Positions 1 through 64,000 of a DNA stretch of 64,000 nucleotides are shown one piece after another. The position numbers and the translations under genes are program-made. The stretch covers positions 1,856,001 to 1,920,000 of the forward strand of contig OY760183.1 of the NCBI GenBank assembly GCA_963663275.1, read 5' to 3'. Below the pieces are notes generated by a model. It was not told where the DNA came from. It saw only the letters and a list, made by a program, of their open reading frames with translations, and made no database searches. The DNA is from Chloroflexota bacterium (lineage in GTDB: Bacteria > Chloroflexota > UBA11872 > VXOZ01). Position 1 is the first letter of the stretch, and each line of letters starts with the position of its first letter.

Positions 1-414
1 GTGCAAGTGGTGCTGGCCGACCACCATCACTGGGGCGGGATGCGAGCCTGCCTGGAACTGGCGAAGGTCTGCGAGGCGTTTCGTCTGGGCCTCTCCCAGC
101 ACAGCAACAGCCACACCGGGGTTTCGTTGGCCGCCATGACCCACTGGGCGGCCGCCGCGCCAAATCTCATCTACGCGTCGGACACACACTATCCGTGGAA
201 CGAAGAGGACGACATCGTGGCGGGCGCGCCCCTGCAATTCGTGGACGGCGCGTTGCCGGTGCCGGACGGGCCGGGACTGGGTGTGGAAGTGGATAATGAC
301 CGCTTGCAGGCGGCGCACGAGCGCTACCTGCAGAACAAAGCGGGGGGACGAGACGACGTTTCCGCCATGCAGGAGCGCGACCCGACCTGGCTGCCCATGC
401 GGCCCCGTTGGTAA
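1..414 (+). CDS. Glucarate dehydratase-like enolase superfamily protein, C-terminal part (5' truncated by window)
   Basis: DHHHWGG, SQHSNSH, ASDTHYPW and PDGPGLGVEVD motifs typical of the GlucD-related enolase C-terminal barrel. Confidence 0.8.
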   Translation: MQVVLADHHHWGGMRACLELAKVCEAFRLGLSQHSNSHTGVSLAAMTHWAAAAPNLIYASDTHYPWNEEDDIVAGAPLQFVDGALPVPDGPGLGVEVDNDRLQAAHERYLQNKAGGRDDVSAMQERDPTWLPMRPRW

Positions 415-442
415 GGCGCACACACAGAGGAGCAAGTGACAC

Positions 443-1468
443 ATGCCTGACGACAAGTTTCGCGTCTGCATCGTGGGCACCGGCGCGCGGGGCAATGCCC
501 ACGCCAAGGCGTGGACGGCATCCGGCGCGGCGGAGGTGGTCGCCGTGGTGGACGTGCTCGATGACCGCGCGCGGGAACTGGCGGCGGCGTACGACGCGCC
601 CCACGTCTTCAGCGACTACCGCGAGGCGGTGCGGCGGGACGACGTGGACGTGGTCTCCATCTGCACGCCGGCCTACTACCACGAGGAAGTGACAATCTTT
701 GCCGCCGAGCACGGCAAGCACATGCTGAGCGAGAAGCCGATTGCCATGCGGCTGGATCAGGCCGACCGCATGATCGACGTCTTGAACGAGACGGGCGTGG
801 TCTTCGTGATCAACTTCCAGAGCCGGTTTGGCGACGCGCCCGCGACGGTGCGGCAGTGCCTGCGCGAGCGGGCCCTGGGCGGGCCGGTCATGTTCCGCAT
901 GCACTCGGCCACCCACATCCGGCCAAAGCTGGCTATGCACGACATGGACCGCGGCAACGGCGGCCCGCTCAACGACTTCATGACCCATTACTTCGACTAC
1001 TGGCGCTGGCTGACGGGCACCGACCCGGCGCGGGTGAGCGCCCAGGGGTTTACGTTTGCCAAAGACCGGCCGGAAATCGCCCACTTTGCAAACAAAGCGC
1101 CGGATACGGCGACGGTGGCGCTGGAATACGGCAGCGGCGATCTGGCGGCGTTCAGCATCTCGTGGGGCCTGCCGCCGGGCGTGCAGCCGCCGGGGCGGAT
1201 TGACGACATCCTCGGCCCGCAAGGCGCGCTGGCGCCGAGCCGCCCCAGCACGGGCTTCAAGATCCTGCGCGAGGGCGGCGCGGTCGAGGAGTTTGGCCCA
1301 TATTCCGCCGATACCCAGTTGCTTATCACCCAGCACGCGATCCGGGCGATCCGCGGCGAGGAACCGGTGCAGACCAGCGCGGAAGACGCGCGCATCGCTC
1401 TGGCCGTGACCTGGGCGATCTATGAGTCGCTGGCGCAAAGCGGCAAAGCGGTGGATATTGTCTTGTAG
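443..1468 (+). CDS. Gfo/Idh/MocA family oxidoreductase
   Basis: N-terminal VGTGARG Rossmann motif, ICTP..H, SEKP, GG..D...HYFD; RBS gaggag upstream. Confidence 0.9.
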   Translation: MPDDKFRVCIVGTGARGNAHAKAWTASGAAEVVAVVDVLDDRARELAAAYDAPHVFSDYREAVRRDDVDVVSICTPAYYHEEVTIFAAEHGKHMLSEKPIAMRLDQADRMIDVLNETGVVFVINFQSRFGDAPATVRQCLRERALGGPVMFRMHSATHIRPKLAMHDMDRGNGGPLNDFMTHYFDYWRWLTGTDPARVSAQGFTFAKDRPEIAHFANKAPDTATVALEYGSGDLAAFSISWGLPPGVQPPGRIDDILGPQGALAPSRPSTGFKILREGGAVEEFGPYSADTQLLITQHAIRAIRGEEPVQTSAEDARIALAVTWAIYESLAQSGKAVDIVL

Positions 1469-1593
1469 CGCCTGCGGTCTGGCGTTCTTGGCTTAGCAAG
1501 TAGAAAGCGCGGCGTGTCCGTTGTTGCCGAGAAGAAAGGCCCGCCCGCAGCCGCCATTGCCATGTGAATGGCTGATTTTGGCGGTTTCGCTCC

Positions 1594-1823
1594 GGTAGCG
1601 TAGGTTTGCAACCTGCGCCGGTTGTAGTCATGCCAAGGCAAACGGAAATCCGGAGGCGGGGGACAAGCCCCCGCGCTACGTCAATGTGACACTATTGGGC
1701 TTGACCTCCGATCGGTGTAGCGCGGGGGCTTGTCCCCCGCCAGAACAGTAAGCGCGCGGAGTTCTTACAGCCGACGTCGCGCATTGAGCCTGCCACGGAC
1801 GCAGGTTACAAACCTACGCTACC
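1594..1823. repeat. Intergenic REP cluster: GGTAGCG(T/C)AGGTTTG(C/T)AACCTGCG family plus an inverted pair of GGCGGGGGACAAGCCCCCGCGCTAC (1655-1679 and 1717-1741)
   Basis: Palindromes read directly; the same units recur many times in the window. Confidence 0.85.
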
Positions 1824-1934
1824 GGAGTTGTAATGCACCGAGAAAGCCATCCCATGAAGATCGTCCGCATCCGCCGCCAATCCTCTCCCAGTGCGCGCCA
1901 ATCCGCGCAGCGCTATCACGAATGAAACAGACGC

Positions 1935-3164
1935 ATGGCCGCAACTGACAACGCCGCGCGGCGCTCGCCGCTCTCCGAGCACCGGTACCTCAAGCCGCTC
2001 ATCCTGTTCTTAACGATATTCTTCCTCAACGCCACCCTGGGCACGCCGGGCCGCTCGCTCTTTCCCGTCTACGTCGAAAAAGTGCTCGGCGGCTCGCCGA
2101 TTCTCACATCCACCCTCTTCTCGCTGCAGAACCTCATCCGCGTCGTCGTGCTTATTGGCAGCGGCTTGCTGGCGGACCGGGTGGGGGCGAAGTACATTCT
2201 CTTGTTGGGCATGACGGCGGTGAGCATCGGCGGGCTGATGTTCATGGTGTCCGACACGCGGCTACTCGTCTTCCTGTCGCTGCTGTACGGCGCGCTCTTC
2301 ACGCTGCGCACCACCTCGTCTCGCGCGTATCTCGCCCTGGTCGCGCCGTTGGGGAGCATGGGCCTGATGGGGGCGCTCTACTTTACCGGCCCGACCATCG
2401 GCAGCGCGCTGGGCAACGCGGCGGCGGGCCCAATCGCGGACAATTTCAGCTTCCGCGCGCTGGGCATCGGGATGCTGGTGGGCAACCTGCTGCTGGTGTT
2501 CTTCGGCATGCTCTTCCTGCCGCAGATTCGCCTGGAACAGGTGCAGGATTCGTCGGCGTGGGAGATGCTGCGCTCCTATCAGGACTTGTGGCGGCGGCCG
2601 CTCATCCTGCGCCTCATTGGCATCCGCTTCCTGCCGACCTGGTGGCTCGGCACGAGTTCGGTGCTGCTGCCCCTGCTCATCTTTCGCCTGACCGAATCGG
2701 TGACGGCGGTGGCCTTGTACGCCACGGTCAGCGCGTTGGTGACGGGGTCAACCGGACTTTTCGTCGGCTGGCTTTCCGATCGCATCGGCCGGGCCCTGCC
2801 GGTGATCGCGAGCAGTCTCACGCTCGCTATCGGGCCGCTGGGCTGCGCGGTGTTCGCGGATAACGCGCTGCTGCTGGCGGCGTCGGCGATCTTTACCAGC
2901 CTGGGAGGCCAGTGGCTCGCGTCGCTGATGCCGTCGCTCGTGCGCGCGTCCGGGGCGGGACACGAGCAAGGCCGCCTTACCGCCATCACCGAGGCGGCGT
3001 GGACGTTCGGCAACTTGGGCGGCACCATGGCCGCGGGGGTTTTGATCGGCCTGGCCGCGCCGATTCCGTTCGTGCTGGCCGGCGCGCTCAACCTTGGCAC
3101 TGTGCTGTTGGCATTGCAGGCCGCGCGCATCCTGCGGGGGTCTGACCTCCCAACCACGCCGTAG
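1935..3164 (+). CDS. MFS transporter
   Basis: About 12 hydrophobic segments; MFS motif A twice (GLLADRVGAK, GWLSDRIGR). Confidence 0.9.
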   Translation: MAATDNAARRSPLSEHRYLKPLILFLTIFFLNATLGTPGRSLFPVYVEKVLGGSPILTSTLFSLQNLIRVVVLIGSGLLADRVGAKYILLLGMTAVSIGGLMFMVSDTRLLVFLSLLYGALFTLRTTSSRAYLALVAPLGSMGLMGALYFTGPTIGSALGNAAAGPIADNFSFRALGIGMLVGNLLLVFFGMLFLPQIRLEQVQDSSAWEMLRSYQDLWRRPLILRLIGIRFLPTWWLGTSSVLLPLLIFRLTESVTAVALYATVSALVTGSTGLFVGWLSDRIGRALPVIASSLTLAIGPLGCAVFADNALLLAASAIFTSLGGQWLASLMPSLVRASGAGHEQGRLTAITEAAWTFGNLGGTMAAGVLIGLAAPIPFVLAGALNLGTVLLALQAARILRGSDLPTTP

Positions 3165-3183
3165 GAAGTCCGCTCGTTGGGCT

Positions 3184-4506
3184 TCAGCAGCCAGGAAACT
3201 GCGTCAGGCGGGGCGCCGGCTTGTTCGGCCACTCTTCCAGCGTAACGGTGACGGTCTCGTTGTACTTGCGCTCTCTGTAGACTCGCAGATCAACGGTGTC
3301 GCCGGGCCGCTTGTGGGTGTCGATGTACGCGCTCAGGCCGTCCAGGTTCCTGACGGTGACGTCGTCGATGCTGACGATGATGTCGCCGTCCACCCCGGTG
3401 TTGAACGTCTCTTGATTGAGTTCCGAGCCGGGCAAGATGCCGAAGACGATGACGCCGTACTCTACCGGCAGATTGCACTGGGCGGCGAGTTGCGGCGTGA
3501 TGCTGGCGCCGTGAATCGGCAGCCAGGCGTGCGTGGGCGTTCTGCCCGCCAGCAGGTCGGGCAGGATGCGCTTGATGCGGTCGATGGGGAGGGCTAAGCC
3601 GATGCCGGCGAAGTTCTGCGACTGGATTGCCGTATTGATGCCTACCACCACACCGCTTTTCACGTCGATGAGCGGCCCGCCGGAACTGCCGCGGTTTATG
3701 GCCGCGTCGCTCTGGATCATGCCGGTTATCGTCCGGCCGGAGAAGGCGTAGGGACGCTCCAAGCCGGAGACGTGCCCTTGGGTCATGGAGTTTCCGTAGA
3801 CGAAGTACTGGCTGCCGATGGCGATAACCTGGTCGCCTACCTTGACGGCGGCGGAGGAACCCAGCGGGGCAACGACCAGCTTGGTCGCCGGGATGTTGGC
3901 CTTGAGCAGCGCCACGTCGGAGCCGGGGTCGGTGCCGACCACTCGCGCCGTCAGCGGCGTGCCGTCATCGAGCGTGACGTACAAACCCTTCGCATCCTTG
4001 ATGACGTGGTAGTTCGTCAGGACGTGGCCGTCCTCATCGATGACGAAACCGGAACCGGCCTCGCCGTAGGGCTGGCCGATGCCAACGTTGTCGGACCCGG
4101 TTGTAATGCGCACCACGCTGCCCACGAGCCGCTCGTATACGACCGCTATCAGATTCTGCGTTTCTGCCGCGACGACCGGCGCGGGGGTCGGCGCGGGCAC
4201 GGCGGTAGGCACCGCTGTAGGCACGGGGGTGGGCGCGACGGTGGGTATCGCCGTGGGCGCGGGCGTGGGCGCGGCGGTGGGCAGCGGGACTACGGGTTGC
4301 CGTTCGCCCGCTACGGCAGCGCTCGGCGCGCCGCTGCCGGCCTCGGCGGCGTCCGGACTATCCAAGAGCCGCATGACGCCAATTACGGTGAGCGTCGTGC
4401 CCGCGGCCACGACCAGCAGCAGCGCGGCGATTGCTCCCGGCACCATGAGGCGGCTTCGCCACGTCCGCTTGCCCTCCAGCAGCGGGTCGTAGGGCCTATA
4501 GCCCAC
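3184..4506 (-). CDS. HtrA/DegP-like trypsin serine protease with N-terminal TM, PTA-rich linker and one PDZ domain
   Basis: GSGFVI, LTNYHVI, SDVALL, DAAINRGSSGGPL triad motifs; start re-called to GTG 4506 with GGAGG RBS, overlapping the upstream stop. Confidence 0.9.
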   Translation of the reverse strand: MGYRPYDPLLEGKRTWRSRLMVPGAIAALLLVVAAGTTLTVIGVMRLLDSPDAAEAGSGAPSAAVAGERQPVVPLPTAAPTPAPTAIPTVAPTPVPTAVPTAVPAPTPAPVVAAETQNLIAVVYERLVGSVVRITTGSDNVGIGQPYGEAGSGFVIDEDGHVLTNYHVIKDAKGLYVTLDDGTPLTARVVGTDPGSDVALLKANIPATKLVVAPLGSSAAVKVGDQVIAIGSQYFVYGNSMTQGHVSGLERPYAFSGRTITGMIQSDAAINRGSSGGPLIDVKSGVVVGINTAIQSQNFAGIGLALPIDRIKRILPDLLAGRTPTHAWLPIHGASITPQLAAQCNLPVEYGVIVFGILPGSELNQETFNTGVDGDIIVSIDDVTVRNLDGLSAYIDTHKRPGDTVDLRVYRERKYNETVTVTLEEWPNKPAPRLTQFPGC

Positions 4507-5992
4507 CGTTGCCCTCCAGCGGCAAACGGGCAATGAACGTGATTCCATCGCCCGGCGTGCTCTCAACCGCGATCGTGCCGCCGTGTCGCACGATCACGTC
4601 GTGGGCGAACGGCAGGCCCGGCCGGTGGTCGTTGGCGGCGTCCCCGGCGGGCTGGGAGTGGGAGAAGACGCGCGGGAGGTCGTCCGGCGGGATGCCCGCG
4701 CCGGGAGCGGTGACGGTAATCGTCGCGGCCGGCGTGTCGCAGTGCAGGTGTACGGTAACGACGCCGCCTGCCGCGGCTTGGGCGCAGGCATGGTCTACCA
4801 GCGCGGCCAGGGCGTGGCGCAGGCTGCGGGGTTCGCCGCGCACCACCGGCTCGCAATTCGATTGAAACGCTATCGGCACGGACTCTTCCACCGGAGAGCC
4901 CCCGGCGCGGCAGATTTGCGCGAGCAACGGGGAGAGCGATACGGCGGCGTGGCCCACGGCAGGCTCTTCCTGCGCGCCGGCTGCCCGCGGCAGGCGTTCG
5001 AGCCACCGTTCGAGCGCGGCCGTCTGCGCTTCCAGCCACGCCACCACGTCATCGTAGGCCTCGGTCCAGCGGCGCGGATCCGTGCGCAAGAAGCCGTGCA
5101 GGGCGTCGCGCTGCTCCGGTGCGAGCTTGCGCGCGCGGGCGCGGTCCGGCCGCAGTTCCGTACGGAGGAATTCGTTCAGACTGCGCTGCTGGACGACCAA
5201 CTTGCTCAGTTGTTGCTGGACGTGGGCGGCCCACTGCTGCCGCTGAGCGCCGGCGTCACCCGCGGCCGCCTCCGCGTGGGAGACGCGATCGAGCAGCCGG
5301 TTGAGACTTTGCGCCAGCCAATGCGGCTCCTGGAGGTGTCCCGGCAGCGCCAGGCGCTCGTCGTCCGCGCCAAACGCCCGGATGCGGGCCGTGGCGCTGG
5401 CCACGTCCTCGATCGGCTTGGCCGCGACGTGGGCGACCAACAGGCCGACGCCCACGGCCAGCAACAGGCTGACGCCGGTTCCGGCAACCAGCACCAGACG
5501 GAGACGCCCAAGGGTTTGCTCCACCGGTGCCAGCGGACGGGCTACCTGCAAGACGCCGTGGGCGTGGGCGGGCAAGAGCAGCGGCAAGGTATAGACGCGG
5601 AAGCGCGCGCCGCCGTGCGCCACGGTTTCATAGGTGAGGGTCTGCGGCCGCGCGCCGGTCGTGCCATAGGCGCTGCCGTGAAGCGGCTCGATGACGCTGC
5701 CAGCCGACTGCGCCAGCACCCGGCCGTCGGGGGCGACGAGCCGGAAGACCGCGCCGGAAGGCGCGACGGCTTCGAAGGGCGCGGCGGCCACCGGCGAGGC
5801 GGCGTTATTCAGCGGGGAATCCGCGGCGGTGAGAAAGTACTCGCTTAGCTGCCGGCTCTCCGCGGCCAGGTCCTGATCGAGTTGCGCGCGCAGGCTGTAG
5901 GCGAGCGCGCCGTAGGCGGCCGCGCTCATAGCGCAAAGAATCGCGGCAAGCAGTCCGGTTGTCACCACCGCCACGTAGAGCCGCGTGGACAT
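4496..5992 (-). CDS. Membrane sensor histidine kinase-like protein (TM-sensor-TM-HAMP-HisKA-HATPase) with degenerate catalytic boxes
   Basis: Architecture and C-terminal HGGTIAVESTPGDGITF are typical; H/N/G1/G2 boxes are altered; start at MSTRLY (5992) with GAGGAG RBS. Confidence 0.75.
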   Translation of the reverse strand: MSTRLYVAVVTTGLLAAILCAMSAAAYGALAYSLRAQLDQDLAAESRQLSEYFLTAADSPLNNAASPVAAAPFEAVAPSGAVFRLVAPDGRVLAQSAGSVIEPLHGSAYGTTGARPQTLTYETVAHGGARFRVYTLPLLLPAHAHGVLQVARPLAPVEQTLGRLRLVLVAGTGVSLLLAVGVGLLVAHVAAKPIEDVASATARIRAFGADDERLALPGHLQEPHWLAQSLNRLLDRVSHAEAAAGDAGAQRQQWAAHVQQQLSKLVVQQRSLNEFLRTELRPDRARARKLAPEQRDALHGFLRTDPRRWTEAYDDVVAWLEAQTAALERWLERLPRAAGAQEEPAVGHAAVSLSPLLAQICRAGGSPVEESVPIAFQSNCEPVVRGEPRSLRHALAALVDHACAQAAAGGVVTVHLHCDTPAATITVTAPGAGIPPDDLPRVFSHSQPAGDAANDHRPGLPFAHDVIVRHGGTIAVESTPGDGITFIARLPLEGNGGL

Positions 5993-6209
5993 GTCACGCT
6001 CTCCTCGACGTTCGCTCCCGGCGCGCCGCCCCGCGCCGCCTAGCTTAAAGCTACCACAGTGGTGTGCGACTGGTAAGTAGGGCGCAGCGACTCGTGTGTT
6101 CCACGACCGTTGTAGCGGGGGCAAGCGCGGGGATTGCGCGGTGGCGGCCATGCTAGAATAAGGCAACCCTGTAATCTCGTATTGATACGCGCCTGGGATT
6201 CACGCCCGC

Positions 6210-8177
6210 ATGTCTTCCGCCGAACCGCCGCTCGCGCCGTCACTTGAACCGGATAGCGCCGCCATTGCCGACGCCTACGGCCCGCGCGGGTTGCTGGCGG
6301 AGGCCGGCTGGGAGCACCGCCCAGGACAGCAGGAGATGGCGGTGGCCGTCTGGCAGGCGCTGACGGCAGGCCGTCACTTGGTGGTGGAAGCGGGCACCGG
6401 CGTGGGGAAGAGCCTCGCCTACCTCATTCCGGCCGTCCTGGCGCGGCGCGCCGACCCGAAGCGCGGGCCGATCATCATTTCAACGGCCACCAAGGTGCTG
6501 CAAGACCAACTCTTCTCCAAAGACGTGCCGGCCGTGCAGGAGTTGCTGGCGCCGTTCGGCATCGAGTTCACCGCCATTGTCGCCAAGGGACTGGGGAATT
6601 ACGCCTGCAAACTCAAGCTGGATGAGGCGACCGGCAGCCTGATTGCGCCGGAAGGCCTGGCGGGTCTGGTGGAGTGGCTGGGAGAGACGACCACCGGCGA
6701 CGTGGACGAACTGCGCTTTGGGCTGACGCCGGAACTGCGCGAGCGCGCGGTCGCTTCCGACACCGATTGCATTGCGATGCGGTGCCGCTACTATCACGAC
6801 CGCTCGTGCTGGTACTACGCCATGCGCGAGCAATTGAGCCGGGCGGACGTGGTCATCTGCAACCACGCGCTGCTCTGCCTGAGCACGCTCGCCGGTATTC
6901 TGCCGCAGCACGCTTTTCTCATCATCGATGAGGCGCATCAACTGGAGAACTTTGCCTACGCGGCCTACACGGATACGCTGACGCCGCGCAGCCTCACCCG
7001 CCTCATCCCGGATGAATCCGGTCTGGAAGGCGTGCGTGATGAACTCCAACGGGGCGTGGCGGCGTGCTGGGAGCAGTTTACGGCCTTGCTCATGAACCGG
7101 GGACGGGGCGATTGGGGCAGCCGCCAGGTAGCGGTACCGGAGACGATGACGTTCGACGGCGGGCCGGTGACGCGCGCGCTCAATCGCTACTACCGGATGC
7201 TCACGGAGCGTCTGCCCCAGATGCCGAGCGAGGAGGAAGAGGCGAAACTGGAGAAGCGCATCGAGCAGGTGGAAAACGCGGTCAACCGGGTGGAACGATT
7301 TTGCGCGCCGACGCTGCGCGGCTCATTGCGCTACGTGGACGAGGGGCGCGGCGGCGTCAATCTGCACTACACTCCCATCGACGTTGCGGAGCACCTGGCG
7401 GCGCTCGCCGAGCGGACGGAGTCCACGGTGTACACGTCGGCGACGCTGGCGGTGGGCGGCCGCATGGATTTCTTTGCGGCGCGGGTGGGGGCCCACGACT
7501 ATCAGGAACGCATCTGCGCCAGCCCCTTCGTCTTTCAGGAGCAGGCGCTCATCTGGGCGCCGCGGCCGCGGGACCTGCCCGCGCCGCCGTCCCGCTGGGA
7601 AGGCGACGCGGCCCACGCCTACCTGGCGGCCTTGGTAGACCGCCTGGAACGCTTGGTGCTGGCTTCGCAGGGGCGCGCGTTCCTGCTCTTCACCAGCTAT
7701 CGGGCGCTGGAGCACTGCTACCGGGAGCTGACGCGGCGCGTGGGGGAACAACTGCTCTGCCTGCGCCAGGGCGAGATGCCGCGCCGGGAGTTGCTGCGGG
7801 TCTTCATGGAGGACGGACACGCGGTGCTCTGCGCCACCAAGTCGTTCTGGCAAGGGGTGGACGTGCCGGGCGAGGCGCTCTCCCTGGTGGTGATCGACCG
7901 GCTGCCGTTTGCCGCGCCTTCGCCCTTGTCCCAGGCGCGGCTGGACGCGGTGACCGAGGCGGGGGGCAACTGGTTCCGCGACCTGATGCTGCCGGAAGCG
8001 GTCATCGACCTGAAACAGGGCTTTGGCCGCCTGATTCGCGGCCCGGAGGATAGCGGCGTGATGGCGCTGCTGGATGCGCGCATCCACACGAAGTTCTACG
8101 GGCGCATGATCCTCAATTCGCTGCCGCCGGCCCGCCGCGCGCGGGACTTCACCGACGTGGAGCGGTTCTTCCGGTAG
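6210..8177 (+). CDS. dinG: DinG/YoaA family ATP-dependent Fe-S DNA helicase
   Basis: RPGQQEM Q motif, EAGTGVGKS, DEAH, SATL, LFTSY, WQGVDVPG, QGFGRLIR; Fe-S cysteines. Confidence 0.9.
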   Translation: MSSAEPPLAPSLEPDSAAIADAYGPRGLLAEAGWEHRPGQQEMAVAVWQALTAGRHLVVEAGTGVGKSLAYLIPAVLARRADPKRGPIIISTATKVLQDQLFSKDVPAVQELLAPFGIEFTAIVAKGLGNYACKLKLDEATGSLIAPEGLAGLVEWLGETTTGDVDELRFGLTPELRERAVASDTDCIAMRCRYYHDRSCWYYAMREQLSRADVVICNHALLCLSTLAGILPQHAFLIIDEAHQLENFAYAAYTDTLTPRSLTRLIPDESGLEGVRDELQRGVAACWEQFTALLMNRGRGDWGSRQVAVPETMTFDGGPVTRALNRYYRMLTERLPQMPSEEEEAKLEKRIEQVENAVNRVERFCAPTLRGSLRYVDEGRGGVNLHYTPIDVAEHLAALAERTESTVYTSATLAVGGRMDFFAARVGAHDYQERICASPFVFQEQALIWAPRPRDLPAPPSRWEGDAAHAYLAALVDRLERLVLASQGRAFLLFTSYRALEHCYRELTRRVGEQLLCLRQGEMPRRELLRVFMEDGHAVLCATKSFWQGVDVPGEALSLVVIDRLPFAAPSPLSQARLDAVTEAGGNWFRDLMLPEAVIDLKQGFGRLIRGPEDSGVMALLDARIHTKFYGRMILNSLPPARRARDFTDVERFFR

Positions 8178-8211
8178 CGCGGGTGTGCATCCCGCGTCCC
8201 ATCGTCAGGCC

Positions 8212-8481
8212 GGTAGCGCAGGTTTGTAACCTGCGTCCCCATCGGTCACCGGTAGCGCAGGTTTGTAACCTGCGTGCGCCCGGTGCGGGCAGCGTCTCTT
8301 GCGCGTACACCGTTCCAACCCTGTTACCAACGTAGGGGCGGTTCGCGAACCGCCCCTACACGCCGATGGAATCGTCCCTACGCACGGATGGAACCGCCCC
8401 CGCGCACGGATGGAACCGCCCCTACACGCCGATGGAACGGCCCCCGACGGAGGCCTGGATTCCCGCGTGCGCGGGAATGAC
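8212..8481. repeat. REP cluster: two GGTAGCGCAGGTTTGTAACCTGCG, GTAGGGGCGGTTCGCGAACCGCCCCTAC (8332-8359) followed by about 4.5 tandem 22-bp units, and GGATTCCCGCGTGCGCGGGAATGAC
   Basis: Read directly between the convergent dinG and prsA genes. Confidence 0.85.
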
Positions 8482-8496
8482 GGGCCGGAACGAATG

Positions 8497-9867
8497 CTAT
8501 TGCTGTAACGGGCCTTGCGGCATGTGGCGCTGCGCCCAGGTGACGATTTCCTGCGTAAGCAGCCGTTCCACGCCCAGGGTCTCCTTGCGGTCGGCGAGCA
8601 GTTTGCTGAACGCCCGCAGTTGCAGTTGGTTCAGGATGTGGTCTTCCAGCGGGAGGTCCTCGGCCTTTTCCAGCACCTCGATGATGTGGAAGCCGAAGGG
8701 CGTCTGCACCGGGTCGCTGATCTGCCCCGGTTCCATGGCAAAGGCCGCCTGTTCGAACGCGGGCGTCATGACGCCTTGGGGGAACCAGCCCAAGTCGCCG
8801 CCGATTTCCTTCGTGCCGGTGTCCAGGGACATCTCGGCGGCCAGTTCGGCGAAGTCCTCGCCGGCGTCCAGGCGTTCTTTAGCCAGCGCGGCGTCCTCCT
8901 GGGTCGTGACCAGAATGTGGCGGGCGTTGACTTGCGCCTGGCTGGCGGGCACGCCGGCAATCGTCGCCTGTTCCAGGCGCTGCCGCCACCAGGCGTCCTG
9001 CACGCGCCGGTCGAATGTCTCACGCGACATGCCGGTGCCGGCAAGGTAGGCTTCCACCCGTTGTTCCAGCGCCGGCGTGGGCGTGGGGACGAGCGGCGTG
9101 GGCGTAGTCGGCGGCGCGGTCGGTTCCGGCGTGGGTGTGGGAGCAATCGCCGTGGCCGTTGCCGCGGCGTTCAGCTCGGCGCGGAGCAGCAACTGGTCGG
9201 ATTGGGTAATCTCAGCTTCTCCGGGCACGGCCGTGGGCTCGGGCAGCGGCGGCGGAATGAGCGACTCGATACTGATGCGCAACCGCTCCTCGCCGAATTC
9301 GTCCAGATAGGCGGCGGTGGCTTCCTCGCGCTCGGCGTCCGTAAACGTCCAGCCCAGCACGGCGGCTTCCTGGCGCACGATGAAGGACTCGATCATCTGT
9401 TCCAAGACGAAGCTGGGCAGGAACTGCAATTGCTGTTCCTGCTGTTGCAACAACCGGCTGGCGCCGCTGCTCAACGCGGTGGCGTCGGCGCCCTCTTCGC
9501 TGACGAGCTTGGGAAGGAGCTCTTGCACCTGCCGCGTCAGGTAGAAGCGGTGGGAGATGTCCGTGCCTAGGGCCTCGGCGTAGGCGGAGGCGTCGAGGCT
9601 CGTCGAGCCGATTCGCGCTACCGTGGCGCGGGCCTGGAAGACGTATTCGTTGAGATAGGCGTAGAGCAGAATGAGGGCGATGAGGCCAACGACGAAGCCG
9701 GCGCCCGCCAGCACGGCCCGGCGCTTGAGGCTGTCTTTCTCGCGCCGGGAGAGATGCGCGCCCCAGCCGAATATCAGCGGCTCGCCCTCTTCCGCCGGGT
9801 GCTCCAGGGGACGGGCGATGATGCGTTGTGCGCGCCGGCGGGTTTGGCCGGACTTTCTGCGTGGCAT
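8497..9867 (-). CDS. PrsA/PpiC-type (parvulin) peptidyl-prolyl isomerase, membrane anchored
   Basis: ARHILV, FAELAAEMSLD, GGDLGWF, FEQAAF, PVQTPFGFHII; N-terminal TM. Confidence 0.9.
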   Translation of the reverse strand: MPRRKSGQTRRRAQRIIARPLEHPAEEGEPLIFGWGAHLSRREKDSLKRRAVLAGAGFVVGLIALILLYAYLNEYVFQARATVARIGSTSLDASAYAEALGTDISHRFYLTRQVQELLPKLVSEEGADATALSSGASRLLQQQEQQLQFLPSFVLEQMIESFIVRQEAAVLGWTFTDAEREEATAAYLDEFGEERLRISIESLIPPPLPEPTAVPGEAEITQSDQLLLRAELNAAATATAIAPTPTPEPTAPPTTPTPLVPTPTPALEQRVEAYLAGTGMSRETFDRRVQDAWWRQRLEQATIAGVPASQAQVNARHILVTTQEDAALAKERLDAGEDFAELAAEMSLDTGTKEIGGDLGWFPQGVMTPAFEQAAFAMEPGQISDPVQTPFGFHIIEVLEKAEDLPLEDHILNQLQLRAFSKLLADRKETLGVERLLTQEIVTWAQRHMPQGPLQQ

Positions 9868-10036
9868 GGCAAGACCTTAACGTTGGCGATGCGTACGGGA
9901 GACGGAGCGGATGACACGGATTGCGCGCCGGGGTAGACGCCGGTTCGAGGCCGCAGGCCTCCAAGCCGCGCGCTTCACTCCAAGCAAGACGCGCGGCGAC
10001 ATGGCTTACGGCGCCGGCTCCGCGGCGCGGGCCGCT

Positions 10037-10372
10037 CTACCGCGCCCGCGCGTGTTCCGGCGTGTAGGGCAGCAGGGCCAGCGTGCGCGCGCGCTTGATG
10101 GCCGTGGCCAAGCGCCGCTGGTGCTTGGCGCAGGTGCCGCTCTGGCGGTGCCCGACGATCTTTTCGCGATCGTCCAGGTAGTTCCACAGGAGGTCGACGT
10201 TCTTATGGTCGATGACCTTGACGGCGTTGCCGCAGAAGTAGCAAGAGCGGCGGCGCCGCGGGCCGCGTCCGCCCGGCCCGCGCCGGCGCCCACCGAAGCG
10301 TCCGCCACCGCCGCCGCCGCCAAACCGTCCCGGCGGCCGGCCGCGCGAACCGCGTGAATCTCGATCGATCAT
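10037..10372 (-). CDS. rpsR: 30S ribosomal protein S18 (Zn-binding type, Gly/Arg-rich N-terminal extension)
   Basis: CYFC, IDHKNVDLL, GTCAKHQRRLATAIKRARTLALLPY; follows ssb. Confidence 0.97.
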   Translation of the reverse strand: MIDRDSRGSRGRPPGRFGGGGGGGRFGGRRRGPGGRGPRRRRSCYFCGNAVKVIDHKNVDLLWNYLDDREKIVGHRQSGTCAKHQRRLATAIKRARTLALLPYTPEHARAR

Positions 10373-10502
10373 TCTCTTTCCTTTAACCTGTTAAGGGTGT
10401 GCTGTTAGGTTAGCGCGCTACGAGTGTGATATGCGTTCGCGCGCTACGGATGCGCTCCTGTCCCCTCTCCCTCAGGGAGAGGGTTAGGGTGAGGGTTCGG
10501 GG

Positions 10503-10928
10503 TTAGAAGGGCAGATCGTCCGGGTCGATGTTCTCTTCCGCCTCCTCGGCCGGCGCGCCGGCTTCCTCCGGCGTGCCTCCGGATGCGGCCCGCTCGCCGC
10601 GTGAGCCGAGCATCTGCATCTGATAAGCGGTGACCGCCAAGTTGGAGCGTTCCTGCCCATCCTGTCCTGTCCAGCGATCGAGCTTGATAGGCCCTTCAAT
10701 ATAGACCTGTTGCCCTTTGGTCAGGTAATTGGCACAAATCTCGGCCAGCCGATCCCAGGCGGTAACGCGAAACCACTCAGTTTCTTCTTCCTGTTGATCG
10801 TCTCGGCCACCCCGGCGGCGACTGACCGCAACGGAGAATGAGCAAACGGGCGTGCCGCTGCCTGTATAGCGCAACTCCGGGTCGCGCCCCAGGTGTCCGA
10901 TGAGCATGACTTTATTCAGCCCGGCCAT
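10503..10928 (-). CDS. ssb: Single-stranded DNA-binding protein
   Basis: NKVMLIGHLGRDPELRYT and C-terminal DDLPF. Confidence 0.97.
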   Translation of the reverse strand: MAGLNKVMLIGHLGRDPELRYTGSGTPVCSFSVAVSRRRGGRDDQQEEETEWFRVTAWDRLAEICANYLTKGQQVYIEGPIKLDRWTGQDGQERSNLAVTAYQMQMLGSRGERAASGGTPEEAGAPAEEAEENIDPDDLPF

Positions 10929-10930
10929 GG

Positions 10931-11290
10931 TTACGCTTCCTCGCTTTCTGCGGTAGCGGCGGCCGCGGGTTCCGGCGGCTGGTCCGGCGTGAGCGGCGGC
11001 AGGCCCTCGGCGCGCACCGTGAGATAGCGCAGCACGGGCTCGGAGATCATGAGCATGCTCTCGATCTCGTTCACCAGCGTCGGGGCGTCGGCGCGGAAGT
11101 GCCAGAGCACGTAGAAGCCGTCGCGCAGGTGCTTGATGGGATAGGCGAGGCGTTTCCGCCCCCAGGTCTGGCGCGCAACCACCTCGCCGTTGTGGTCGAA
11201 AATGGCCCCGACGACGCGGTCGCCGACGGTCGTCAGGGTATCGGTGTCGACCTCCGGGTGGAAGATGACGACGAGTTCGTACAGGCGCAT
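10931..11290 (-). CDS. rpsF: 30S ribosomal protein S6
   Basis: MRLYELVVIFHP, WGRKRLAYPIK, VLRYL; start re-called to ATG 11290. Confidence 0.96.
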   Translation of the reverse strand: MRLYELVVIFHPEVDTDTLTTVGDRVVGAIFDHNGEVVARQTWGRKRLAYPIKHLRDGFYVLWHFRADAPTLVNEIESMLMISEPVLRYLTVRAEGLPPLTPDQPPEPAAAATAESEEA

Positions 11291-11299
11291 AGAGGTATT

Positions 11300-11385
11300 T
11301 TCCTTCCTCTGGGTTTGCCTCCGGTCGTGCGCGCCGGCGGGGTCTGGGTTGCGCCCTGCCGTCACGCGCCGAAAGCAGAAAGGTT
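11300..11385 (-). promoter_or_regulatory. Candidate S6:S18-responsive ribosomal leader hairpin
   Basis: On the minus strand CCTTTCTG-CTTTCGG can pair with CCGGAGGC...CAGAGGAAGG, covering the rpsF RBS; position matches known S6:S18 leaders. Confidence 0.35.
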
Positions 11386-11391
11386 TGGTTG

Positions 11392-11479
11392 TGGTGCCGA
11401 GGACCGGAGTCGAACCGGCACGAGCGTTAGAGCTCCTGGGAGTTTAAGTCCCATGCGTCTTCCATTTCGCCACCTCGGC
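11392..11479 (-). tRNA. tRNA-Leu (anticodon TAA), long variable arm, CCA encoded
   Basis: Reverse complement GCCGAGGTGGCGAAATGGAAGACGCATGGGACTTAAACTCCCA...GGTTCGACTCCGGTCCTCGGCACCA folds as a cloverleaf. Confidence 0.95.
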
Positions 11480-11554
11480 TCGCCGGACGCGCGCTATGGT
11501 TGCGTTTGCGCGCCACTCCCACGCGGGGACGCAGGTCCTTGACTACCTTCTGCC

Positions 11555-11583
11555 ATTATATGTTGCCCAATTGCCACCTGCAA
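11555..11583 (-). promoter_or_regulatory. Sigma70-type promoter for tRNA-Leu/rpsF-ssb-rpsR
   Basis: TTGCAG-17 bp-TATAAT on the minus strand. Confidence 0.6.
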
Positions 11584-11768
11584 CCACGGTCACGGCTCTT
11601 GATGCTTTCAAATGGAGGCGAGCATGGGCGCGGAAACGTCCAGGGCTTTTCTGGAGCGTCTCTCGAATTTCCGTTTGAGGATTGAACCCGTGGGAAAGAT
11701 CAGTACGCGCTAACCACTGTGGTACACTTTGAAATGTGTGGACATGACAAAACGCAAGGAGCCGAGCT

Positions 11769-12008
11769 ATGGCTACACTGGACCAAGAGTATGCCGTCTA
11801 TGAGTCCAGGCGAGAAGAGTTGGAAGCAAGTCAAGCGGGCAAGTACGCGCTCATTAAGGGCGATGAGCTTATCGGCGCATACGACTCGCTTGACGATGCG
11901 CTTCGCGTTGCGGTGCCAAAATTTGGAAGAGGTCCATACTTGATCAAGGAAATCGGTCTGCCCGAACCGGAATCGGTGTTCCCGGTCTTCTACGGTATTC
12001 GTCCATGA
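11769..12008 (+). CDS. Small DUF5678-like protein
   Basis: Y....EEL.....GKYALIKGDELIGAYDS..DA......FG..P.LIK pattern; AGGAG RBS; lower GC. Confidence 0.65.
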   Translation: MATLDQEYAVYESRREELEASQAGKYALIKGDELIGAYDSLDDALRVAVPKFGRGPYLIKEIGLPEPESVFPVFYGIRP

Positions 12009-12442
12009 TTGGTGTAGACTGTGGAGCCCCAAACGCCGACCTGCTGGTAGCAGAAGGGCCAATGCTACGGGTAAGAGTGGGGTTTGACCTTGACTACTTC
12101 CATGGTGGGTCTGAGTCCCCCTCCTTGCCGCCGACGGATATTCCGGCTTTGGTTGACACTGGCGCAACACTTAGCTGCATTGACTCTAGCCTTGCGGAGC
12201 GCCTTGGACTGCCTCGCATTGGAGACGCCCCGGTCGCAGGCGCACATGGACGCTACACTCTTCCAGAATACGCTGCGCAGGTGTATGTTCCAGACCTGGA
12301 CAGTACGATAACTGGTAGGTTTACTGGGGCGCATCTACATATAGGGGGTCAGAGGTATCTGGCCCTGTTGGGGAGGGCATTCCTTCGAGACATCACGATG
12401 GTCTACGAGGGACGTACCGGTAGAGTGTTCATCCACTACTAG
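12005..12442 (+). CDS. Retropepsin-like (clan AA) aspartyl protease
   Basis: ALVDTGATLSCI catalytic motif and LLGRAFL C-terminal motif; ATGA overlap with the upstream gene. Confidence 0.85.
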   Translation: MIGVDCGAPNADLLVAEGPMLRVRVGFDLDYFHGGSESPSLPPTDIPALVDTGATLSCIDSSLAERLGLPRIGDAPVAGAHGRYTLPEYAAQVYVPDLDSTITGRFTGAHLHIGGQRYLALLGRAFLRDITMVYEGRTGRVFIHY

Positions 12443-12673
12443 CCTTCTCAGCCCCGAATCGATACGCGAATGGTTCAAGGCTTCGGGTAGGCCAGTGGCG
12501 GAATGAGCGCGATACTGCAAGAGTTGAGGACGTAAGCCACCGTCTAACGTAGCAATCTGACGTAGTCACACCAGCCAGTGAGCCGAGAATGTTGACGAGA
12601 CAGCTAACACTCCTAGACGATGACTCTACGTGCCGGACGCTCCTGTTGTAGGGAAAAGCGATAGGATGCGGCG

Positions 12674-15600
12674 CTAGAGTTGCGCTTGGACGCGGACGAG
12701 TTGGGCGTAGGTGCCCGCCGCGCCGGCGAGTTCTTCGTGAGCGCCCTGTTGGGTGACGCGCCCCTCGTCCAGGACGATGATGGTATCCGCGTCGCGCACG
12801 GTTGACAGGCGGTGCGCGATAACCAACGTCGTGCGGCCGCGCATGAGTTCCGCGATGGCCCCGCGCACCTCGCGCTCGTTCTCCGTGTCCAGGTGAGAAG
12901 TGGCTTCGTCCAGGATGAGAATGGGCGCTTGCTTGAGCAGGGCGCGGGCGATCGCCAGCCGCTGCCGCTGGCCGCCGGAGATGGACGTGCCGCGCTCGCC
13001 CACCACGGAGTCGTAGCCGCGCGGGAAGGCCCGGATGAACTCGTCGGCGCTCGCCATCTTGGCCGCATCCTCGATCTCCGCGTCGGTGGCGTCGGGCCGC
13101 GCCAGGCGCAAATTCTCACGAATGCTCATATTGAACAGGTAGATGTCCTGGGAAACGAGCGAGACGCGGCTGCGCAGGTCGTCCAGGGTGAAGCCGCGCA
13201 GGTCGTGCCCGCCGAACGTAATGCGCCCCTGCTGCGGGTCCCAGAAGCGCATGAGCAGGTGCGCCACGGTGGTCTTGCCCGCGCCGGACGGGCCGACTAA
13301 CGCGACCGTCTGGCCGGCTTCCGCCGCAAAGGAGACGCCGCTGAGGGCCTGCGGCTCGCCGGGGCCGTAGTTGAACCAGACGTCCTCGAAGGCGACGGCG
13401 GGCGCGGCGGCCGCGGCCGGCGAAACATCGTGGCCGTCGTCCACCGGCGCCGGTTCGTCCTGCACGGCAAAGACGCGGCGGCCGGAACCAAAGGCGTTTG
13501 CCAACTCCTTGACGATGCGGGCGATTTCGGCCACCGGCGTAAAGCAGGTGAGCGCCAGCATGGTCGCCACCGGCAGCGCTGCCGCCGTCAGCAGTCCCTC
13601 GTTCACCAGGTACGCGCCCAGCATCAGCACCACCAGCGCGCCGACGGCCTGGATGCCCTCGATCGCGCCCTGCTGGAAGCCCAGTTGCCTGCCGTAGCGC
13701 ACCTGCAAGCCGGTGAGCGCGTCGCTCTTATCGTGGATTTCCCGCAAGCGGCGGCCGTCCTGCGAAAAGACCACCACCTCGCGCAAGCCCTGCACGCTGT
13801 CGGCCATGTGGGCGTTCACCTCGCCGAGTTCGGCGCGCAAGCGGTTGCCCAGCCGGTCGGTGTGCCGTCCGATGTAATGGGGACTCAGCCCGACCAGAAT
13901 GAGGAAGGGCACCAGCGCGAGGGCGAGCAGCCACGACATACTCAAGAGGAAGCCGAGCGCCACCAAGGGCACCATGATAGCCACCAATATCGGCCCGGCG
14001 GCGTGGGCGAAGAAGGACTCCACGGTCTCGATGTCCGACGTGACGATGCTCGTCAGGTCGCCGCTGCGGCGGCTGTACATGTAGGCGGGCGCGAGATGGT
14101 CTAGGGTGTCGAAGAGCTTGATGCGCATGTCGGCCAGGATGCGGTACGCCATGTCGTGGGAGATCCAGGCCTCGATCCAGTGGAAGAGCGCCACCGTAAC
14201 CGCCAACGCGAGCACAATCGGGATCATGGGGCCCAGACCGCCGTCGGTGGCCACCCGGCCAGCGAGCATGGCGCTGGCCACGCCGAGCGCAATGGTGGCT
14301 CCGGCTTTCACCAGGCCGCTGCCGACGGTGATGGCGAATTCCAGCCACTCCGGGCGGATGAGCCGCATCAGGCGGCTGCTCGTTTCCACAGCGCCGAGCA
14401 TCACCGGCTCAATGGGCTTGGCGTGGGCGGCGCTGCGTAGGAAGTGGCCGTCTTGACCGTCGGACGCGGGCTCGGTGTGTGCCGCTTTCGCGCCCGCCGC
14501 ATGGGCTTGGGCGGTATCGCCATTGGTGGCGGCCGCGGCGAAAGTGGCTTCCCCATTGCCCGCGGCGCCGGCCGGCAGCCGCGCTTGCGCCGCCACCAGA
14601 CGAGCGTAGACCCCGTCGTGGGCCATCAGTTCGCCATGCGTGCCGCGTTCCACGCACGCGCCCCGCTCCAGCACGATGATCTGGTCCGCGCCGGCCACGG
14701 TGGAGAGGCGGTGGGCAATGATGATGGTGGTGCGATTCTCCATCAGCCGTTCCAGCGCCTCTTGGATCACCGCCTCGTTGCCGCTGTCCACGTGGGAGGT
14801 GGCTTCGTCCAGGATGAGGATCGGCGCGTCTTTGAGAATTGCCCGCGCGATCGCCAGGCGCTGCCGCTGGCCGCCGGAGAGCTTTTGGCCCCGCTCGCCG
14901 ATGATCGTGTGGTAGCCGGAGAGGAGTTTGGGGATGAATTCGTGGGCGTTCGCCGCCTGCGCCGCGGCCAGCACCTCCGCGTCGGTCGCCTCGGGACGCG
15001 CCAGCCGGATGTTCTCCAGCACCGTGCCGTGGAAGAGATACGTATCCTGCGCCACGATGGAGACCTGCCGCCGCAGGGTGTCCAACGGAATGTTGCGCAG
15101 GTCATGGCCGCCGAGCAGGATGCGCCCGGCCTGAGGATCGAAGAAGCGCAGCAGCAGGTTGGTGACGGTGGTCTTGCCCGCGCCGGACGGGCCGACGATG
15201 CCGAGCGTGGAGCCGGCCGGCACAGTAAAGGAAACGTCTTGCAGGGCCGGATGGTCGCCTTGCTCGTAGGTGAAGGTCGCGCGCTCGAAGTCCACGCGGG
15301 GTTCGAGGGGCGCGTCGTTGGCGAAAGGTGTGGCCGTGTTTCCGTTGGCGGGAATGGCGTCGGGATGGATTCCCGCCTGCGCGGGCATCTCGGATGCCCC
15401 TTGCGCCGGCGTACGGTCGGCAACGTCAACCACCTCCGGCTGCTCGTCCAGCAGCGAGAACATGCCGATGGCCGACGAGGTGCCGAGCAGGCCGGTGTGG
15501 TAAAGCTGGTTCAGTTCCCGCAGCGGGCGGAAGATTTCCACGCCCAGGAAGAGGACGATCATGAGCGGCGTAATGTCCAACGTGCCTTGATCGACGCGAA

Positions 15601-16414
15601 TCGCGCCCCAGGCGAGCACTGCGGCCGCGCCGAGGCTCATGAAGAGCATGCTCACGCCGCCGGCGGCGATGTTGATGCCCAGCACCTTCATGGTCGAGGT
15701 GGAGAGGGCGCGGGCGCGGTCGGCCAGCATCCGGCCCCACTCGCCGCTGCGGCCGAAGATCTTCAGGGTGGCGAGGCCCTGAATGGCGTCGATGAAGTCG
15801 GCGCTCAGCGCCCGGTTCGCCTGCCAGCGGCCGCGGCTGGCGCGGTAGGTGGCGCGGCGGAAGAACGTCGGCGCGAGATACGTGAGCACGGCGAAGGCCA
15901 GGAAGATGATCGCCGATTGCCAGTCGAGGATGGTCATGAACGTGAGAATGCCGATCGGCGCGATACCGGCCACCACCAGTTGCGGCAGGTAGCGGCCGAA
16001 GAACGTCTCAAGCTGTTCCACGGAGTCGACGGCCTTCACCACCACCTCGCCGGTGCGCTGCTTCTGGGTGAAGCCGGGGCCGAGGCGCAGCAGGTGCGCA
16101 TAGAGCTTGGTGCGCAGCTTGACTTTCATCTTGGCCGCCGTCTCGTGGGCGATGAACTGCTGCGCCATGGTAAAGACGATGCGCAGCATGGGCAGCGCGA
16201 GCACGCCGAGCAGGATGACGATGATCTCCGTAAAGGGCTTCTGCTCGAAGACCATGGCGATGGCCGTGCCGGAGAGCGCAAGGCGCGCCACGCCGGTGGT
16301 CACCGCGCCCAAGCCGAACAAAGCGGCCAGGACGATGCGGCCGCGGACGCCTTGGGTCAAGCGCGCGAGACGCCAACTGGTGCTTACGGAGTCTGTCTTC
16401 TGGGCGGTTGCCAT
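12674..16414 (-). CDS. Fused tandem ABC exporter (TMD-NBD-TMD-NBD), CydD/CydC or IrtA/B-like
   Basis: Two GPSGAGKT Walker A, LSGGQ/ISGGQ signatures, two ILDEATS, two TM domains; YLPQL and SHDMAYRIL motifs. Confidence 0.9.
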   Translation of the reverse strand: MATAQKTDSVSTSWRLARLTQGVRGRIVLAALFGLGAVTTGVARLALSGTAIAMVFEQKPFTEIIVILLGVLALPMLRIVFTMAQQFIAHETAAKMKVKLRTKLYAHLLRLGPGFTQKQRTGEVVVKAVDSVEQLETFFGRYLPQLVVAGIAPIGILTFMTILDWQSAIIFLAFAVLTYLAPTFFRRATYRASRGRWQANRALSADFIDAIQGLATLKIFGRSGEWGRMLADRARALSTSTMKVLGINIAAGGVSMLFMSLGAAAVLAWGAIRVDQGTLDITPLMIVLFLGVEIFRPLRELNQLYHTGLLGTSSAIGMFSLLDEQPEVVDVADRTPAQGASEMPAQAGIHPDAIPANGNTATPFANDAPLEPRVDFERATFTYEQGDHPALQDVSFTVPAGSTLGIVGPSGAGKTTVTNLLLRFFDPQAGRILLGGHDLRNIPLDTLRRQVSIVAQDTYLFHGTVLENIRLARPEATDAEVLAAAQAANAHEFIPKLLSGYHTIIGERGQKLSGGQRQRLAIARAILKDAPILILDEATSHVDSGNEAVIQEALERLMENRTTIIIAHRLSTVAGADQIIVLERGACVERGTHGELMAHDGVYARLVAAQARLPAGAAGNGEATFAAAATNGDTAQAHAAGAKAAHTEPASDGQDGHFLRSAAHAKPIEPVMLGAVETSSRLMRLIRPEWLEFAITVGSGLVKAGATIALGVASAMLAGRVATDGGLGPMIPIVLALAVTVALFHWIEAWISHDMAYRILADMRIKLFDTLDHLAPAYMYSRRSGDLTSIVTSDIETVESFFAHAAGPILVAIMVPLVALGFLLSMSWLLALALVPFLILVGLSPHYIGRHTDRLGNRLRAELGEVNAHMADSVQGLREVVVFSQDGRRLREIHDKSDALTGLQVRYGRQLGFQQGAIEGIQAVGALVVLMLGAYLVNEGLLTAAALPVATMLALTCFTPVAEIARIVKELANAFGSGRRVFAVQDEPAPVDDGHDVSPAAAAAPAVAFEDVWFNYGPGEPQALSGVSFAAEAGQTVALVGPSGAGKTTVAHLLMRFWDPQQGRITFGGHDLRGFTLDDLRSRVSLVSQDIYLFNMSIRENLRLARPDATDAEIEDAAKMASADEFIRAFPRGYDSVVGERGTSISGGQRQRLAIARALLKQAPILILDEATSHLDTENEREVRGAIAELMRGRTTLVIAHRLSTVRDADTIIVLDEGRVTQQGAHEELAGAAGTYAQLVRVQAQL

Positions 16415-16530
16415 GAATTGCCTCGCTCGCTGCCGGGGCGGCAGCGGTTATATTGCGAATTGTTCCCAATAGAGCGTACATACTATACCACGACGCGCAT
16501 TGCCACACAAGCGGACGCGGCCTTTCTTGT

Positions 16531-16950
16531 CCCCTCACCCCGGCCCTCTCCCTGGGGGAGAGGGGGTCGGACGGGAGCGTGTCTTGTCCCCTCTCCCGCA
16601 CTGAGCGCGCGCGGCCTCTCTTGTCCCCTCTCTGAGGGAGAATATTGCGTAACTCTGTCATTCCGAGCGGAACACAGTGCAGCGAGGAATCTAGAGATGC
16701 AAATCGTGCAGGGGGCGCACTAGATTCCTCTCTCCGCTGCGCTCCGTTCGGAATGACAGGTGAAATCGACGATGGGCTACCCTTGCCAGCCTAGGAGAGG
16801 GAGAGTACGGAAGCACTCCAGCCCCCTCACCCCGGCCCTCTCCCTGGGGGAGAGGGGGTCGGACAGGAGCCTTTCTTGTCCCCTCTCCCGCACTGAGCGC
16901 GCGCGGCCTTTCTTTTCCCCTCTCCTTGTGGGACAGGGTTAGGGTGAGGG
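16531..16950. repeat. Repeat cluster: two ~100-bp CCCTCACCCCGGCCCTCTCCC-family units enclosing a GTCATTCCGAGC...GGAATGAC long palindrome
   Basis: Near-identical direct copies start at ~16531 and ~16824; the inner palindrome spans 16657-16757. Confidence 0.85.
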
Positions 16951-17201
16951 TTTCCTGGGCGGCGGGTGTCGGATTGTGTCAATGTTTGACGCTGACTACT
17001 GTTTCAGATACTATTTGCAATAGTCATAATCAAGGCGGCGTGAGACGCCGCCTTGCGGGCAGGCCGCCAAGCGCAAGAGGGAGTGTACGCGCGCGCCGGC
17101 GCGGCCCGGTGTTGGTTGTCCGTTTCGATTGTTCTCAAAGACGCCCGCCGCGCATTGCGCGCGTCAAGCGCCGGGGGCGTTATCTTGAAAGGATTAAGAC
17201 C

Positions 17202-18773
17202 GTGAGGCCGTTGTCTCGTTTGTTGAGCGTCTTCCTGGCGCTAATGCTGTTGGCCGCGTCGCTGGGCACGGTGTCGGCGGGTGAGTTTGGCGCTGGCCCC
17301 GGCCAGCATGGCGCTCTGACCGTCGTGGACTGGGTCAGCATTACGGTCACCCGCACAGACGACCTCGGGGTTGCGCAACCCGGAGACATCCTGAAGTTCA
17401 CGATCACCATCGAGCGGCTTATGGATGGGCATGACGTAAAGGTCGGCGCTTTAGGCCCTGCTACGGAAGCTGATGCTACTTTTGACGACGTGGCGGACGT
17501 CATTCTCAGCGACACGAAACCGTACCATGCGGAGGAGGTCGAGTACGAGATCCGCGCTACCGATCTGGGCAACGCCGTCAGCCGCACGGTGCCGCTGACG
17601 TGGCAGATTGCCAGGACCATTGTGATACAGACAGAGGGAGGCAGTGAACACCAGCACGCAAGGAGCAATTCGCAATTGACGGGTAACCCTCCTTCCGCCA
17701 CGGTCAACGTTGACGTGACCAAGAAGCCGGACGTGGACGCCGGCGGTACGGAACTGGATCTGGACTTCTCCGGTTCCACCGCGCCCTCCACCATCGAGAA
17801 GGGCGCGAGCGCGACCTTCAAGCTGGTCGTCTCCACCGGCAAGCACGATCTGAACAACGCAAAGACGTTGATTGTCAGGAGACAGTTGTACGACGCCGCC
17901 GGCGAAAAGGTGGGCAATACGGTTCCCGCGGGCACGATCTCTATTCCGGCCCTGCCGACCAACGCGGTCAGCGATGCGCTGGGAGCCACTCCGGGCAGCT
18001 ACGCGCTGCTGGAGCATGAGGCCGACGAGATCAACGACGGCGGCAGACTGGAGTTCACCTATGAGCTTACGCTCACCGAGCTCGACCTCGATATCGACTT
18101 CAACAATGACGTTGCCTTTAGCGTTGTGACGACCTTGGACCTGAAGGGCACGATCTTAACCGTGTCCGCCCAGCCTGAGCCGACGCCGGCGCCGGCGGCA
18201 CCGATCGCCCAGAACAGCGCGGTGACGGTGACGCGGGGCCAGGGCGACCGCATCGACCTGGCGTTGGCCGACGGTACCATGGTCTCCCTGCGCCACGGCT
18301 GGATCGCCGCCGACGGCACCACCCGCTCCTACAGCGCCCGGGGCTACATCCGCGAGGAGGAGAAGCGGGGCCGGGGCGGCCAGACGTACGCGGTGGTGGA
18401 GCGCCAGTCGGACGGGGCGATCGTGCGCGTGTGGATACCGGCCGGCAGCGACTACGTGAACCGCGTGCCGTGGCCGGAGGTGCTGGCCAACTACACCTTC
18501 CCGACGGCGGTGGTGGAAGCGATCCCGCTGGACGAGACGCATCCGGTGGCGAACCAACTGGCGCGCTACAGCGGCGATGAACGCATCTACGTCTACTCCG
18601 GCGGGGAATGGCGCTGGATACCCGACATTCCGACGTTCCAGTTCCACGGGTTTTACTGGTGCGACGTGACGGCGGCGGACGCCGGGTTCTTCGACCGGGT
18701 GACGGCGGGCAACCCGCTGCCGCGCAGCGGCACGCCGGACCGGCCGGGTTATCCGGTGTGCCACAACTTGTAA
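17202..18773 (+). CDS. Secreted/surface hypothetical protein: signal peptide, beta-rich N-terminal region, PEPTPAP linker, distinct C-terminal domain
   Basis: Start re-called to GTG 17202 (AAAGGA RBS); signal peptide RPLSRLLSVFLALMLLAASLGTVSA. Confidence 0.8.
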   Translation: MRPLSRLLSVFLALMLLAASLGTVSAGEFGAGPGQHGALTVVDWVSITVTRTDDLGVAQPGDILKFTITIERLMDGHDVKVGALGPATEADATFDDVADVILSDTKPYHAEEVEYEIRATDLGNAVSRTVPLTWQIARTIVIQTEGGSEHQHARSNSQLTGNPPSATVNVDVTKKPDVDAGGTELDLDFSGSTAPSTIEKGASATFKLVVSTGKHDLNNAKTLIVRRQLYDAAGEKVGNTVPAGTISIPALPTNAVSDALGATPGSYALLEHEADEINDGGRLEFTYELTLTELDLDIDFNNDVAFSVVTTLDLKGTILTVSAQPEPTPAPAAPIAQNSAVTVTRGQGDRIDLALADGTMVSLRHGWIAADGTTRSYSARGYIREEEKRGRGGQTYAVVERQSDGAIVRVWIPAGSDYVNRVPWPEVLANYTFPTAVVEAIPLDETHPVANQLARYSGDERIYVYSGGEWRWIPDIPTFQFHGFYWCDVTAADAGFFDRVTAGNPLPRSGTPDRPGYPVCHNL

Positions 18774-18966
18774 GAGTTGTCGCAACCTGTTGAGAGGGTT
18801 GTCGCAGCCGGTGAAGCCTGTGGAAGGTGTTTGTCGCAGGCTGTAAGGCGCGGCGGCGTAGTAGGGGCGCGGCACGACACGCGCGTGATAGCCGCGACCG
18901 GGAAGGCAAAGCGCGATAGCCGCGCGCTAGCGGCCCAGGGGGGCTCTACCATCTCTCGGCGCTACC

Positions 18967-19004
18967 GCAAGAGCCGGTGTTCTCCATAGGACACCGGCTC
19001 TTGC
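18967..19004. terminator. Perfect 14-bp stem hairpin, possible terminator
   Basis: GCAAGAGCCGGTGT-10 nt-ACACCGGCTCTTGC; no clear U-tract. Confidence 0.4.
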
Positions 19005-19035
19005 TAATGGTGGTGGTCGTTTGCCACTGCAGCAG

Positions 19036-19590
19036 ACGCAGGTTCGTAGTCTGTTTCCGGTAGCGCAGGTTTGTAACCTGCGTGTTCGGCCGGTTCAATG
19101 CATTTCGCTGGAACACTACTTGCAACGGCGGGGGACAAGCCCCCGCGCTACGTAAATGCGACAGCATTGTCCCCCTCACCTCGGGTAGAGCTGACTGAGA
19201 GATGTATTCTACACCCGTCTTCTCGTGTCATTCCGAGCGGAGCGGAGCGCAGCGAGGAATCTAGAGTTGCTGATCGTGCAGGGGGCGCCCTAGATTCCTC
19301 TCTCCGCTGCGCTCCATTCGGAATGACATGTGAAGTCGACGATGGGCTAGCCTTGCCAGCCCCAGGAGAGGGAGAGTACGGGAGCACTCCAGCCCTCTCC
19401 CCCAGGAGAGGGTGTCAGAGCGGAGCGCGTCTTGTCCCTCTCACCCCGGTCCTCTCCCCAGGGAGACTCTCGCGCAACTCTGTGATTCCGGCGAATGCCG
19501 GAATCCAGGGTGCCTTTACAACTAACATTAGCATGTAGTCAATTCGTTTCACCCCCATCCCAACCTTCCCCCTCAATGGGGAAGGGGCTA
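19036..19590. repeat. Large mixed REP cluster including the second copy of the ~170-bp element (19226-19395)
   Basis: Contains GGTAGCGCAGG, GGGGACAAGCCCC, GTCATTCCGAGC, GATTCCGGCGAATGCCGGAATC and CCCTCACCCC family units. Confidence 0.85.
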
Positions 19591-19671
19591 TGCAAGAGTC
19601 TCCCAGGGGAGACTATTCGCCTCCCAGCGAGATTTCGCAACGGCCTCCGGCGAGGAGGGACGGCGGGCCAA

Positions 19672-19701
19672 TTGACATTCGCGCGGGGTCTGGCGGATAA
19701 T
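19672..19701 (+). promoter_or_regulatory. Sigma70-type promoter upstream of pyrE
   Basis: TTGACA-18 bp-GATAAT. Confidence 0.5.
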
Positions 19702-19743
19702 GATATGTCCGAAAACGATGGTATCCACGGGAAAGGGATTGAC

Positions 19744-20400
19744 GTGGAGCAACCGGTCTCGAACTTGTGGCTGGCGGAGAACCTCTTCCGGCTGGGGGGC
19801 GTGCGGTTTGGCGACTATACGCTGGGCCGCACCACCGTGCATTCGCCGATCTACATCGACCCCCGCGTGCTGGTGAGCAATCCGCGGGCGCTGGCCGCCG
19901 CCGCGCAACTCATCGCGCAGGAGGCAACCTCCGGGCAGGCCATGCGGCATCCGAAGATTCACCCCTTTACGCTGGTGGCCGGGGTGCCGTTTGGCGGGTT
20001 GCACCTGGCTACCGCCTTCTCGCTGGCGACCAACGTTCCCATGATCTACGCGCGCGGCCAGAGCGGAGAACACCGCATCGAGGGGCGCTACGAGGCGGGC
20101 GAGACCGTGCTGATCATCGACGACCTGATAACCTCCGGCGGCAGTATCCTGGAAACCGCGGCGATTCTGGAAGAGGCCGGGCTGGTGGCGCGCGACGCGA
20201 TTGTGCTGGTGGACCGGGACCAGGGCGGCGCGGCGCGCCTGCGGAGGCACGGCTACAGCCTCTATCCGATCCTGCGGCTGGAGGTGATGCTGAACCTCTA
20301 CATGTCCAAGCAACTGATCGATGAAGACCAGTACCGCCGCAGCCTGGAGTACATCCGCACCCACCGCACGCCGGAGGCGCTGGAGGAAAACGCCCCCTAG
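19744..20400 (+). CRISPR. NOT a CRISPR array - entry superseded; this interval is the pyrE CDS listed next
   Basis: No repeat-spacer structure; coding sequence only. Confidence 0.
19744..20400 (+). CDS. pyrE: Orotate phosphoribosyltransferase
   Basis: FGDYTL, SPIYID.R, AGVPFGG, VLIIDDLITSGGS PRPP-binding motif, VLVDR; start re-called to GTG 19744. Confidence 0.85.
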   Translation: MEQPVSNLWLAENLFRLGGVRFGDYTLGRTTVHSPIYIDPRVLVSNPRALAAAAQLIAQEATSGQAMRHPKIHPFTLVAGVPFGGLHLATAFSLATNVPMIYARGQSGEHRIEGRYEAGETVLIIDDLITSGGSILETAAILEEAGLVARDAIVLVDRDQGGAARLRRHGYSLYPILRLEVMLNLYMSKQLIDEDQYRRSLEYIRTHRTPEALEENAP

Positions 20401-20437
20401 CGCAAGAGCGGCGCAAACGGCCCGCTCCCTGCCGCCC

Positions 20438-21649
20438 ATGACTGTTGAACCACGACAAGAAGACTACCGCGCAGCCATTCGCGCGGTGGTGGGCCGGGAG
20501 GAGGACTTCCTGCGGCTCACCGCCAGCGGGCAGGCGCGCGGCGGCGCGCCGCCGTGGCGAAAAGTAACGCTGCGCCCGGTGGTGGTGAAGGGCGAGCGGC
20601 GCGTGCAGTTCACCTACTTCGACGACAAGCGGGCGCTGACGCGCAACTACGCCGGCGCGGACGTGCCGGCCAAGCTGGATGAAGTGCTGGCCGCGCCGTT
20701 TCGGCAGTTTCACGCGCAGGCGACGAACGGCGATCTCCACGTGCGCCTCACGAAGAAGGGCAAGGCGCTGGTGTCGCGAGGCAAGACCGCGCACTCGCAA
20801 CCGACCCCGGATTTTGCGCACGATCGCGCCAAGCGGCAGCCACTGCCCGTCGGTAAGCCGGATTCTTTCCTGTGGACCTGCGGCATTACCGATCGCGCCG
20901 GCAATGTGCGTCCTTCGATGCGCGGCAAGTTCCGGCAGGTCAATACGTTCCTGGAGTTGCTCGGCCAGGTCTTGCCGGATGCGGCGGAGAATGCGGAACG
21001 CCCGCTCACTATCGTCGATTGCGGCTGCGGCAGCGCCTACCTGACCTTCGGCGCGTACCACTTCTGCGCCCACCTGCAAGGCCGTTCCACGCGGGTGATC
21101 GGGATAGATTCCGATCCGGCAAGCATCGCCAAGTGCCGCCGCCTGCAGGAATCGCTGCGGTGGGACGGCCTGGCGTTTCACGAGTCGACGATAGCGGCGT
21201 TTGCGCCGGAAGCGCCGCCGGACGTTGTCCTGAGCCTGCACGCCTGCGACACGGCTACCGACGAGGCGATCGCGCAAGGCATTCGCTGGGGCGGCGGCGT
21301 GATCCTGGCCGCGCCGTGCTGCCAGCACGAACTGCACGACCGCGCTCACCATCCGGACTTTCAGCCGGTCCTGCGGCACGGTATCCTGAAGCAGCGCACG
21401 GCGGACATCCTTACCGACGCTTTCCGCGCGCTTGTGCTGCGCATCATGGGCTACCGGACGGACGTGGTGGAGTTCGTCTCGCCGGAGCACACGACGCGGA
21501 ACCTGCTGATCCGCGCCGTGAAGTCGCGCGCGCCGGGCGACCGCGCCGCCGCCGCGGAATACGCGCGCTTGAAGGAATTCTGGAACGTGACGCCGTGTCT
21601 GGAAACGCTGCTGGGCGATGCGCTGGCGCCGTATCTTGCCGTCGCGTAG
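20438..21649 (+). CDS. SAM-dependent methyltransferase (Methyltransf_32-like)
   Basis: KFRQVN.F, IVDCGCGSAYLTF, SLHACDTATD, APCCQ, EHT.RNLLI. Confidence 0.88.
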   Translation: MTVEPRQEDYRAAIRAVVGREEDFLRLTASGQARGGAPPWRKVTLRPVVVKGERRVQFTYFDDKRALTRNYAGADVPAKLDEVLAAPFRQFHAQATNGDLHVRLTKKGKALVSRGKTAHSQPTPDFAHDRAKRQPLPVGKPDSFLWTCGITDRAGNVRPSMRGKFRQVNTFLELLGQVLPDAAENAERPLTIVDCGCGSAYLTFGAYHFCAHLQGRSTRVIGIDSDPASIAKCRRLQESLRWDGLAFHESTIAAFAPEAPPDVVLSLHACDTATDEAIAQGIRWGGGVILAAPCCQHELHDRAHHPDFQPVLRHGILKQRTADILTDAFRALVLRIMGYRTDVVEFVSPEHTTRNLLIRAVKSRAPGDRAAAAEYARLKEFWNVTPCLETLLGDALAPYLAVA

Positions 21650-21845
21650 CCGCGAAGACGGATGCCGCGCGGTTGGAGGACGACACGAGAGCGTGAGGAT
21701 TGAACGGCTAATGTTCGTTTACCACGTGCACGCTCGTCCCCGCTGCCAAGACGTAGGCGGGGGCTTGTCCCCGCCTCTTGGCGAGAGCGGCAGGCATAAT
21801 CTTGGGCACGGTGTTTAGCGTTTAGCTGACGAGGAGGATAGCGCA

Positions 21846-22886
21846 ATGCGCAAGGTGGTTTTGAGCGGTACGCCGTACGAGATGGGCCGCCAGCAAGGCG
21901 AGGCATTTGCCGACCTGGTGGGCGTGGCCATAGACATGGTCATTCCCGCAGGCCGGTATTCCGACGCGCACAAGGCGCGGGTGCTGGCGCAGGTGGAGCG
22001 CAATCTGGACGACGTCTTCCCGGAGGCGCTGGAGGAACTGCGCGGCATTGCCGACGGCGCGGGGGTGGATTATGCGGACCTGCTTGCCTACAACTCGTGC
22101 CAGGAATTAGGGCGCATCCAGCAGGGGTGCACGAACTTCATGCTGGTCACGCCCGAGCACGGCCTGGTGCACTACAAGTCGAACGACGTGAGCCAAGAGG
22201 CGCTGAAATTCCACGTCTATCTGGAGGCGCATCCCGACAGCGGCCGCGATTTCATTGGCGTGACGTGGGCCGGCACGGTGTGGATGAACGCGGGCGTCAA
22301 CGCGGCCGGCCTTACCTACGGCGGCGGCAGCCTGCCCAACGCCGACGCCGACTGGGAACGCGGCCTCCCCGCCAACGTGGCGCTGCGCTATTTCTTGCAG
22401 TATCCGGCCGACGTGGACGAAGCGCTTGCTCTGGTTGAGCGCACGCCCATCATGAGCCACGGCCACAATATGGTGTTCACCGATGCGGCGGGCAACGGCG
22501 CGGTGGTGGAGCGCACACCCACCGCCATGGGCGTGCGGCGTCTCGACGACCACGCGCTCTGGGCCTCGAACCATTGCCTGGTGGAACACGTAAAGCCGAT
22601 GCTGCGCCCGAACAACGAGTCTTTCATGGCCAACAGCCACGGCCGCTACGACCTGCTGGCAAAACTGACGGCCCAGCAGCCGCACTCGCTGGAACAGGTG
22701 ATCGCGATCGCGCGCGCTCACGCGGATCCGGTGTCGATGTGCCAACACGGCCCGACGATGTACAGCGTAATCGGCTACGTGATGATTCCCGCCGAACGCC
22801 GCATGTTGATCGCGTACGGGCGTCCCTGCGAGAACGAGTTTGAGGAGTACACGTTCGCGGCGGCCCCGGCCGCGAGCGGAGTGTAA
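21846..22886 (+). CDS. Peptidase C45 / acyl-CoA:6-APA acyltransferase-like Ntn hydrolase
   Basis: GTPYEMGRQQG, EELRGIADGA, autoprocessing G|CT, GVNAAGL, SNH. Confidence 0.88.
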   Translation: MRKVVLSGTPYEMGRQQGEAFADLVGVAIDMVIPAGRYSDAHKARVLAQVERNLDDVFPEALEELRGIADGAGVDYADLLAYNSCQELGRIQQGCTNFMLVTPEHGLVHYKSNDVSQEALKFHVYLEAHPDSGRDFIGVTWAGTVWMNAGVNAAGLTYGGGSLPNADADWERGLPANVALRYFLQYPADVDEALALVERTPIMSHGHNMVFTDAAGNGAVVERTPTAMGVRRLDDHALWASNHCLVEHVKPMLRPNNESFMANSHGRYDLLAKLTAQQPHSLEQVIAIARAHADPVSMCQHGPTMYSVIGYVMIPAERRMLIAYGRPCENEFEEYTFAAAPAASGV

Positions 22887-22924
22887 GCCGGGGGCCTCAG
22901 TGTAGGCCGGTGGCCGCGCTTAGA

Positions 22925-23172
22925 CTCCCTCTCCACAGTCTCCTGGGGAGAGGGCCGGGGTGAGGGGTGAGAAGCGCGGTGGGCAGGCGGCGGACCCTCA
23001 CCCTAACCCTCTCCCTGAGGGAGAGGGGACAAGAGGTCGATCCGCTCACTCGGGGAGAGGGCCGGGGTGAGGGGAGAATCCTCAACGTCTTAGAGCGCAG
23101 GTTTGTAACCTGCGTCTTGGCAGCGGGGGATTGCGTCTTGCGTTCCGGTAGCGCAGGTTTGTAACCTGCGAC
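22925..23172. repeat. REP cluster (CCCTCACCC/GGGAGAGGG family and two GCGCAGGTTTGTAACCTGCG)
   Basis: Read directly between convergent genes. Confidence 0.85.
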
Positions 23173-23201
23173 CTGGCGGGCCGCGTTTGCAATCCGCGCC
23201 G

Positions 23202-24410
23202 TCACAACCACTGCGCCGCCGGCCACCACACCCCCTTGCGGCCTATCGGCACGTCCAGCAACTCCCGGCTGCCGGCAATCGGATCGTGCCCATAGGTTTC
23301 AACGAATAGGCGCTCGATGCGCTCCGAGAGTTCCGTCGGCCCCGGCAGGGGCACGTCCACCCAGGTGTTCCCCAGCCGCTGGCTCTCGGCCATAGCAAAC
23401 GAGAGTTCCAGGTCTGCGCGGGCGCCTGCCGGTCCGTACTGCACCGGCGCGCCTTCCGTAATCGCCCGGTGCGTGCCGGTGAGGATTTCCGCCTTGGCCA
23501 CGTCGTCCAGGCTGCCGACGCCGTACGCCTTGTAGGGGTTCTCCCAGCGCAGGTCCGGCGCGCCGTCCAGGTAGACATAATCCAGCGCCTGCTCGTCACC
23601 GACGGTCACGTTGTGCTCCCGTATCGTCTGCTGCTGATCGGGTTCACCGCTCAGCAGCACCACGTCGCGGCCGGAGAGGTGGCCGCTGGAGCCTTCGATT
23701 TCCCAGTGGTTTGGGTGGGAGTGCTTGGAGAAGGGCCGCGGCGCGCGCTCGTAGAGGCACATCGAGCCGCGCAGGTACTCGATCCACATGGCCTCCCAGA
23801 CCACCGTGGTCGCCTGCTCACCGCCGTAGGTGAGGTACCGGTCGGTCTCCGATTCCGTCACGTAGGCCAGCACGCGCCGCACCGAATCGCGCAGGATCAT
23901 GCGCACGGCGTTGAAGCCGTGGTACGCGCCGCTGGCGTACCAGAGGCGTGACATGGAGACGTTGCCGATGTAGCCGGACGCGACGATTTTGGCCTTGAGT
24001 TGCTCCTGCGGCCAGAGCCAGACCTGCTCGGCAATCTCCCAGACCACGCCGTGCTCCCGGCAGACGTCGCGGATGGCGTCGCCGACTTCCAAGGTGATGC
24101 CGTAGGGAATTTCGGTGATGATGTTGATGCCGCGTTTGGCCGCTTCCACGGCCACCGCCGACTGGCCGTCGGTGGGCACCAGGATGAGCGCGAGATCGGG
24201 CGCGGCCTCGTCGAGCGCGGCGGCGACGTTGGTGAATGACCGCTTGACGCCGTGCTTGGCCGAGATTTCCGCCGCCACCGCGGGGTTGATGTCGCAGATG
24301 GCGCAGAGATCGAAGTGGTCGGTGAGTTTCGCCACGGTCTCGATCCAGCCCCGCGCCCGCGCGCCGGGCTCCGATCCCGCGCCAATGACGGCGATACGTA
24401 GTTTTTTCAT
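23202..24410 (-). CDS. Gfo/Idh/MocA family oxidoreductase
   Basis: LRIAVIGAG, AICD, TEIP variant of the EKP motif, YHG. Confidence 0.85.
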   Translation of the reverse strand: MKKLRIAVIGAGSEPGARARGWIETVAKLTDHFDLCAICDINPAVAAEISAKHGVKRSFTNVAAALDEAAPDLALILVPTDGQSAVAVEAAKRGINIITEIPYGITLEVGDAIRDVCREHGVVWEIAEQVWLWPQEQLKAKIVASGYIGNVSMSRLWYASGAYHGFNAVRMILRDSVRRVLAYVTESETDRYLTYGGEQATTVVWEAMWIEYLRGSMCLYERAPRPFSKHSHPNHWEIEGSSGHLSGRDVVLLSGEPDQQQTIREHNVTVGDEQALDYVYLDGAPDLRWENPYKAYGVGSLDDVAKAEILTGTHRAITEGAPVQYGPAGARADLELSFAMAESQRLGNTWVDVPLPGPTELSERIERLFVETYGHDPIAGSRELLDVPIGRKGVWWPAAQWL

Positions 24411-24443
24411 GCGCTTAAGCCCTTTCCGGTATTCCTGAATCGG

Positions 24444-25352
24444 TCATCCCACCTCGGCGAGAAACTCCCGATACAACGCCAGCGGCTGCGACATGGCGTC
24501 GTCCAGCGGCGTGATTGCCAGCCGCGCGTGGGCCGTGCGCACCGTGCCCGGCACGAAGTCGCTGCCAAACAGTGATAGATAAAGCGGGTTCTGCGCCTTC
24601 CAGGCGTCTTCCGGGTCGTCGGTGTTGTAGCCGCTGGTCACGGCAAAGCAGTCCTCGGGCCGCGACATCAGCACCGCCGCCACCCGCCGCTCCATATCGG
24701 CCTGGAACGCCACGGGCACGGCGTACTCGCGCTGGGGACGAAACTGCGCCGTGGGGTGCCCCATCTCCTTGCGTTCCCAGCGGCCGTCCACGCAGCGCCG
24801 CGCCGCGTGCGCGTCCCGCGTGTAGACCAACCCCATGCCTTTGAAGACCGGGTTCTCCTGGGGCGCGACCAGTTCTTCTTCTCCGGGTTCTCTTGTGTAG
24901 CGCTCCGTTGCCAGATAGACGTGCGCCAGCAGCGGCGGATCGAAGTAGTTGGAAAGGAAGATCTCGTAGCTCTCATACGTCGCCTCGGCGCGCACCGTAA
25001 TCGTCAGGTCGATGAGGTTCGGCTCCTTGACCTGATAGACCGCCTCGATGCCCGCAAAGTGCTCGTCGGCCGGCCCCCAGTTGAGCGTCAGCGTATCGCC
25101 GTCCACGCTCACCGTGCGCTCGAACAGGCGCGGTTCGCCCAGACCCGAATGGGTCGCGAACAGCCGAAAGAGATTGAGCGCCGAATACTTGGGATGAATG
25201 ATGGAAACCCCGCTCGGCTTGTGCACGAGGTCGCTGATCCCATGCCGGATGTCCACCTGCGGGTCCGGCGACTGCGCCCGCAACGCGCCTTTCAATTCAG
25301 AAGTCTCGAAGGTGTAGACACTGTTCTCGGTGTCGTAACTCAGAGATGCCAT
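24444..25352 (-). CDS. Hypothetical protein (beta-rich, possibly mutarotase-like fold)
   Basis: Host-like codon usage, GAGGA RBS, co-directional with the oxidoreductase. Confidence 0.75.
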   Translation of the reverse strand: MASLSYDTENSVYTFETSELKGALRAQSPDPQVDIRHGISDLVHKPSGVSIIHPKYSALNLFRLFATHSGLGEPRLFERTVSVDGDTLTLNWGPADEHFAGIEAVYQVKEPNLIDLTITVRAEATYESYEIFLSNYFDPPLLAHVYLATERYTREPGEEELVAPQENPVFKGMGLVYTRDAHAARRCVDGRWERKEMGHPTAQFRPQREYAVPVAFQADMERRVAAVLMSRPEDCFAVTSGYNTDDPEDAWKAQNPLYLSLFGSDFVPGTVRTAHARLAITPLDDAMSQPLALYREFLAEVG

Positions 25353-25902
25353 TGTGGACTATCCTCATTTCCTAATTGTTGATCAATCGGATAGGGTGCC
25401 ATAGCCCCTCTAGAGGCAGATAAGACTCATGGCGAAACTAGAGTTCCCATTGCGCAAATGACTCACACTTAGCTCAGTGCAGTATAGCCTAAATCTGAAA
25501 CAGCGCGACGACTAAGAAAACTTCCAGATGCGTAACCGTATGTGTACGTTGAGCATTGCTGGAACTCTCTCAAGTCAGGATGTTTGCATTCCGATGACGG
25601 CAATGGGTTTTATCCTTGACGAGTTCAATACTCTAGAACTTCGGCCACGAAATTGTCAAGCGAATCGTATTCAAGTCTAGTTATAGCCTTGGATGGAAGT
25701 CTGTAGCCATTCTCCGCCTGACTTGCTGGCCAAACGCACGCCTGCTGCTTCGATTGCCCTCAACCGATACGGCTCATCCAATGAATGATCGGGTAAATGA
25801 CTGCACTGAACGGCCCGGATTAGACACTTGATGTTGCAGGCGTCATCTCTAAGCAGAATCCCACATCTCCAGGGTCGCTGAGATAGATCCAGCATTGAGT
25901 TC

Positions 25903-28623
25903 TCAAATCCAATGCAAGTCTTCCAAGTCGCTAACCAACCAGTCGTGTGCGAGTTTGGTGGCCGGCCGAGGTTCGCTGCCCGGCAGGACCTGTTTGCTTT
26001 CCCAAAACCTTCCAATGTGAGAAAGAAATTCGTCTCGGGCCGCCTCTAGCTTTCTCTCAGTTTCTGGCCCATGAACCTGGTTGTCAGGTCCAAGCTCAAA
26101 ATTCACTCCGGATTCGCCGTTGTCGTGCACGAGGCTAGGCCACCACAAAAGCGTCGCACTGCTCCTCTGAACCCCGTCGGGAGGGATATTCAAGCTCAGC
26201 ACGCCCTCGAGCCTTAGAGGTAGCATGTAGCTCATTTGATGTCGTCTGTTGAATGCAGGGAACCACTGTTCGACGATGTCGTTGTAAATCCTCAGGGCTC
26301 CGCCAAAGATTGCCTCGGTTCGCTCTAGCAGTTGTCTCTCGCTGTAGAGCTCATACCAAAAGACGGCTGTTCTGCCTTCAGGCCACAGCTTGTCTTGCCC
26401 TGGCCATGGGTCCAATGTGTTGTCGCCTATGCTACTTTGCAAACCTAGAAGCCGCTTTCGGACCCGCTCCAAATCCTTAAGCGTGTGCCTGTGTTGTCCG
26501 ACAGTGATCGAGGAACCTAGCCCTCGACCAAGCTTTGTAATCCAACTATCGATCCAGTCGATGAGATCGCTAATCCTGGGAACTTTGGACTTAGAGTGCA
26601 GATCGTACCTTGTAGACTTAGCCAATTCGCATGCAAATTCCCGAAACCAAATTTCCGATTCGAGTGTGAGACTGTATGTATCCAGCAGCTTTGAAAGTGA
26701 AGAAGATAGCTCCTCCTTAGATACAGTCCATGGCCAGACTCTTGTGTGTTCGATGACCGTGCTCCGCCATCGGATCCAGTCCTTGCTGTGCTTGTATGAA
26801 CGTGGTTCTAATCCCAGCGGCATGTCGACTACTGGGGCCATTTGTTCCTTTCCCACGTACCAGCATGTCTCCACCATTCGCTGTCCCTTGGCGACCGCTA
26901 GAGTAGGAATGTCGCCATCTCGGGACAGAGGCCCCACTGCTCTCATCAATGGGCCAAGCCCGTCTTTCCAGTTGACCATCGCCTGGCGATATTTCGTCCC
27001 AATCTCTATTGCCGTACCTTCCGGTAGCTGCTCAGGAGTTTCTTCCGCAGACCAGTTGTGCTTGACTTCTTCCAGTACCAAGCCTGAGATGCCTGGGTCT
27101 TTACTTGAGATGGTCTCCATGATCTCAGCACCGAGGCTTTCATTCTCTGAGTTGATGGCAATCGCGAGAGGCACTACCCATCTATCAGTGTCAAATTCAA
27201 TATCTGACAGTGGAACCATTCCCTCCACAATCGCCCTAGCTGCAAACCACTCTCTGAAAATCGCAAGTGCAAAATCGACCTTATCGTCTTTCTCAACCAC
27301 TAGGCGCGATCTAGCTAGGAGAGCATGCACCGAAGCTCTACGATTTACGGTGGCTTTACTGACACTCTCGCCGGAGTTGGTGCACTCGACTGCGAGTTTC
27401 TTTAGAGGCTCTGCCACTTCTTCTGAAAAGTCCTCGGCTTCCGCCAATATCTCTTGAACCAAATGACTGATAATCTGACTAGGAGAATTCCCCAGTGGGT
27501 TTCTTGACTCTCTGAAGTGTGTGCCAACTATCACCGCGAAGAGCGGATTCTTTGTCCTGGAAACCTGATAGGGAATCTCGTAGCCTCTAATGGCTCGACC
27601 TGCTACTCTTGATGCAATAGAGAGAAACTGCTCGTCGCTGCAATCTGGCAAGGCTTTCGATCCGTCCAGGAATTTCAGCCCAGGCAGCACCCTTGTCATC
27701 ACAACTGCGGTAACATCCGGAGTAGCTTCAGTAATTGATGCGACTTTGCCAAGCATTTGGTTGGCATCGCTTTTACCCAACTCATCAAGGCCATCGACGA
27801 TAACCAAGATTCGTTGCGTGTACAAGTTTCCTTGGTCCCCTATAGCATTCTTGATGTGGCCCTCTAGTTCCCCGCTGACACATCTTGCGTCTAGGAACAC
27901 CGGGAGAGGGTCAACGCGGTTTTGAAGCCTATTCTTGATGGCGCGTTGGTACAACCTCTGTGCCGCCAATGTCTTACCGGAACCCTGGGTGGCATGAACC
28001 TGTAGGACTCCACTAGTGGGAAGATCCAGCACATATCCAACCGACTGGTCATTGGCCAGTTTCTTTGCGAGGTCATCGCCTACGCCCAAAGTTGTCCAGA
28101 GACGTTTGGTTTCGGCGATGCTGTCACGATATTTCTGACTTAGGTATTGGTCGTGGTTCATTGGCGCCGGATCTTTTGCAGCCCTCAGTAATTCGTCAGT
28201 CAGAGCATTCTCGATATGCTCGGGCAGCGTCTCGACGTTCTCCACCTCGCGCCATGTTGAGATGCCCTTGATTCTCTCAATCAACTCCTGCGTCTGTGAA
28301 TCTCTTTCTTGTGCTGGAAGCATGAATGGAATTAGCCTGCCATCTGCATCAAGACAGGCCACTACCTCTTCGAAGACTGGCGTGGTTGTCGAAGATCCTA
28401 TGAGCCAAATCACAAAGTCTGCTCGACTCGCCTCCTTGAGATATCTATCGCGCGCAGCTTCTGAACCGGCGGGAGCATCTTCGAAGGCCCATACCCGCGT
28501 CAATGAGTAGTTGTCCACAGTCTCTATCGCCAGTTCTCTGGCTCGGCACACTTCCTCATCCTGTCGGCTACTGATAAACACGAGGAGTTTTTCTTCGCTG
28601 GCTCTAATTGTCTCTTTGGTCAT
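25903..28623 (-). CDS. DUF4062-like N-terminal domain fused to a STAND/NACHT-like P-loop NTPase with long C-terminal region
   Basis: LLVFISS...R.....V.......WAFE..PA......YL.....ADFVIWLIG (DUF4062 pattern); Walker A ATQGSGKT; Walker B ILVIVDGLDE; lower GC. Confidence 0.75.
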   Translation of the reverse strand: MTKETIRASEEKLLVFISSRQDEEVCRARELAIETVDNYSLTRVWAFEDAPAGSEAARDRYLKEASRADFVIWLIGSSTTTPVFEEVVACLDADGRLIPFMLPAQERDSQTQELIERIKGISTWREVENVETLPEHIENALTDELLRAAKDPAPMNHDQYLSQKYRDSIAETKRLWTTLGVGDDLAKKLANDQSVGYVLDLPTSGVLQVHATQGSGKTLAAQRLYQRAIKNRLQNRVDPLPVFLDARCVSGELEGHIKNAIGDQGNLYTQRILVIVDGLDELGKSDANQMLGKVASITEATPDVTAVVMTRVLPGLKFLDGSKALPDCSDEQFLSIASRVAGRAIRGYEIPYQVSRTKNPLFAVIVGTHFRESRNPLGNSPSQIISHLVQEILAEAEDFSEEVAEPLKKLAVECTNSGESVSKATVNRRASVHALLARSRLVVEKDDKVDFALAIFREWFAARAIVEGMVPLSDIEFDTDRWVVPLAIAINSENESLGAEIMETISSKDPGISGLVLEEVKHNWSAEETPEQLPEGTAIEIGTKYRQAMVNWKDGLGPLMRAVGPLSRDGDIPTLAVAKGQRMVETCWYVGKEQMAPVVDMPLGLEPRSYKHSKDWIRWRSTVIEHTRVWPWTVSKEELSSSLSKLLDTYSLTLESEIWFREFACELAKSTRYDLHSKSKVPRISDLIDWIDSWITKLGRGLGSSITVGQHRHTLKDLERVRKRLLGLQSSIGDNTLDPWPGQDKLWPEGRTAVFWYELYSERQLLERTEAIFGGALRIYNDIVEQWFPAFNRRHQMSYMLPLRLEGVLSLNIPPDGVQRSSATLLWWPSLVHDNGESGVNFELGPDNQVHGPETERKLEAARDEFLSHIGRFWESKQVLPGSEPRPATKLAHDWLVSDLEDLHWI

Positions 28624-28800
28624 GTTCTTTACCTGAGATCGCTAAGTACAGTGACTTGGGGTTGTAAGACTACCCGTCTTGCTAGGTATTCAAACTCGTC
28701 TCCAGCAGCGTATAGCACTACTGCCCCTCATCTGCTATTGTACGCGTGCATATTCCTGATGGGAATCTCAATTATCCAAGTGCGGTGCCATCTGAATACT

Positions 28801-29529
28801 ATGGACAATCTACCCAAAGCACTTCTTCTCGATCTCGACGACACCATCCTGGACTGGTACACCAGCCCCGATGCGGCGTGGCTTCAGCTCTGCCGCGAGT
28901 TTGCCGGCAGTCTGGGAGTCGTGACTGTAGGGGAACTCCAGCGTGCCGTCCTGCAAGCCCGGGATTGGTATTGGAGCGACATGGAGCGTGCGCGCCTGGG
29001 TCGTCTTAACATGGTGCAAGCCAGGCGAGACATCTTGCTGAGGGCATTTGACCAATTCAACATTCCCGATTCGCCGCTCGTCACCCGCATGGGTGAGCGG
29101 TACAATCAAATCAGGGATGAGGCGATGCGACCGTTTCCCGGCGCCATCGAGACGCTGCAGCGGCTGCAGACGACAGACATTCGCTTGGGTCTGCTCACAA
29201 ACGGCAGCGCCGAGATGCAGCGCGCGAAGATCGAGCGGTTCTGCCTGGCAGAATACTTCGACCACATTCAGGTCGAGGGCGAGTTCGGGATCGGCAAGCC
29301 GGACGAGCGAGCGTTCCGGCACGCCCTCGAATCTTTAGGCGTGGAGTCTACCGAAGCCTGGATGGTCGGGGATAACCTGGATTTCGATATTCGCGGCGCG
29401 CAGCAGGTGGGCATCTATGCCATTTGGGTAGACACACAAGGTACCGGGTTGCCGGACGGGACTACGGTCCGCCCGGACATGACAATTGGGGCGGTGTCAG
29501 ACCTTGTCAAATCGAAAATACGAGACTGA
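28801..29529 (+). CDS. HAD family hydrolase (YjjG/YfnB-like)
   Basis: LLDLDDTI motif I, LTNG, GKPD, MVGDNLDFDIRGA; start re-called to ATG 28801. Confidence 0.9.
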   Translation: MDNLPKALLLDLDDTILDWYTSPDAAWLQLCREFAGSLGVVTVGELQRAVLQARDWYWSDMERARLGRLNMVQARRDILLRAFDQFNIPDSPLVTRMGERYNQIRDEAMRPFPGAIETLQRLQTTDIRLGLLTNGSAEMQRAKIERFCLAEYFDHIQVEGEFGIGKPDERAFRHALESLGVESTEAWMVGDNLDFDIRGAQQVGIYAIWVDTQGTGLPDGTTVRPDMTIGAVSDLVKSKIRD

Positions 29530-29634
29530 AACGCTGTTCTGAACATCGCCAGGCCAGTACACTCATAGCGGAGTGACCGACGAAAGAGCCGATTGTACCG
29601 GTCAAACTCGCACACCCCCAAGGAGCAATAGACC

Positions 29635-30525
29635 ATGCAACAGCGAGAAGTGCGTTGGGAATTGATGTTCCCGGATGAGTTGAATGCGGCGCTGGCGGCG
29701 TTTCCGGTGGTGTACATGCCCTATGGGTTGTGCGAGCCGCATGGGCCGCAGAACGTATTGGGGTGTGACGCCTTGCGGCCGGCGGGGCACATGCGCCAGG
29801 CGGCGGAGGAGTACGGCGGGATCGTGATGCCGGCCTCGTACTGGCACAATCACGAGGCGGGGACGTCCGCCAATTGGGGGCATCGCACCATCGGCAACAA
29901 CCGCACGTGGCTCACGTCGGTGCCGCCGTGGATGTTCTTCAAGAACATGAGCTACCACATCCGCGCCGTGGACGTGCTGGGGTTTCACGGCGCCATCATC
30001 TTCTCCGGCCACGCCGGCCCGCACAGCCCGGACATTCCGGTGTTCGTCGAGATCATGCAGCGGCACGTGGCCACGCGGCTGCACGTGTTCCACATCGGCA
30101 TGGGCACTGAGGAATCGCGCTTCGCGGACGACAAGGGCCTGGGCGGCCACGCCGGCCGCGGCGAAACGTCGCTGCTGTGGTCGGTGACGCCGGGCGGCGT
30201 GGACCTTTCCCGTCTGCCGCCCACGGACGCGCCCGGCCCGCACTTTGCCATGGGCGCCGACGCTTACGAGTCCGATCGCCGCGCCGGCGAACGGATGCAC
30301 GCCGACATCGTGGCCGCCCTGGGCGCCGCCGCAAAAGCACTGCTGGCGGAATACGACCGGCTGCAACCCACGCGCAAGCCGCTGACGTTTGCCGACGTGG
30401 AGGACATCTGGGAAGCCGACGTGCGCCCGGCGCTCAAGAACTTCAACTCGATGCAGCAGGCCCCGGAGCCGCCGCCGGCAGACTCGCTCTGGCACGCCAA
30501 CTGCCATATCCCGGACCGGGGCTAG
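29635..30525 (+). CDS. Creatininase/amidohydrolase family protein
   Basis: P.GLCEPHGP..LG.D, SGHAG, HAGRGETS metal-binding motifs. Confidence 0.88.
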   Translation: MQQREVRWELMFPDELNAALAAFPVVYMPYGLCEPHGPQNVLGCDALRPAGHMRQAAEEYGGIVMPASYWHNHEAGTSANWGHRTIGNNRTWLTSVPPWMFFKNMSYHIRAVDVLGFHGAIIFSGHAGPHSPDIPVFVEIMQRHVATRLHVFHIGMGTEESRFADDKGLGGHAGRGETSLLWSVTPGGVDLSRLPPTDAPGPHFAMGADAYESDRRAGERMHADIVAALGAAAKALLAEYDRLQPTRKPLTFADVEDIWEADVRPALKNFNSMQQAPEPPPADSLWHANCHIPDRG

Positions 30526-30630
30526 GGCCGGCGCGACGCGCCATATTCGCACAGCCTCGCTGAAGATACGTTGACGAATACCCTATAGGGCGTTGGCGGG
30601 CGTTCGCCATTAGCATGACCGCGGCGTACT

Positions 30631-31521
30631 ATGTCTATGGAGTCTCACCGCAACACGGCGCGCGTCATGTTGAACACGCTCATCGGAACTGCGCGGAACA
30701 TGGGCACAGGAATTCTCGTTGTCGTTGCTATCCTGATTGGCCTTGTCGTGCTGGCGCGCGTCTTGAGGCTGGAAGACGCCTTCCTCTACTTTCCCACACG
30801 CGAGACCTACATGACGCCCGATGAGATGGGGCTTGCCTATGAGGACGTGAAGTTCGGAGAAGAGGGGCGCTTGCACGGCTGGTTCGTGCCCGGCCGCACC
30901 GACGTGATTGTTCTCTGGTGCCACGGCAACGCCGGCAATTTGTCGGTGCCGGGACGGATAGAGTACATGAAACTGCTGCACGACCGTCTGGGCGTGGGGT
31001 TCTTCATCTTCGACTACCGGGGGTACGGGCAGAGTTCCGGCAAGCCGTCTGAGGAGGGTCTCTACCAGGACGCGCGGGACGCGCTGTCCTATTTGCAGAG
31101 CCGCGACGACGTGAATCCCGACCGCATCGTCTACTACGGCAAGTCGCTGGGCGGCGCGGTGGCGTCCCACCTGGCGACCGAAGAAGCGCCCTATCGGCTG
31201 ATCCTGGAGTCCACGTTCACCTCCACGCCGGACATGGCGCGGGTGATATTTCCGTTTCTGCCGCTGGGACCGTTGCTCTATACGCGCTACAGCAACCGCG
31301 AAAACCTAGCGGGCATCCACGCGCCCGTGCTCATCATCCACGGCGACCGCGACGAGAAAGTGCCGGCGGAACACGCGGACATCCTCTACGACGCCGCCAA
31401 CGAACCGAAACGGCGCTACATCGTCCCCCGCGCCCGGCACGACGACGTATTCTACGCCGGCGGCGAACGCTACCTGGAAGTGCTCGCGGAGTTTCTCGAT
31501 CTGCCGCTGGCGCCGGCATAA
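30631..31521 (+). CDS. Alpha/beta hydrolase (ABHD13/BEM46-like), membrane anchored
   Basis: CHGNAGN, DYRGYG.S, GKSLG nucleophile elbow, IHGDRD, RHDD. Confidence 0.9.
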   Translation: MSMESHRNTARVMLNTLIGTARNMGTGILVVVAILIGLVVLARVLRLEDAFLYFPTRETYMTPDEMGLAYEDVKFGEEGRLHGWFVPGRTDVIVLWCHGNAGNLSVPGRIEYMKLLHDRLGVGFFIFDYRGYGQSSGKPSEEGLYQDARDALSYLQSRDDVNPDRIVYYGKSLGGAVASHLATEEAPYRLILESTFTSTPDMARVIFPFLPLGPLLYTRYSNRENLAGIHAPVLIIHGDRDEKVPAEHADILYDAANEPKRRYIVPRARHDDVFYAGGERYLEVLAEFLDLPLAPA

Positions 31522-31554
31522 ATGCAGTGTGGCAGAAGCGCATCGAAAGGCGCC

Positions 31555-32283
31555 CTACTCCTCCCACAACTCCACGTCCGCGTACCAGGCGGTGACCGTG
31601 CCGCCGCTGCCGTCGTGGTGGCGGCTGACGGGCCGGCCGACGATTTCGCCAGGTTGCGCGGCAATGGGCCGGCTGAACATGGGGCCGGCCACGACGCAGG
31701 TGTGAAACTCGCCGTTCTCGCCGAGCGGGTCGGTGCCATCAGGCAAGTCGTCCAGGAACGACTGATCGAACCAGCGGCCGGCAAAGCTGCGGTCGAGCTT
31801 GGACGTTGGGCTTACCGCTGTGACGATGGCCTTCAGTCCGGCGCGCAGCATGGTCTGCGCCAACTCCGCCGTGGGCAGGCCCCAGACCGGGAAGATGGGG
31901 TCAAAACCTGTGCCCACCAGCTTCGATTCGCGGTACGCTCGGATGTCCTCGAGAAACAGATCGCCAAAGGCAACGGTCTTGGCCGTCAACTCCGGCGGCA
32001 GACCGCGCGCTTGCTCCAGGAATGCCGCCATCGCCGCTTCGTATTCTTCATTGGAGCACGGATACGGGATAGGTACTTCATAGAGCGGCAGCCCCAGCCG
32101 CTCCGCCTGCACGCGCAGCAACTGTATTGGCGTGGCCTGTATCGAGACGCGACCAAAGTGAGGCGTCACCGTGGTGAAAACGCCGCGCACGTCGTACCGC
32201 TCCGGCTGCTGTCGCAGGACGTGCAACGCCCAGGCGGAGTCTTTCCCCGATGACCACGAGACGAGCACGGGCTTTGGTGGCAC
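31555..32283 (-). CDS. Diphthamide synthase-like PP-loop ATPase (MJ0570-related)
   Basis: SWSSGKDSAW, FGDLFLEDIRAYRE, DPLGENGEFHT. Confidence 0.9.
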   Translation of the reverse strand: MPPKPVLVSWSSGKDSAWALHVLRQQPERYDVRGVFTTVTPHFGRVSIQATPIQLLRVQAERLGLPLYEVPIPYPCSNEEYEAAMAAFLEQARGLPPELTAKTVAFGDLFLEDIRAYRESKLVGTGFDPIFPVWGLPTAELAQTMLRAGLKAIVTAVSPTSKLDRSFAGRWFDQSFLDDLPDGTDPLGENGEFHTCVVAGPMFSRPIAAQPGEIVGRPVSRHHDGSGGTVTAWYADVELWEE

Positions 32284-32365
32284 TTCCTATCGTGGCCTTT
32301 CCTTGAATCCACTGACGCCGCGTTTGTGGGGTAGAGGCGATTACAACCGACGGGGATTCTGTTGG

Positions 32366-33328
32366 TCATTTGGAACCAAGTATCACTTCCAGCTGCTGAT
32401 CGAAGACGTCTCTAAGCTTGGGTAGGAGTTCAAGCATCCATGCCCCAGTTTCCGCCAACTTCTCAGAAGGATAGTCTATGGATCCGTCTCTCCTGATGCA
32501 GATGGAGGAGAAATTCCGGTTTTCATGCCTTAACCAATGCCATTCCGGCTTGGGATCAACGACGATGCTCTGTTCAATCTTCACCCGGTCGTCCTTCAAT
32601 GTGTCGAAAACTCGCTTGGTGACCCCCTTCTCATTCATGTATATGCTCAGGATCACCCAGGCGCTGTCTCTAGATAATTCCGCCGCATACCTGATGCCCG
32701 GGTAAAGGTTAGAGCGAAACATGCGGCCGGTGTGGTCAAAGTACTGGACCGGCCTCTCTTCAAAGCCCTTGCCATGCAGCTTAGCAAGTAGCGGCCAAAA
32801 GAACTCAGCGTACTTCCGTTTGTCAGTATCCTTCTCTCCCGATTGGAGTGTGGCCTCTTTGCGCCAGCCGCCAGGCCACACGACCTTGCGGAACCTAGGC
32901 GAACGGTCGCCACCAGGCCTCTTTACGACCTCGACCTTGACGCCGTAGAACCGGATGCTGTCTTTCGTCCATTCGTTGAGCCGGTGCAGGGCCTGCGCAT
33001 GTTCGTACACGAAGTCCGGCGCGACCCAGACTGCGATGTGTGCGTCGCGTCCGGTTGCATAGGTGAGCAACTGCCCAAGATGGCCCTGGTCGGTTACCTC
33101 TAGTTGGTTCTCAACAGCTACTTTCGCACCATTGCCGGCAATTCTCGCCAAGATATCTAGGGAGAAATGCCCCACCTGCGCTTCCGTCTGGAGAGATTCC
33201 AGTTTCAAATCTATAGCGTCGCCCAAGACTTGGAGATTCTCGGCGAGCCAGGGGGTGAAGTCGCGCGCCTCATCCTGCCACATGGTGCGGACACTCAACT
33301 GTTCTACCTCATCTTCGCCGTTACCCAA
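32366..33328 (-). CDS. DUF4268 domain protein with N-terminal PD-(D/E)xK nuclease-like domain
   Basis: W..EARDFTPWL.EN, E..VG.FSLDILA, VENQL...D..HLGQLLTYA; lower GC. Confidence 0.8.
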   Translation of the reverse strand: MGNGEDEVEQLSVRTMWQDEARDFTPWLAENLQVLGDAIDLKLESLQTEAQVGHFSLDILARIAGNGAKVAVENQLEVTDQGHLGQLLTYATGRDAHIAVWVAPDFVYEHAQALHRLNEWTKDSIRFYGVKVEVVKRPGGDRSPRFRKVVWPGGWRKEATLQSGEKDTDKRKYAEFFWPLLAKLHGKGFEERPVQYFDHTGRMFRSNLYPGIRYAAELSRDSAWVILSIYMNEKGVTKRVFDTLKDDRVKIEQSIVVDPKPEWHWLRHENRNFSSICIRRDGSIDYPSEKLAETGAWMLELLPKLRDVFDQQLEVILGSK

Positions 33329-33337
33329 TTTGATTTC

Positions 33338-33679
33338 CTATCGCTTCCCAGTGTCTCCAGGTTTAATCACGAAGTCCCGGCGGTCCCGGTACAGGAGCGC
33401 CCGGTTCAGCACATAGTCATCTGTCGCCAAGTCGATATCGGCGCAGTCCGTCATGGTCCAGTACTTGTAATCCCCCAGAAAGAGGTACAGCCGTCTCTGG
33501 TTGAAGAACGCGCACTCCACACCCTCCCCTCGCGTGATGCGCTCACAGAACGCGGCCAGCAATTCCTCTTGGCCGTCCTTCTTGATGACAACGTATTCGT
33601 GCGGCCACGAATCCTTGAACATGACCGCCTCACGCCAGGGGGCGCGGCGTATCAGAGTCATGATGTCATGTGTATTCAT
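33338..33679 (-). CDS. Small hypothetical protein
   Basis: WREA....WPHEYVV, YL..GDYKYWTM, VLNRA; GAGGA RBS; ends about 10 bp before the DUF4268 gene. Confidence 0.75.
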   Translation of the reverse strand: MNTHDIMTLIRRAPWREAVMFKDSWPHEYVVIKKDGQEELLAAFCERITRGEGVECAFFNQRRLYLFLGDYKYWTMTDCADIDLATDDYVLNRALLYRDRRDFVIKPGDTGKR

Positions 33680-33891
33680 CTGGATTATCCTCTTCCTCGG
33701 TGCGTCCTCTATAGCATGCTTAGTCGTCCGCTCGACCTATCGCTTGGCTGCAACTACAGTTAGACATCACACGGCGTGCCGTTCCCGCCAGTAAAGCGGT
33801 CATTCCGATGCGGGCCACAATCCAGATTAGCCATCCCCCGGACTTTGGCTTCAAGAATAACACGGGAATACTCTAGAGTTCGATAACAGAC

Positions 33892-33919
33892 GTAGGGGCA
33901 CGACATGTCGTGCCCCTAC
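33892..33919. repeat. REP palindrome GTAGGGGCACGACATGTCGTGCCCCTAC (identical copies at 44909-44936 and 52384-52411)
   Basis: Perfect 28-bp palindrome seen three times. Confidence 0.9.
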
Positions 33920-34011
33920 GTCTATTGCCTATCCTGCGCAATCTGTCGCTACCACCCACTGCAAGTATCACGAATGCGGCAGTTACGAACTTGCCACTCT
34001 AGTACTCGCCG

Positions 34012-34884
34012 TCACCCAGCGCGAGCGACTGCCTCCTCAATCGCCCGTCCGGCGAACACCGTCGTCAGGTGTTCGCGGTAATCCGCCGAGGCGTGGAGGT
34101 CGTCGTTGAGGTCCTCGATGTTGGCGGCGGCGCGTTTGGCGGCGCGGCGGATGACGGCGGCGTCGACGTGTTTGCCGCGCAGGATGCGCTCGGTGTTGCG
34201 GGCGCGGACCGCCGTCGGGCCGGCGCCGGTCACGCCAATGCGCGCTGCCGCGCAGGCGCCGTCGTCATCCAGCGTAATCGCCGCCGCCACGCCCACCACC
34301 GCGTAGTGGGAGGCCTTGTTCGGCAGTTTCTGGTAAGAAACGCCGGTGCGGGGCGGCAGGGCCGGGATGCGGATTTCGGTCAGAATCTCGTTGGGACGGA
34401 GCGCCGTAGTCAGCAGGTCGCGGAAGAAGCGGTCGATGGACAGCGTGCGGCCGGAGCGCGCCGTGGCGGTGACAAGCTCGAAACCCAGCGCCAGCGCCAA
34501 AGCGGGGAAATCGCCCGCCGGGTCGGCATGGGCCAGGCTGCCGCCGATGGTGCCCTTGTTCTGCACCTGCACGTCGCCCACCTCACCGGCGGCCTGCGCC
34601 AGCGCGGGAATGCGCGCCTGCACGAGCGCCGAATGCTTGATGTCGTGGTAGGTTGACATCGCGCCAATGGCCAGGCTGCCGTCGTCTTCCTCACGGATGA
34701 AGCGCAGTTCGGAAATCTTGCCCAGGTCAATCAGGCACTGCGGCGTGGATAGACGCAGTTTCATGATGGGCAGCAGGCTGTGGCCGCCCGCCAGCAATTT
34801 CGCCTCGTCCCCGTGCTGCCGCAGCAGCCGCAGGGCGTCGGCAACGGACGTCGGCGCGTAGTAATCGAACGCTTGGGGGATCAT
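34012..34884 (-). CDS. coxM: Molybdenum hydroxylase FAD-binding subunit (CoxM-like)
   Basis: FDYYAP, LLAGGHSLLP, QVQNKGTIGGSLAHADPAGD, ASADYR. Confidence 0.9.
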   Translation of the reverse strand: MIPQAFDYYAPTSVADALRLLRQHGDEAKLLAGGHSLLPIMKLRLSTPQCLIDLGKISELRFIREEDDGSLAIGAMSTYHDIKHSALVQARIPALAQAAGEVGDVQVQNKGTIGGSLAHADPAGDFPALALALGFELVTATARSGRTLSIDRFFRDLLTTALRPNEILTEIRIPALPPRTGVSYQKLPNKASHYAVVGVAAAITLDDDGACAAARIGVTGAGPTAVRARNTERILRGKHVDAAVIRRAAKRAAANIEDLNDDLHASADYREHLTTVFAGRAIEEAVARAG

Positions 34885-37262
34885 GAGCGGCCTCCTCTCC
34901 GGCTACGGCCATGTTTCTGCAGTACCCGCCAGATGCGCTCGGCAGTCATGGGAATGTCTACGTGGGTCACGCCCAGGTGCGAGAGCGCGTCCACCACCGC
35001 GTTGGCGACGGTGGGCGTGGCGGAGATGGTCGCCATCTCGCCAATGCCCTTCGCGCCCATGGGGTTGACCGGGCTCGGCGTCACCGTGCGGTCGAGCTCG
35101 AACATCGGAAATTCCTGAGCAAACGGCATCGCGTAGTCCATGAGCGAGCCGGAAACTAGCTGCCCTTCGTCGTCCCAGACCGCCTGCTCCAGCAGCGCCT
35201 GGCCGATGCCCTGCGCCAGGCCGCCGTGAATCTGCCCTTCCACGAGCGTGGGATTGATGACCGTGCCGCAGTCGTCCACGGAAACGTAACGCTTCAAAGA
35301 GACCTCGCCTGTGTCCCGGTCGATCTCCACCACGGCGATGTGGGCGCTGAAGGGGAAGGTCAGTCCCGGCGGTTCCCAGAAGGAGACCGCCTCCAAGCCG
35401 GGTTGCTCGTCTTCCGGCAGCAACTGGCCGTCGTAGGCTTCGGAACCCACTTCGGCCCAGGTAACGTACTGGTCCGGCATGTCCTGCACGGCGAACAAGC
35501 CGTCTTCAAGCGTAATGAGGGTGGGATCGAGCGTATCGCCGATCTTGTCTTCCAGCAGCGCCGTGGCGATGCGCTTGGCCTTGTCCTTGATCTGTTCGTT
35601 GGCCTTGAGAATCGCCGTGCCGCCGACGACCAGCGTGCGGCTGCCAAAGGTGCCGACGCCGCGGGCGACGATGCTCGTGTCCCCGTGAATGATCTCGATG
35701 TCCTCGAAGGGCACGCCGAGATCGTCGGCCACGATTTGCGCAAAGGAGGTTTCCTCGCCCTGGCCGTGAGGCGACGCGCCGGTGAGAACGGTGACTTTGC
35801 CCATGGGGTCCACGCGCACCGTGGCGCTCTCGAACCCGCCCAGTCCGCCCATGGCGGCGGCGGGACCGAAACCGCAGACCTCGGTGGTCACGGTCACGCC
35901 GATGCCCATGAGCGTACCGGCCTTGCGCTGCGCCTTTTGTTCCGCCCGCAGGTTGTCGTAATCGGCGATTGCCAGCGCCTTATCCAGCGCGGCCTCATAA
36001 TCGGCGCTGTCGTACTCCATCTCGGTGGGAGTGGTGTAGGGGAAGGCGTCTTTGGGGATGAAGTTCTTGCGCCGCACGGCCACCGGGTCTTTGCCCGTCG
36101 CGTCGGCGATCAGGTCCATCACCCGCTCGATGATGTACGCCGCTTCCGGCCGTCCGGCGCCGCGATAGGCGTCGTAGGGAATCTTGTTGGTGTAGACACC
36201 AATAGTGGTCCAGCCGATGTCGCGAATGCCGTAGACGCCCGGCGAGAGCGAAGGCGTGAGCGTGGGAATAACGTGGGAAATCACCTGCGCGTACGCGCCC
36301 AGGTCGGCGTAGATCTTCAGCTTCATGCCCAGCAGGGTGCCATCCTTCTTATAGGCGGCTTCCACGTACTGCGCCTGTCCCCGGCCGTGGCTGGTGGAGA
36401 CGAAGTGCTCCGTGCGGTCTTCCGCCCACTTGACCGGCCGGCCGACTTTCTGGGCAAGGATAATGGCGATCAGGGATTCAGAGTAGGTATTGATCTTGCA
36501 GCCGAAACCGCCGCCCACGTCGATGGCGATCACGCGCAGTTTGTTCTCCGGCATGCCCAACATGCGGGCCGCGACCATGCGCTCGATGTGGGGATTCTGC
36601 GTGGTGACCCACAGCGTGGCGTTGCCGCTGCTGCGCTCGAAGTCGGCCACCGCCGCCCGCGGCTCCATGGGATTGGGAATGAGGCGGGGCTGCTCCAGGC
36701 GCGCTTCCACCACGCCGTCGGCCTCGGCGAAAGCGCGGTCGGGATCGCCGGCCTGGTCGGTGGCCTCGTAGCATTGATTGGTGCCCAAGTCCTCGTGGAT
36801 GACGGGCTGGCCCGCGTCCACCGCGGTCTCCATGTCCACCACGACGGGCAGCGGCTCGTAGTCTACGTCGATCAGGTCGAGCGCGTCCCGGGCGGCTGCC
36901 CGCGAGGCTGCGACCACCGCGGCAACCGGCTCGCCGACGTAATTGGCCTTATCCGCCGCCATGGGCCAGCGTTCCGGATACTTCATGTCGTCCAAGATGG
37001 CAAACAGCGGGAACGGTTCCGCGCACCGTTCGTTGATTTCCGCGCCGGTCATCACGCCCAACACGTCGGGGTGGGCCGCGGCCTGCGCCGTATCGATGCT
37101 ATTGATGCGCGCGTGGGCGTACGGACTGCGCAGCACGGCGAAATACGCCATGCCCGGCAGGATGACGTCGTCCGTATACTTGCCCTCGCCGGTGATGAGG
37201 CGAGGGTCTTCCTTGCGCTTCACGCGCGAACCGATCAATTTGGATACCTGGCCAGCGATCAT
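34881..37262 (-). CDS. coxL: Molybdopterin-binding large subunit, form II CoxL-like
   Basis: RKEDPRLITG, GGGFGCK, AYRGAGRPEA active-site loop, HGQG.ET, GQIHGGLAQGIG, KGIGE. Confidence 0.9.
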   Translation of the reverse strand: MIAGQVSKLIGSRVKRKEDPRLITGEGKYTDDVILPGMAYFAVLRSPYAHARINSIDTAQAAAHPDVLGVMTGAEINERCAEPFPLFAILDDMKYPERWPMAADKANYVGEPVAAVVAASRAAARDALDLIDVDYEPLPVVVDMETAVDAGQPVIHEDLGTNQCYEATDQAGDPDRAFAEADGVVEARLEQPRLIPNPMEPRAAVADFERSSGNATLWVTTQNPHIERMVAARMLGMPENKLRVIAIDVGGGFGCKINTYSESLIAIILAQKVGRPVKWAEDRTEHFVSTSHGRGQAQYVEAAYKKDGTLLGMKLKIYADLGAYAQVISHVIPTLTPSLSPGVYGIRDIGWTTIGVYTNKIPYDAYRGAGRPEAAYIIERVMDLIADATGKDPVAVRRKNFIPKDAFPYTTPTEMEYDSADYEAALDKALAIADYDNLRAEQKAQRKAGTLMGIGVTVTTEVCGFGPAAAMGGLGGFESATVRVDPMGKVTVLTGASPHGQGEETSFAQIVADDLGVPFEDIEIIHGDTSIVARGVGTFGSRTLVVGGTAILKANEQIKDKAKRIATALLEDKIGDTLDPTLITLEDGLFAVQDMPDQYVTWAEVGSEAYDGQLLPEDEQPGLEAVSFWEPPGLTFPFSAHIAVVEIDRDTGEVSLKRYVSVDDCGTVINPTLVEGQIHGGLAQGIGQALLEQAVWDDEGQLVSGSLMDYAMPFAQEFPMFELDRTVTPSPVNPMGAKGIGEMATISATPTVANAVVDALSHLGVTHVDIPMTAERIWRVLQKHGRSRRGGRS

Positions 37263-37500
37263 CGCCTCGCTCCTTTACTTTCGCGCCTGGCCTCTGCCAA
37301 TTTCCCTTGGAATTGCAGAGGGCTGAAACTCTCTGAGAAAAAGCCTCTGTGTTCTCTCCGCAATTCCGTAACGGCAAGAGGCGCGACTATAATTCCCGGT
37401 CTGCCTCCCGGCGCATCGTTCTGCATCGCCTCGCCGGCGGTGTCCGCTCGCGGCGAAGGCGTGTGGGCTGTACGTGCGCCGTTGAGAACTACGAGTGCCT

Positions 37501-37974
37501 CTACGCCTGTTCCTGCATCCGTTGGGCGGCGAATTGCGCCGCTTTCACGATGTTCTGGTAGCCGGTGCAGCGGCAGATGTTGCCGGCCAGCGAGTGGCGG
37601 ATTTCGTCCTCACTGGGATCGGGTTGCTCCTCCAGCACCTGGTGGAGGGTCATGATGATGCCCGGCGTGCAGAAGCCGCACTGCAACCCGTGCTCTTCCC
37701 AGAAGCCTTCCTGCACCGGATGCAGTTCGCCGTCCTGCGCCAAGCCTTCGATGGTGGTCACCTCGCTGCCGTCGGCCTGCACGGCGAGCACCGTGCAAGA
37801 CTTGACCGCCGCACCGTCCACGACCACCGTGCACGCGCCGCATTGACTGGTGTCGCATCCCACGTGCGTGCCGGTGAGCCCCAGCTCGTCACGCAGGTAA
37901 TACGCCAGCAACGTGCGCGGCTCGACGCTGCCGGTGTGACGTGTGCCGTTCACTGTCACCGTAATCTCGGGCAT
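37501..37974 (-). CDS. coxS: 2Fe-2S small subunit (CoxS-like)
   Basis: [28 protein letters not shown]; start re-called to ATG 37974. Confidence 0.92.
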
Positions 37975-38126
37975 ACCGCTATCCCCCCCTACGCAAAAGC
38001 GTGTCTGCGCGCGCCAAAGAGCGCGATGCGCCAAAAATACTTGGTCTAGTATACCAAGTGTGTTTCAATTGCACACGCGGGTGAATCCGAGTGTTGAGCA
38101 CGCTCAGTTGTTGAAACGTCCTGAAT

Positions 38127-38261
38127 TGGCCCTATTCGTCAAAGTGGATCCATTCGTCAAAATGGCCTATTCGTAAAGATGGCCCCATTTTTCAAAGCGG
38201 CCCTATTCGTCAAGTGGAATCAGCCCAACCGTTCGTGCTGAGCCTGTCGAAGTATGAACGG
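38127..38261. repeat. Five tandem 17-18-bp repeats (TGGCCCTATTCGTCAAAG consensus) followed by a CCGTTCGTGCTGAGCCTGTCGAAG-type REP
   Basis: Units start at 38127, 38145, 38163, 38180 and 38198. Confidence 0.8.
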
Positions 38262-38402
38262 TTGGGCGGATTCTCATGGGAACGCTGTCGCCAATCCTCT
38301 ACTCTTGCATGGTTGCGGCGGCATAACCGATTAGAATGCCGGCCGGCATTGGCGGTATCATGGGAGAAACGATAAGCCACACACCGAGCAAGGGAAGAAC
38401 GC

Positions 38403-38846
38403 ATGAAGGTCGAAGGCACGTTTACGATCAAGGCGGAGAGAGACCGCGTCTGGGAACTGCTGCAAGACCCGGAGGTGCTGGCGGCGTGCATCCCCGGCTG
38501 CGAGAAGCTGGAACCGGCGGGCGACGATACCTTTGCGGCAACCCTGAACGTGGGCGTGGCCGGCATCAAAGGGCGCTACCAGGGCACGGTGGCGGTGGCC
38601 GACCGGGACCCGCCAAACGGCTACCGCATGATCGTGGAAGGCAAGGGCGGCCCCGGCTTTGTGAAAGGCGAGGGCAGCTTTGCGCTCTCCGAGAAGAAGC
38701 CCGGCGTCACCACCATCCACGTCACCGGCGAAGGCCAAGCCGGCGGCACCCTGGCCCGCGTGGGCCAACGCCTCATGCTCCAAGCCGCCAAACTGCTGAT
38801 GAAGCAGTTCTTCACGCGGCTGAATAGAGAAGCCTCGGCGCGCTAA
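38403..38846 (+). CDS. coxG: CoxG (SRPBCC) family protein
   Basis: VWELLQDPEVLAACIPGCE, GGTLARVGQRL...A..L...FF. Confidence 0.9.
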   Translation: MKVEGTFTIKAERDRVWELLQDPEVLAACIPGCEKLEPAGDDTFAATLNVGVAGIKGRYQGTVAVADRDPPNGYRMIVEGKGGPGFVKGEGSFALSEKKPGVTTIHVTGEGQAGGTLARVGQRLMLQAAKLLMKQFFTRLNREASAR

Positions 38847-38950
38847 GAAAAACTCCGTAAGAGGGGTGAGGCTATCTGTCCGCGTAGCTTAGTGCCCTGC
38901 AAATGTGCTGTACCCAATCTCGCGCGTATCTCGGGTTGTGCCGATGGACA

Positions 38951-40033
38951 CTACCGGCTGCTCGCCTCTTCATAGGCTTTCGTGAAGACGTCGATTACCC
39001 GGGGCGTAATCTCGTGAATGGTGTTCCCTTGTCCAATCTTGAGTGGCTCAATCACCGCTTCAACGAGTTCAATTGAGTTTGGGGCGTGCCGCTTGAAGAC
39101 GGACCTCCATACCGAGATGTAAGGCTGCTGATTGTCGTTCCAGATAGTCACCAAGCCAGCGTTGTCTGGCATAATTCGAGGCAGCAGCGTGTAGCGGTTT
39201 ACGCCGGCGAAGGAAGAGAGACGCACGTTTGGCAATTCGGCTATCTGCTCCGCCCAAGCAATTAACTCCTCAAACATGGCGCGGGCTTCATCGGTTGCGC
39301 CTACGACCGACGCCCGAAACGCAGCGGAACCATCTGACTCTATGCCTTCGACCTTTTTGGGCGGGCTCCCGCCATCGCTTACAAAGGGTATCGCTGCACT
39401 GAGATCAGGTGAGACGCGCTGTGGCAAGGCGACCTGTGCGCCATTTAATTCGTAGACTGTCAGGGTGATGAGGTCAATCGTCAGCGCCTGGATGGTCATT
39501 GCGTCCAGGTAAGCAACGAGCCTTTCTAATTCAGCCGGCACTTCGTCCAGCACAAGAACCAGTCTGAAGTTCCCCCGGTCAAGAAACTCTTGCATAGAAG
39601 CGGTGAATGAATCAACATCCACTGCACCTTCCTGGTCCTGAGACTGTACGGCATTCAAGATGGACGCATATCCTGCATCTGCGAGGGGCCTCCTGAGAGG
39701 TCCTTGCTCAAGTCCTTCGACCGTTAATCCATGTAGGAACGCCGCGTATGACATGATCTGTGACACAATAGCTCGACGCGCCTCCGAACTCTTGGCTAGC
39801 TTCACTTCAATGATGGCGGGGCGGCCCGACGACTCTACCGCCACCAGGTCCGCGTAGCCGATTCCCAAATATACTTCGGATCCCAATACACTGAGATTTG
39901 GCGAACCGGCGAGTGGCAGAAGCCGAGGGTTCTGTTCTATCAGTGTGTGTAGGGTGGCTTCATCTTCAAACGCCTGGGGCGAACCCAACTGCCATCCTTC
40001 CCCTGTGTTCGTCCATATTCCGGTCATACTCAT
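38951..40033 (-). CDS. Hypothetical protein with N-terminal NucS-like PD-(D/E)xK nuclease domain
   Basis: E..LH.LIE.NP, E......ADLVAVESSG.PAIIEVK, R.IVSQ..SYAA; lower GC; start re-called to 40033. Confidence 0.75.
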   Translation of the reverse strand: MSMTGIWTNTGEGWQLGSPQAFEDEATLHTLIEQNPRLLPLAGSPNLSVLGSEVYLGIGYADLVAVESSGRPAIIEVKLAKSSEARRAIVSQIMSYAAFLHGLTVEGLEQGPLRRPLADAGYASILNAVQSQDQEGAVDVDSFTASMQEFLDRGNFRLVLVLDEVPAELERLVAYLDAMTIQALTIDLITLTVYELNGAQVALPQRVSPDLSAAIPFVSDGGSPPKKVEGIESDGSAAFRASVVGATDEARAMFEELIAWAEQIAELPNVRLSSFAGVNRYTLLPRIMPDNAGLVTIWNDNQQPYISVWRSVFKRHAPNSIELVEAVIEPLKIGQGNTIHEITPRVIDVFTKAYEEASSR

Positions 40034-40586
40034 ACCTCGTGTGCCACGACTACCCAATTTGCAACTGACCAAATTCGATGTGCAAGTATCGAAGCGAGAC
40101 GGCATTCCTCAGCCCATTTCTAACCATTCAATTGTACATCGATTCGTCATGAAAAGGCGGCGTTGGGTAGCTTCCAAGTGGCGATTACTGTTGGAGCACT
40201 TGGCCTCCGGGTGCTCTGCACTCGGAGGCCAAGTGCTCGGTCAAAAACGGTATACATGGCAAGTTTCAACGCAGATTGCGGCAGGGCTACGCTGCCTACA
40301 TTCGCCGTGAAGAGGACGGCCCTAGCCTGTGCGTTGTCTTGGAATAGGTAGCTACGAGTCTCGCAGCTACTAGGATGAAGATTCTGCACAATTGCAGCCG
40401 ACCTGGACGCATGGCGGCCTGCTTGCGCGGAATGCCGTCAGCGTAGATTGTGTATGATGCTAGTGCGCCACTGGGGGCGAGGGTGTGGAGAGAGGGGTTT
40501 GCCGCGGGTAGGCTTAGGGCGGTGGCGGCGGGAACTTGGCGCGTGGACGTTGGGGACTTCATCGATATGTTCAAGGAGCAAGGCAC

Positions 40587-41324
<738 letters not shown>

Positions 41325-41358
41325 CCGGCGGCAGGAGGCCCGGCGCGCTTACTGCTCT

Positions 41359-41430
41359 GGCGGGGGATAAGCCCCCGCGCTACGTTAATGCTTGAATGAA
41401 ACGTAGGGGCGGTTCGCGAACCGCCCCTAC
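41359..41430. repeat. Two REPs (GGCGGGGGATAAGCCCCCGCGCTAC and GTAGGGGCGGTTCGCGAACCGCCCCTAC)
   Basis: Read directly. Confidence 0.85.
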
Positions 41431-41475
41431 ACGTTGGCCTCGTTCACAGAAGCATGTCGGTTGCGCCGGGGTACG

Positions 41476-41988
41476 CTACGGCGGCGTCTCGCGATCACTT
41501 TCGACCAAGCGCGTGGCGGTTTCCTCAGCGTCGCCCAGTCCAATCGTGGCTGCCGCCAGCGCCAGCCCGATCTGCAAGAGCACGCCCGCGGCCAGGATCG
41601 GCGTAACGCCCACCGCGCCTGTGCCGATTTCCCACCAGCGTTCGAAGACGGACATCGACTCCCAGCGGTCGGTGTAGCGTCCGTCCAACGGCGCGGTATC
41701 GTAGTTTGCCGCCAGATGCTGCCAGATGCCCACTGCGGCCATGATGACCGCCGTCGCCGCCATCGCGCGGGCGAGCCGGACCGTCAGTCGTGAAACGCGC
41801 GCCAGCAGGGTCGCCAAGCCAACGCAGACTCCGCCGAGTGCCGCCCACGGCAGCGCCTGAATCCAGTCGTGCCAGTGGCGCGCCAACGCCAACTCGCCCG
41901 CCGTGCCGATTACGCCGAGCGCCGCCAGCGCCAGCAACGCCGCCCGCAAGAGTTCGGCGCGTCCGTTTTGCCTGATGCGTTGAATCAC
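41476..41988 (-). CDS. Four-TM hypothetical membrane protein
   Basis: Hydrophobic segments with ELALARHW, GIWQH...NY, P.LA.G; GTGA overlap with the upstream gene. Confidence 0.8.
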   Translation of the reverse strand: MIQRIRQNGRAELLRAALLALAALGVIGTAGELALARHWHDWIQALPWAALGGVCVGLATLLARVSRLTVRLARAMAATAVIMAAVGIWQHLAANYDTAPLDGRYTDRWESMSVFERWWEIGTGAVGVTPILAAGVLLQIGLALAAATIGLGDAEETATRLVESDRETPP

Positions 41989-42431
41989 GGTAAGTGCAAC
42001 TGCCCAACGATCGCGTCCACGACGCCGGGGCCTGGATTGTACTTGGCAAGCTCAGCGCGCAGTTTCTTGAACTCCGTATCGTCCGCGGGGTAGGGACGGT
42101 ACTCCACCACCTCGTGCGCCCATTTTGCCGCGTTGCTGATGCCGGCGGCTTCGAAAGCGGCCGCGAGTTCGTCTTCGCTCGCGTTGTTCGCCGACAGCGT
42201 TTGCGGTTCACTCTCGCCGGCCGCCGGCGATGCCGCGGTCTGGCTCGCCGCCGTATCTGTGGCGGCGGATTCCGAATCCCCGCCGCATGCGGCGCTCATC
42301 AAGACCGCGAACGCCAAGAGTGCGGCCAAGGCGAAACGGCCGAGCGGGATGCGGCGTTCGCCGCCGTTCACGGTGAACACTCGCGCGACGCTTCCGCGCC
42401 CCCTGAACGGGGCCACTGCAATGAAACCCAT
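41985..42431 (-). CDS. Hypothetical lipoprotein with helix-hairpin-helix-like C-terminal domain
   Basis: Lipobox MSAAC; SANNAS.DEL....EAAGI.NA.KWA.EV.EYRPY. Confidence 0.75.
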   Translation of the reverse strand: MGFIAVAPFRGRGSVARVFTVNGGERRIPLGRFALAALLAFAVLMSAACGGDSESAATDTAASQTAASPAAGESEPQTLSANNASEDELAAAFEAAGISNAAKWAHEVVEYRPYPADDTEFKKLRAELAKYNPGPGVVDAIVGQLHLP

Positions 42432-42519
42432 GGTATGACTCCTCGTTTCATTCGTTTCTGCACGGTGATCCTGGCAGCGGGCGCGTGCTGCGCTGTACGG
42501 CGCCTCTTCTCGCGCCTGC

Positions 42520-44007
42520 CTACTGCCGCAGCATCTCCTGCATGGCGATCGACACCTGCTGGGCCGCCTCGGCCACGCTGCTTTCGCCGCTCAAGATCGG
42601 CGTCATGAGGTGTTGCATGAACAAGGAATCCAAGTAAGGGGCGAGCAGAGGCGGCACGCCGCGGCTGTAGCCGAGCGCGTTGGCGATGATGGTGGCGTCC
42701 TCGATTCTCAAGCTGGGCCGCACCTGCTTGATGCGTTCGCCGCTTACGTTATAGACCGGATAGCCGAAGAAGGACACGGGCAACTGGGAGAGTTCACGGG
42801 AGAGCACCATGGCCGCCTGCGCCGCCAGTCCCGTATCCTTGGCCTGCGCGCCCACGCCGATGCCCGCGGTCGGCGCCACTTGCGTGGCCTGGCGCGCGTC
42901 GACCGGCAGCGGCGCGGCGTGGATTTGCTCCGCGCCCAGTCCTTGCCTGCCGCCGGAACGCACGGCCGTTGCCAGGCGCGCCGTCGCGCTGGGCTGCGCG
43001 CCGCCGCCTCCCCCGCCGCCGCCACCGCCCCGCTGGGGCAGTTCATCGAAACTGAGCACTTGCATGCCGTTGCGGTTGGAACTCATGAAGGCGAAGGAAC
43101 CCGCCGGCGGATTTGGCGCGATCTGGTGGAACGTCATCATGTCGCGCCACATTTCGATGCCCTTGAGCGCGGCGGGTTCGGAGAGCCGAACGGCGCCATT
43201 CTGGGCGTCGAAGACTTCGCCGCCGTGACTCCAGATGAGGCTGAGCAGCATGGGCACGGAGGCGTGGGCATACGTTCCCCACTGCCCGCCATCGTCATCG
43301 CTGAAGGTCAGGCTCTTGCCCGCTTCGATCATCTGCGTCCAGGTCCAGGCGCCGGTGGGCGCCGGCACGCCGGCGTCGGCGAGCAGGACCGCGTCGTACG
43401 TCAGCGTGTTGATGGAACTGGAGAGCGGCAAGACGAGCACTTGGCCCTGCCAGGTCACGGCCTCCAGCGCCCCCGGGGCAAACGCGGAAAGGTCGATGCT
43501 GCCGTCAACGCGGGTGGCCTGCTCGAACGGCTCGATAATGCCTTCCTCGAGGAGGAGCGGCAGTTCGCGTATGGTGCTGATCATCAGCAGGTCGGGGAGC
43601 GGGTCGCCGCTGGCCATTTCCCCGCTGGCCGCCGCCTCGTTGAGCGTTTCGGCAATCGGACTGAACGGCGTGGGCGTCGGCTCGGCATTGTTGGCCGTGC
43701 CAAAGAAGGCGGCAAAGTTGAACGCCGGCCCCGGCGGCACGACGGTCAGATTGACCTCCATCCGGAAGCCCAGGTTCTGGTCGTTGATTTCGTTGGCGGC
43801 CGCTTGGACGTTGGCCAGGATGTTGCCGGCCTGGGCGGCCTGAAAGTTGGCGCCCTGCCCTTGTCCCTGGGCCAGAAAGACCGCTACGCTGACCGTCTTA
43901 TCGCCGGAATCCCCGCCGACCAAATCTTCGAAGAAGCCGCAGCCGGAAGCGATGCTTGCCGCCAACGGCACGCCACCGGCCACCTTGAGAAACGAACGTC
44001 GCGTCAT
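42520..44007 (-). CDS. Tat-exported lipoprotein, carbohydrate ABC-type solute-binding protein
   Basis: TRRSFLK Tat motif, IASGC lipobox, LPDL, G...LP......L.YD..LL.DAGV..P...WTW. Confidence 0.85.
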   Translation of the reverse strand: MTRRSFLKVAGGVPLAASIASGCGFFEDLVGGDSGDKTVSVAVFLAQGQGQGANFQAAQAGNILANVQAAANEINDQNLGFRMEVNLTVVPPGPAFNFAAFFGTANNAEPTPTPFSPIAETLNEAAASGEMASGDPLPDLLMISTIRELPLLLEEGIIEPFEQATRVDGSIDLSAFAPGALEAVTWQGQVLVLPLSSSINTLTYDAVLLADAGVPAPTGAWTWTQMIEAGKSLTFSDDDGGQWGTYAHASVPMLLSLIWSHGGEVFDAQNGAVRLSEPAALKGIEMWRDMMTFHQIAPNPPAGSFAFMSSNRNGMQVLSFDELPQRGGGGGGGGGGAQPSATARLATAVRSGGRQGLGAEQIHAAPLPVDARQATQVAPTAGIGVGAQAKDTGLAAQAAMVLSRELSQLPVSFFGYPVYNVSGERIKQVRPSLRIEDATIIANALGYSRGVPPLLAPYLDSLFMQHLMTPILSGESSVAEAAQQVSIAMQEMLRQ

Positions 44008-44246
44008 TGCCACCTTGCAGTACCCCCTCGCGCGCAATCGCGCATTCTTGCGGTTACCGACCGCATACTCCTACTCCGCCCGTCTCGCGCGGAGAAACTC
44101 TCACACGCCTCAGCGTCCCACACTGCACGTTACACGGGGAATATCAAGAAAGTGTGAATGTGGGCCGGCGGCCCGTGGGAAATGGGACGATCGTTGCCTC
44201 AAGCCGGGCGCAAACGCGGGCTTGCCGCCGGAACAATCCGGCCGCC

Positions 44247-44732
44247 TCACTCGTGCAGCGTGCGTATCATTGCGATTTCGTCGCACTTGGAGAACTTCGG
44301 GCAGCGGTAGCATTCCTGCCAAACCTTGATAGAAAGCGTGTCGCGTTCCACGCGGCGGAAGCCGCACTTTTCGAAGAAGCGGGGTTCCAGCGTGAGCGTG
44401 AAGACGGTCTTGATGCCAAGGGCGCGGGCTTCGGCGACGCAGGCGTCTACGAGTTGGCGTCCGATGCCTTGTCCCTGGTACTCCGGCAGCACCGCCAGGC
44501 CGCGCACCTCGGCCAGGTCTTTCCACATGACGTGCAGGGCGCAGCAGCCGGCCACGGCGTCGTCCTGCCGCCAGACCACGTAGTCGCGGATGCCGCCGTA
44601 AAGCTCCGCCAGCGAACGAAAGAGCATGCGGTTCTGCTTGGCGTAGTAGTCGATGATCTGCTTCATTGCGGGCACGTCCGCCACTTGCGCCCGTTCCGCC
44701 GTGCTGGTGTCGATGAGCCGTACTGTTGCCAC
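44247..44732 (-). CDS. argA: GNAT N-acetyltransferase, short-form amino-acid N-acetyltransferase (ArgA-like)
   Basis: ML.RSL.ELY..IRDY, LAEVRGLAV, QGQGIG, VFTLT....FF, KVW.EC..CPK...CDE.A. Confidence 0.8.
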   Translation of the reverse strand: MATVRLIDTSTAERAQVADVPAMKQIIDYYAKQNRMLFRSLAELYGGIRDYVVWRQDDAVAGCCALHVMWKDLAEVRGLAVLPEYQGQGIGRQLVDACVAEARALGIKTVFTLTLEPRFFEKCGFRRVERDTLSIKVWQECYRCPKFSKCDEIAMIRTLHE

Positions 44733-45002
44733 GTTGCCGAATCCTTGAATGCCTGAGAGTTTGTCGCCGGATAAGAGAGAAGAGCCTACCTTAACCATAC
44801 TAACGCAAGCGTCAACATCGTGAAAGCGAGAGAGGCGCGTTTGGAAATTGACCGAGGCAGGCAGGCCAAGTCTGCCTGATTCATGCGATTGACGCCAATT
44901 ACACAGGTGTAGGGGCACGACATGTCGTGCCCCTACACCTGTGTATCGGGTCTTGATGGGGATGGTGATCCCATTAATGCCCCGCAACCCATCGATCTCC
45001 CA

Positions 45003-45182
45003 AGAAGGCGGGGGACAAGCCCCCGGGGTACGGGATGGGAGAGCCCCAGGAGGCGGAGGACGAGCCCCCGCGCTACGGGGATGAGAGAGTTCTAGAAGGC
45101 GGAGGACGAGCCCCCGCGCTACGGGGTGGGAGAGTCTCAGGAGGCGGGGGACGAGCCCCCGCGCTACGGGGTGGGAGAGTTT
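45003..45182 (+). repeat. Tandem array of four 45-46-bp REP-containing units
   Basis: Units start at 45003, 45048, 45094 and 45139: AG(A/G)AGGCGG(G/A)GGAC(A/G)AGCCCCCGCGCTACGGGG.TGGGAGAG. Confidence 0.9.
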
Positions 45183-45254
45183 ACCGATTCAGTGGGAGAC
45201 TGGGAAGAGGCTAAGGCACTGGGAAGAGGTGAAGGCAATGGTAGTCGGGGGCGC

Positions 45255-48200
45255 TTAGTTTGGTTCCACGCGGTAGATTGTGACCCGTTCGTTGCGGAAG
45301 ACGGGGATGATGCCGAGGCCGGCCATTTGCTCGAATTTCTCCAGGCCGGCGCCGGTGTAGTAGGCGCGTTCCAGGTCGCCCAGGTAGACGTAGTCCACGC
45401 CGTATTGCCGCAGCAGCGCCAACGCCTGGGAGAGGTCGGCGGTCTCATAGATCGTCTGCACGTCCTGGCGGCGCTGCTCGATCATGGGGCGGTATTCCGC
45501 GCGCTGGAGCCATTCGTGGGAATCCCAGCCCAGCACCGCGGGCAGGCCGGTGTGGATGGAGACCCGCGCGCCCCAGCGGAAGTAGGGGATGGTGGCTTCC
45601 AAGACCGTGGGCGTGCCATCCACGTGATCTTGCAGCCAGCGGATTGCCTCCAGATCCCACTTGAGGGGGATTTGGCGGTCCTGGTCCACAATCACGGCCT
45701 GCTCCATGAACGCCGCGCCGTCCAACGTCCTCAGTTCCGGCACGAGCCGTTGCTCGGCGCGGTCAGGCACGGCCGAGAGCGGGTAGACGAGGCCCACCAG
45801 GACCAGCAGCGCGCTCACGGCTAGTAGGGTGCGCCGCGTGATGGCGGATGCGTGCCGCCAGATGAGCGGCAACGATACCGCGGCCGCCAGCGCCAGCAGA
45901 TTCCAGGCCTGGAGATAGAACTTGAAGACGGTGTTCATGCGCCCTACGTCGCCCTCGATGGCGAGAAACTCAGGAAAGATGCCCAAGAGCGCCGCCAACG
46001 CCACCATTCCGGCCACCAGGCGCGCGGGACGCGCCCCGAGGGATGGGGAGGACTGCGGCGTTTTGCGCCGTCGTTTGCCCGAGCGCGGCGGTCGCGCACT
46101 GCGGGATTCCTGGGCGGTATGGGGCGCAAACGCCACTACCAGCGCCAGCGCCATGACCACCAGGAGCGCCAGCACGAGCGGCCGCTGCACCAGCCAGATG
46201 CCAAGCGCCGCCAGCAGCACGATCAAACCGCCTACCAAGCGCAGATCCACGGTGGCCCGCCAGCGTGGCAGCGCGCACCACAGGAAGACGGCGGTGAAGA
46301 AGAGCGGTACGGCGTGAATTACCAGGTACTGCCACAGCGGCGTTTGGTCGTCGATGCCAACGATGCCGAGGAAGAAGGTCTGGTAATGGTCGAGGTAGGG
46401 GCCGAAGGCGATGCGCCCCACGAGGAACAAGCCGAGGGCAGCCGTCCCCACCCGCACCCACGCCGGTATCTCCAGGCGCATGAGGCCCCGGCGCTCCACC
46501 AACACCACCGCTCCCCCTATCAGCAGAGCGTAGGTGGGGTAGTCCCAGGTATTCGCCGTACGGAGAAAGCCGAGCACGAAACCGCCGAGCAGCAGCAGCG
46601 GCAAGGTTGGAAAGCGCAGCAGCGGACGCAGCCACGTCAGTACGGAAGAACCGGCGGCCCGGGCCGCGTCGTCCTCGTCGGTGCGGTAGCTGAGGACGAA
46701 CGCCAGGGCAAGCGCGGGCATCAGCATGGTAAACGGCAGCGCCAGCACGTGGGGGTGAAGGTCGCCGTAGAGAAAGCTGAAGAAAGGGAACTCGTGGATG
46801 GCGCCCTCGATGAGGCGCGTGCTGTGCCAGTAGTCGAAACCCGGCGCCGGGCGGCCCCGCAGGATGTTGCCCAGGGCCTCACCCAGCCAGGCGAGGCCGG
46901 CGGGCGCGGCGCCGTCCTCGCCGCGCAGGCGCGCAAACCATTGCAGCGCGCCGTCCGCGTTGCCCAGCAGCGCCGCGAAGACGATTGCGCTGAGTCCGGC
47001 CAGCAGGCGCATCTTGCGTTCCGCCTGCCGCCAGACCGCGCTGCCAAACGTGTAGAGGTTCGCCGCGAACAGCGCCGCCACCAGCGGCACGACCAGGTTG
47101 AAGGCCACGGACGGCACGATGCCGAGCAGGCGAATCAGCGTGCTGAACACCTGATGCCCCATGTAGTAATAGTTGATGTATCCCCCGGCAAACCAGGGGT
47201 CGTAGGGCGGGTATTGACCGGCTTTGACGAGGGCGTTCATGTGGGCGAAGTCCATCGGCTTTTCGCCGCCAAAGTAGGGATGCCAGAGGTCGGGATTGGT
47301 CAGGCGCACCCACAGGAAGAAGAGGAACGCGCCACTGAAGACCGCCTCGCTGATGAGTATTTCCGCGCGGTGTTCGCGCAGAAACTGGGCAAACTGCCCC
47401 CGCGCGCGCCGCACAAGCCACGCGCCGGCCGCGGCGAGCAGCGCGAAAGTGAGCCAGGTCCCGGCGCGGCCGGCGTTCAGCAGGCCGCTGCTTCCCATCA
47501 AGAAGGGCACGTACGCCAGCAGCAGCAGCCCGACGCTCTTTGCCAGCAGATAGCCCCGGTCCGGCATCATGGGCAGCATGGGCCACAGCAGCGGCCACGC
47601 AAGCCAGCCAATGAGCAGCACCGCCAGCCACCAGACCAGCCACGGCGCGGCGTTGACGATGCCGTCACGGTTGAAGTAGGCGGACCAGGTGCCCCGCTCC
47701 GCGACTTCCGACCGCCGGGCATCGGTGAGCATGAGGCCGTTGTAGGTCAACTGCTGCGGCGAGAGGGCATGGTACAGGGTCGTCAGGTGGGGCGCCAGAA
47801 GCGCGCGCACCCGCGCCGGATCATAGGCGGCGGTCTTCTTGAAGAGGTAGACCCCCGGATGGTCGAAGACCTTGAATTGCTCCTCCGCACGGCTGTCGTT
47901 GATTTCCCAGCCGAAGAGCCGGGGATAGCCGGTGAAGGCTTGAGCCGGTTCGAAACCCAGGCTGCCGGCGAAGAGATGACGGTAGTAATGCCCCATCATG
48001 GGGAAGCGCGCCGGCAGGCCTTGAAGCGTGGTGTGGGTGCGGCCGCTGCTGATCACGACGTAGTCCGCCTGATTCAGCGCCTCGATCATCTCATCCAGCT
48101 TGCCGGCGTTGTCCGGATAGAAGACGGGAATCTGGACGTACTTGTACCGCTCCGGGGCCAGTTCCTGCCCCGGCAGCCGCAATGGCAGCCCGTCGTCCCA

Positions 48201-49916
48201 GTGCTCCACCGCCAGTACCGCGTCGGCCGGCACCACGCGGTAGATCCAATGGCTGGCGCGCACTCGTGTGGTCGGTTCGGCGTAGATGCGGGTGTAGGCA
48301 AAGGCCCACGCCAGCGTGCCGAGCAGCACGAGGGCGGCGACGCCAACGGCGAGGTGGGGCAAGAAACGCTCGCGGGAGGATGGATTCCCGCTTTCGCGGG
48401 AATGACGGGACGGCGTGGAGTTGCTTTCGCGGGAATGTCGGGACGGCGTGGAGTTGCTCTCGCGGGAGTTACCGGATGGCGGGCTGCCGCTCTTGGAGAC
48501 GTGGCGGGATGCGGCGTTGCCGCTTTCAGCGGACTGAACAGAGGGTGGGCTATCACTGCCGCGAGCGCGGCGAGAAGGTGGGACCAAGCTGTCGCGGACG
48601 TGGCGCGCGTACCGCCGCAGGCGGCGCGCCCAGGCGTGCGCGTTGCCCTGGGCAATCTGGTAGGCCAGCCAGCAGAGGAACACGCCGCCGAGCACGGCGA
48701 AGGCCGGGTAGATGGGCAGAAAATAGCGTCCGGGCTTGGCGAACTGGATGGCTTGGTAGACATAATGGACGCTCACCCACACAACCACGGGCACGAAGAC
48801 GAGCGCGCGATGCCGCAAAACGCGCCAAATTGCCCAGAACAGTCCGAGCCAGGCCACGGCGGCAAAGGCCCACCCCATCTCCCAGAAGAACATCTGTTCG
48901 ATGGGAAAGAGCGCGTAGTCCGTGCGCGCCCAGCTATATGACGGCGGGAAGTCCACCGTGCCTCCCGCCAGCAAGCGCAGCGTCTCGATATCCTGCGTGT
49001 AGCGCTCATCGGGCCGGGGATCCCACCAGAAGGGAGAGCGGAAGACGTAGGGCAACAGCAGGCGGAGGACACCGTAGACCATAATGCCGCCCAGGAGCGC
49101 GTGTCCGGCAAGTCGCGCCAGCAGGCGCGGGGTGAGGGCCAACGGCGGGGGCGGATTCGACGCAGCCGGATGGGTCTCGCGCCAGGCCCGCAGCAGGAAG
49201 GCCGCGCCGATGGCAAAGGCCAGCATCGCCACGCCGAGTTTGCTCGCCAGCGCCAGACCGGCGACGATGCTGAGGCCAACCAGGTTGTACCAGCGTCCTT
49301 CCTCCTGCCAGCGCAGCGCCCACCAGAGGGCGATAGTGGCAAAGCACGTCACCCAGATGTCGGTTGTATAGAAGTGCGCCTGTTGGATCGATTGCACCGC
49401 GCCGGCGTAGAGTCCGGCGGCCAGCGCCCCGGCCCAGAGGCCGCCCAGACGCCGCGCGATGAGAAAGACGAAGACGATTGTCAGCACGTCGAGCGCGGCG
49501 GTGAGGAAACGGCCGACGAGGTGCGCGCCGTCGTAGACGTCCTTGTCGACCAGCCCGGCCACGGCTTTCGTGACGAACAGGGGCAGTGTGCCGTAGACGA
49601 ACGAGCCGATGCCCTGGTTATAGGGATTCAGGGGCGAGGTAGCCGCGTCGAAGTACTGCGGGATGGATTCCGGCCACCGCACTTGGGCGGTGGTGATGGT
49701 GATGTGCCGCTCGTCCGGGTGGAGATGCGTGCCGGAATCCCAGTCCAGGCCGGTGAAGCGAAACCACGCGCCCACCAGGAGAAACAGGGCGAGCAACAGC
49801 CACGGCCCGTACCGGGGAAGCAAGGAGGGGTTGAAGTACGACGTCAGCGGCGGCGCGTCCCGCCGGGAGCGGCCTCTCTGCTTGCGTCGTGCGGCGGAAG
49901 CGGCGCGGCGACTCAT
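45255..49916 (-). CDS. Large polytopic membrane protein: PMT/GT-C-like N-terminal half fused to a DUF2298 (Chlor_Arch_YYY) domain
   Basis: HPDER, FVYGTLP, EHWDD; GGEKPMD, PPYDPWFAGGYINYYYMG, EFPFFSFLYGDLHPH, RMNTVFKFY, GW..HE.LQR. Confidence 0.88.
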   Translation of the reverse strand: MSRRAASAARRKQRGRSRRDAPPLTSYFNPSLLPRYGPWLLLALFLLVGAWFRFTGLDWDSGTHLHPDERHITITTAQVRWPESIPQYFDAATSPLNPYNQGIGSFVYGTLPLFVTKAVAGLVDKDVYDGAHLVGRFLTAALDVLTIVFVFLIARRLGGLWAGALAAGLYAGAVQSIQQAHFYTTDIWVTCFATIALWWALRWQEEGRWYNLVGLSIVAGLALASKLGVAMLAFAIGAAFLLRAWRETHPAASNPPPPLALTPRLLARLAGHALLGGIMVYGVLRLLLPYVFRSPFWWDPRPDERYTQDIETLRLLAGGTVDFPPSYSWARTDYALFPIEQMFFWEMGWAFAAVAWLGLFWAIWRVLRHRALVFVPVVVWVSVHYVYQAIQFAKPGRYFLPIYPAFAVLGGVFLCWLAYQIAQGNAHAWARRLRRYARHVRDSLVPPSRRARGSDSPPSVQSAESGNAASRHVSKSGSPPSGNSRESNSTPSRHSRESNSTPSRHSRESGNPSSRERFLPHLAVGVAALVLLGTLAWAFAYTRIYAEPTTRVRASHWIYRVVPADAVLAVEHWDDGLPLRLPGQELAPERYKYVQIPVFYPDNAGKLDEMIEALNQADYVVISSGRTHTTLQGLPARFPMMGHYYRHLFAGSLGFEPAQAFTGYPRLFGWEINDSRAEEQFKVFDHPGVYLFKKTAAYDPARVRALLAPHLTTLYHALSPQQLTYNGLMLTDARRSEVAERGTWSAYFNRDGIVNAAPWLVWWLAVLLIGWLAWPLLWPMLPMMPDRGYLLAKSVGLLLLAYVPFLMGSSGLLNAGRAGTWLTFALLAAAGAWLVRRARGQFAQFLREHRAEILISEAVFSGAFLFFLWVRLTNPDLWHPYFGGEKPMDFAHMNALVKAGQYPPYDPWFAGGYINYYYMGHQVFSTLIRLLGIVPSVAFNLVVPLVAALFAANLYTFGSAVWRQAERKMRLLAGLSAIVFAALLGNADGALQWFARLRGEDGAAPAGLAWLGEALGNILRGRPAPGFDYWHSTRLIEGAIHEFPFFSFLYGDLHPHVLALPFTMLMPALALAFVLSYRTDEDDAARAAGSSVLTWLRPLLRFPTLPLLLLGGFVLGFLRTANTWDYPTYALLIGGAVVLVERRGLMRLEIPAWVRVGTAALGLFLVGRIAFGPYLDHYQTFFLGIVGIDDQTPLWQYLVIHAVPLFFTAVFLWCALPRWRATVDLRLVGGLIVLLAALGIWLVQRPLVLALLVVMALALVVAFAPHTAQESRSARPPRSGKRRRKTPQSSPSLGARPARLVAGMVALAALLGIFPEFLAIEGDVGRMNTVFKFYLQAWNLLALAAAVSLPLIWRHASAITRRTLLAVSALLVLVGLVYPLSAVPDRAEQRLVPELRTLDGAAFMEQAVIVDQDRQIPLKWDLEAIRWLQDHVDGTPTVLEATIPYFRWGARVSIHTGLPAVLGWDSHEWLQRAEYRPMIEQRRQDVQTIYETADLSQALALLRQYGVDYVYLGDLERAYYTGAGLEKFEQMAGLGIIPVFRNERVTIYRVEPN
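48382..48610 (-). repeat. In-frame REP-derived 33-bp (11-aa) tandem repeat inside the DUF2298 CDS
   Basis: GGATTCCCGCTTTCGCGGGAATGAC followed by 33-bp units; protein reads SRHSRESNSTP repeats. Confidence 0.85.
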
Positions 49917-51118
49917 GTTACCCCTTGCGCGCGGCGCACAGCCTGCGTTGCTGCCGCAAGTTCGGGCGCGCGGTCGTCGTGAGCGATCCGGTTTGTGCGG
50001 TAGAGTTCTTCATGCAGGTCAACGGTGCGCTCGCAGTCGAATATGCTTGCTATTTCGGCGCGCGGCTTGGTAAAGCTGGCGGGATCGTCCAGCACCGCCA
50101 GCAGCGCCTCCGCCAATGCGGCGCTGTCGCCCGGCGGCGCGATGCGCCCCATGCCGGTCAGACGCACCGGTTGACGACAGCCGGGCAAATCCGACGCCAC
50201 TACCGGCGTGCCGCAGAGCATGGCCTCCACCTGCACGATGCCGAACGATTCCATGGGATTGATGCTCGGTAGGGTGAGCACGTCGCACGCGGCGTAGAAG
50301 GCGGCGAGGTCTTTCCCCTCCTGGTGGCCCAGCAATACGACGCTATCGCCGAACGCCTCGAGGCGGGAGCGCAACTGCTCGTAGTAATTCTCCCCCACCA
50401 CGTTGCGGTACTCGCCCGCGATGACCAGGCGCGCCTCCGGCAGGCGGCGCTGCACGGCGGCAAGCGCGTCGAAGAGGACGTGGAGGCCCTTCTGTTCGGC
50501 AAAGCGACCGGCAAAGCCGATGAGCGGCCCCTCCAGGCCGTGGGCGCGGCGGAAGGCGTCGGCGTCTTCCGCAGTGACGGCCTCGATCTCCACCGGCGGA
50601 TGAATGACGGCTGTCTTGTCAAGATGGTGAGAGAGCAGGTATGAGTGCTCGGCAAAGTCCCAGGTGTAGGAGCAGAGCCAGTCGGCGCGGCGGGCGGCAA
50701 AGCCCTGCATCAGGTTGACCGCGGCCCCCGCCGCGCGGTTGACGATGCCGGCGGGCAGGTGAAGGTCGGTGTGGGCGGTGAGTACGAGCGGCCGGCGTCC
50801 CCGGTTCACCAGGGCCGCGTACGCCGCCTCGAAGTACGGCAGGTGGACGTGCACGACGTCGTGGTCGGCCAAGCGCCGGCTCAGCGAGGTGAAGAGCGCG
50901 GGCATAACCGGCCCTTTGCTCACGCGCACAAGCTCCGGCAGACGCAACACGCGCACACCCTCCAGCCGCTCCTCCGCCGGCAGCGCCGGGTGGTGCCGGG
51001 ACGTGAGCGCCGTAACCGTATGGCCGCGCTGGGCAAGCCCCCGGGCGACGCGGTGCATGTAGGCCGTGATGCCGCTGCTGTGAGGCAGATAGTAGGTTGT
51101 GAGATAGATGATTCGCAT
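49913..51118 (-). CDS. Glycosyltransferase family 4
   Basis: YYLPHSSG, FAGRFAEQKG, ESFGIVQVEAM..G.PVVASD. Confidence 0.92.
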   Translation of the reverse strand: MRIIYLTTYYLPHSSGITAYMHRVARGLAQRGHTVTALTSRHHPALPAEERLEGVRVLRLPELVRVSKGPVMPALFTSLSRRLADHDVVHVHLPYFEAAYAALVNRGRRPLVLTAHTDLHLPAGIVNRAAGAAVNLMQGFAARRADWLCSYTWDFAEHSYLLSHHLDKTAVIHPPVEIEAVTAEDADAFRRAHGLEGPLIGFAGRFAEQKGLHVLFDALAAVQRRLPEARLVIAGEYRNVVGENYYEQLRSRLEAFGDSVVLLGHQEGKDLAAFYAACDVLTLPSINPMESFGIVQVEAMLCGTPVVASDLPGCRQPVRLTGMGRIAPPGDSAALAEALLAVLDDPASFTKPRAEIASIFDCERTVDLHEELYRTNRIAHDDRAPELAAATQAVRRAQGVT

Positions 51119-51496
51119 GTTCGCTCGGTGGTGCGCAGGCTCACTCTACGATAGCGTCTTTGGGGTAGCGGTGTCACCTTTCGCGGCAGGCGGACGCTAC
51201 GCCGGCGGCGCTTGGGACTTGTGCAAAACCGCCGCGCCGCGCCAATGATGGGCGCGCAACGGGTTGGATGGGGTAGACTGTTCTGGGCGGACGGCGCTTG
51301 AGCGGCCGGGTGCGCCTTGCTTGTCGCTTCGCAGCGCCTTTTGGGCAAGGTTTAGGCGATTGCCGTTCTTTGCTTTGCGGTTCGAATGGCGAGCGCAATC
51401 TGCGTGATCAGATGCTCGGACGAATCCGAAATTGGAAGCGCGCACATTCAATCGTGCGCAGCGCGTCCGGCGGCGTGAAAGTAAACGGATCCCACG

Positions 51497-52324
51497 ATGA
51501 ACGCTCCCCCCGAGGCGGCGGTTGCCGCGCTTCTGGCGCACGAGATCGATCCGGCGTTCGCCTGCCGGGCCGGCCTGATTCTGCGTCATCTGAGCGCGGC
51601 CGGCGCCGGCAACATTCTGGACGTAGGCTGCGGCCGCGGGTTCTACGCCAAGGCCGTTAGCTCGCTCTATCCGCGGGCCGCCGTGGTCGGGGTGGACTAT
51701 AGCGCCGACCACCTTGCCGTTGCCCGGGGGCAGACCCCGGCAGCGGGTTTCGCCCGCGCCGACGCCCGCACGCTGCCCTTTCCCGATGGGGCGTTCGACG
51801 CGGTCGTCTGCTCCGAAGTGCTGGAACACATCGTGGAGGATGACCTGGCGCTCAGCGAAATCGGCCGCGTGCTCAGCGACGACGGGCTGCTGCTTATCTC
51901 CGTGCCCCACCGGCGGTATCCGCTTCTCTGGGATCCGCTCAACTGGATACTGGAGCGCGCCTTCGGCAGGCACGTGCCCGCGCACATCTGGTGGCTGGCG
52001 GGCATCTGGGCCGATCACGTGCGGCTCTATACGTCCGCTGAACTCACGGGCGCGGTGCGCGCCGCCGGGTTCGAACTGGAAGAGGTGTGGTTTACGACGC
52101 CCCGCTGCCTGCCGTTTGCGCACTTTGCGCTCTACGGCATCGGCAAGAATCTGGTCGAACGGGGTTACTGTGCCTCCTGCAACCGCTTCGGCCAAGAGCA
52201 GGGAGGCTCCCGCCTCTTTCGATGGGCGCGGCGGCTGTTGTACGCGTTCGACGACCCGCAACCGGCGCGCACCGCCGAGACCGCTTCCGTCGGCATCGTG
52301 TTGAAAGCGCGCAAACGGGGCTGA
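51497..52324 (+). CDS. Class I SAM-dependent methyltransferase
   Basis: ILDVGCGRG, GVDYS, LPFPDGAFD, SEVLEHI, HVRLY. Confidence 0.9.
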   Translation: MNAPPEAAVAALLAHEIDPAFACRAGLILRHLSAAGAGNILDVGCGRGFYAKAVSSLYPRAAVVGVDYSADHLAVARGQTPAAGFARADARTLPFPDGAFDAVVCSEVLEHIVEDDLALSEIGRVLSDDGLLLISVPHRRYPLLWDPLNWILERAFGRHVPAHIWWLAGIWADHVRLYTSAELTGAVRAAGFELEEVWFTTPRCLPFAHFALYGIGKNLVERGYCASCNRFGQEQGGSRLFRWARRLLYAFDDPQPARTAETASVGIVLKARKRG

Positions 52325-52383
52325 ATTCGAGCCGCGCCGCCGGAGCACGGGAATTCCGCTTAGGGCTATGTCTGTCACGCGGG

Positions 52384-52740
52384 GTAGGGGCACGACATGT
52401 CGTGCCCCTACCCCTTTGCCGCCCCTTCTAACCCGTAGCGCGGGGGCTTGTCCCCCGCCTCATGGGAAGCGGTGAGGAGAAGCCTTGTCCCCCGCCTCAT
52501 AGGCAGCGATAGGGCGAGGTCTTGTCCCCAATGTTGTCGCACTAATCGCTATAAGAGTGAAGAATGTGCCTCCTTCTCCGGTAGCGCAGGTTCGCACGAG
52601 ACGTGCGCATAACCTGCGTCTTCCGTAGGGTCAATCGATTCCGTTCTCGTGTTTCTTATTCCGGCGGGGGACAAGCCCCCGCGCTACATTTACGCTCATG
52701 GGAAGGCGGTAGGGCGAGGCCTTGTGCCTCGCCTCTTGGC
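52384..52740. repeat. Composite REP mosaic (BIME-like); inverted homologue at ~61034-61245
   Basis: Shared non-palindromic linkers and the insert-bearing GCAGGTTCGCACGAGACGTGCGCATAACCTGC unit. Confidence 0.8.
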
Positions 52741-52776
52741 GCGAAAATGCTATCACCGGCTTAGAGCGCGCCTGGC

Positions 52777-53289
52777 TCAGGAAGGCGTATCGGCAGGCGG
52801 GTCCGGCGGGAGTTGCCGTTCCTTGACGGTACCGACCTCCAGCACCCCAAAACGCTTGAGCAGCGTAAACTCCAATTCCACGCCGCCGTAGCGCGCCGTA
52901 GTCCAGCGCATGACGTACGTGCCCGGCTCCAGGACGCCTTGCCAGGTGACGAGCGTGGCCTCCTCGCCGGCGGTGAGTTTTTCAAGCGTGTCCTGCGTAA
53001 AGCGCGCCAGCAACTGCTGGCCCTCATTGAAGACTTCGCCGCGGCCGTCCAGGTGCTCGTCCCGGGCAAAGAGCCGGTCGCCGACGTTGCGGGCGACGAT
53101 GGTGATCTCGGTTTGCGCTTGTTCGTCCAGCCGGACGCTGCTGGCAAACGCCAAACGGCGGTCGTCGTCGCCGCCGAGGGTGCAGCCGGCCAGGAGCGCG
53201 CACGCGAGCACGAGGACGCCGAGCAGAACGGCAAGATCCCAGGCGGCGCGCATCCGGCGCGCTATGCGTGAATCTCCGTTGAATTGCAT
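52777..53289 (-). CDS. Hypothetical lipoprotein (Ig-like beta sandwich)
   Basis: Lipobox LLAGC, LEPGTY motif, downstream of the M16 peptidase. Confidence 0.7.
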   Translation of the reverse strand: MQFNGDSRIARRMRAAWDLAVLLGVLVLACALLAGCTLGGDDDRRLAFASSVRLDEQAQTEITIVARNVGDRLFARDEHLDGRGEVFNEGQQLLARFTQDTLEKLTAGEEATLVTWQGVLEPGTYVMRWTTARYGGVELEFTLLKRFGVLEVGTVKERQLPPDPPADTPS

Positions 53290-53321
53290 GGTTCTCGTCT
53301 CGCCAGCCGCCGCCGCGTGCC

Positions 53322-54587
53322 TCACAGCGTCACCAGCGGCAGGAGTTCCTGGCTGCTGTCGCGCGGGCCGATGACGGCCAGCTTGGCCGCGTTGTCGGTG
53401 AAGACGCGCGCGGCGGCGCGCTGGATGTCGTCCGCGGTCACCGCCTCGATGCGGGCCACGGCTTCGTCGGGCGTGATGAGTTTGCCGTGGAGCAACTCGC
53501 GCACGCCGCCCCAGCCGGCCACGCTTTGCGTGCTCTCCATGCGGAGCAGGAGGTGTCCCTTGGTGAACTCCTTGGCCTTGCGCAGTTCCGCCTCCGGCAC
53601 GGGTTCTCTCATGCCGCGAATCTGGTCCATGATGCAGCGCAAGGCGTCCGGGGCGTGGCCGGGATCGACGCCACCGTAGACCGTGAAGATGCCGGTATCC
53701 TGGTGGTAGCCCGCGTACGAGCCGACGCTGTACGCCAGGCCGCGCTTCTCGCGCACCTCCAGGAAGAGGCGCGAACTCATGCCTTCGCCGAGAACCGTGC
53801 TGAGCAGTCCCAGGGCGTAGCGATCCTCATCGAACATCGAGATGCCGGGGAAAGAGAGCAGCAGGCTCATCTGCTCCACCGATTCCCGCCCTTCGCCGAC
53901 CGCGCGCGGCTCGGGAGCGGGGGCTTCCCAGGGCGCGTAATCGGCAGGCGCGCCGTTCGTCCACGCGCCGTAGAGGCGCACCGCGTCGGCGGCCACCTGC
54001 TCGTGGGTGACGTTGCCCGCCACCGCCAGCACCGTGTTTTGCGGGCTGTACATGCGGCCGCGGTAATCGTGGATCATCGCCGGCGTAATGCCCTGCACGG
54101 TCTCCGGACTGCCGCCGATGTCCCGGCCCAGCGGGTGCCCCGGCCAGCAAATCTGGTCGCTGAGGATGCTCACCCAACTGCGCGGGTCGTCGTGGTACAT
54201 GCGCAACTCTTCCAGGATCACGCCTTGCTCGCGCTTCAGTTCATCGCCATCCAGCAGCGGGTTGAGGAAGATGTCGGCCAGCAACTCCATCGACAAGGTG
54301 TAGTGGGACTGGGCCACGCGGCACCAGTAATCCACGATTTCCCTGTCGGTACTGGCGTTCATGGAGCCGCCGACGCCCTCGATGGACTCGCTCACGATCT
54401 GCGCCGTGGGAAAGCGCGCGCTGCCCTTGAAGAGCATGTGCTCGAAGACGTGGGCGATGCCGGCTTCGGCGTCGTGTTCGTAACGCGACCCGGCGCGCAC
54501 GAGCACGATGACCGATACCGAGCGCGTGTGGGGCAGTGTGGACGTGACGACGCGCATGCCGTTCGCCAACGTGGTCTTATCGAACAT
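53322..54587 (-). CDS. M16B (pitrilysin family) zinc peptidase
   Basis: GIAHVFEHMLFKG (HxxEH), NAST..E, SSRLF.EVREKRGLAY; start re-called to ATG 54587. Confidence 0.93.
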   Translation of the reverse strand: MFDKTTLANGMRVVTSTLPHTRSVSVIVLVRAGSRYEHDAEAGIAHVFEHMLFKGSARFPTAQIVSESIEGVGGSMNASTDREIVDYWCRVAQSHYTLSMELLADIFLNPLLDGDELKREQGVILEELRMYHDDPRSWVSILSDQICWPGHPLGRDIGGSPETVQGITPAMIHDYRGRMYSPQNTVLAVAGNVTHEQVAADAVRLYGAWTNGAPADYAPWEAPAPEPRAVGEGRESVEQMSLLLSFPGISMFDEDRYALGLLSTVLGEGMSSRLFLEVREKRGLAYSVGSYAGYHQDTGIFTVYGGVDPGHAPDALRCIMDQIRGMREPVPEAELRKAKEFTKGHLLLRMESTQSVAGWGGVRELLHGKLITPDEAVARIEAVTADDIQRAAARVFTDNAAKLAVIGPRDSSQELLPLVTL

Positions 54588-54943
54588 AGATTGAATGTCC
54601 TTGGGTACTTCGACTTTACTGCAAGAGAGCACGTACGGGATTCGCGCCCGCGGGCGGCACTCTTACGTAGTCCCATTGTACTCTACACCGCGCTCTTGAA
54701 TGCGCTGCCCGCGGCCCTGCGCGCGCAAGGCTGCATGAATAGGCGTAAAACACCCTTTGCGCCGCTATTTCAACCATGCTACCGTAGGAGAGAGGACGCT
54801 ACTGCAAGAAATGAAGTGACGCGGCCGCGATTCGGCGGGTAGCGCGGCAGGGTACGCGCCGCGTGACTTTTCTGCTCGAGAGACTTTTCCCTGCTGAACG
54901 TGGAGTTGTAGCCAATACTGCGCCGCTAGAGAGGTGATACGGC

Positions 54944-56017
54944 ATGGCAACGAATGGAACCCCCCGAACCGAGGACTTGGTAGACGCGCTGCGCGTGGTG
55001 CAGGACCCCGACCTGCACAAGGACATCGTCACCCTGAACATGGTGCGGGAGATGACGTTCGACAAAGGCACGGCGGCGTTTCAACTGGTGCTGACCACGC
55101 CCGCCTGCCCGATGAAAGAGCACCTGGAGAACGAGTGCCGCAAGGCGCTGCTGGGCGTGCCCGGCGTGCAGGCGGTGGAAATCGACACCCGCTCGGAAGT
55201 GGCCAAGCGCATGGCGCCCGAGGCGGATGATGTCCTGACCGGCGTGAAGAACGTGCTCTTCGTGGCCAGCGGCAAGGGCGGCGTGGGCAAGTCCACCACC
55301 GCCGTTAATCTGGCTATTGCCTTGGCCCAGTCCGGCGCGGCGGTGGGGTTGCTCGACGCCGACGTGTACGGCCCGAACGTCCCCATGATGATGGGGTCGC
55401 ACGCGCAACTGCGCGGCGCGGGCAACAAGGTGATTCCCGCCGAGGCGTACGGCATTACGCTCATGTCCGCCGGCTTCGTCATCAAGCCGGAACAGGCCAT
55501 CATCTGGCGCGGTCCGATCGTGCACCGCTTGCTTACGCAGTTTCTCGGCGACGTGCATTGGGGCGAGCGCGACTACCTGGTGGTGGACCTGCCGCCCGGC
55601 ACCGGCGACGCGCCGCTGAGCCTGGCGCAGTCCATCCCCGGCGCGGGCGCGGTGATCGTCTGCACCCCGCAGGACGTGGCGCTGTCCGATGCCCGCAAAG
55701 CCATCGGCATGTTCCAGCAACTGCGCGTGCCGATTCTGGGCATCGTGGAGAACATGAGCTATTTCCTCTGCCCCCACTGCGACGAGCGCACGGAAATCTT
55801 CAGCCACGGCGGCGCGCGCCAGGCGGCTGAAGCCATGGGCGTGCCTTTCCTGGGCGAGGTGCCCCTGAACGTGGCCATCCGCGAGGGCGGCGACAGCGGC
55901 AAACCCGTCGCCGCCACCGAACCGGACTCCCACCTGGCCGCCATCTACCGCGAAGTTGCCGGGGCGGTGGCGCAACAGATCAGCATCGCCGGCCAAGAGG
56001 CGGTGGTGATCAACTGA
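54944..56017 (+). CDS. mrp: Mrp/ApbC (NBP35 family) Fe-S cluster carrier ATPase
   Basis: N-terminal DUF59 (LTTPACP), SGKGGVGKST, DADVYGP, DLPPGTGD, ENMSYF.CPHC. Confidence 0.95.
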   Translation: MATNGTPRTEDLVDALRVVQDPDLHKDIVTLNMVREMTFDKGTAAFQLVLTTPACPMKEHLENECRKALLGVPGVQAVEIDTRSEVAKRMAPEADDVLTGVKNVLFVASGKGGVGKSTTAVNLAIALAQSGAAVGLLDADVYGPNVPMMMGSHAQLRGAGNKVIPAEAYGITLMSAGFVIKPEQAIIWRGPIVHRLLTQFLGDVHWGERDYLVVDLPPGTGDAPLSLAQSIPGAGAVIVCTPQDVALSDARKAIGMFQQLRVPILGIVENMSYFLCPHCDERTEIFSHGGARQAAEAMGVPFLGEVPLNVAIREGGDSGKPVAATEPDSHLAAIYREVAGAVAQQISIAGQEAVVIN

Positions 56018-56079
56018 GGCACTGAACCGGCGGTATTCAAACAGAACACAAGGGTGAATGGACTGTTGGAGATTGGCAG

Positions 56080-57174
56080 ATGGCGATAGCAGTCGCAGAC
56101 ACGGGTGCTGAAACCGAAGTTGAGGACATCCTCGGCTCTGAGGAAGAGATTCCTTTCACGTACTCGATTACAAGCTATGGCGCCGACTTTACCCTCGATG
56201 GCTTGGTGCGGCGAATCCAGGATGGTGACATCATAGTGCCATCCTTCCAGCGCGGGTACGTTTGGAATCAGAAGCAGGCATCCCTTCTCATCGAGTCCTT
56301 CCTGATTGGTCTGCCCGTGCCGGGCATCTTTCTTTCTCAGGAAGAAGATCAGACCTTGCTAGTGATTGACGGGCAGCAAAGGTTACGCACGCTTCAATAC
56401 TTCTACGAGGGTGCATTCGGCCCGGAGAGTCCCCGCTTCTCTGATAAGGAGTTCTCGCTAAGTGACGTTAGTGAAGCATTCCAGGGCAAGACGTACACGA
56501 CGCTCTCTCCCCAATATCGACGGCTACTTGACAATTCTCTACTGCACGCGACGATTGTCAAGCAAATTGAGCCAGAAGATGACAATAGCAGTGTCTATCT
56601 TCTCTTCGAGCGTCTGAATACGCAGGGAGTTCAACTCCAGCCACAGGAGATTCGCAACTCCATCTATCGCGGATCACTCAACGAGGCGCTCAAGGACTTG
56701 AACGACAATCAACCGTGGCGCCATATCTTTGGCAATGTGCACTCTCGCGCTAAAGATCAAGAACTCATCCTGCGGTTTCTTGCCCTTTACTTTTACGGAG
56801 AAAACTATTCGCGACCAATGAAGGGCTTTCTGAATGTCTACATGGACAAGAACCGGGACTTGGAATTGAACACGCGAGAAGAGATGACTCGGGCATTCGC
56901 GCCTACAATTGAGCTTATCGACAATGTGTTGGGCAGAAAGGCGTTCCGCCCCACGGCAACTTTGAACGCAGCCGTTTTCGATGCAGTTATGGTTGCTACC
57001 GCCAGGAGACTCGAACGAGGCGCTATTGCCAATTCAGCAGAGTTCGAGCAAGAGTACGATGGGCTTCTACGTAACGAGGAGTTTATCTCATTTACAAGAA
57101 GCGGTACAACGGACGTGGCGCGTGTCCGGCGAAGACTTGACTTAGCCACCACAACACTTGCTGACGTGGAGTGA
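56080..57174 (+). CDS. DUF262 (GmrSD N-terminal/ParB-like) domain protein
   Basis: PSFQRGYVW, LIESFLIGLPVP, VIDGQQRL, FERLN..G; lower GC. Confidence 0.88.
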   Translation: MAIAVADTGAETEVEDILGSEEEIPFTYSITSYGADFTLDGLVRRIQDGDIIVPSFQRGYVWNQKQASLLIESFLIGLPVPGIFLSQEEDQTLLVIDGQQRLRTLQYFYEGAFGPESPRFSDKEFSLSDVSEAFQGKTYTTLSPQYRRLLDNSLLHATIVKQIEPEDDNSSVYLLFERLNTQGVQLQPQEIRNSIYRGSLNEALKDLNDNQPWRHIFGNVHSRAKDQELILRFLALYFYGENYSRPMKGFLNVYMDKNRDLELNTREEMTRAFAPTIELIDNVLGRKAFRPTATLNAAVFDAVMVATARRLERGAIANSAEFEQEYDGLLRNEEFISFTRSGTTDVARVRRRLDLATTTLADVE

Positions 57175-57635
57175 TGCGAGAACGACAAGCGTACCGAGAC
57201 CGGCTGGACACTCTCTTCAGGCAGATTTCAGACACTTCGGACAACCCTTTTCTTCACTCACACCTTGTCCAGTTTGCCTGCGTGTTAGTTTGCGGATATG
57301 TTGAGGTATCGTTGCGCGACATCTTGCAAGAGTACACGCGAACGAGAGCCTCGGCTGAGGTCAGCAACTATGTAAGCAGACGTCTAGACCGGTTTCAGAA
57401 TCCCAGAATGGGAGCCGTTATCGAGTTGGTAGAAGCCTTTAGCAGGGATTGGGCCGACATTTTGAGAGCCAAGACGAGAGACAGTCTCAAGGATCACATT
57501 GATTCGCTCGTGGCCAATAGAAATCAAATCGCACATGGTAGAGATGTGGGACTTAGCCTCGTCCGACTGGAAGAGTATTACCAAAGCGCGAAGAGAGTAA
57601 TCGAACTCGTAGAAGAACAGTGCAACACTGGCTAA
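57174..57635 (+). CDS. HEPN domain protein (RiboL-PSP/MAE_28990-like)
   Basis: GYVE helix and RNQIAHG (Rx4H) motif; TGATG overlap with the DUF262 gene. Confidence 0.85.
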   Translation: MRERQAYRDRLDTLFRQISDTSDNPFLHSHLVQFACVLVCGYVEVSLRDILQEYTRTRASAEVSNYVSRRLDRFQNPRMGAVIELVEAFSRDWADILRAKTRDSLKDHIDSLVANRNQIAHGRDVGLSLVRLEEYYQSAKRVIELVEEQCNTG

Positions 57636-57721
57636 CCCCTGTGTGATCACTCGTGCCAAAAGCGGTGCGGTTCTCTTCCGTTAGGGGCGCAAATAGTCGG
57701 ATTCCACGTTTATTCATGTAC

Positions 57722-57750
57722 TTGACGCTCACATAAGGCGCGGATAAGAT
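57722..57750 (+). promoter_or_regulatory. Sigma70-type promoter for tRNA-Gln
   Basis: TTGACG-17 bp-TAAGAT ending about 10 bp before the tRNA. Confidence 0.6.
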
Positions 57751-57759
57751 TGAATCTGG

Positions 57760-57831
57760 TGGGGCGTCGCCAAGCGGTAAGGCACGGGCCTTTGGAGCCC
57801 GCATACGTAGGTTCGAATCCTACCGCCCCAG
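57760..57831 (+). tRNA. tRNA-Gln (anticodon TTG), CCA not fully encoded
   Basis: TGGGGCGTCGCCAAGCGGTAAGGCACGGGCCTTTGGAGCCCG...GGTTCGAATCCTACCGCCCCAG cloverleaf. Confidence 0.95.
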
Positions 57832-57939
57832 CCGCGCGTTTGCGAGCGGCGCAGAAGGAGGCAGGGTGTTGGCAGCGGCGCAATGCGACGGAGAGCCGGC
57901 GCGTGACCTTGGCGCGCGGCCCGCGCTGCCGGGCAACCC

Positions 57940-59343
57940 ATGACAGAGAGCGACTCGGAACTTCCGCACCAACCCACTGCCGCCATAATCCTGGCTACCG
58001 GCCGGGCAGAGCGGATGCGGTCGCGGCGCGCTGCGGTGATGCACCCGCTGGCGGGCCGCCCCGTGGCCGCCTATGCCGCGCGCGCGGCGCGCAAGGCCGG
58101 TTGCGCGCCGCTGGTGGCGGCCTGCGCCCCTGAGACCGCGCAGTTGCGGGATTGCTTTGGTTCCGCCGTTGTCTGCGCGCCCCAGTCGGACGTTAGCCCG
58201 CTGCAAGCCGCCGTCGCTGCCATTCCGGAGTCCGCGCGCTCGGTGCTGGTCGTCTCCGGCGCAATGCCGCTCCTCTCAGCCGAGACGCTCTCTCGCCTTA
58301 TCCGATGCCAGCAAGAGACGTCCGCCCCGCTGGCGCTGCTCGCCGCCCATCGCCCAGGCGCCGCGCACGGCGGCATCGAGCGCGACTCCACCGGTCGCGG
58401 CGCGCGCATCCTGCATGAGCATGAGGCGGATGCGGCGGGTTCATCGGTGGAAGCCGTTAGCCTCGGCGTGGCGTGCTTTGCGCGCGCGTGGCTCTGGGAA
58501 CACCGCGACGCTCTCCAGGCTGACGATGCAGACTGGCTTGCTTCACTTGCCGCGCTGGCGCTCGCCGAAGGGGCGCCGCTCGAGACGGCGCGCCACGCGG
58601 GCGGAGATATAGAACTCCTGCAAATCGACGACCGCGCAGACCTGGCTTGCGCGGAGAACGCCCTGCGCGAACGGATACGCGCGCGGGCGCTGCGGCGCGG
58701 CGTGACCTTAGCCGATCCGGCGACCGTTTGGATAGACGACACGGTAACGTTCGGGCAGGACGTAACGCTGCTGCCCAACTGCCACCTCTACGGTGACACC
58801 GCGGTGGGCGACAACTGTACGATAGGTCCCGGCACACGGTTGCAGGATACGCGGCTTGCGGCTAACGTTACGGTCATGGAGTCCGTGCTGGAAGGCGCGG
58901 CGGTTGGAGAGAACGCGCGCATCGGGCCGTTTGCCCACTTGCGGGCGGGCACTGTGATTGAGCGCAACGTGGAAATTGGCAACTACGCCGAACTCAAGAA
59001 CACCCGCGTGCGCGCCGGCGCCAAGATACACCACGTTGGCTATCTCGGCGATACCGTGATTGGCAGCGGCGCGAACGTGGGCGCGGGCACGATTACGTGC
59101 AATTACGACGGCGTGGAGAAGCATGAGACCGAAATCGGCGAGGGCGCTTTCATTGGCAGCGGCACGTTGCTCGTAGCGCCGGTGCGCGTCGGAGAGAAGG
59201 CGCTCACGGGCGCGGGTTCTGTGGTCACGCGGGACGTGCCGGCGCGGGCAAAGGCCTACGGTGTGCCGGCGCGGGTGCGCGGCAAACGGGCGCCGGCCCC
59301 AGACGCGGAGCAGGAACAGGCGCGTGAAGAGAAGGGCGTGTGA
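57940..59343 (+). CDS. glmU: GlmU homologue: intact left-handed beta-helix acetyltransferase domain, degenerate N-terminal uridyltransferase domain
   Basis: GPFAHLR, AELKN, HHVGYLGD, NVGAGTITCNYDG, FIGS, GAGSVVT conserved; N-terminal motifs substituted; follows tRNA-Gln. Confidence 0.85.
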   Translation: MTESDSELPHQPTAAIILATGRAERMRSRRAAVMHPLAGRPVAAYAARAARKAGCAPLVAACAPETAQLRDCFGSAVVCAPQSDVSPLQAAVAAIPESARSVLVVSGAMPLLSAETLSRLIRCQQETSAPLALLAAHRPGAAHGGIERDSTGRGARILHEHEADAAGSSVEAVSLGVACFARAWLWEHRDALQADDADWLASLAALALAEGAPLETARHAGGDIELLQIDDRADLACAENALRERIRARALRRGVTLADPATVWIDDTVTFGQDVTLLPNCHLYGDTAVGDNCTIGPGTRLQDTRLAANVTVMESVLEGAAVGENARIGPFAHLRAGTVIERNVEIGNYAELKNTRVRAGAKIHHVGYLGDTVIGSGANVGAGTITCNYDGVEKHETEIGEGAFIGSGTLLVAPVRVGEKALTGAGSVVTRDVPARAKAYGVPARVRGKRAPAPDAEQEQAREEKGV

Positions 59344-59434
59344 ATTGCGGGAAGGGGCATGATTTGGGTGTGAGGGTGTATGATTACGGTGGCGGGGCGG
59401 CAGGAAGGGCGTGCTGTAGCAAGGAGCAAATGAT

Positions 59435-60748
59435 TTGGATCCGTCAAGTTGGGGTCAGATTCTCGGCATTCTCATCCTAACGCTCCTCAACGGGTTCTTT
59501 GCAGCGACAGAAACCTCGGTTATTTCCGTGAGCCGCGCGCGCATCCAGCAACTGGCGGATGACGGCGCTGCCAACGCGCGTATCGTCCATGGCTTTCACC
59601 AGAACATCGACCGCTTCCTGACGACGATCCAGATCGCGATCACCACGGTCGGATTCCTCGCCTCCGCCATCGGCGCGGTGAGTTTTGCCGACGATCTGAG
59701 TCCTTTTGTCGGCAACGAGGTGATCGCCGTCATTATCATTACCTTGTCCATCGCCTTCGTCAGCATCGTCCTGGGCGAAATCGTGCCCAAGACCATGGCG
59801 ATTACTCACGCCGAACGCTTTTCCCTGCTCACGGCACGGGTGATTCTGGTCATCCAGTCGGCTTTCTACCCGCTCGTTTGGCTGATTTCGCGCTCCAGCA
59901 ATCTCATCACGCACCGCTTTGGGCAGGAGGCGCTGACCACGGTCCCCACGGTGACCGAGGAAGAGATCAAGATGATGGTGGATACCGGCGGCAAAGAAGG
60001 CGTGATCGAAGAAGGCGAACGCGAGATGATCCACGGCGTGTTCGAGTTGGGCGAGTTGACCGTGGGCGACATCATGTCTCCCCGTGTGGACATCGTCACC
60101 CTGGAGAGTGACAACACGCTGGTTGACGCTATCCGCGCGTCCGCCGACCACGGCTATTCCCGTATTCCGGTCTATGAAGAGACGATTGACAACATAAAGG
60201 GCGTTGTCTACGTTAAGGACATTCTGCCCTACGTGGCGGCGGACACGCTCGATACGCTCGTGCGCGACGTGATGCGCGAACCCTACTTCGTGCCGGAGTC
60301 GAAGAAGCTGAGCGACTTTCTCCAGGAGATGCAGCAGCGGCGGGTCCACGTGGCCATCTGCGTGGACGAATTCGGCGGCGTGGCCGGCCTGGTGACGATC
60401 GAGGACGTGCTGGAGGAGATTGTGGGCGAAATCCAGGACGAGCACGACGCGGAAGAGCCGCAGGTGGAAATGGTGAATGAACTCGAGGCCGTGGTGGACC
60501 CGGCAATAAGCATGCACGACCTGAACGACGTGCTGGGCATCAGCCTGGAGAATGAGGAGGTGGATACGCTGGGCGGCGTGATCTACGCGCAACTCGGCCG
60601 CATGGCGGATGAAGGCGATGAGTTGCAGATCGACGGCATTACCGTCTCGGTGCTGTCGGTCGAGGGCACGCGCATCCGGAAGGCCCTGGTGCGTAAGGAG
60701 CCGCGGGCGGAACCTTCCGATTCGGGCGAAGAAGGCGGCAGTGGCTAG
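59435..60748 (+). CDS. Hemolysin/CNNM family protein (DUF21-CBS-CBS-CorC)
   Basis: NGFFAATETS, GEIVPK, GYSRIPVY, VDEFGGVAGLVTIEDVLEEIVGEI. Confidence 0.93.
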   Translation: MDPSSWGQILGILILTLLNGFFAATETSVISVSRARIQQLADDGAANARIVHGFHQNIDRFLTTIQIAITTVGFLASAIGAVSFADDLSPFVGNEVIAVIIITLSIAFVSIVLGEIVPKTMAITHAERFSLLTARVILVIQSAFYPLVWLISRSSNLITHRFGQEALTTVPTVTEEEIKMMVDTGGKEGVIEEGEREMIHGVFELGELTVGDIMSPRVDIVTLESDNTLVDAIRASADHGYSRIPVYEETIDNIKGVVYVKDILPYVAADTLDTLVRDVMREPYFVPESKKLSDFLQEMQQRRVHVAICVDEFGGVAGLVTIEDVLEEIVGEIQDEHDAEEPQVEMVNELEAVVDPAISMHDLNDVLGISLENEEVDTLGGVIYAQLGRMADEGDELQIDGITVSVLSVEGTRIRKALVRKEPRAEPSDSGEEGGSG

Positions 60749-60969
60749 CCGCTTGCGGCGGTGGCGCCCGCATGGCGCGTATCAGGTGAGCGAAGCGGCG
60801 AGGCTGTGAGTGAGAAGACTCGCAGCCTTCCGTCATTCACGCGGCGGGCCGGGAACGAGATTTTCTTGCGGCGTGAGAAGGGGGCTTGCCGCTCGTTGGG
60901 GTTGTGTTGCACTGTGTTCACCTTGTTACGCGTTTTGCCCAAGGTGGCGAGTGCGATTCTTGGCAAGAA

Positions 60970-61245
60970 GCAAGGGACAAGCCCCTGCGTTTGGCAACAG
61001 GCGGGGGGGATCGGCCCCGTTTCTGTCCCGATAACGTAGCGCGGGGGCTTGTCCCCCGCCGGCGCAAGAAAAGTGAAAACGGAACAGTTGCCTCTACGGG
61101 AGACGCAGGTTATGCGCACGTCTCGTGCGAACCTGCGTTACCGGAGGAGCGAGCACAGACTTCATTCTCATCGCCTGTAGTGCGACAACAGGGGATAAGC
61201 CCCCGGGCTTGGCAAGAGGCGGGGGACAAGCCCCCGCGCTACGGT
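60970..61245. repeat. Composite REP mosaic (inverted homologue of 52433-52690)
   Basis: GTAGCGCGGGGGCTTGTCCCCCGCC, insert-bearing GCAGGTT unit, GGCGGGGGACAAGCCCCCGCGCTAC. Confidence 0.8.
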
Positions 61246-61340
61246 GAGGCAGGGTAAATCCGGTTCCACCGCCGCGTGAATGAAAGGCAATTTCACGTGC
61301 CGGGCAAGAACGCGGTACGCCGCTAGTCTCTGGCGAACCG

Positions 61341-62105
61341 ATGGCAAAAGAACGAACCTACATTGCGGAAGCGATCGTGCTGCGCCGATCGGACTTTCAG
61401 GAAGCCGATCGGCGCTTGACGCTGCTGACGCCCGACCGGGGCCGCCTGAACGTGGTGGCAAAGGGCGTGCGGCGGCCCACCAGCCGCATGGCGGGGCACC
61501 TGGAACTCTTCACGCTGGCCAAGGTGTTCGTGGTGCGCCGCCGCAGCCTGGACCTGGTGGTGCAGGCGGAAACCGTGCAGACCTTCCCGCAACTGCGCAC
61601 CGATCTCAACCGCTTGCCGTACGCCTACCAGGCCGTGGAGACCGCCCATGTTCTGGTCGAGGAAGAGGTGGAGGCGCACGCGGAGTTCATCTTGCTTTTC
61701 AAGGCGTTGGCGGCGCTCGCCGCGACCGCCGCCTTGCCGCTGGTCTTGGTAGCCTATAAACTACAGCTATTGGCACTGCTGGGGTATCAGACTCAACTCC
61801 ACGAGTGCGCGCGCTGCGGCGGCCCGCTCTCTGTAGAAGACAATAGGATGCGCCCGGACAGCGGCGGCGTAGTCTGCGCCCCCTGCGGGGGAGTTTCGGG
61901 ACAGCCGGTTGAGGTTCGTGCGATCAAGTGCCTGCGCTGGCTGGCGCGCGAGCCGCTGCAAAGCGTCGAACGCCTGCAAGCCGACCCGGCCACCACCGTC
62001 CAACTGGAACAGGCCGCGGACGCCTTTGTGCGCTACGTGGCCGAACAGGACTTGAAGACAACACCCTTCTTGAATCGTATGCGCGCGTTGAAGACACAGT
62101 CGTAA
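61341..62105 (+). CDS. recO: DNA repair protein RecO
   Basis: EAIVLRR.DF.EADR.L.LLT...G.L..VAKGVRR; Zn finger CARC...CAPC. Confidence 0.93.
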   Translation: MAKERTYIAEAIVLRRSDFQEADRRLTLLTPDRGRLNVVAKGVRRPTSRMAGHLELFTLAKVFVVRRRSLDLVVQAETVQTFPQLRTDLNRLPYAYQAVETAHVLVEEEVEAHAEFILLFKALAALAATAALPLVLVAYKLQLLALLGYQTQLHECARCGGPLSVEDNRMRPDSGGVVCAPCGGVSGQPVEVRAIKCLRWLAREPLQSVERLQADPATTVQLEQAADAFVRYVAEQDLKTTPFLNRMRALKTQS

Positions 62106-62116
62106 AGGGATTTGCG

Positions 62117-63457
62117 TTGGCAAAGAAAACCGACACTATGGAAGAGATCGTCAGTCTGTGCAAGCGGCGGGGGTTCGTCTATCCCTCCAGCGAAATCTAC
62201 GGCGGTTTCGAGAGCTTCTGGGACTACGGGCCGCTGGGCATTGCCTTGAAGCGCAACGTGCGCGAGGCCTGGTGGCACAATACCGTGCGCACGCGCCAGA
62301 ACGTGGTGGGCGTGGAGACCGGCGTGGTAATGAATCCCAGCGTGTGGCAGACCACCGGCCACGCTTCCCACTTTGCCGATACGCTGGTGGAGTGCACGAG
62401 TTGCCATCAACGCTTCCGCGTGGACCATCTTGAAGGAGAATCGTGCCCCAATTGCGGGGGCGAATTCACGGAGCCGCGCCGCTTCCTTACCATGTTCAAG
62501 ACGCACGTCGGCCCGGTGGAGGATGATTCCGCCGCGGCCTACCTGCGTCCCGAAACCGCCCAGGGCATGTTCGTGAACTTCAAGAACGTGCTCAATTCGG
62601 CGCGGCTGCGGCTGCCCTTTGGCATTGCGCAGATCGGCAAGTCGTACCGCAATGAGATTACTACCGGAAACTTCATCTTCCGCCAGCGCGAGTTCGAACA
62701 GATGGAACTGGAGTTCTTCTGCGAGCCGGGCACGGACGACGAATGGCACGCCTACTGGCTGGAGGCGCGGCGCCGATGGTACATTGCTTACGGGGTGAAG
62801 GAGGAAAATCTGCGTTTGCGCCAGCACGGGGACGACGAACTGGCGTTCTATGCCAAGTACTGCTGGGACATCGAGTACCGGTTTCCCTTCGGCTGGGGCG
62901 AGTTGGAAGGGATTTCGAACCGCACCGACTACGACCTGCGCAACCACAGCGAGGCTACCGGCGAGGACCTCACGTTCTACGACGAGCAGCGGAGAGAACA
63001 CGTCTCGCCCTACGTGATCGAGCCCGCGGCCGGGGCCGACCGGGCGCTACTGACGTTCCTGCTCGACGCCTACGATACGGACGTTGACGCCAAGGGGGAT
63101 TCACGGGTCGTGCTGCGCTTCCATCCGTTTCTCGCCCCCATCAAGGCGGCGGTCTTGCCGCTGGTGAAGAAGGGCGGGCTGCCGGACATCGCCAGGGAGA
63201 TCGTGGCGGAACTGCAATTGCACTGGGATGTATTCTACGACGAAAGCGGCAGCATCGGCCGCCGCTACCGGCGGCAGGACGAGGTCGGCACGCCCTTCGG
63301 CATTACGGTGGACTTTGAAACCAAAGACGACAGCACGGTGACCGTGCGCCACCGGGACAGCATGGAACAGGAGCGCGTGCCGATTGAGGGACTCGTAGCC
63401 TTCATGGCAGAGCGCATCCGCCCGGAGCCGAATCCTGAGGGCGATGTTGTTAGTTAG
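62117..63457 (+). CDS. glyQS: Glycine--tRNA ligase, homodimeric (alpha2) type
   Basis: LCKRRGF, DYGPLG, YLRPETAQG, QIGKSYRNEIT, REFEQME, ELEGISNRTDYDL, GSIGRRYRRQDE; start re-called to TTG 62117. Confidence 0.96.
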   Translation: MAKKTDTMEEIVSLCKRRGFVYPSSEIYGGFESFWDYGPLGIALKRNVREAWWHNTVRTRQNVVGVETGVVMNPSVWQTTGHASHFADTLVECTSCHQRFRVDHLEGESCPNCGGEFTEPRRFLTMFKTHVGPVEDDSAAAYLRPETAQGMFVNFKNVLNSARLRLPFGIAQIGKSYRNEITTGNFIFRQREFEQMELEFFCEPGTDDEWHAYWLEARRRWYIAYGVKEENLRLRQHGDDELAFYAKYCWDIEYRFPFGWGELEGISNRTDYDLRNHSEATGEDLTFYDEQRREHVSPYVIEPAAGADRALLTFLLDAYDTDVDAKGDSRVVLRFHPFLAPIKAAVLPLVKKGGLPDIAREIVAELQLHWDVFYDESGSIGRRYRRQDEVGTPFGITVDFETKDDSTVTVRHRDSMEQERVPIEGLVAFMAERIRPEPNPEGDVVS

Positions 63458-63661
63458 CTAATTGACGACATAGCGGAAGGGCTCGCCAGAGCCGCCTCTG
63501 CCTTGACGTCTTACACGCTTTTCTTTGATCAATGACCTGAGTACCTGATTGACTCGCTGTTGGTACCCGTTCTGACCAAAAAGCGTTTCAGCCAACTCCC
63601 GCTCAGTTCTTCCGGGGTGGTTCCTAATTAGCACCAGGAGCCTGTCAGCAATCGTCTCCAT
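63458..63661 (-). CDS. Small winged-helix-like hypothetical protein
   Basis: IRNHPGRTERELAETL...VNQVLRSL...RV wHTH-like pattern; lower GC; AAGGTG RBS. Confidence 0.6.
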   Translation of the reverse strand: METIADRLLVLIRNHPGRTERELAETLFGQNGYQQRVNQVLRSLIKEKRVRRQGRGGSGEPFRYVVN

Positions 63662-63675
63662 GTAAGGGGCTCACC

Positions 63676-63999
63676 TTAGGCCTTCAGACTCTCCGCGTAC
63701 TCGGCGATGAACGCATCAACCTCACCGCCCTTCAAGTCTCCGGGACGGAAGTCGCGCAGCGCCTGCACCGCGTCCGCCGGCGCGTAGCCTGCGTACTTCA
63801 CCAAGTACCCTGCCAGGACCGTACCGGCCCCGCCGTAACCGGAGCCTCAGTGAATGAGGGCTTTGTCGTCGCGCAGGGCCGCCGCGTGCAGGGACTCGAC
63901 GGCGGCGTCCAGCGTTGCCAGGTCGCTGCTCGCGCCGCTGAACTGCTCGACCGTCATGCCGAGGCGTTCGATGGTGGCCGTATCGGGTTCGTTGCGGGT
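63676..63999 (-). CDS. PTP/dual-specificity-phosphatase-fold protein (5' truncated by window) with in-frame TGA at the catalytic Cys; candidate selenoprotein
   Basis: Hand translation: TRNEPDTATIERLGMTVEQFSGASSDLATLDAAVESLHAAALRDDKALIH*GSGYGGAGTVLAGYLVKYAGYAPADAVQALRDFRPGDLKGGEVDAFIAEYAESLKA-stop; TGA at 63849-63847. Confidence 0.7.
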
Positions 64000-64000
64000 G

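Follow-up and report, generated by a model that had tools for sequence, protein, structure and literature searches.

The closest described systems to the gene considered here are single-domain phosphatases of the PTP/DSP fold, in particular VHZ/DUSP23, SsoPTP, Tk-PTP and 25xa, with which its product shares a fold of ~150 residues (profile E-values 4e-20 to 1e-9). Phosphatases of the VHZ/DUSP23 type have in common with it an N-terminal F-x-W, a His before the nucleophile, a G-T after the active-site loop and the motif RxxRP. The catalytic residues differ, however: these enzymes have a Cys nucleophile, an Arg, a Ser/Thr and an acid Asp, whereas the corresponding positions here hold an in-frame UGA, apparently read as selenocysteine (Sec), a Gly, an Ala and a Gly or Asn. 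STYX-type pseudophosphatases are PTP-fold proteins with a broken HCX5R motif, which have typically lost the nucleophile. The Sec family does the reverse, keeping the nucleophile, at the cost of the Sec machinery, and losing the helpers, which would argue for catalysis over mere binding.

To our knowledge, nearly all known selenoproteins have thioredoxin-like or other redox folds. In the rhodanese-like selenoproteins, as here, a single Sec lies in a short active-site loop at the N-terminus of a helix, which makes them a plausible analogy for chalcogen transfer, but their fold and family are different, and the protein described here has a seven-residue loop, as phosphatases do. The rhodanese fold family also includes Cys-dependent phosphatases (Cdc25). 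There was no Pfam match to the rhodanese domain (PF00581) at E-values up to 1, the only matches being PTP-SAK, DSPc and Tc-R-P. Five rhodanese-like forms are given in Table 1 of PMC13188914, and the same table has arsenate reductase selenoproteins in its TIGR00014 and NF041106 rows. In the latter, too, the Cys nucleophile of an enzyme attacking a tetrahedral oxyanion has given way to Sec. However, these are glutaredoxin-type ArsC folds with UxxS/UxxC motifs (PMC13188914), and no NCBIfam selenoprotein model matches the present protein (the sole NCBIfam hit was PRK12361, with an E-value of 0.0045 and 15.3 bits against a cut-off of 505). Moreover, an Arg would be expected for arsenate binding, and the phosphatase-fold selenoprotein has no such Arg.

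PMC13188914, a 2026 review, presents an inventory of 119 prokaryotic selenoprotein families and subfamilies, which it describes as the most comprehensive. Its Table 1 contains no PTP/DSP-fold family (the supplements may hold further candidates), and the words "phosphatase" and "PTP" do not occur in the article text. Nor does "phosphatase" occur in the main texts of the deep-Sep paper, the 2022 review and the 2016 ISME J survey, while the GOS paper uses the word solely for a PP2C domain in fusion with a Prx selenoprotein. No PTP/DSP-fold selenoprotein was found in the main texts of PMC13188914, PMC12013277, PMC9312934, PMC5029168 and PMC2398784, and full-text literature searching, which covered articles apart from their supplements, found no natural Sec-containing PTP. 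As far as the main texts and tables of these catalogues go, the phosphatase-fold selenoprotein family is so far uncatalogued, and it would add to a prokaryotic selenoproteome in which none of the 119 tabulated families has a PTP fold (PMC13188914).

The locus is very probably a genuine selenoprotein gene. This interpretation, put forward in a first-pass annotation of the DNA, is supported by a conserved UGA, purifying selection, the presence of sel machinery and aligned Cys homologues. Sec in the well understood active site of a PTP would amount to a natural experiment on Sec versus Cys, in which nature has not only swapped the nucleophile but also deleted three residues regarded as indispensable to phosphoryl transfer.

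The gene, its fold and its relatives

The window, that is, the whole stretch of DNA that was analysed, comprises 64,000 nucleotides of a 3.53-Mb single-contig genome (G000:C1:1856001-1920000). A minus-strand frame quoted in the first-pass annotation is present and reads as given there, with an in-frame TGA at window 63847-63849. The part of the gene that lies within the window (63676..64000, minus strand) covers codons 47-153 and the terminal TAA (63676-63678). The N-terminus, which the annotation had proposed to seek by extending the contig, was recovered in this way: the complete ORF has 153 codons and runs from window 63676 to 64137, with a single internal TGA at codon 97 and an ATG at window-equivalent 64135-64137 (L001:2236-2238), 137 bases past the window end. 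The codons on the two sides of the TGA had been described as host-like and GC3-rich, and their GC3 is indeed 0.83 upstream and 0.82 downstream. In its own genus the gene lies between ileS and glyQS; in a second genus that carries it the setting is different, and comparison of the two neighbourhoods found no conserved partner gene and gave no functional lead.

Translated with Cys in place of the TGA, the protein gives matches to the Pfam families PTP-SAK (PF22784; 1.2e-16, 61.5 bits, cut-off 27) and DSPc (PF00782; 2.2e-9, 37.7 bits, cut-off 33.5), in both cases above the curated cut-off, which bears out the PTP/DSP fold that had been proposed, and also Tc-R-P (1.4e-6). An AlphaFold model made on a 26-sequence alignment (pLDDT 88.3, pTM 0.84) was matched by Foldseek to human VHZ/DUSP23 with probability 1.00 (2img, TM 0.81; 4erc, TM 0.80), to the archaeal Tk-PTP and SsoPTP (TM 0.75-0.80), and to a reconstructed ancestral PTP. 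Among solved structures, a profile search gave 25xa, a bacterial DSP-family protein, at 4.4e-20 and DUSP23 at 9e-18. The protein is thereby a small foldable target (153 residues, pLDDT 88) in which a new activity of a classic fold might be sought.

Relatives with Cys at the site differ from the Sec forms in more than the nucleophile. The search for orthologues with either TGA or Cys, suggested at the outset, yielded TGA in the orthologues, and Cys in more distant homologues that align there: paralogues in the second genus and homologues elsewhere in the phylum read HC[AG]AGLGRTGT. The canonical HCxxGxGR[TSA]G is present in all Cys homologues examined (five second-genus paralogues and 15 phylum homologues). 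A library of 1.84 billion proteins gave 755 hits; in the best 150 of these, every full-length Cys protein keeps HCxxGxGR, and no Cys form with an Arg-less loop was found. The only further hits of putative Sec type among the 150 are four clusters of 97-99 residues (P0032, P0035, P0036 and P0045), which stop at ...L[VL]H, the presumed place of the UGA. No other homologue of the family was found in the own-genus genomes, and the second genus keeps one canonical paralogue. A maximum-likelihood tree, built from 90 sequences, unites the Sec forms in one clade (SH-aLRT 96) on a long stem of 1.05 changes per column, placed among canonical Cys/Arg enzymes; judging from this tree, they share one origin.

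Active-site remodelling and possible chemistry

Profile alignment to VHZ/DUSP23 places UGA codon 97 (63847..63849, minus strand) in the column of the catalytic Cys of PTP/DSP enzymes (HCxxGxxR in VHZ), in agreement with the position that the annotation had assigned to it. Gly103 aligns to the P-loop Arg, Ala104 to the Thr that follows this Arg, and Gly68 to the Asp of the IPDF acid loop, which we take to be the general acid of VHZ. The replacement of the P-loop Arg by Gly had been noticed before, as had a shortening of the general-acid loop, which turns out to be one residue shorter than in VHZ. The remodelled P-loop, H96-U-G-S-G-Y-G-G-A-G-T106, occupies 63820..63852 on the minus strand, with Gly for the canonical Arg and Ala for the Ser/Thr; the remodelled acid loop, F66-S-G-A-S-S-D72, with Gly68 at the canonical acid Asp position, occupies 63922..63942 on the same strand.

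These changes characterise the family as a whole. Its P-loop is HUGSG[FYH]GGAGT or, among the 26 genome genes, H-U-G-[SAG]-G-[FY]-G-G-A-G-T, in which H96, U97, G98, G100, G102, G103, A104, G105 and T106 are invariant, and it can also be read as G-x-G-x-x-G. The 26 sequences and a metagenome locus, L099, all depart from the HCX5R(S/T) signature, the Arg having become Gly and the Ser/Thr Ala. At the general-acid position Gly68 is found in all 26, and Asn in P0036 and L099. Three phosphoryl-transfer helpers have thus been replaced (P-loop Arg by Gly, the next Ser/Thr by Ala, general-acid Asp by Gly/Asn), and this loss persists across lineages as distant as 45% identity. Asp72, four residues after Gly68, is invariant in the wider alignment, and Lys13, a Ser in canonical enzymes, is nearly invariant among the 26 sequences. 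The canonical stretch RPGS[VI]ET..Q reads RPGDL.G in the Sec family.

What might such an active site do? In the model, Sec is predicted to lie at the base of the P-loop, where helix 102-116 begins, within a ring of glycine backbone amides. The glycine-rich anion cradle is retained; the guanidinium that grips the phosphate, the hydroxyl that assists in the second step and the proton-donating acid for the leaving group are lost. With all three helpers gone, phosphomonoester hydrolysis is not the most likely chemistry, and classical dephosphorylation appears unlikely. A redox or chalcogen-transfer role seems likelier, and we would call it an evenly balanced proposition. The selenolate may serve as a nucleophile or a redox centre towards some small oxidant or chalcogen species, possible substrates being a hydroperoxide, a persulfide, thiosulfate or a selenium donor. 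The intermediate, presumably of the Se-O (Se-OH), Se-S or selenenylamide kind, would be resolved by an external thiol, since no Cys is conserved elsewhere in the family. The active-site Cys of PTPs tends to form a cyclic sulfenamide; the idea of a selenenylamide fits this tendency, and a structure of the cyclic-sulfenamide type, 9e9m, is among the Foldseek fold matches. A redox role would also be consistent with most selenoproteins being redox enzymes, as stated in PMC13188914.

The retained features of the fold could also be read differently, with the selenoprotein still a phosphatase or phosphotransferase that acts on an unusual substrate, and with Sec or other basic residues compensating for the lost Arg, Asp and Ser/Thr. 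Sec is a better nucleophile and leaving group than Cys, which could offset the lost residues, and besides the fold itself the protein retains His96, the Gly-rich P-loop backbone, the RxxRP motif (R128, R131) and the invariant Asp72. In principle, the nearly invariant Lys13, R128 or R131 could substitute for the lost Arg. However, the three auxiliary residues are replaced together in every lineage, and the full-length Cys homologues among the best library hits all keep the Arg. Mutation of the P-loop Arg in PTPs cuts activity by orders of magnitude, which likewise counts against retained phosphate chemistry, and we regard it as rather improbable. Our tentative proposal, in which our confidence falls somewhat short of even, is that the family represents the first natural selenoenzyme on a PTP scaffold, in which phosphate chemistry has been abandoned in favour of a peroxidase-like or S/Se-transfer selenolate centre. 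If true, the PTP fold would gain a new catalytic class that has no Cys-form counterpart.

Selenocysteine machinery and the downstream stem-loop

The genome that carries the gene was found to possess the sel machinery on which the first-pass annotation had made its reading depend. Hits over the curated cut-offs were obtained for selA (558 bits), selB (367 bits), selD (352 bits), which contains an in-frame TGA of its own, and tRNA-Sec (67 bits), and selB together with tRNA-Sec was found in all five of the other carriers sampled. In SelD the peptide at the Sec site is CAGUAGK and the hairpin CGCGCAG-GUG-CUGCGCG. Two further genes have UGA at known Sec positions, with similar hairpins of the G-GU-N loop type: FdhA (peptide SCNRTUH, hairpin GUCGCCG-GUC-UGGCGAC) and an AhpC/TSA protein (peptide WASWURC, hairpin GUUGCCA-GGU-UGGCAAC). 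Separately, a DUF427 gene with an in-frame TGA was found in this genome only (1/41).

The candidate SECIS of the phosphatase-fold gene is a stem-loop, CGGGGCCG-GUA-CGGUCCUG, at 63814..63832 on the minus strand, nucleotides 18-36 counted from the U of the UGA. The bases that are frozen among relatives, GGGGCCG-GUA-CGGUCCU, take up nucleotides 19-35 (window 63831-63815), and an extra C-G pair extends the stem to 63832-63814. The apical G-GUA-C loop begins 22 nt past the UGA. According to the legend of Fig. 2 in PMC13188914, the bSECIS model calls for a stem of 4-16 bp, a spacing of 16-37 nt and an energy of at most -7.5 kcal/mol; the candidate, with a stem of 7-8 bp, a spacing of 22 nt, -11.1 kcal/mol and a G-G-U-A-C loop, falls within these limits. 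The fold energy of the 19-nt hairpin has a z-score of -3.0 relative to shuffles. For the 40-nt region after the UGA the z-score is -0.18, with 79 of 200 shuffles equally good, and this value is not used as support; in L099 the minimum-energy fold of the 40 nt is a different structure. Such a hairpin by itself is not specific, as a genome-wide filter for a TGA plus a hairpin passed 149 sites, mostly noise. The SelD, FdhA and AhpC/TSA genes, whose read-through products belong to known selenoprotein types, were among those that passed.

A SECIS had been expected right after the UGA, in the shape of two successive hairpins. A conserved hairpin is found there. It is not either of the two that were drawn, however, but overlaps both and is mutually exclusive with them. 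Both can be drawn in the gene's own sequence, yet are absent from its minimum-energy fold, and their pairing is broken in relatives. In the first, 82.9% of cells are paired and four of the seven pairs are broken in up to 7 of 20 distinct sequences; in the second, the figure is 83.3% overall and 66.7% for the inner helix. The two hairpins were accordingly rejected as SECIS elements. In the central hairpin, by comparison, all 140 cells of the seven pairs (20 distinct sequences) are paired. One pair alternates between G.U (14 sequences) and G-C (6 sequences), none changes on both sides, so that compensatory covariation is absent, and six of the seven never vary, an invariance that speaks neither for nor against pairing.

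The conserved nucleotides also encode a conserved peptide, G-A-G-T-V/A-L, so that only the synonymous sites carry independent weight. At these, constraint is evident. Codons +5 to +12 are each represented by a single codon in 17 of 17 own-genus species. Synonymous divergence (pS) in the own genus is 0.508 upstream of the UGA, 0.075 in codons +1 to +12 and 0.508 from codon +13 to the end, and in the second genus it is 0.204, 0.057 and 0.241, respectively. Among four-fold degenerate codons with an amino acid common to all 26 genes, those from +5 to +11 have an invariant third base in 4 of 6 cases, compared to 0 of 20 elsewhere (one-sided Fisher test, 0.001), with the qualification that the sequences are related and that this stretch of codons was picked after viewing the data. 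Of the frozen synonymous positions, 21, 24, 30 and 33 form pairs among themselves, and a fifth, 27, corresponds to the loop U.

Upon arrival of the ribosome at UGA codon 97, the stem-loop 18-36 nt downstream, within the coding sequence, would recruit SelB carrying Sec-tRNA(Sec); Sec would be inserted at position 97, and 56 further codons would be translated to give a single-domain protein of 153 residues, with the smallest type of dual-specificity phosphatase fold. We infer these steps from the conservation of the UGA, the frozen stem-loop and the presence of the Sec machinery. Could the UGA instead be read through without Sec, by a near-cognate tRNA (Trp, Cys or Arg) or a suppressor tRNA, with stimulation by the hairpin? 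RNA structures downstream of a stop codon can stimulate read-through in general. However, the codon stands exactly at the position of the catalytic Cys, a hallmark of Sec sites, the hairpin matches the bSECIS model in loop sequence and spacing, and the Sec system is complete in this genome, with selB and tRNA-Sec in each of the other carriers sampled. Furthermore, TGA is an ordinary stop codon of this very gene in 6 of 26 orthologues (TAG is used in 17 and TAA in 3), which also led to the rejection of a genome-wide reassignment of TGA. Read-through by an amino acid other than Sec is therefore very improbable, and the evidence for Sec decoding is strong, if purely comparative.

Conservation of the UGA and selection on both flanks

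When six-frame searches were allowed to continue past stops, the gene turned up with exactly one in-frame TGA in 17 of 17 own-genus genomes (79-87% identity), and likewise in 9 of 9 from the second genus, which belongs to the same class (45-48% identity). The rest of the class (98 genomes searched) and a 401-genome sample of the phylum yielded stop-free homologues only, at 26-38% identity; one such locus, from a genome flagged as unpublished, was left out of all analyses. All 26 genome genes were extracted for alignment, and L099 was added as a third lineage. The TGA lies in the same alignment column in all 27 (17 own-genus species, nine of the second genus and the one metagenome lineage).

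L099 came from a search of metagenomes with a DNA pattern back-translated from the motif at the Sec site, which presupposed no RNA structure. Of the 16 loci it returned, 14 matched by chance and one was a near-copy of an own-genus species; the last was L099, which reads H-U-G-S-G-H-G-G-A-G-T in a full-length frame. A profile scan of metagenome contigs that used the N-terminal alignment confirmed none of 598 pattern matches. Two family-specific peptide patterns, searched in 185,579 species (one genome each), found 24 loci, all in the same two Chloroflexota genera. Overall, the Sec family has so far been found in genomes of Chloroflexota and among metagenome contigs, with the label sponge metagenome on some of these contigs.

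The sequence on both sides of the TGA is under purifying selection. For the own genus, pooled Nei-Gojobori estimates of dN/dS are 0.120 before the TGA and 0.131 after it, and the second genus gives 0.21 and 0.20, respectively, so that neutral evolution of the downstream part, which had been named as a possible objection, does not apply. The best-conserved peptide of the whole protein begins directly after the UGA. The UGA is followed by an in-frame start codon no earlier than +15 in the own genus and +30 in the second genus, and in one orthologue by none, which indicates that the downstream part is translated as a continuation and not as a separate ORF.

Public gene calls have treated the TGA as a stop. 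A public protein collection holds 25 relatives of 96-114 residues, all of which end at the UGA, and gene callers also emit a C-terminal fragment of 42 residues (P0037); the only public name is "hypothetical protein" (64 cluster members). Taken at face value, these calls would make the TGA a true stop, and the gene a conserved truncated protein of 96 residues, a split gene or a pseudogene, but this is scarcely credible, and was rejected on conservation and dN/dS, given a downstream dN/dS of 0.13, a peak of conservation in codons +1 to +14, ahead of any possible start codon, a TGA that is kept across a pS of 0.69 between the genera while the rest has not decayed, and a stop that would break what is predicted to be a single globular domain halfway through the active-site loop. 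With the UGA read as Sec, a systematic annotation error would be exposed, since all public gene calls seen end at this codon and leave a short hypothetical protein of 96-99 residues.

The concern that the TGA might be private to this assembly was also laid to rest, as all 27 relatives carry it, and so do contigs from independent public runs of other studies. In runs X1 and X2 the contigs bridge the TGA, and in X3 and X4 the TGA is reached only at the contig end.

Other genes with an in-frame TGA in the same genome

Outside the window, the remainder of the visible selenoproteome of this genome consists of FdhA (2732775-2734685 on the genome's single contig, G000:C1), an AhpC/TSA-TPR protein (2790626-2791492) and SelD (3050914-3052107). 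Their Sec motifs are SCNRT-U-HAPS, WASW-U-RC and CAG-U-AGK, respectively, and in each a stem closed by a loop of the G-GU-N type lies 22-36 nt past the UGA.

Also outside the window, on the plus strand of the same contig, two tandem genes (294131-294640 and 294692-295216) encode membrane-anchored thioredoxin-like proteins, in which the in-frame TGA falls within the motifs YSNF-U-AGC and YSNY-U-TVS. Pfam matches to these proteins are weak or lacking, and the two genes have in common a downstream hairpin, CCCAUC-GUC-GAUGGG.

A further in-frame TGA, likewise beyond the window, is found in a two-domain DUF427 gene of 277 codons (G000:C1:3512803-3513633, plus strand), which matches Pfam NTP_transf_9 at 7.5e-65. 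The TGA lies within the motif KSTF-U-PIKG, and a hairpin follows it at a distance of 22 nt. The table of 119 prokaryotic selenoprotein families or subfamilies in a 2026 review (PMC13188914) does not include DUF427, and a search of 41 genomes found the gene in only one, namely this one. It may be a pseudogene.

Genes around the PTP-fold selenoprotein gene

On the minus strand, a 67-codon ORF (window 63458-63661) with no match in Pfam begins 14 bases past the stop codon that ends the PTP-fold selenoprotein gene. It was not seen at the orthologous loci of other species among ORFs of at least 60 aa with GC3 above 0.62, and may be specific to this genome.

In the own genus the selenoprotein gene is flanked by ileS and glyQS; in the second genus (loci L044-L052) its setting is quite unlike that. 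Its upstream neighbors there are small antitoxin-like and retropepsin-like ORFs and a Gfo/Idh/MocA-like oxidoreductase, all named from the appearance of their sequences only.

The upstream coiled-coil neighbor

Upstream, just past the window end, the selenoprotein gene is neighbored on the minus strand by a gene for a CCDC90-like/DUF1640 coiled-coil protein of 216 residues (2299-2949 of the own-genome locus L001, equivalent to window positions 64198-64848). The protein contains roughly nine 11-residue repeats in tandem, of the LTGQMADLDNR type, and has a membrane helix at its C-terminal end. In some species, shorter relatives of this protein are encoded at the orthologous loci, in variable locations.
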